Origin: a virus
Taxonomy: Duplodnaviria > Caudoviricetes
IMG/VR virus record: IMGVR_UViG_3300031963_000837
Location: 1-25,846 of that record
DNA: 25,846 nucleotides
Strand: one strand, 5' to 3'
Below the pieces are notes generated by a model. The model was not told where the DNA came from. It saw nothing but the letters and a program-made list of their open reading frames with translations, and ran no database searches. This document shows, piece by piece, positions 1-25,846 of the stretch (position 1 is the first letter of the stretch; the number at the start of each line of letters is the position of its first letter). A program made the translations under genes and the position numbers.

Positions 1-2
1 AC

Positions 3-203
3 GAGAAGGGCAACGCGGTGCCGGGCCTGGTGATCAGCATCGGCGACCAGGCGATCAATGCCGGGATTGGCGTGAGTGCGGGCGGCTCGCCGCCCTGGCT
101 CGCGGCCTATCGCGATGCCGAGGGGCGCATCATCGACGGTGTGGAAATTCAAGGGGTTAGCGGATCGCGTGCGGAAAGAGCCGATCAGGAAGGCGGATCA
201 TGA
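3..203 (+). CDS. 3' end of a gene cut by the window edge; possibly terminase small subunit
   Basis: Frame is open from position 3 (EKGNAVPGLVISIG...) to TGA at 203. Product is guessed only from its position upstream of terL. Confidence 0.35.
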   Translation, partial: EKGNAVPGLVISIGDQAINAGIGVSAGGSPPWLAAYRDAEGRIIDGVEIQGVSGSRAERADQEGGS

Positions 204-505
204 GCCGGATTTGGAAGCAAGATCAGAGGGTTGCAAAGGCATCAACGGGAGTTGCGCCGACTAGCCGTCGCGCCTCGGCGCGGGGCGGTTCGGCCTCGGA
301 TCGCGGAGCATACCCCCCCCTTCCGCCTCCCCCCCCACCCCCCGGGCGCGCGCGCCCGCGTTTTTGCCTCCCGCCTTGCTGCGATTTTTCGGCCCGCCTC
401 ATGTTGGCCGATGCCCGCGAAAATGAAATTGGCGCGGAAAAACGGGCCGGGGGCTAGCAGGGCGCGGGAAGCCCGGCGCGGCGGCTGGGGGCTGCGGGGA
501 TCCTC

Positions 506-796
506 GTGGCGGCTGCGCTCTCCGGCCTTGCGGGGCAATCCGTCGGCCGCGCTCTCGCGCATGGCTGGTATCCTTACGAGTGCTGCTCGGATCGCGATTG
601 CTACGCCGTGCCGAAAGAGCGCGTGCGCATCGTGCCCGGCGGCTGGATCATCGACGGATTTGCCGTCAGCCATGGCGAGGCCCGCCCCTCGCCCGATGGC
701 CTGTTTCACATCTGCCGCACCCAGGACGGCAAGGGTGATCTCATTCGCCCCTACCAGAAGCCGGCCTGTGCCTGGGCGCCGGTGCAGGGAAGCTGA
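506..796 (+). CDS. Small Cys-rich, probably exported phage protein (HxWYPxxCCxxxDC type)
   Basis: ALA-HGWYPYECCSDRDC...SPDGLFHIC...C pattern with a hydrophobic N-terminus ending in an AxA cleavage-like site. The start codon is uncertain. Confidence 0.65.
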   Translation: MAAALSGLAGQSVGRALAHGWYPYECCSDRDCYAVPKERVRIVPGGWIIDGFAVSHGEARPSPDGLFHICRTQDGKGDLIRPYQKPACAWAPVQGS

Positions 797-799
797 GGC

Positions 800-1009
800 A
801 TGAAGCGCCAAACCGTCTCTTTTGGTGAAGCAGCGGCCGGGCTCGAAATGATCCTCGCGTCGCTCAATGGCCGCCCGGTCAACATGCAGCAAACGCTCGA
901 TCTCGTGGTCGTCGCAATGCAGCACCAAATCGCACTGTTGCGCTTTCTCGAGCGCGAGTTCCCCGATGCCGAGAAAATCCGCGATGCCGTGTTCGAGGTG
1001 CGCAAGTGA
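800..1009 (+). CDS. Hypothetical protein, 69 aa
   Basis: GAGG before ATG; stop overlaps the terL GTG start (GTGA), indicating translational coupling. Confidence 0.7.
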   Translation: MKRQTVSFGEAAAGLEMILASLNGRPVNMQQTLDLVVVAMQHQIALLRFLEREFPDAEKIRDAVFEVRK

Positions 1010-2556
1010 TCTCCTTCGGCTCCCTCGATGATCGGCTGAAAGGCTACACGGAAGGCGCGGCTTTGCTGCAATCGGCCGGGCCGGTTTCCGATCGCTTCAT
1101 CCAGTCGCTCGGCGCGCGCGATCTCCTCAACGGGCCGGTTGGCTCGGGGAAAACCACGGCCTGCATCAAGCGGGCCCTGCTCGCGGCCGTGCGCACCCCG
1201 CCGATGATCGGCGAGCGCGATCCGCAGGGCCGGCCCGTGCGGCGCTATCGCTTGAGCCTGTGGCGCGAGACCTATGCGCAGCTCTGGGGCACCACCATCA
1301 AGAGCTGGCAGAAGGTGCTCAACCCCGACAAGGGCATCGGCGAATGGCAGGGCGCTTCCCCGCGCGCGGCCGTGCATCGCATCACCTTCGAGGATGGCTT
1401 CGGCCCGATCCTTTTCGAGGCGATGTTCTTCGCCTTCGGGGATGATGCCGATCCCGATGATCTCGGCGGCACCGAATACACCGATGCCTATTGCAACGAG
1501 CAGGACAAGCTCCGCGAGGCGCTCTACATCAACCTCGCGCGCTCGGTCGGCCGCTACCCGAACCGGGGAGAGATCGGCCTGCCGGATGACGAGCGCATCG
1601 TGCATGGCCGCATCTTTGGCGATTGCAACGCGCCCGCGCCGGATACGTGGGTTTATCGCGACTGGTGGAGCCCCAAGAAACCGCCGGGCTACCAGCTTTT
1701 CCGCCAGCCCGGCGGCTTTCATGCCGAGGCCGAAAACCTGAAAGCCGTGGGGCGCGGCTATTACAAGCAGCAGCGCGAGGCCAATGCGCACCGCCCGTGG
1801 TGGATCCGCGTCAAGCTCGACAACGAGCCCGGCTTCAACCAGGAGGCCGCAATTGTCTATCCCGATTACGTGGACAGCGAAATGTCGAGCGAAGAGCCGC
1901 TTCGCGTCTTCCCCGAAATCCCGGTCATCATCGGTGCGGATGGCGGCGCGACGCCGGCGGCCGGCCTCCTGCAGGGCATGCCCAACGGGCAGATCCGCAC
2001 GCTGGCGGAAGTCGCGCTCGATCGCGGCGACGAGATCACGCTCGGCACGCATCTGCTCGCCATCATGGCGCAGCCGCGCTTCAAGGGTTGCGAATTCTAC
2101 CTCACGGGGGATGAAGCCACCTTCGCCGGCGATGACCTGCCCAACGGTTCATGGATCGGCCGGCTCGGCAAAATCCTCGGCCTGAAGCCCAACCGCCCCA
2201 GCCTCGGCAACCACGACACCGAGGGCCGGCACTTCGCGCTTCGCGATGCGATGAAGCGCCGCGTGGGCAATAACGAGCCCGGCTTCCTGCTCGATGCCAA
2301 TGCCTGCCCCACCATCCGGCGCGGGCTCAACGGCACGTTCAAATATCACGTGACCAAGTTTGGCGAGCGCGGCTCGATCGTGAAGAACCTCGACAGCCAT
2401 GTCTGCGAGGCCGCCGAATATGCCGCCGGCGAGCTCGGCCAGAGCCATGCCCGCAAGCGCCGCAACGATCGCCTCGCCGAACGCGCGCAGAAGCGCGCCG
2501 AGGCTCAGCGCAACCCATCGCCCCGCTACAACCCCATCACCCGCAAGCGAGCTTAG
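1006..2556 (+). CDS. terL: Terminase large subunit
   Basis: Walker A GPVGSGKT, Walker B-like AYCNE, RNase H-like nuclease motif IGADGG, C-terminal SHVCEAAEY; lies upstream of the portal gene. Confidence 0.93.
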   Translation: MISFGSLDDRLKGYTEGAALLQSAGPVSDRFIQSLGARDLLNGPVGSGKTTACIKRALLAAVRTPPMIGERDPQGRPVRRYRLSLWRETYAQLWGTTIKSWQKVLNPDKGIGEWQGASPRAAVHRITFEDGFGPILFEAMFFAFGDDADPDDLGGTEYTDAYCNEQDKLREALYINLARSVGRYPNRGEIGLPDDERIVHGRIFGDCNAPAPDTWVYRDWWSPKKPPGYQLFRQPGGFHAEAENLKAVGRGYYKQQREANAHRPWWIRVKLDNEPGFNQEAAIVYPDYVDSEMSSEEPLRVFPEIPVIIGADGGATPAAGLLQGMPNGQIRTLAEVALDRGDEITLGTHLLAIMAQPRFKGCEFYLTGDEATFAGDDLPNGSWIGRLGKILGLKPNRPSLGNHDTEGRHFALRDAMKRRVGNNEPGFLLDANACPTIRRGLNGTFKYHVTKFGERGSIVKNLDSHVCEAAEYAAGELGQSHARKRRNDRLAERAQKRAEAQRNPSPRYNPITRKRA

Positions 2557-2565
2557 GAGGCTCCC

Positions 2566-2817
2566 ATGTCCATCTTCAAACGTTGGTTCGGCACATCGGG
2601 CAAGGAAAAACAGGCGGCGGAAATCGCCCGCCGCGAAGCGGAGCGCGCCCGGCGCATCCAGGAAGCGGCGCTGACCAACCCGGCCGACAGCGAAACCTCG
2701 CGCTCGGCCGCCGAGCGTCGGCTTCGTCGCATCGGTGCCATGCGCGGCGTCAGTGGCGCGCGCACCGGCACGGGCGGCACCGCCGCCACCCAGCAGAAGA
2801 CGCTGCTCGGCGCCTGA
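2566..2817 (+). CDS. Small virion-associated protein preceding portal
   Basis: AGGAGG RBS; basic 83-aa protein ending KTLLGA, typical of the small pre-portal gene in this phage type. Confidence 0.8.
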   Translation: MSIFKRWFGTSGKEKQAAEIARREAERARRIQEAALTNPADSETSRSAAERRLRRIGAMRGVSGARTGTGGTAATQQKTLLGA

Positions 2818-2846
2818 TCGACACACCCAACCGAAGGAGGCGGAGC

Positions 2847-4439
2847 ATGGACCGCGCATGGCTGATTGATCGCCACAACGAGCTGAAAACGCTCCGCCAG
2901 CCCGAGGAGCGCCTCTGGAAGCAGATCGCCGAGCTTCTTCGCCCGGATGATCAGGATTTCCAGGGCAAGACCTCGAACAATTCGGCGATGGACGAAATCC
3001 TGGACAGCACGCCCCTCTACGCGCTCGAGGATTTCACGGGCGGCATGTTCGGCCAGCTCACCAACCCTGCCAACGATTGGTTCGGGCTCGGCATCGCCGA
3101 CGAGGAGCTGATGCTCTACCAGCCGGTGAAACAATGGTTCTGGACCGTCAAACAGCGCATCCGCGCCACGCTGGGCCCGACCATGTCAACCTTCTATACC
3201 GAGGTTCCAAGCTGGTTTGCCGATACCGGTGCGTTCGGCATCGGCACGCTCTATTCGGAAGAAGAGATCGGCCGCGGCAGCTTCCTTGATCGCACCATTC
3301 CCTTGCGCGAACTCTATATCGACACGGACGCGGCCGGGCGCATCAGCGCGGTCCATCGGGAATTCACCTTGCGCGGCCGCCAGGTGCTGCAGCAATTCCC
3401 GGGCACGACGAATGTCAAGGAAGATCGCGAATACACGATCATTCATGCCGTGATGGAAAACCCGGATGCGAAGCCAGGCCGCATCGGTCCGGCCGGCATG
3501 GCCTGGGCCTCGGCCTATGTCTCGCCCGATCTCGTCGAGCTCGAGCGGCGCAGCGGCTACAACGAAAACCCCTATCACAGCATCGCCTGGTCGCGCCGCT
3601 CCGGCCGCGTCTATCCGCGCGGGCCGGGCCATATCGCCCGGCCGGACATGCGCACCCTGCAGGAGATGGAAAAGAACGATCTCATCGCCGATCAGTTCAT
3701 GGCCGATCCCATGAAACTGGTGCATGGCGAGGCCGATTTCACTCCGGCCGACATGGTCCCCGGCGCCCTGCTCATGGGCGGCATGAGCGACCAGGGCAAG
3801 CGTCTGGTGGAAGCCTTCACGCCCAACGGGCAAATGCGGGATCGCGGCCAGCACAAGCAGGAAAAGCGCGCGGCCATCAAGGAGGCGTTCTATTTCTCGG
3901 TCATGCAACTCATCAACCGGCCGCAGATGACGGCCACCGAGTTCACCGGTTTTCAGGAGGAAACACTCCGCCGCCTCGCCCCGAACCTCGAGCGCATCCA
4001 GCAGGGCGGGCTCACCCCCTTCATCCTGCGGCGCTTCCGCATCCTGCAGCGGGCCGGCGCCCTGCCGCCGCCCCCGCCGGAACTCGACGGGCAAATGCTC
4101 GACGTCGCCTATCTCTCGCCGCTGGCCAAGGTGCAGCAGATGCAGCAGGCGCGCGCGGCCGATCAGCTTTTCGGACGCGTCATGCAGGCCGCCCAGGTCG
4201 ATCCGGAAGTGGTCGATACCTTCGATATCGACCAGTATATCGCCGTGACCCATCAGGCGAGCGTCGCGCCGCCCTCGCTCCTGCGCTCGCCCGAAGCCAT
4301 CGCCCAGCGCCGGCAGCTCCGCGCCCAGGCACAGGCGCAGCAGACCGCGCTCGACCAGGCGAAACAGCAGGTGGAAATCGCCGCCACCGGCGCCCATGCC
4401 GCGCAGGCCCAGACATTGGCCAAGGGGCGCCCGGCATGA
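2847..4439 (+). CDS. Portal / head-to-tail connector protein (T7 gp8 / Bbp21-like)
   Basis: GAAGGAGG RBS before ATG 2847, so the true start is downstream of the ORF-track start; 530 aa; motifs YPRGPG, QMTATE, YLSPLAK typical of head-tail connectors. Confidence 0.93.
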   Translation: MDRAWLIDRHNELKTLRQPEERLWKQIAELLRPDDQDFQGKTSNNSAMDEILDSTPLYALEDFTGGMFGQLTNPANDWFGLGIADEELMLYQPVKQWFWTVKQRIRATLGPTMSTFYTEVPSWFADTGAFGIGTLYSEEEIGRGSFLDRTIPLRELYIDTDAAGRISAVHREFTLRGRQVLQQFPGTTNVKEDREYTIIHAVMENPDAKPGRIGPAGMAWASAYVSPDLVELERRSGYNENPYHSIAWSRRSGRVYPRGPGHIARPDMRTLQEMEKNDLIADQFMADPMKLVHGEADFTPADMVPGALLMGGMSDQGKRLVEAFTPNGQMRDRGQHKQEKRAAIKEAFYFSVMQLINRPQMTATEFTGFQEETLRRLAPNLERIQQGGLTPFILRRFRILQRAGALPPPPPELDGQMLDVAYLSPLAKVQQMQQARAADQLFGRVMQAAQVDPEVVDTFDIDQYIAVTHQASVAPPSLLRSPEAIAQRRQLRAQAQAQQTALDQAKQQVEIAATGAHAAQAQTLAKGRPA

Positions 4440-4741
4440 GCGGCCTGCCCTATTACACCCAATGGTTCGTCGCCCTGTTTCGCAGCCGCCGCACGCATGA
4501 GCTCGCGGCCCAGTATCGCTGCATTGGCGAGAACAAGCTGCTTCTCGCCGACATCATGAGCCGCGCCGGCGTCTTCGATGTCGCGCCGCGGCCGGGCAAT
4601 CCGCAGCAGCTCGCCTTTCAGGAGGGCCGGCGCAGCCTCGCGCTCGAGATCCTGCACCTCGCCCGGGCCGAGCCGCTCGAAATCGAGGCCTTCCTCAAAA
4701 ACGCCATCCGCTCCCAGCCCCGAAAGGACCCCTCGCCATGA
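4436..4741 (+). CDS. Bbp19-like small protein
   Basis: AFQEGRRSLALEI motif; located between portal and scaffold; ATGA overlaps at both ends. Confidence 0.8.
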   Translation: MSGLPYYTQWFVALFRSRRTHELAAQYRCIGENKLLLADIMSRAGVFDVAPRPGNPQQLAFQEGRRSLALEILHLARAEPLEIEAFLKNAIRSQPRKDPSP

Positions 4742-5616
4742 CGCAAGAACACCCCAATCCGAACCCCGATGCCGGTGCCGCCGGCGGCACTGGTGGCGCT
4801 GGTGCCGGCGCGGCCGGAACCCAGACGCAAGGCAGCGATGCGCCGTGGTTTTCCAAGGCCGAACTCGGCCTGAGCCAGGATACGCGGGATTACCTCGCAA
4901 CCAAGAACTATGGCGGCCTCGAGGATGCCTTCAAGGCAAAGCGAACGTTCGAGACGCTCGCCCGCGACCGCAATGCCCTGACCGCCCCGGATCCGGCCAA
5001 GCTCACCGAATGGGATGGCTGGACCCGCCTCGGCTGGGAAGCCGATGCCGGCAAGTATGGCGAAAGCGTGCCGGTCTACGAGAAGTTCAAGGGCGATCCG
5101 GATTACGAGCCGTTTCACGCGGATCTCGTGAAGGCCGCGCACGAGCTCAAGGTGCCGCTCTCCCAGGCCAAGGCGCTCGCCGACAAGGTCGGCGGCCTGT
5201 TCCAGGCCCGCAACGAGGCGCTCGACGCGGCTACCGCGCGCGAGCGGGAAACCCTCGACGCCCAGCTCCGCACCCAGTGGGGCAAGGATTACGACGCCAA
5301 TGTCGAGCTCGGCCGCCGCGCCGCAAAGGCCTTCGGGCTCGACAGCCCCGATATGGGCGAGCTCGAGGCCATCATGGGCACGCCGAAATTCGTGCAGGCC
5401 TTTCACAAGCTCGGCAAGGCCATGGGCGAAGACAGGCTCGTCACCACGACGAACCCGGGCGGCGACCCCCGCTCGCCGGAAGCCGCGCGCGCCGAGCGCC
5501 AGCGCCTGAAAGCCGACAGGGATTTCGTCGCTTCCCTCGATGACAACCGCCACCCCCACCACAAGGCCAACAAGGAGCGCTGGCAGAAGCTTATCGACAT
5601 CGAGGCCGGCGGCTGA
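4738..5616 (+). CDS. Capsid scaffolding/assembly protein
   Basis: Gly/Ala-rich N-terminus, helical body with LRTQWGKDYD and LGKAMGED motifs; located between portal and capsid. Confidence 0.82.
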   Translation: MTQEHPNPNPDAGAAGGTGGAGAGAAGTQTQGSDAPWFSKAELGLSQDTRDYLATKNYGGLEDAFKAKRTFETLARDRNALTAPDPAKLTEWDGWTRLGWEADAGKYGESVPVYEKFKGDPDYEPFHADLVKAAHELKVPLSQAKALADKVGGLFQARNEALDAATARERETLDAQLRTQWGKDYDANVELGRRAAKAFGLDSPDMGELEAIMGTPKFVQAFHKLGKAMGEDRLVTTTNPGGDPRSPEAARAERQRLKADRDFVASLDDNRHPHHKANKERWQKLIDIEAGG

Positions 5617-5647
5617 TCTATCCACCCCGCGCCAATCGAAAGGAAAG

Positions 5648-5896
5648 ATGATGGCCAAGACCAAAGAAACGCCCAATGACGAAGCCCAACGCCTCGCGGC
5701 CGAGCAGGCCGCAACCGCTCAGCAGCTTGACCCTGCCAATATTGGCCCGGAGCCGGACGCTCAGCCGGAGCCGGTTGCCAATCCGTTGCCGATCGACAAT
5801 CGCAGCCCAGCCGAGATCCTTGCCGATCCCGGCCGCGCGCTGACCTATGGGGAAATCCTCGATCTCGAGGCGCGGGTGAGGAACGCCGCAGCTTGA
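5648..5896 (+). CDS. Hypothetical acidic/Pro-rich protein, 82 aa
   Basis: AAAGGAAAG RBS before ATG 5648; fills the gap after the scaffold gene. Confidence 0.7.
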   Translation: MMAKTKETPNDEAQRLAAEQAATAQQLDPANIGPEPDAQPEPVANPLPIDNRSPAEILADPGRALTYGEILDLEARVRNAAA

Positions 5897-5898
5897 CA
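5893..5898 (+). promoter_or_regulatory. Possible sigma70 -35 hexamer upstream of capsid leader
   Basis: Perfect TTGACA, but no convincing -10 element at the expected spacing. Confidence 0.25.
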
Positions 5899-5932
5899 AT
5901 CCGGGGCAAATCAGCCAGCCCTTGAAGCCTCG

Positions 5933-6110
5933 GGAGGAGGCGCGCATCGTCCCTTGATGAGCGCGCCTCTTCTGTCCGCTACCCGGCGCTCCCGACCGGG
6001 CCCGACTAGGATGCCGCCGAATACGGCCGCCGACTGCAGGCGTTAAACGATAGGCGGGCCCGCCATTCTGCACGGTTCGATCCCGTGCGTCTGAGCCGCT
6101 ACCCGGCCGA
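5933..6110 (+). ncRNA. Candidate structured cis-regulatory RNA in capsid-gene leader
   Basis: Long hairpin at about 5933-5973, 12-nt direct repeat CCGCTACCCGGC (5976-5987, 6096-6107) with GGGCCCG partners, and a T-loop-like hairpin at 6070-6088. Confidence 0.55.
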
Positions 6111-6152
6111 AACTGAACCAATCCCGTTCACTTTCGATGCCGGAGACATCCC

Positions 6153-7070
6153 ATGGCTTTCGAGGCAGTTACGGCGGGCCATCGGCTCGCCTACAAGGAA
6201 AACGTCCAGCTCGCGGTGCAGCAGAAGCGCTCGCGGTTCGAGAACCACTTCACCTATCAGGGCAATCTCACGGGCCGCCAGATGCGCATGCTCGAGCTGA
6301 TCGGCACCACCGAAGCGCGCGTCGATGCCGAGCGCGGCGGCGACACGCCGCATATCGAAGCCCGCATCGAGGATGTCTGGCTGCGCCCGCGCCGGCTCGA
6401 CTGGGGCCGCCTGATCGAGAAGGAAGACACGATCAAGGCCGCGATCGACTATTCCTCGGTTTCCGTCCAGGACGGCGCCGCGGCGATCGCGCGCGGTCGC
6501 GATCGCATCATGGCCGCCGCCTTCTTCGGCCCGCGCATCGTGGGCCAGGATGGCAGCCAGGCGCCGGAAGCCTTCAACAACCCGAACGGCAACGTGCCCG
6601 TCAACTATGTCAAGACGGGCTCCGCCACCAACTCGGGTCTCACCATTCCGAAGCTGATCCGCGGCCTCTCGATCCTGTCCGCCGGCGAAGTCGATCTCGA
6701 GATGGACCAGGCGTGCTGCGCGGTGAGCAACATCCAGATGGAAGACCTCTACAACAGCCTGCAATTCACCTCGAAGGATTTCCGCGATAAGGCGGTGTTC
6801 GACGACAAGGAGCGCACGGTGCTTTCCTTCATGGGCATCACGTTCGTGCGCTGGCAGGGCCTGCCGACGGTGACCGGCCAGCCGACCCAGCGCCGCATTC
6901 CGCTCTGGACCAAGAGCGGCATGCATTACGGGCCGTTCTCGGATCTCGAGACCCAGATCGAGCGTAACGCGAACAAGAACTATCGCCTGCACCCCTACAT
7001 GGAAATCTGGTGCGGCGCGACGCGCTCGGAAGACGCCAAGGTCGTCGAGATCATCTGCTCCGAAGCCTGA
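6153..7070 (+). CDS. Major capsid protein (Bbp17-like, HK97 fold inferred)
   Basis: GGAG RBS; 305 aa; N-terminal YKENVQLAVQQKRSR and C-terminal GATRSEDAKVVEI typical of this capsid family; synteny. Confidence 0.9.
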   Translation: MAFEAVTAGHRLAYKENVQLAVQQKRSRFENHFTYQGNLTGRQMRMLELIGTTEARVDAERGGDTPHIEARIEDVWLRPRRLDWGRLIEKEDTIKAAIDYSSVSVQDGAAAIARGRDRIMAAAFFGPRIVGQDGSQAPEAFNNPNGNVPVNYVKTGSATNSGLTIPKLIRGLSILSAGEVDLEMDQACCAVSNIQMEDLYNSLQFTSKDFRDKAVFDDKERTVLSFMGITFVRWQGLPTVTGQPTQRRIPLWTKSGMHYGPFSDLETQIERNANKNYRLHPYMEIWCGATRSEDAKVVEIICSEA

Positions 7071-7088
7071 TCGGGCTTTCCGCCTGCC

Positions 7089-7120
7089 GCACCGGGCTTG
7101 CGCCCGGTGCCTTCCCTCTT
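7089..7120 (+). terminator. Hairpin after capsid gene (weak terminator or mRNA stabiliser)
   Basis: GCACCGGGC-TTGC-GCCCGGTGC 9-bp stem followed by a pyrimidine tract without a true U-run. Confidence 0.5.
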
Positions 7121-7142
7121 CCTCATCCTTCAGGAGGCTTTC

Positions 7143-7619
7143 ATGCCCGATATGTTCGGCCAGGGTTATCCGAACCCCAATACGGCCATCCTTGTTCCGC
7201 GTGCCATCTTCCGCAACCAGTCGTCGCGCTCGACGGTCGGCCTCTTTCAGCTGTCCAACGCGAACGTCATCGGCGACACGCTCTTCATCTCGAAAGTGCC
7301 GTCGAATGCGATCATCAAGCCGTCCTCCACCATCGTCCACGATGCGCTCGGCGCCTCGGTCACGCTCAATGTCGGCTTCAACGAGACGCCGGCCGGCGCC
7401 CGCACCGCGCTCGGCTCGGCTCTGGCCGTCGCCACCGCCGGCACCAAGGCCGGCATGGCCGCGGTCGTCACCGCGAACCTTCTGAACCGTGCGTGGCAGC
7501 TCGCCGGCCTCGCGGCCGATCCCGGCCGCGAGATCGATCTCGTCGCCACGATTGCCGGCGCGACCGTCGCCGGCACGCCCCGCATCTACTTCTCGTTCGA
7601 TTTCGTGGACGAGCGCTGA
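7143..7619 (+). CDS. Capsid cement/decoration protein (Bbp16-like position)
   Basis: CAGGAGG RBS before ATG 7143; 158 aa with beta-rich composition; directly follows the capsid gene. Confidence 0.72.
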   Translation: MPDMFGQGYPNPNTAILVPRAIFRNQSSRSTVGLFQLSNANVIGDTLFISKVPSNAIIKPSSTIVHDALGASVTLNVGFNETPAGARTALGSALAVATAGTKAGMAAVVTANLLNRAWQLAGLAADPGREIDLVATIAGATVAGTPRIYFSFDFVDER

Positions 7620-7621
7620 CC

Positions 7622-8245
7622 ATGACGCTGACCCGCGCGGCATCCGAGCTCGAAGCGGCGAACGGCGCCCTCGCCCATATCGGCGAGGGCCGCATCTCGT
7701 CGCTCGACGAGACCAGGCGCACGGCCGCGCGGGTCATCAAGACGCATTTCGGCAGCGTGCGCGACACGCTGCTGCGCCGGCATGACTGGAACTTCGCCAG
7801 GCGCTGGGCCACCCTCGCGCAGGATCCGGCCGCCCCGGCCGGCACCTTCGCCTTCATGTATCCGCTGCCGGCGGATTGCATCCGCGTCCGCATCGTCCAA
7901 GGGGCGAGCGAGGACGATTGGTGCGTGGAAAACGGCAGCACCGCCGCAGCGGATGGGGAGACGGGCCTCACGTCGATGCTCTCGACCGGGCTCGTCTCCC
8001 CGCGCATCGGCTACACGGCCATCATCGGCAATCCCGCGCTCTGGGATGCAACCTTCCTCGAGGCGTTCGAATTCGCGCTCGCGGCCAAGATCGCCCCGCA
8101 GCTCGGCCGCGACGATGCCCTCGCCGACAGCATGCGCGCCAATGCCGAGGCCGTCATCATGCGCGCGCGCAAGGCCGATGCGCGCGAACAGGCGCCAAGC
8201 CGCGTCCCGCGCGAGGTGAGCTATATCGGCATCCGGAGAGCCTGA
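7622..8245 (+). CDS. Tail tubular protein A / adaptor (T7 gp11-like)
   Basis: ATG 7622; motifs ANGALAHIG, HDWNFA, YPLPADCIR, LAAKIAPQL; 207 aa. Confidence 0.88.
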   Translation: MTLTRAASELEAANGALAHIGEGRISSLDETRRTAARVIKTHFGSVRDTLLRRHDWNFARRWATLAQDPAAPAGTFAFMYPLPADCIRVRIVQGASEDDWCVENGSTAAADGETGLTSMLSTGLVSPRIGYTAIIGNPALWDATFLEAFEFALAAKIAPQLGRDDALADSMRANAEAVIMRARKADAREQAPSRVPREVSYIGIRRA

Positions 8246-10458
8246 TGGTGAAGCAGCGGCTCGAGCGGGTTTCCGGTGCGCAAGGCGAGCTGAGCCCGCT
8301 GCTGCGCGCCCGCGTGAACGATCTCGCCAAGGCCGGCGCGGCCGATGCCCGGCTCGAGAACCTCACGCCCCTGCCGGAAGGCGCCCGCACGCGCACGCCC
8401 GGCACGCGCTTCATCGCGCCCTGGAAGGACGAGACGCGGCCGGCACGGCTGATGGATTTCGAGGTCTCGCTGGGCGACAGCTACATGCTCGCCTTCAATG
8501 GCGGCGTCATGCGCGTCTTCCGCAACCAGGCTCCCATTCTGATCCCGGCCGGCACGGCGCCTTACGAGCTGGCGCATCCCTTCCCCGACAACCAGCTCGA
8601 CGCCCTGTTCAAGGCGCAGGTCAAGGGCACGATGTTCATCGCCGGCGGCGGTCGCCCGCGCGTGCTGGTGCGCAACCTGGACAACGACTGGTCGCTCACG
8701 GAATACGTGCCGACCGAGGCACCGGTCCGCCTGCAGAACACGGACAAGACCTGGACCATCCAGGCCTCTGCCGAGACCGGCACCGTCACGCTCACGGCCA
8801 GCAAGGCCACCTTCCTCGCCGGCCATGTCGGCAGCATCTGGCGGCTCGACGAAGCCGACCTCTCGACCGTGCCGAACTGGAAGGCCATCGAGAGCCCGAT
8901 CGCGGTCGGCCAGCGTCGGCGCAACAAGGGCCGGATCTACGAGGTGGTGACGCTCAATGCCACCACGGGCGATACCGGCCCGAACCCGCCGGTGCATGAC
9001 GATGGCGACGTGTTCTCCTCCGGCGGCAACGTGACCTGGCGGTTCATCTCGAATACCGGTGGCTATGTGCGGATCACGGCCGTCGCCTCGCCCACCTCGG
9101 CCACGGCAATCGTGCTCGACCGCCTGCCGCAGCGCGCCGTCACCGCGCCCAGCTATCGCTGGTTCGAGGCGGCCTGGAGCGACGTGCGCGGCTGGCCCGA
9201 TGCCGTCTCCGTCAGCGATCAGTCGCTCGTCTGGACGCGGAACAACGAATATTTCATCAGCCGGCCCACGGACCTCTATTCGTTCGACCTGCTCGACGAG
9301 GAGGACAGCGCGATCACGGCCGCGATCAACGCGCCGGACGGCAAGCTCACGGAAATCGTCTGGGTTCTGCCGATCGGCGTGCTGGTGCTCGGCGCGCGCT
9401 CCAATGAATGGCTGATCCGCGGCGCGCAGAATGCGTTCGAACGCCTTACCCCCACCAACCAGCGCGCCATTCCGCAAGGGTCGCGCGGCTCTTTCAAGCC
9501 GCATCAGCCGGTGATGGTCGATGGCGGCGCCGTCTTCATCGGGCGCGGCGGCCGCTCGCTGCATTTCGTGCGGTTCGACGGCGCAACCGAGCAGATCGAA
9601 TTCCAGAACTTCACGACCTTTTCCCGCCAGATGCTGCGTGCCGGCGCGCGTCAACTCGCCTGGTGCCAGGACCCCAACCCGGTCCTGTGGGTGCGCATGG
9701 CCGATGGCACCCTGCGCGGCCTGACCCTGATGACCGAGCAGGATGTTGCCGGCTGGCACCGCCGCCCGATGATCAACGGCAAGGTGCTGCAGATCGCGGC
9801 CGTGCAATCGCTGGACGACACCTTCACCGAGCTGTGGCTCGGCGTCGAACGTGTCGTCAACGGCCAGACGCGCCGATACTGGGAAGTGCAGCAGCGCTAT
9901 TTCGAGGCGATCGACGAGGATCAACCCACCGCCGCCGGCGCCTGGCTCGTGGATTGCGGCATTGCCACCGCAGCGGGCGCCGGCCCGTTCGCGAGCGTCA
10001 GCGGGCTCGACCACCTCGAAGGGCAAGAGGTCAACCTCTTCGCCGATGGCGTATTTCTCGGCCGTCGCAGCGTGAGCGGCGGCAGCGTCACCCTGCCGCG
10101 CCCCATGCGCAACATCGTGGCGGGCCTGCCGCTGGCCTGGCGGCTCGAGACCCTGCCTTTCGAGACGAACACCCCGAAAGGCTCCACCAAGGGGGTCGAG
10201 AAGGCGGCGAACAACGTGACGCTGCACCTGCACGAAACCGGGACCGGCCTCATCTCGGCCAATGGCGCGGAAGACGCGCTTGTCTTTCCGACCGCCGGCG
10301 TGTCGCCCGGGCAGCCCCTGCAGCTTTTCTCCGGCGTCCTCACCGTGACGATCGAGGTCGCCACCGAGAAGGAGGTCGCCATCGCGCTCGCGGGTGATGA
10401 TCCCCTGCCCTTCACCCTGCTTTCCATCACGCCCGAAATCGACATCAAGGACCCCTGA
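8245..10458 (+). CDS. Tail tubular protein B / nozzle (T7 gp12-like)
   Basis: ATG 8245 overlaps the preceding stop (TGATG); GELSPLL, GWPDAV, QDVAGWHR, GLDHLEG, DPLPFTLLSI motifs; 737 aa. Confidence 0.9.
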   Translation: MVKQRLERVSGAQGELSPLLRARVNDLAKAGAADARLENLTPLPEGARTRTPGTRFIAPWKDETRPARLMDFEVSLGDSYMLAFNGGVMRVFRNQAPILIPAGTAPYELAHPFPDNQLDALFKAQVKGTMFIAGGGRPRVLVRNLDNDWSLTEYVPTEAPVRLQNTDKTWTIQASAETGTVTLTASKATFLAGHVGSIWRLDEADLSTVPNWKAIESPIAVGQRRRNKGRIYEVVTLNATTGDTGPNPPVHDDGDVFSSGGNVTWRFISNTGGYVRITAVASPTSATAIVLDRLPQRAVTAPSYRWFEAAWSDVRGWPDAVSVSDQSLVWTRNNEYFISRPTDLYSFDLLDEEDSAITAAINAPDGKLTEIVWVLPIGVLVLGARSNEWLIRGAQNAFERLTPTNQRAIPQGSRGSFKPHQPVMVDGGAVFIGRGGRSLHFVRFDGATEQIEFQNFTTFSRQMLRAGARQLAWCQDPNPVLWVRMADGTLRGLTLMTEQDVAGWHRRPMINGKVLQIAAVQSLDDTFTELWLGVERVVNGQTRRYWEVQQRYFEAIDEDQPTAAGAWLVDCGIATAAGAGPFASVSGLDHLEGQEVNLFADGVFLGRRSVSGGSVTLPRPMRNIVAGLPLAWRLETLPFETNTPKGSTKGVEKAANNVTLHLHETGTGLISANGAEDALVFPTAGVSPGQPLQLFSGVLTVTIEVATEKEVAIALAGDDPLPFTLLSITPEIDIKDP

Positions 10459-11018
10459 TGGACCCGCTGACCATCGCTTCAGCCGCCTTCAAGGGCGCCG
10501 GCGCCCTGATGAGCATCTTCGGCGCCGGTGCCCAGAACCGCGCGGCCCGGCGCGTGACGCGCCAGCAGCAAGCCACGCTTCGCGACAATGCGGATATAGC
10601 CATGATGCGCTCGACCTTCGAGCAGAACCGCATCGACGACCAGATCGACGCAACCACCGGCGCGCAGGTGAACTATTTCGCCGGCGGCAACCTCGACCCC
10701 GCCAGCGGCTCGCCGGCGGTGCTGCAGGCCATGACGACGGCGCAGGGCGAGACCGACAAGATGCTCGCCGCCGCGCGCGGCGCCCAGGAACGCGCCGACG
10801 CCTTCCAGCAGATTTCCGATCTCGAAAGCGGCCTCGGCGCGCAAAGTCGCGCGATGAGCTGGGGCATCGGCACCACCCTGCTCGGCACCGCCGGCGACCT
10901 TGCGCAGATGTTCCGCCCGAAAACGGGTGCCTATGGCGCCAGCGGCGGCTCGTCCGGCGCAGATAACAGCTTCGCCCGGGCGCGGCGCATCAACAACTTC
11001 CAGGGCTGGGGCGTCTGA
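10458..11018 (+). CDS. Internal virion (ejection) protein, T7 gp14-like position
   Basis: MDPLTIA start, Gly/Ala-rich hydrophobic ends, SGSP motif; coupled TGATG junctions. Confidence 0.8.
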   Translation: MDPLTIASAAFKGAGALMSIFGAGAQNRAARRVTRQQQATLRDNADIAMMRSTFEQNRIDDQIDATTGAQVNYFAGGNLDPASGSPAVLQAMTTAQGETDKMLAAARGAQERADAFQQISDLESGLGAQSRAMSWGIGTTLLGTAGDLAQMFRPKTGAYGASGGSSGADNSFARARRINNFQGWGV

Positions 11019-13777
11019 TGAGTGCACCGGTCTACATTTCGCGCGGATCGAGCCAGGGCATCGGCGAGCTGCAGCCGAGCCGCGACAATAGCGCGCAGAT
11101 CACCGGCCAGGCGCAGGCCCGGTTCGGCCAGGCGCTTGGCGGGCTCGGCAATGTCGCCTTCAGCCTCGGCGAGCAGATCCAGCAGATCAATCGGGCCTCG
11201 ACGGTTGCCGATCGCAAGACGGGCTTCATGACCGGGATCGACAATCTCGGAAAGGAATTCGAGAACGATCCTGATCCCGCCACGGCCGAACAGCGCTTTC
11301 AGGAGCAGGTGACGAAGCTCGAAGGCTCGGCGCTCGAGGGACTTCGCCCGGACGATGCGGCCGAGTTGCGCGTGCAGCTGCGTCGCCAGTCCATCTCCTA
11401 TGCCGGCGGCGTGCGGGCCAATGCGCTGAAAAAGCAGTCCGATGGCTATCTTGCCAATGTCGATCAGCAATTCGACGTTCTCACCAGGAACTATGCGAAT
11501 GCCAAGACCGACACCGAGCGGCAAACCTTTATCGCCGAGCTCGACGAAACCCTGAAAAGCGGCGTTTCGCGCGGCATGATGACGGCCAAGGCCGCCGAGG
11601 CCTATCGCCAGTCCATGGCCCAGACCGGCGACAACGCCCTTGTGCTCCGCCAGATCGGCATGAACCCGGCCGCCGCGCAAGCGGCCTTGGCCGATCCCGA
11701 GCAATTCAAGGGCCTCAACCCGGTCCAGCGCGAGCAATTCGCACAGCAGGCCCGTGCCGCCGCAGAAGCCCTCCGGGCCCAGCGGCTCGAAATCCGGGCG
11801 CGCACCAACCCGGAAGCGGCCACCATGGAAGCCGGGCGCGTGAGCGGCCCCGGCGCCATCGCGCGGATTTTCGACAGCGCCATCATTCCGCAGGAAAGTG
11901 GCGGGCGCGCCGGAGCCGTATCGCCGGCCGGAGCCGTCGGCATCGGCCAGCTCATGCCGGATACGGCGCTCGGCGTCGCCACGAAGCATGCCAGCAAGGA
12001 CCCGGCCTTTGCCGAATTCGCACGCCTGCCCGAGACCGAGCGCCGCGAACGCCTGCTGACCGACCCGGCGCTAAACCGGCGGCTCGGCATGCAATATCTG
12101 CAGGACACGATCGAGGCCACGGATGGCAGCGTCGTCGCGGGCATTGCCGGTTACCATGCCGGAACGGGCCGGGCGATTGAATGGCACAAGGCCGCCGTGG
12201 CCAGATATGGCGAGGGCTACAGCGCCGCTGAATTCCTCACCGTGATGGACCAGAACCTTCACGACGGAAAGAACGGCCAGCAGGGCAAGCGCACGGTGGA
12301 TTATGTGCGCGACATCTACAAGCGGATGGGGGTGGATATTGCCGCCCCGGCCTTCACCGGCATGAATACCTTCCGCGCCTCGGATATCGTGCAGCGCGAA
12401 TGGGACCGGCGCGAGGCGCAGACCAGACAGATCGTCAACGAGGTCACGGCCCTGTCTCGCCAGCAGGCCGACCAGTTCGGCGGCTTGCTCGATCAGGGTC
12501 TCAACGTCAATCCGGCCCGCCTCGCGGAAATCCAGTCCGGGCTGCAGCTCGGCGCGGCGCGCGGTGAACCGCAAGCCGCCGAGACGCTCCGGCTGCTCAA
12601 CGAGCGGATCGAGATGCTGCCTCATGTGCAGCGCGCCTATCGCATGGCGCCTGCCGAGCTTGAAGCCTATACCAGCAGTCTCCGCTCTTCCTTCGCGCAG
12701 GACCCGACACCGCAGAAAGAGCGGCAGCTCAAGGTGTTCGAAGCCGTTGCCGCGCAGGTGGCCAAGGGCGCGAAGGAAGCGCCCGTGCAGCTTTACGAAC
12801 GGCATACCGAGGGCCAGCCCACTTTCGTGAACCCTCAGGCACAGATTGGCAGCGCCGAGCTCGCGCAGCAGCTTCAGGCACGATCCATCGTTTCCGATGG
12901 CGCCTTCAAGCGCTACCAGACCCGCGCCTTCTTCAAGCCCGAAGAGGCGCGCGCATGGAAGGACCGGTTCGAAACCATGGGCGACCAGGAGCGCTTCGAT
13001 CTCCTGCAGGCCCTGCAACGCAACACCACGGGCGAGGCCGCCTATCGCGCGGCCGTGGCGGAAGTGACGGGCGGCGACAAGCTCGCGGCCACGGCGGGCA
13101 TGTTCCTGACGAACAACCCGCAGCTTGCGCGCGACATCCTTCGCGGATCGTCGATCGCGCAACTCGACGGCATCAAGCCCAAGGCAGAGGAGATCAGGAA
13201 CGCGCTCAAGTCCACCATGCCCGGCCTGCTCTATCCCAGCGTGGCGATGCAATCGGATGTGATCGAAGCCGCGCTCGCGGTCTATGCCAGCGAGCGGGGC
13301 CGCAACGCCGCGCTCTATGATGCGGGCGACCGAGCCGGTCTTGAAGCCGCCATCGAGCGCGTCACCGGCAGGATCGTGAAGATCAATGGCGCCAAGGTGC
13401 CCATGCCGCCCGATATTCGACCTGCCGACGCGCAGGAGGCAATCTACAACCTTTCCAAGGAAATCCTCGATGCGTTCGGCGGCGCTTATGGTCGCGACAA
13501 TCAGCCGCTCGACCCCTTCCTGATTGCCCGCCACGCGCAACTTCGTCCGCTCACCGTGCAGGGCAACCTGTTCGCCGTTCTCCTGCCGGAAGGCCGCGAA
13601 GGAGCGCCGGTCATGAACAAGGAAGGAAGACCGCTCGTGATCGACCTCGCCAAGGCCGTGCAACTGCATGCCCCGCTCAGCAGGCCAAGTCAGGCCGGGC
13701 GTCTCAACCGGACCCTTGCCGAGCAATTCGCGGAAGAGCGGCGCCGGCTCGGCATTCCCATGGGGGGCAGCCAGTGA
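11018..13777 (+). CDS. Internal virion protein with lytic transglycosylase (SLT) domain
   Basis: QESGG...AVSPAGAVGIGQLMPDTA...AGYHAG SLT motifs at about 11880-12170 within a 919-aa helical protein. Confidence 0.88.
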   Translation: MSAPVYISRGSSQGIGELQPSRDNSAQITGQAQARFGQALGGLGNVAFSLGEQIQQINRASTVADRKTGFMTGIDNLGKEFENDPDPATAEQRFQEQVTKLEGSALEGLRPDDAAELRVQLRRQSISYAGGVRANALKKQSDGYLANVDQQFDVLTRNYANAKTDTERQTFIAELDETLKSGVSRGMMTAKAAEAYRQSMAQTGDNALVLRQIGMNPAAAQAALADPEQFKGLNPVQREQFAQQARAAAEALRAQRLEIRARTNPEAATMEAGRVSGPGAIARIFDSAIIPQESGGRAGAVSPAGAVGIGQLMPDTALGVATKHASKDPAFAEFARLPETERRERLLTDPALNRRLGMQYLQDTIEATDGSVVAGIAGYHAGTGRAIEWHKAAVARYGEGYSAAEFLTVMDQNLHDGKNGQQGKRTVDYVRDIYKRMGVDIAAPAFTGMNTFRASDIVQREWDRREAQTRQIVNEVTALSRQQADQFGGLLDQGLNVNPARLAEIQSGLQLGAARGEPQAAETLRLLNERIEMLPHVQRAYRMAPAELEAYTSSLRSSFAQDPTPQKERQLKVFEAVAAQVAKGAKEAPVQLYERHTEGQPTFVNPQAQIGSAELAQQLQARSIVSDGAFKRYQTRAFFKPEEARAWKDRFETMGDQERFDLLQALQRNTTGEAAYRAAVAEVTGGDKLAATAGMFLTNNPQLARDILRGSSIAQLDGIKPKAEEIRNALKSTMPGLLYPSVAMQSDVIEAALAVYASERGRNAALYDAGDRAGLEAAIERVTGRIVKINGAKVPMPPDIRPADAQEAIYNLSKEILDAFGGAYGRDNQPLDPFLIARHAQLRPLTVQGNLFAVLLPEGREGAPVMNKEGRPLVIDLAKAVQLHAPLSRPSQAGRLNRTLAEQFAEERRRLGIPMGGSQ

Positions 13778-16700
13778 CCGACTGGAACCGCGCCGCCGAC
13801 GATTACCTTGCCGAATTGCGGCGGCGTCCGCCCGCGCGCGCGCCGGCCACGATCGGCGAAATCTGGGACACCGAATGGAAGGCCACGGGGCTCGACACCA
13901 CATTCGGCGTGCAGAGGCCGATGATGGATGCCTATTCCGAATTGCAGGAACGCCTCACCGCCATCACCGGCAAGGATCTTGGCACGCTCGCGCGCGAGAG
14001 GCGGCTGGATTTTCTTGAGGGCGGCTTTGATGGACGTGTCCAGACCATGGGCCGGATCATCGACAGCCTGCCCGATCCGCAGCAGAAGCTCCTCGCCGAT
14101 TACAAGGATGTGCGCGGCCGCGCCCGCATGAAGGCGGCGGAAATCGAGAAGCAGAGCGCCGACGTCGCCGGCGCCACCTATGGCTTGTCCGGCCATGCCG
14201 TCGCCTTCGCCGCAGGGATTGCCCGGCAGATGGCCGACCCGGTGAACATCCTCACGGCGCCCATCGGCGGCCCGGCCAAGGGGCCGGTGCTGAAATGGCT
14301 CGGCAAGGAATTCCTGATCGGCGCCGGCGTGCAGGCCGCGCAGGAGCCATTCATTGCCACAAGGCGGCAGGAACTCGGCCTCGAAACGAACAGCATCGAG
14401 AACGTGCTCGAGGCCGGCATCGGCCAGGCCGGTTTCGCCGGCATCCTGCGCGGCGCGGCCGCGCTGATACGTGCCGGCAAACAGGGGAGCAACCTTCCGC
14501 CCGTCGATATCACCGCACGCGATCATGAGGCTGTAGCGCGGCACGTCGAAGCACAAGACATCGTGATGCGCCAGACCGGCCCCAGCCGCGAGGCCGCCGA
14601 TGCGCTGGCACAGGCGACTGCGGCACTCAACGGCCAGGCGCCGATCGCTGCCGCGGCCCCGGCCCGCTCCGCCGCCTTCTCTCTCGAGGGGCCGCAGCGC
14701 GTCGTCGTCAACGACCAGCTCGCCTTCAATGTGCGCTATGCCGTCGTGGAGCGCGGCAATCTCATCGTCTCGCACTCGGCCGACGGCACGGTAAACCCGG
14801 CCTTTCCGGCGGAGATCCAGCCGCGCGACCGCGCGACGATGGAATTGCGCCAGCAGGTGCAAACCATCGCCGGCACGCTTGAGCCCTCCTGGCTCACCAC
14901 CTCGCCCAATGCCCAGTTCGGCGCGCCCATCGTCTCGGATCGCGGCGTGGTGGAGAGCGGCAACGGCCGCACGCTCTCGATCGGCCTCGCTTACGAGCGT
15001 TTCCCCGATCGCGCGCAAGCCTATCGCGACGAGCTCGAACGCCTCGGCTTCGACACAAGCGCCTTCGAGCAACCCGTGCTGGTGCGCATCCGGCAGGATG
15101 AGCTCACGCCCCAGCAATTGATGGCCTATACCGCGCGCAGCAACATCAGCGAGGTCGCGAAGCTTTCGGTGCCCGAGCAGGCCGCGCTCGATGCGCGCAA
15201 CCTGCATGGTGGCATCCTCGAGAGCTATCAGGGCGGCGATCTCACGCTCGCGCGGAATGCCGAGTTCGTGCGCCGCTTCATTCAGGAGCTCGTGCCCGTT
15301 GCCGATCAGAGCGCGTTCATCGCCGGCGGTCGACCGACCGAGGCCGGAATTGCCCGCATGCAGGGCGCGCTGATCGCCCGCGCCTGGCAGGACGCGCGCA
15401 TGGTGCGCGAGATCGCCGAAAACCCCAACCCGACCAGCGTCACCATTCTCCGGGCCTTTGCCGACACCGCGCCGCAGATTTCGCGGCTTCGCGCGGCCAT
15501 CGAGGAAGGGCGCGTGGATGGCGGCGCCGATATCGTCTCGCCGCTCAAATCCGCCTTCGATCTCGTGGAGCGCGCGCGGATCGAGGGGCGCAAGCTCTCG
15601 ATGCTGGTGAACCAGAGCGACGTGGAAACCGGCGCCGTGCGGGATGATGTGCGCGCGGCCGTGCGGCTCTTCTTCCGCAACGACGAGCTGACCGTGCCAG
15701 CCGGCCGCGAGACGATCGAGGCGCGCATTCTCGACGCCGTTGATCGCGCCATCATGAGCCAAGCGGGCGGCCTATTCGACGAGGCCATCGACCCGGCCGC
15801 CATCCTTCGCGCCGCGCGCTTCGCCACCGAGCCCTTTGCCGAGCTCTCGCCCACCGAACGCGCCCGGCTCCTCTCGGAGGCCGCCGGCGGCAAGGACGTC
15901 GCCACCGGCCGGCTTGACGCCGAAGCCGCACGTTCGACCGAGCAGCCAGCGCCCGAGGCCGGCGCCCTCCTCGAGGCGCCCGTGCAGACACCGGCGCAGG
16001 TGCTCGCGTTTGAACAAGCGCGACTTGAGCAGCCCTTCACGGATCTCGACACCTTGTTCGCTCTTGCGCCGGCATCGCAGAAAGAGCTTGTCGAAGCGCT
16101 TCGCGCGACCGGCCTGGGCACGGTCAAGGATCCCGGCATCAAGGCGCGTGACGGCGGGCGTGGCGTCGAGGCCAAGGTCAAGCGCAAGGGCTACAACGAT
16201 ATTCGCCGCGTGACCGATGTTGCTCGCGCCGCGGTAATCGTGAAGGACCCAGCCGATGCCCAGGCCGTTGTGCAAGCTCTCGCAAGCCGTTTCACCATCT
16301 GGGATGAAGGTTGGGCCGTGACCGGGATTGGCTATGCCGACCGCAAGGTGATGGTGCGCACGTCAAATGGGCTTCTCGCCGAAGTGCAGCTCCTCGAGGA
16401 GAGCATGGCCAACGCGAAGAAGGCCGGCCATCAGCTCTACAAGCAGCGCGGCGCCGCCATGGTCGAAGGCGATGTTGCCAAGGCCCAGCAGATCCGCGAG
16501 CAGGAGCTGCAATACTGGGGTGGAATTCAGGCGGCGTTGCCGACCGATTGGCGCTTGGCGCTGGGGCTGGAACCAAAGGCCTCGATCTCTGCACCAAACG
16601 CCGCCGTAGCAAACGCCTCGTCGATCGGGCGGCCATCCAGCTCGATATCGGCAGAGCTGACCGGAAGCCAGCCGCGCTCCTTGGTGAGCACAAACCCCTC

Positions 16701-17001
16701 GAGCGTGGCTTCATCGACGACGGCAAGCCGCGCGTCCCAGTTGAACAGCTTGAACGAACCGAGCGACATGGGAACCTCCAAGGCCACCGTTGCACGTGGC
16801 GATGCCGAAATCAATGCCCGTGTCAAGAGCATGATGAATGAAATCGGCCCGGAGACGCGCCTGCCCTTCGAACAGGCCGACGGCACCATGAAAGAGATGA
16901 CCGTGGCGGAGCGCATGGCCGAGGTCGAAAAGGTGAAGCGCGCGGCGGCCGAGCTCAACGATTGCATCGCCCGCAACGGCGGCGGAGGCAAGAACACATG
17001 A
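13774..17001 (+). CDS. Polyvalent internal virion protein with DdrB/ParB-like and RelA/SpoT-like domains
   Basis: YAVVE...SH...QPRDR...GAPIV...VESGNGR (about 14700-15150); K..R..AK / TDVAR / GY / EVQL / HQLYK (about 16130-16450); GTGA and ATGA coupled to its neighbours within the ejection-protein cluster. Confidence 0.85.
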   Translation: MTDWNRAADDYLAELRRRPPARAPATIGEIWDTEWKATGLDTTFGVQRPMMDAYSELQERLTAITGKDLGTLARERRLDFLEGGFDGRVQTMGRIIDSLPDPQQKLLADYKDVRGRARMKAAEIEKQSADVAGATYGLSGHAVAFAAGIARQMADPVNILTAPIGGPAKGPVLKWLGKEFLIGAGVQAAQEPFIATRRQELGLETNSIENVLEAGIGQAGFAGILRGAAALIRAGKQGSNLPPVDITARDHEAVARHVEAQDIVMRQTGPSREAADALAQATAALNGQAPIAAAAPARSAAFSLEGPQRVVVNDQLAFNVRYAVVERGNLIVSHSADGTVNPAFPAEIQPRDRATMELRQQVQTIAGTLEPSWLTTSPNAQFGAPIVSDRGVVESGNGRTLSIGLAYERFPDRAQAYRDELERLGFDTSAFEQPVLVRIRQDELTPQQLMAYTARSNISEVAKLSVPEQAALDARNLHGGILESYQGGDLTLARNAEFVRRFIQELVPVADQSAFIAGGRPTEAGIARMQGALIARAWQDARMVREIAENPNPTSVTILRAFADTAPQISRLRAAIEEGRVDGGADIVSPLKSAFDLVERARIEGRKLSMLVNQSDVETGAVRDDVRAAVRLFFRNDELTVPAGRETIEARILDAVDRAIMSQAGGLFDEAIDPAAILRAARFATEPFAELSPTERARLLSEAAGGKDVATGRLDAEAARSTEQPAPEAGALLEAPVQTPAQVLAFEQARLEQPFTDLDTLFALAPASQKELVEALRATGLGTVKDPGIKARDGGRGVEAKVKRKGYNDIRRVTDVARAAVIVKDPADAQAVVQALASRFTIWDEGWAVTGIGYADRKVMVRTSNGLLAEVQLLEESMANAKKAGHQLYKQRGAAMVEGDVAKAQQIREQELQYWGGIQAALPTDWRLALGLEPKASISAPNAAVANASSIGRPSSSISAELTGSQPRSLVSTNPSSVASSTTASRASQLNSLNEPSDMGTSKATVARGDAEINARVKSMMNEIGPETRLPFEQADGTMKEMTVAERMAEVEKVKRAAAELNDCIARNGGGGKNT
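16527..16769 (-). CDS. Nested antisense gene, 80 aa; candidate immunity/antitoxin for the RelA/SpoT-like domain
   Basis: Minus strand reads GGAGG-ttccc-ATG. The product has globular, acidic composition (MSLGSFKLFNWDARLAVVDE...), while the overlapping + frame is a Ser-rich linker. Confidence 0.75.
   Translation of the reverse strand: MSLGSFKLFNWDARLAVVDEATLEGFVLTKERGWLPVSSADIELDGRPIDEAFATAAFGAEIEAFGSSPSAKRQSVGNAA
16786..16826 (-). promoter_or_regulatory. Candidate internal antisense promoter
   Basis: Minus strand has TTGACA (16826-16821) and TTGATT-N17-AACGGT (16814-16786) just upstream of the nested gene's RBS. Confidence 0.35.
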
Positions 17002-19598
17002 GCGTCTTCACCTGCTTCACCGCCAAAATCGAAAAGGGCATCGTCGATCGCGAGCTCGGCCAGGGCTTGCTCGACAGCATCGCCGAGACGGAGCTCGAGC
17101 TCGGCAAGCGCCTTGCGCGTCATGAGGCCGCGCTAGAAGCCGCCACGGAAAAGGCGACCGAAGTTGCCGCGTTCGCCGCGCGGGAAACCGAGCGCGCCAT
17201 GCTGCAGATTGAGGCGCAGCTCAATGTGCTGAAAACCGTGCAGCGTGCCGAGGAGGCCCTCAACCAGCGCCGCGACCAGAACAAGGCGCCGTTCTGGCTT
17301 CGGGATCCGCGCAAGAGCGCGCTCTATTCGGCCATGCGCGCGCTGCTCACGCGCGACGGTGCGGAGCTCGTGCCCGGGACGCCCTCGGTCTATTACATGG
17401 CCCGCAACATCCGCGGCCAGGCGCATGCGCTCTTCACCGATGGCATCGAGGCTCTCCGTCCCACCATGGCCGGGTTCAAGCAGCAGAGCGCGCTCGAGCT
17501 CGAAGTGCTGCAGGCGATCAAGGACAAGGGCGCGGCCGTCTCGGATCGAGCCTCGGCCATTGCCAAGAGCTGGCATGATACAGCGGAAATGCTGCGCACG
17601 GCGTTCGTGAATGCCGGCGGCGAGCTGCCCTATCGGCAGGATTGGGGCTTGCCCAACCCGGTGCATGACACGCTGAAGATCCGCTCGGTTCAGCGCGAGG
17701 AATGGATCTCCTTCGTCAAGCCTCTACTCGCGCGCGACGCCATGCTCTCGTTCGACACGGGCAAGCCCATCGGCCCGTCAAAGCTTAACCGCCTCCTCGA
17801 GGAGATGTATGAGAACGTAGCGACGGGCGGCCGCGCCGATGGGCCGAGTTCCGCCTTCACCGGCGCCGGTGCGCTTGCCAAGCGCCGCAATGAGCACCGC
17901 TTCCTCGTCTTCAAGGATGCCGAGAGCTGGGCCGCCTATGACGAGAAATTCGGCGCCGGCCGCGGCGTCTATGAGACGATGATGAACCACATCGAGAACA
18001 TGGCCGAGGACATCGCCATGCTCCGCGTGCTCGGCCCCAATCCCGAGGCCACCAAACGCTTCATGCTCTCGATGTTCGACCGGCAAGCCGCGCGCATGAC
18101 GCGCCAGGCCGAAGCCGGCGCGCCCGATGCCGCCAAAGCGCAAGCCTACAAGGACAACGCGAAGATCGCCTCCGGCATCGCCAGGGGCAAGCGCGCCTTC
18201 GAGAACCTCTGGGCCGAGGTCACCGGCGCCAACAAGGTGCCGGTCAATATCGAACAGGCGCATTTCTGGAGCGAGGTGCGCTCCGGCCTGGTCGGCTCAC
18301 AGATGGGCTCGGCCATCCTGTCCTCGATCACCGATCCGGCGCTGATGACCATGATTGCCCGGTTCAACGACATTCCGGCGGCCAATGTGATCCGCCGCGC
18401 CGTGGCCGGCATGGCCGATGGCGGCTTCGAGTTGAATGCCGCGCAGCTCAGCCTCGTGGCAGACAGCGCCGCCATGCGGATCCGCGCCAATGACCAGTTC
18501 ATGGGCGAGACGATGCGCACCGGCACCATGGCCAAGATCGCCTCCGGCGTGATCCAGCTTTCCGGCTTGCGCCGCTGGACGGGCGTGCTGCGCTCGGCCT
18601 TCGGCATGGAGATGATGGCAACGGCCGCCGCGCGCCTCGAAACGCCCCATGCGAAACTGCCGCAGGGCTTCCGCGACATGCTGGGCCGCTATGGCATCGG
18701 CGCCGAGGAATGGGCCGTGATGCAGCAGGCCACGCCGAACGAGCCGCGCCCCGGCGGCAAGTTCCTGACCGCCGCCGATCTCCGGATGATGGACAGCTCC
18801 AAGGCCCGGGACATCGCCGATCGCTGGCAGCGCGCCATTGACGAAGAAATGGATTACGCCGTCATCGAGGGCGACCCCGAAACGCGCGCGCTCATGTATG
18901 GCCAGAGCCAGCCCGGCACGGCCGAAGGCGAGCTCCGCCGCGCCGTCGGGCAATACAAGGGCTTCCCCATCACCTTCGCGCTCCTGCATTTCGGCCGCGC
19001 CATGGCGCGCGGCAATGACAGCTCGCGGCTGACCCATGCGGCGCTGACCTTCGGCGCGCTCTGGGCCATGGGCATGGTGGCCATGCAGGCAAAGGAAATC
19101 GCCAAGGGGCGCGACCCCATCAGCATGGACCCCACGACGCCGATCGGCATCCGCGCCTGGGGCGCGGCGGCGCTGCAGGGCGGCGGTTTCGGCATCTTCG
19201 GCGACTTCCTGTTCATGGATCAGACGCGCCAGGGCGCGTCCCTCGCCTCAACGCTGGCCGGCCCCAGCTTCGCCGCGGTCGAGAAGGTCTTCGGCGACTT
19301 CCTGATGGCCAATGTGCAGCGCGCCTGGAAAGGTCAGGAGACCCATTTCGGCGGCGATGCGCTTTATGCCGCGGCCGGCCTTTTGCCAGGGGCGAACCTC
19401 TGGTATCTCAGAACTGCATTCCAGCGTGGTGTGGTCGATCAACTCGCCCTGATGATCGACGAAAGAACGCCGCAGCGTTTCGAGAGGATCGAGCGCGAGG
19501 CGCAGAAGAACTGGGGACAAAGCTTCTGGTGGGAGCCCGGCCGCGTGGAACCGCGCCGTTCGCCCAACATAGGCGCCGCGTTCGGAGGTGGCCCCTAA
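16998..19598 (+). CDS. Large internal virion (ejection) protein
   Basis: ATG 16998 overlaps the preceding stop; 866 aa helical protein with hydrophobic C-terminal GGGFGIFGDFL and PGANLWY motifs; precedes the tail fibre gene. Confidence 0.85.
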   Translation: MSVFTCFTAKIEKGIVDRELGQGLLDSIAETELELGKRLARHEAALEAATEKATEVAAFAARETERAMLQIEAQLNVLKTVQRAEEALNQRRDQNKAPFWLRDPRKSALYSAMRALLTRDGAELVPGTPSVYYMARNIRGQAHALFTDGIEALRPTMAGFKQQSALELEVLQAIKDKGAAVSDRASAIAKSWHDTAEMLRTAFVNAGGELPYRQDWGLPNPVHDTLKIRSVQREEWISFVKPLLARDAMLSFDTGKPIGPSKLNRLLEEMYENVATGGRADGPSSAFTGAGALAKRRNEHRFLVFKDAESWAAYDEKFGAGRGVYETMMNHIENMAEDIAMLRVLGPNPEATKRFMLSMFDRQAARMTRQAEAGAPDAAKAQAYKDNAKIASGIARGKRAFENLWAEVTGANKVPVNIEQAHFWSEVRSGLVGSQMGSAILSSITDPALMTMIARFNDIPAANVIRRAVAGMADGGFELNAAQLSLVADSAAMRIRANDQFMGETMRTGTMAKIASGVIQLSGLRRWTGVLRSAFGMEMMATAAARLETPHAKLPQGFRDMLGRYGIGAEEWAVMQQATPNEPRPGGKFLTAADLRMMDSSKARDIADRWQRAIDEEMDYAVIEGDPETRALMYGQSQPGTAEGELRRAVGQYKGFPITFALLHFGRAMARGNDSSRLTHAALTFGALWAMGMVAMQAKEIAKGRDPISMDPTTPIGIRAWGAAALQGGGFGIFGDFLFMDQTRQGASLASTLAGPSFAAVEKVFGDFLMANVQRAWKGQETHFGGDALYAAAGLLPGANLWYLRTAFQRGVVDQLALMIDERTPQRFERIEREAQKNWGQSFWWEPGRVEPRRSPNIGAAFGGGP

Positions 19599-19631
19599 GC
19601 CCGATCCGGACGCCCTCTCCCCGAGGGCGAC

Positions 19632-21140
19632 ATGACTGTCACTTCCGAGCTTTCCGCGGTTGAACGCAGCTGGACCGGTGTGGAAACCGTGTTCGACACC
19701 GGGTTCAAAGCCCGTGACGCCACGCATTGCAGCGTTTCGGTCGGCGCCACCGTGCTCGTGCGCGGCACGCAATACACCAGCGTTCTTGCGGCCGGCGGCG
19801 TTCTGCAGATCCTGCCGCTGGCCGGCATGCCGGCCGCGCCGGCCACGTTGCTCATCGAGCGCGTGACGCCAGCCACCCAGGAAACCGATCTCGTCAATGG
19901 CGACACCTGGGATATGGAGGCATTCGAGCGCGAGCTCGACAGCAATGCCATGCGCGATGCCGAAACCCGGCGCATTTCCAGCCTCGCGAGCAGCGCCGCC
20001 ACCACTGCGCTGGCGGCCGCGCAGCAGGCGCTCGAGGGCGTGGTGGCGGCCGTCGCCGGCGTCTCCTTCTTCAATGGGCGCACCGGCAATGTCATCCCGC
20101 AGGCCGGCGATTACACCGCCGCCCAGGTGACGAACGCGGCCGCGACCAATGCCACCAACACCTTCACGGCGGACCAGCAGATTGCCAAGGCCAACCCGAC
20201 GGCGACCCTCAACAAGGCCGCATCGGGGCAGGTGAACGCCCTGCGGGGCCTGACCAACAACGTGCTGCGCTGGGCGCTCCGGCTCGGCAACAGCACGGCC
20301 GAGGCGGGAGCCAATGCCGGAAGCGATTACGAGGAAGTCAGCGCCGACGATGCCGGCATCGAGACCGTGCGCCGGCGCGTCCGCCGCTCGGATGGCTACA
20401 ACACTTTCTTCGGCTCCGTGGAAATCGGTTCGCCCGGCGCGGGCCATTCGGTGCTGCTGCGGCGCTTCGGCACCACCATCGGCGCCCAGTTCGATTTCGA
20501 GATCCCCAGTTCAGGCTCGGCGCTGAATGGCCCGGTGCGCGTGCGCGTCTTCGGCAACACGCTCGAGATCGCGGAAGGCGGCGGGACGCTGCGCGGCGTC
20601 CGCCTCGACCTCACCGCCGCCGCCGCCAATGCCGCCTCCGATCTTGTGCATGCCGGCAACATCGACGCCATCCTTGGTGCCCGGCTTACGCCAGTTGCTA
20701 CAACAAGCGGTACGCAAGTAGATTTTACGAACTTGCCCGCTGGCATTAATGAAATTGTCGTGTCTTTCGATGGGGTTTCCCTGAATGGCACAGATCATTT
20801 GCTGGTGCAGATTGGAACAAGCAGCGGAATGGAGGTTGCCGGATACGTTTCGACATCGGTACTTGCGTTCGGAGGAAACGGTGTTCAAGCTATTAATAAC
20901 ACAACCGGATTTGTTCTTTTCGGTGGATCAACTGCAAACATTGTTTCTGGACACATGACTATTCGGCGCATGAGTGGAAACAAATGGACGCAAAGCCATA
21001 CTAATTTGAGTTCTCCTACTTCGGGCCACTTTGGTGCGGGAGTTAAAACTCTTGCAGGCGAAATTACCAGCGTTCGTATTTTGGCAACAGGCGCAAACAC
21101 ATTTGACGCTGGCTCAGTCAATATCAGCTATACTCGGTGA
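19632..21140 (+). CDS. Tail fibre protein
   Basis: T7 gp17-like N-terminal adaptor (ERVTP.TQ..DL.NG...E..LD), fibre motif VSFFNGRTGNV...GDY, beta-rich C-terminal tip. Confidence 0.87.
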   Translation: MTVTSELSAVERSWTGVETVFDTGFKARDATHCSVSVGATVLVRGTQYTSVLAAGGVLQILPLAGMPAAPATLLIERVTPATQETDLVNGDTWDMEAFERELDSNAMRDAETRRISSLASSAATTALAAAQQALEGVVAAVAGVSFFNGRTGNVIPQAGDYTAAQVTNAAATNATNTFTADQQIAKANPTATLNKAASGQVNALRGLTNNVLRWALRLGNSTAEAGANAGSDYEEVSADDAGIETVRRRVRRSDGYNTFFGSVEIGSPGAGHSVLLRRFGTTIGAQFDFEIPSSGSALNGPVRVRVFGNTLEIAEGGGTLRGVRLDLTAAAANAASDLVHAGNIDAILGARLTPVATTSGTQVDFTNLPAGINEIVVSFDGVSLNGTDHLLVQIGTSSGMEVAGYVSTSVLAFGGNGVQAINNTTGFVLFGGSTANIVSGHMTIRRMSGNKWTQSHTNLSSPTSGHFGAGVKTLAGEITSVRILATGANTFDAGSVNISYTR

Positions 21141-21149
21141 GGTAAGGCG

Positions 21150-21887
21150 ATGCGAGCAACCCTCGAAGCCTTCATGCCCACGCTTTACAAGCACGAGGGC
21201 GGCTATTCCGACCACAAGCGCGATCCGGGTGGCGCGACCAATTTCGGCATTACGCTGGCCACGTTGCGCGAGTGGCGCGGGCGCCCCGTGACAAAAGACG
21301 ATGTGCGCACCATGCAGCGCAGCGAGGCCGATGCGATCTATCACGCCCATTACTGGAACCGCATCGACGGAGACAGCCTCCTGGCCGGGCCGGATGCGGC
21401 CCTGTTCGATGTGGCGGTCAATTCCGGTGTCGGGCGCGCGCGCCAATGGAAATCGCTGCTGGCGGGGAAGAACGCGGTCGATGGCGTGAAGGCGGTATGC
21501 GCCCGCCGCCGCTCCTTCTTCCGGTCGCTCTCCACCTTCGATGTTTTCGGCAAGGGATGGATGCGCCGGGTCAATTCAGTCGAGGCATGGTCGCTCGCAT
21601 GGGCCGTGCGCTGGCAGGGCGGGGCCGTGAAGCCCGTTCTCGAACAAGAGGCATCGCGGGCCAAGAAGCAATCGAACGCCAACGCCGGCGGCGCTGCGGC
21701 CACGGGCGGCGGTGTTGTGGCGGCTCCGCAGGCCGATGCGGTGGCGGGCGCCAACTGGCTCGCGATTGCCGCCGTGGGAGTTCCCATCGCGATCCTGCTC
21801 GGCTTCCTGATCTATCAGGCCGTCATGCAGGCCGACCGCGCAAGGGCCATGAACGCAAAGGCCATGAAGGAGATTGCTGATGGCTGA
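21150..21887 (+). CDS. Endolysin, glycoside hydrolase family 108, with C-terminal transmembrane segment
   Basis: HEGGYSDHKRDPGGATNFGIT catalytic motif; FGKGWMRRV peptidoglycan-binding-like motif; GAGG RBS. Confidence 0.92.
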   Translation: MRATLEAFMPTLYKHEGGYSDHKRDPGGATNFGITLATLREWRGRPVTKDDVRTMQRSEADAIYHAHYWNRIDGDSLLAGPDAALFDVAVNSGVGRARQWKSLLAGKNAVDGVKAVCARRRSFFRSLSTFDVFGKGWMRRVNSVEAWSLAWAVRWQGGAVKPVLEQEASRAKKQSNANAGGAAATGGGVVAAPQADAVAGANWLAIAAVGVPIAILLGFLIYQAVMQADRARAMNAKAMKEIADG

Positions 21888-22428
21888 CATTCTCACGACC
21901 ATCGCCAGAACGCTGGCAAAGCAGGGCGCGCCCGTTCTTGGCGGGCTGATCGGAACCGCCATCGGCGGGCCGGTTGGCGCTACCGTGGGCGGGCTTGCGG
22001 GCAAGGCCCTTGAGGCCGTTGCCGACGCGCTGGGCACTTCGAGCGATCCCGCGGCCGTGGCGGAGGCGCTGAAGAGGCCGGGCGCGACGGTGGCAGTGGC
22101 GCGCGTGGAGGCGCAAACCGGTGAAATGATCCGGCTTTGGGAAATAGAGGCCCAACGCGCGAGTGATGCGCAGGCGGCTGAAATCGCGCAAGGCTTCACC
22201 GCCTGGCAGTTCTGGCGGAATTTCATTCAGGCCGTGGTGTGGGGCGGGTGGTTGATCCTGCTCATCGCCGCGATCTTCGGCGGCAATCTCGGCATCAAGG
22301 GCAACATGCCGATCGCTGAGATGGTGACGGCCTGGGGCTTGGTTTCGTCGCTCTGGATGGCCGTTTTCCATGGCGGGCATACGGCGAAGGAAGTGTTTTC
22401 CGCCTCGAAATGGGGGAAGACGCAATGA
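21880..22428 (+). CDS. Holin-like membrane protein
   Basis: AAGGAG RBS before ATG 21880; N-terminal Gly-zipper (GGLIGTAIGGPVG) and two C-terminal hydrophobic helices; adjacent to the endolysin. Confidence 0.65.
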   Translation: MADILTTIARTLAKQGAPVLGGLIGTAIGGPVGATVGGLAGKALEAVADALGTSSDPAAVAEALKRPGATVAVARVEAQTGEMIRLWEIEAQRASDAQAAEIAQGFTAWQFWRNFIQAVVWGGWLILLIAAIFGGNLGIKGNMPIAEMVTAWGLVSSLWMAVFHGGHTAKEVFSASKWGKTQ

Positions 22429-22592
22429 TCGCATCCCTCTTTCGAGCGGCGGCTTTGCTGGTGCTGCTGTCCGGTTGCGAAAGTCTGCCCGGCCCGAAAG
22501 CCCTGATGGTGAATGAACCGGGGTTCGACGTTTCCAAGATCGCTGAGACAAACAAAGCCGGCATTGCCGCCGGATGCTGGAAAAGGAGATAG
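22425..22592 (+). CDS. Small lipoprotein, o-spanin-like
   Basis: Signal peptide with lipobox LSG-C; 55 aa; C-terminal GCW; located in the lysis cluster. Confidence 0.6.
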   Translation: MIASLFRAAALLVLLSGCESLPGPKALMVNEPGFDVSKIAETNKAGIAAGCWKRR

Positions 22593-22595
22593 AAA

Positions 22596-22871
22596 ATGCC
22601 TGCACCCGACCGCTTCGGCCTTCAGCGCCTGGAGCTGCACAGCCCTCTCGCCATCGGCTTTCCCATCACGCCGAATGACAGCAACGATCTTTCCCAGATG
22701 ACGCGGGAAATGTTCTTCGCCGGCGCGGGCAATGTGCGCGTGACCTGGGCCGGCCAGCCCGATGGCACGTTCTCCACCCATGCCGTGCTCGCCGGCGAGC
22801 GTGTCGCCTGGCGCGTGAGCCGCGTCTGGGCCACCGGCACCACGGCCACCGGCATCGAGGGCTTTGCATGA
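22596..22871 (+). CDS. Head-spike base protein (RcGTA Rcc01079-like)
   Basis: AAGGAG RBS; SP...FPITPNDSNDL...GAGNVRV...RVWATGTTATGI pattern recognised from this family. Confidence 0.82.
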   Translation: MPAPDRFGLQRLELHSPLAIGFPITPNDSNDLSQMTREMFFAGAGNVRVTWAGQPDGTFSTHAVLAGERVAWRVSRVWATGTTATGIEGFA

Positions 22872-24523
22872 TGATCGGCCCCACCGTCACGATCGGCCGG
22901 CGCCGCCGTCGCAGCGGCGGCGGTGGCTCGCTGCCCGTCGTTCCTCTCGGTGGGCTGATCACATTCTACGGCGACGGCACCGGCTCGGAAGGCGCGGCCC
23001 CGGGCGTGCGCAACTGGCCAGCCTGGGCGCTGCAGGCCATGGGCGGCAGCATCATGCCATCCGAAGGATGGATGCAGTGCAAGAGCGGCGAGACGCTCGA
23101 CGGCGTTTTTGCCCGCCGGCACGCGGCGCTGAAACAGGCTCCGAATATTTTCGTTTACGCTTCCGATGGCCACAATGACGGCCTGAAAAGCTCGGGATGG
23201 TCCGCTCAATTCACCAAGTGGGAACGCAACCTCGATGCGGTTGTGGCGGGGCTGCCGAGCACGACGCGCATCGTCGTCATGCCCACGCTCTGGACATCCG
23301 TGTCAGGCGAGACCACGGGCGGCAACTGGCGGCAGATCGTGCAGGATGCGCAGGTGGCCAAGGTGACGGCGCTGCAAGCCATTCATGGCGCGCGCATCAT
23401 CCTGTTCAACTGGTGGACGGCAATCAATAGCTTCGGCCCCTATGACTTCACGACCGGCGCGAACGCATCGGATAACAATGTGCATGCCAACGCGTTCGGC
23501 GGCTGGACGCTCGGCAACATGCTGGCCGAAATCCTGAAGCCGCATATCACCACCGCGACCAAGGATGCGATCCTCGCGGATACGGCAGCCAAGACGTGGC
23601 GCGGCGCGAACATCTATGCGGAGCGGGCCTATACCGGAACGACCGGCGCATTGGCAGGCGGCGTCGCCCCGACAGGGCAGGTGGCCACGACGCACACCCT
23701 GACCAACAACCTCACGAACGGCACGGGCGTGACGGTCACCGCCGCCAAGGTGGCACAATCGGGATACGATCAACAGAGGATTACCGTTTCCGGAACGCCC
23801 GCCGCCGCGCAGACCATTCGCTTTGCCCGTTCGAGCAACATGACGATCACCGGTGGAGCGCCCGGCACCTATTTCGCCTTCATGTGTGGGCTGCGCATCG
23901 AGAACGGTTCGGGCGGACCTGCGGCAGGCCTCGATAATTTCGGGCTATCTCTTGGCTCGCCTAACGCGCTCTTCTCGAACGCGAACCTTGGCGCTTTCGG
24001 TTTCTCCAATCCTCTTCCTGCGGTCATCGACGGCGTATTCCTGTGCCCGCCCGATGCCTGGTTCGCGAATGACACAGCGGTTGCGCCGCCGACGCTGGAT
24101 TTCAACTTCGATGCTGTCGCTCTCTCTGCCCAGATCACGATCGAGCGCCCGCAGGTTTTCCAGCTTTACACCAATGCCCGCACGGCGCCCTGGTATATCG
24201 GCGACGATACGATCGTCGGCGCCAACTTTCAGGCGCGCTTGACGGGCACCGGCGTCACGGGCGCCGGCCTGCCATCTGCCGGCACCATCACCGCCGCCAC
24301 GGTCACCACGGTGCGCGTGGAGCCCGGCAACTGGTCTGGCGGCGGACTGACCTTCTCGCGCGTGATGCGCCGCAATGGTGCGGTTGTATCCGGCGCATTC
24401 TCGACCGGCTGGACCTATGCAATGGGCGGGCAGGTAGTGGCCGGTGATGTCATCGCGATTGATGTGACCGCGACGAACAGCTTCGGCTCGGAAACGCGCA
24501 CGCTCACCTTCAACGTGGTTTGA
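22868..24523 (+). CDS. Head fibre/spike protein with SGNH-like domain and C-terminal Ig-like domain
   Basis: Coupled to the spike base gene; short N-terminal anchor plus Gly linker; FYGDG, GHND, VHAN blocks; C-terminal GNWSG...VTATNSFGS. Confidence 0.7.
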   Translation: MMIGPTVTIGRRRRRSGGGGSLPVVPLGGLITFYGDGTGSEGAAPGVRNWPAWALQAMGGSIMPSEGWMQCKSGETLDGVFARRHAALKQAPNIFVYASDGHNDGLKSSGWSAQFTKWERNLDAVVAGLPSTTRIVVMPTLWTSVSGETTGGNWRQIVQDAQVAKVTALQAIHGARIILFNWWTAINSFGPYDFTTGANASDNNVHANAFGGWTLGNMLAEILKPHITTATKDAILADTAAKTWRGANIYAERAYTGTTGALAGGVAPTGQVATTHTLTNNLTNGTGVTVTAAKVAQSGYDQQRITVSGTPAAAQTIRFARSSNMTITGGAPGTYFAFMCGLRIENGSGGPAAGLDNFGLSLGSPNALFSNANLGAFGFSNPLPAVIDGVFLCPPDAWFANDTAVAPPTLDFNFDAVALSAQITIERPQVFQLYTNARTAPWYIGDDTIVGANFQARLTGTGVTGAGLPSAGTITAATVTTVRVEPGNWSGGGLTFSRVMRRNGAVVSGAFSTGWTYAMGGQVVAGDVIAIDVTATNSFGSETRTLTFNVV

Positions 24524-24535
24524 TCGAGGACGGAA

Positions 24536-24862
24536 ATGAACTGGTCACCTCCACCGACAATCGACCCGCAGATCACCACGATCGCGACCGGCCTGATCGG
24601 CGCGATTTCCGGCTATCTCGCCCACCGCATGGGAGTGAAGCTAAAGCGGGTCGAAAAAGAGCCCGAGATCATGAAGCACCTGGACAGTGCCGTTGCCAAC
24701 ATCATCTCGCATTACACCAAGGCGCTTGAACAGGAGAAGGTCCGCCACGCCGAACACGTCGCGGAACAGGACGCGAAGATTTATCGCGCGCTGGCCCGCA
24801 TCGATCAACTTGAGGACGCGATGCGTTCTGCCGGCATGACCGTCCCCCCGCACGAACCGTAA
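24536..24862 (+). CDS. Membrane-anchored coiled-coil protein
   Basis: GAGG RBS; N-terminal hydrophobic helix followed by a heptad-like charged helix; 108 aa. Confidence 0.72.
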   Translation: MNWSPPPTIDPQITTIATGLIGAISGYLAHRMGVKLKRVEKEPEIMKHLDSAVANIISHYTKALEQEKVRHAEHVAEQDAKIYRALARIDQLEDAMRSAGMTVPPHEP

Positions 24863-24872
24863 AGCCAATTCC

Positions 24873-24962
24873 ATGCGCATTGTTCTTGCCGTGCTGGCGC
24901 TCGCCAGCGCCATCGCCGCGCTTGCCATCTTCGCCGCCGGCATGAGACAGCTGCACAGATAG
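24873..24962 (+). CDS. Possible 29-aa hydrophobic peptide
   Basis: MRIVLAVLALASAIAALAIFAAGMRQLHR; single transmembrane-like helix; no clear RBS. Confidence 0.3.
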   Translation: MRIVLAVLALASAIAALAIFAAGMRQLHR

Positions 24963-25030
24963 CGGCCGGAATGGCGCTGGAAACTGGCGCTAGTCATATT
25001 CTAAGCCGTTGAAATATAAAGCAATAGAGC

Positions 25031-25078
25031 AGTCTGGGGGACTAGGGGTCGTGGGTTCGAATCCCGCCACTCCGACCA
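25031..25078 (+). other. att core: 3' portion of tRNA-Pro(GGG)
   Basis: AGT-CTGGGGG-ACT anticodon loop (GGG), T-arm GTGGG-TTCGAAT-CCCGC, acceptor 3' strand ending in CCA; the 5' acceptor strand and D-arm are absent. Confidence 0.9.
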
Positions 25079-25194
25079 TTTAAGCTTTTGAAATGTTTAG
25101 GCTTTCAGCCGCTTCGCCTTGCAGAACAGGGGCGGAACATTTCCATTTCTTCCAGTTCCGGACGGATGGAAACGTTCACGCGGCGTTCCGCAAA

Positions 25195-25446
25195 TCAGCT
25201 GCGGCTTAACAGCTCCAAGCTCTCCAGCCACACTTCGCTCTCGCGGAAAACCGTGTCTTCAAACCAACCAACCCGCACCTTGAACGGAAACTTTATCGTT
25301 CGATAGGCGTATTCGCCGCCGCGCCTCTCGCGGATAATCCGCGACACTTCGCGAACCTCTCTCACCGTGGCCACAACGCCGTGCGGCAGGCGAACCACGT
25401 CGCCGACCATCAAAACGTGCACGCCTTCGCTTTCGATTATCATCAC
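25195..25446 (-). CDS. Small beta-barrel-like protein (YodC/DUF2158-like)
   Basis: VGDVVRL..G...TV...VRVGWF pattern; GGGAG RBS; GTG start overlaps the integrase TGA. Confidence 0.6.
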   Translation of the reverse strand: MMIIESEGVHVLMVGDVVRLPHGVVATVREVREVSRIIRERRGGEYAYRTIKFPFKVRVGWFEDTVFRESEVWLESLELLSRS

Positions 25447-25844
25447 CCAACTCCCATCATCATGCTCACGGCCATGTCCGCCTGTTCGGTGGTCTTGGGC
25501 AGATAGACCTCAAGGATCGCCATGCCCTCCTCGATGGTGTGGCCGGAGATCGAGCAGATGAGATGCACCGGCACCGGCGGGCGGATGACGCGGCCGGCTT
25601 CATCCTGCTGCCCTTCGGCATAATGCACGAAGCCGGAGCGGCGCATGTCGCGCAGCTGCAGGGGCGCGATGCGCTTCGCGAGATCGGGGTCGACGATCGC
25701 CGCCCGGCCCTTCAAGCGCGCCCAGGCGCGCGAGGCCGCGTCATCGGCATCCTCGAGCTCGGCCGCATCGGCGAACAAGGTGCCCGCCGGCGCTTGGCTC
25801 CTGAGCCGCTCGAGCACCGGCGCCGGCGCGCGCGTGAGGCGGAT
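25443..25844 (-). CDS. int: Tyrosine recombinase/integrase, C-terminal part (cut by window edge)
   Basis: LRDMRRS (HxxR-equivalent), ISGH and ILEVY catalytic motifs in order; frame open to the window end; next to the tRNA-derived att core. Confidence 0.82.
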   Translation of the reverse strand: MRLTRAPAPVLERLRSQAPAGTLFADAAELEDADDAASRAWARLKGRAAIVDPDLAKRIAPLQLRDMRRSGFVHYAEGQQDEAGRVIRPPVPVHLICSISGHTIEEGMAILEVYLPKTTEQADMAVSMMMGVG

Positions 25845-25846
25845 TT

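Follow-up and report, generated by a model that had tools for sequence, protein, structure and literature searches.

A conserved gene nested antisense behind an alarmone-synthetase-like domain of a phage virion protein probably encodes an immunity protein

Introduction

Does the short reading frame that lies antisense directly behind a RelA/SpoT-like domain, inside the gene for a phage virion protein, encode a protein, and could that protein protect a cell against the domain? The locus is carried by a 25,846-nt stretch of DNA from a member of the Caudoviricetes (IMG/VR record IMGVR_UViG_3300031963_000837), hereafter the window. A first-pass annotation of the letters alone had proposed an overprinted toxin-immunity pair, and the computational analysis reported here follows up that proposal.

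A virion protein with an internal alarmone-synthetase-like domain

The features of the locus are as follows (SAS, small alarmone synthetase; RBS, ribosome-binding site).

13774..17001, plus strand: gene for a 1075-aa polyvalent protein (the carrier), by its position a likely ejected internal virion protein
14719..15093, plus strand: DdrB-like ParB domain, aa 316–440 (Pfam PF18763, E 6e-26; tblastn to P1 DdrB, 33%)
16021..16560, plus strand: SAS (RelA/SpoT-like) domain, aa 750–929, from the predicted model and residues
16561..16790, plus strand: Ser-rich linker, in-frame shadow of the antisense gene (predicted disordered; polarity)
16791..17001, plus strand: conserved C-terminal carrier segment (5 of 70 residues differ from the close relative L017 over 16771–16980)
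16527..16769, minus strand: nested antisense gene, 80 aa, likely immunity protein (ORF, RBS, polarity, homologues)
16775..16779, minus strand: GGAGG RBS, 5-nt spacer to ATG, conserved at the same spacing in L017 and in L025, the host copy

The phage is temperate, and the carrier gene belongs to a podophage ejection-protein module, where it is flanked by an SLT-domain gene (11018–13777) and a virion structural gene (16998–19598). From this position, the product probably enters the capsid and reaches the cell together with the DNA; DdrB of P1 is a head protein (PMC9024508). At least two conflict domains, including DdrB-ParB, are joined in the one phage polypeptide, which is what defines a polyvalent protein, and the domain order differs between relatives. 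In a Pfam search the carrier contained ddrB-ParB only and no MuF domain.

The RelA/SpoT-like domain proposed earlier is real. Its predicted model (pLDDT mostly >90 over residues 1–180) matched SAS structures in Foldseek (RelQ 5dec, E 3e-7; Tas1 6ox6_A, E 6.5e-6), with target-normalised TM values of 0.60 to Tas1 6ox6_A and 0.62 to SaEAS 8vx3_C, though the Pfam RelA_SpoT profile (PF04607) scored 17.4 bits (E 0.0057), under the cut-off of 27, and a second search gave no match. Residues K790, D815, R818, Y854, D856, K858, E870, Q872 and Y889 are kept in close and distant relatives. The catalytic residues (D-x-x-R, Y, E-x-Q and basic syn1) are invariant in five close and three distant relatives, the exception being H886 (Q in G1102). 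The likely syn3 position, assigned by eye, reads Y-x-D-R-K in all relatives, and this D-R-K fits neither the GxN signature of Apk2 nor the SxH of RSH (PMC12226406). The SAS domain is likely a toxic enzyme.

An antisense reading frame with reversed polarity

The minus-strand ORF from 16769 to 16527 was confirmed with its 80-aa sequence and its GGAGG-N5-ATG start, as was the Ser-rich character of the plus frame behind the domain (19 Ser in 64 residues). Over its final ~11 codons the ORF runs across the sequence for the last helix predicted in the SAS domain. Further up, the open minus frame has its first ATG at 17123 (198 aa), and the 80-aa start was therefore assigned from the RBS and the homologues. 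Since antisense ORFs of 610 and 690 aa also occur in the window, a bare open frame is weak evidence here. Nine GGAGG-N4–9-start sites are present in the window, three of them on the minus strand, and only the site at 16769 opens a frame of >46 codons.

The plus and minus frames at 16527..16769 share third (wobble) positions. The polarity score over the ORF was −57.7, against a control mean of +80.2 (SD 18.2, minimum +18.2), and none of the 534 overlapping control windows of 80 codons scored as low; these controls were mostly in-sample, the held-out upstream part of the 1075-aa gene giving +55 to +108. The flip in polarity is thus peculiar to the ORF, as first observed.

The nested gene accompanies the domain

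The antisense product is a member of a family of 65–99-aa proteins. The family search gave 14 matches at E ≤0.001, two of them long repeat proteins and apparently spurious; P0037 and P0045 were excluded as repeat proteins, and the longer forms P0036, P0040, P0048 and P0053 stood outside alignments A6 and A7. W11, A16, W34, V37 and P69 are invariant in 16 aligned members. Among 401 family genomes, all three distant SAS-bearing virion genes (G859, G961 and G1102) carry a homologue on the opposite strand immediately behind the domain; every copy has an RBS-like sequence and a start and shows 23–26% identity to the window protein. Counts from the genome scans are lower bounds, 14 candidates per genome being scored: the A7 scan missed G961 at E ≤1e-4, yet its copy reached E 7e-9 within the locus. 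All five close carriers are compatible with the antisense ORF (67–73 of 73 positions, no forced stop), as confirmed from DNA in L017, and the nested copy is absent from three loci with a carrier devoid of the SAS domain (P1 L038, L039, L048). In L017, G859, G961 and G1102 the domain is accompanied by a conserved ORF, RBS and start. In G859 the SAS-plus-antisense unit precedes a segment that comes before the unit in G1102; therefore, domain and antisense gene move as a unit.

Between the window and G1102 the antisense alignment gave a z of 6.2 and the toxin frame −0.1. Neither frame aligned well between the window and G859 (z 2.0 and 0.5), and both scored between G1102 and G859 (11.7 and 8.0). 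Within the close pair the mean BLOSUM62 of changes was alike on the two strands (−0.78 vs −0.69), and a third-position test was marginal (0/12 vs 6/20, p 0.043). The 80-codon ORF is a real gene under selection; selection on the minus-strand product, as originally suggested, is supported.

Viral-contig scans for the antisense gene returned near-identical copies only, or none, a first genome scan with the SAS domain had no match, PDB sequence searches had no meaningful match, and INPHARED tblastn gave nothing better than E ≥0.2. Three 26% matches (L018, L023, L024) were dropped as tape-measure-like proteins. In one phage-like locus two copies stand in tandem downstream of an HD_4 gene (E 3e-20), an arrangement that recalls apk2-iapK-aph1 (PMC10083569, PMC12226406).

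Free-standing copies and the direction of overprinting

A further feature of the window concerns its host.

25031..25079, plus strand: att-like site, identical at 49 of 49 nt to the 3′ half of tRNA-Pro(GGG) of genome G001

By this identity, G001 is a probable host of the phage. It carries an orphan copy (L025), without a matching SAS domain, between mraY and murD on the same strand as the operon; the copy matches the window at 16570–16779 only. Four of five relatives (those with a complete junction) have gaps of 10–110 nt between mraY and murD. In nine of the 12 homologue loci in bacterial genomes, the DNA read (mostly ~3 kb per locus, 16 kb for three) contains no SAS; this is consistent with orphan immunity and also with an SAS-independent role. 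A free-standing family copy is also found in a related prophage (L048). The chromosomal orphans had been missed in the first reading of the sequence. Orphan immunity genes are known from polymorphic-toxin systems, in which an immunity-like gene is kept without its toxin; the copies described here resemble them in that respect but differ in probably coming from a phage virion toxin, and one of them is located within the essential dcw operon.

The small gene is likely the older partner and the Ser-rich linker its read-through shadow, a newcomer, because the small gene is free-standing in prophages and chromosomes and the linker is predicted to be disordered (pLDDT about 30; <50 for model residues 189–260). 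The direction of overprinting proposed at first, in which the immunity gene was laid over the carrier, is therefore not supported. The conserved C-terminal segment is likely the reason why the plus frame stays open.

RNA and promoter signals

16123..16782, strand not given (unstranded contigs): RNA contig span with right ends clustered at 16770–16782, candidate antisense transcript
16821..16826, minus strand: TTGACA, possible −35 element (5 found vs 5.09 expected; not above chance)

In five of six RNA runs a contig ended at 16770–16782, at the RBS; the data are unstranded, of depth 2–7, and from runs chosen for holding this region. X16 crosses this boundary, and of the raw-read runs, X21 had one read and X24 almost none of the query words. 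A promoter scan detected no promoter for the antisense gene. As to the suggested expression apart from the late operon, the contig ends hint at a separate transcript.

Function of the nested gene

We estimate at about three in four the probability that the conserved 80-aa antisense gene encodes an immunity protein neutralising the adjacent, likely toxic alarmone-synthetase domain. This function is suggested by the coupling with the SAS domain, the orphan copies and the one copy beside an HD hydrolase gene. The carrier would be packaged and then ejected; inside the cell its SAS domain would pyrophosphorylate a nucleotide or tRNA, and the small protein, by analogy with Tis1 and IapK, would bind and block the enzyme. 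Both lysogens and the infected cell would produce this protein from a separate leftward transcript that does not depend on the late operon. The cassette may have entered the carrier gene in frame, its immunity gene reversed, a layout that would let the carrier keep its C-terminus, because a shared-wobble shadow frame is often open in G+C-rich DNA. Bacteria may then have acquired the small gene for use as an orphan immunity gene, which in G001 would be expressed with the dcw operon.

The antisense gene could instead be real without blocking the SAS domain, having been inherited with it for another function expressed in lysogens, such as superinfection exclusion, or the regulation or chaperoning of a non-toxic SAS. 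The SAS-less loci, including the free-standing copy in the related prophage, and the small protein's lack of a Tis1 match fit such a role, but it is unlikely given that every SAS-bearing carrier examined has a homologue directly behind the domain, that the two shift position together in G859, that SAS-less carriers lack the nested gene and that one copy adjoins an HD hydrolase gene. Considerably less probable is a type I toxin-antitoxin-like arrangement with the ORF secondary, in which the main agent would be an antisense RNA that extends from near 16782 into the sequence coding for the SAS domain and silences leaky carrier mRNA. The RNA contigs do reach 16123–16125, about 400 nt beyond the stop codon and across the catalytic motifs; against this, conservation is at the protein level (23–37% identity), the orphans consist of RBS and ORF only and have no pairing target, and an injected protein cannot be neutralised by RNA. 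Antisense RNA may nevertheless add to protein immunity. That the ORF is a chance shadow of the Ser-rich linker, kept because its shared-wobble frame copies plus-strand constraint, is the least probable reading and is largely refuted: long antisense ORFs are common in the window and positions 1 and 2 are common to both frames, but the polarity flips at the ORF, 3–5 stops interrupt the shadow frame of the SAS domain, distant homologues retain aromatic residues while the plus frame diverges, and free-standing copies have an RBS without the plus-strand gene.

Comparison with known systems

The favoured toxin-immunity reading finds its closest parallels in the prophage modules MuF-Apk2, IapK (BcTis1) and Aph1 (PMC10083569, PMC12226406). 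There too, a RelA/SpoT-type domain is part of a virion-associated protein of a temperate phage, a small cognate gene lies immediately after it, and an HD hydrolase is present in some cases. Here, in contrast, the carrier is a DdrB-ParB polyvalent protein, the SAS domain is internal whereas that of Apk2 is C-terminal, and the partner is antisense inside the carrier ORF whereas the IapK gene follows the toxin gene. With Tas1 (Apk1)/Tis1 of Pseudomonas aeruginosa (PDB 6OX6; PMC11782079) the SAS fold is shared, at the TM given above, and partner length is similar (74 positions in the Tis1_ImmP model vs 80 aa), but there is no PAAR or T6SS context. Pfam Tis1_ImmP (PF24154) matched none of six close members, 20 further candidates (7 + 13, two spurious) or five genomes with distant members. 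The link of the small protein to Tis1 is an Atlas lead only (0.76, rank 9, low recognition); its low-confidence model has a mean pLDDT of 55, and PDB-sequence and fold searches gave no Tis1 match.

Phage polyvalent proteins with DdrB-ParB and RelA/SpoT domains have been described (PMC5512222); they share the two domain types, the multidomain build and the shuffled order, and the main text of that report contains neither 'opposite strand' nor 'overlap', its passages on these domains naming no immunity gene. Phage P1 iddB, which is non-essential (PMC10695390), is likewise annotated as an ORF lying antisense within a virion gene of the DdrB family (ddrB). It was rejected as a relative of the nested gene (hhalign probability 0.1; different position; locus without SAS domain). 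Neither the nested antisense layout nor this protein family had a counterpart in the literature searched.

Implications

The chances are evenly balanced that the locus represents a new toxin-antitoxin architecture, in which virion-delivered alarmone-synthetase toxins have a protein antitoxin of an undescribed family encoded antisense within the toxin frame. The pair could then be shuffled within the virion protein and the antidote expressed from a silent prophage, and bacteria would repeatedly steal the antidote as an anti-phage immunity gene, one host still exchanging alleles with phages. A natural dual-coding antisense phage gene, conserved to about 25% identity and with free-standing copies as proof, is evidence of a rare kind for such overlaps. 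The case suggests how polyvalent virion proteins with toxic domains are tolerated, and that Ser-rich 'linkers' behind toxic domains may be hidden genes dropped by gene callers. The role of virion-borne alarmone synthetases has been posed as an open question (PMC10083569), which becomes testable. Should lysogens and hosts with an orphan copy prove to be protected, the enzyme would target the infected non-lysogen, and hosts would own a ready-made counter.

The antisense ORF and its coding signal

The ORF lies opposite the Ser-rich linker that directly follows a RelA/SpoT-like small alarmone synthetase (SAS) domain in a long phage gene (the carrier), in the following arrangement:

13774–17001, + strand: 1075-aa carrier gene, with an SLT-domain gene on one side and a virion structural gene on the other
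16021–16560, + strand: SAS domain (carrier residues 750–929)
16769–16527, − strand: 80-aa antisense ORF

The ORF, its RBS and spacer, the protein sequence and the serine count of the linker are all as described in the first-pass annotation. Because open antisense frames are common in the window, we scored codon-usage polarity, that is, the codon usage of the + frame versus that of the antisense frame sharing its wobble positions. The ORF scored −57.7, versus a mean of +80.2 (SD 18.2, minimum +18.2) in 534 overlapping control windows that were mostly in-sample, while the held-out upstream part of the carrier gene gave +55 to +108. The flip in polarity that had been claimed from the sequence is thus borne out, and the nested antisense gene is almost certainly real. 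Elsewhere, in a 180-nt window (22321–22500), a − strand frame also scores above the + frames, and an 89-aa − strand ORF occupies 22295–22564.

Homologues and orphan copies

Five close protein clusters show 80–88% identity to the antisense gene product, giving 17 homologues in all when cluster members are included. The RBS, start, frame and stop are all kept in a close relative (L017), and the ORF is compatible with all five close carriers. A full profile search returned 14 matches at E ≤0.001, the short ones being of 57–77 aa and 35–48% identity; two of the 14 were repeat proteins and were rejected.

The strongest single result for a real gene is a 73-aa copy in a Methylobacterium sp. MAG (G001, locus L025), which has an identical GGAGG-TTCCC-ATG and stands alone between mraY and murD, on the strand of those genes. 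Its DNA match to the window is limited to 16570–16779, and the SAS domain has no match in G001. This chromosome has retained the − strand unit alone, which shows which strand matters. Of five relatives checked, four have the whole mraY–murD junction, the gap there being 10–110 nt, and the antisense gene is present in one of 61 related genomes.

When sorted, largely by visual inspection of 3–20 kb of DNA, the 12 homologue loci in bacterial genomes comprise three nested behind SAS domains, two free-standing in phage-like DNA and seven among non-phage genes. At one phage-like locus (L056:1456–2443, genome G1181) two tandem copies of the family come after an HD_4 hydrolase gene, resembling apk2-iapK-aph1, and a tail-like gene adjoins; another toxin may lie upstream of the hydrolase gene. 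In genome G316 (L049:8048–8783), a ParE toxin gene is immediately followed, on its own strand, by an orphan homologue.

The SAS domain and its coupling to the antisense gene

The proposed RelA/SpoT-like domain was confirmed. For carrier residues 750–929 the Pfam RelA_SpoT match is weak (E 0.0057, below cut-off), and neighbours in the protein resource Atlas stand at 0.94–0.95, 24% of the members of one set having RelA_SpoT. The domain is confidently predicted (linker pLDDT <50), and Foldseek with its model retrieved SAS enzymes, namely RelQ, SaEAS (TM 0.62 by target) and Tas1 (0.60 by target). Catalytic-type residues are kept in close and distant relatives. At what is likely the syn3 position, the residues fit the signature of neither Apk2 nor RSH as given in PMC12226406.

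Among 401 family genomes, the SAS domain was matched in three (G859, G961 and G1102). In this co-occurrence check, proposed in the first-pass annotation, all three carry a homologue antisense directly behind the domain, within a long open + frame and with a purine-rich RBS and start codon, and three SAS-less carriers (P1 ddrB and those at L039 and L048) have no nested copy. These nested homologues are 23–26% identical to the window protein and 34–37% among themselves. By eye, a segment that comes after the unit of SAS domain and partner in G859 comes before it in G1102, and therefore the two move together. Comparisons of the two strands gave mixed results: the window versus G1102 alignment favours the antisense frame (z 6.2, toxin frame z −0.1), the alignment with G859 is weak in either frame, G1102 versus G859 scores in both and the close-pair test gave only p 0.043.

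The phage, its carrier gene and its probable host

The 25.8-kb window, which is an entire virus record, contains a podophage gene set (terminase, portal, capsid, tail and internal-virion genes). Because its neighbours are the SLT-domain and virion structural genes, the carrier, in which a DdrB-ParB domain was also detected, is likely an ejected protein. The 3′ half of tRNA-Pro(GGG) in G001 recurs without a mismatch (49/49) at window positions 25031–25079, so the phage is probably temperate and the species of G001 its probable host. A G001 stretch (G001:C14:448472–450038; L033, L034) matches window 22949–24521, the 551-aa gene with a weak lipase-family match, at 67–78% and is perhaps a prophage remnant.

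Near-identical viral contigs L008 and L009 lack ~100 and ~270 nt relative to window 14462–14732, where the DdrB-ParB region begins, and the truncated or frameshifted proteins P0031–P0033 break where these gaps fall, reflecting true variation or assembly artefact. P0011 has an extra segment of ~100 aa immediately before the SAS domain (columns 733–834 of the carrier alignment), likely an additional polyvalent domain; L010 diverges there too.

RNA contigs

The region is present in six RNA runs, and the pieces, with no listed differences from the window, derive from the phage copy. In five of the six (four studies), contigs that are unstranded, of depth 2–7 and from runs selected for containing this region end at 16770, 16780, 16782, 16782 and 16770. 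The simplest reading, a weak hint, is a leftward RNA that begins at the RBS, since there would be no reason for a late transcript from the + strand to stop at this point. In X18 and X20, the pieces listed near the gene lie solely within 16123–16782; X15 and X17 contain additional contigs on the right of the shared end point, and an X16 contig and one DNA run continue across it.

A second set in three runs (19431–19780, 20197–20510 and 20780–21227, two beginning at 19479) covers the end of a virion gene and the tail-fibre gene; as no polarity flip underlies it, an internal promoter is possible, as is a non-coding antisense RNA. At the tail-fibre C-terminus (20700–21150) G+C falls to 44–49%, and in three RNA runs a contig shares only 21073–21142 with the window, its flanks being different, which suggests a swappable tip cassette.

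A putative toxin-immunity pair

We consider it probable (about 0.75) that the antisense gene product confers immunity to the SAS domain. Of this mechanism, sequence comparisons show that the antisense gene is conserved and linked to the SAS domain, and that orphan copies exist. The SAS domain would be a toxic enzyme ejected with the carrier, and the immunity protein, which lysogens would produce from a separate transcript, would bind it. Toxin and backward immunity gene would have been inserted in frame as a cassette; the shadow of the immunity gene would have become a disordered linker, allowing the carrier to retain its conserved C-terminus. Among 18 close alleles, all four combinations occur in 65 of 171 informative column pairs, and phage carriers share variants with MAG-derived alleles. 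Phage and host copies may therefore have recombined, host DNA being seen at one locus only; recurrent mutation is an alternative source of both patterns.

The pair would work like MuF-Apk2/IapK and Tas1/Tis1. It is nevertheless not a member of Apk2, as no MuF was found in the carrier and the syn3 residues and gene layout differ. Tis1 HMM tests on the antisense product were negative and fold searches with its low-confidence model (mean pLDDT 55) gave no match to Tis1, the link to Tis1 being one weak Atlas lead. The carrier is of the same kind as the polyvalent proteins described in PMC5512222. Phage P1 iddB (L038:3926–4324), an annotated antisense ORF in ddrB and a possible second case, is an architectural precedent, unrelated in sequence. 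The literature searched, which includes few subscription papers, yielded no description of a protein antitoxin nested antisense within a virion gene; the supplements of PMC5512222 may list such neighbourhoods. The window pair would represent a variant of phage toxin-immunity modules, and hosts may have captured its antisense gene as orphan immunity.
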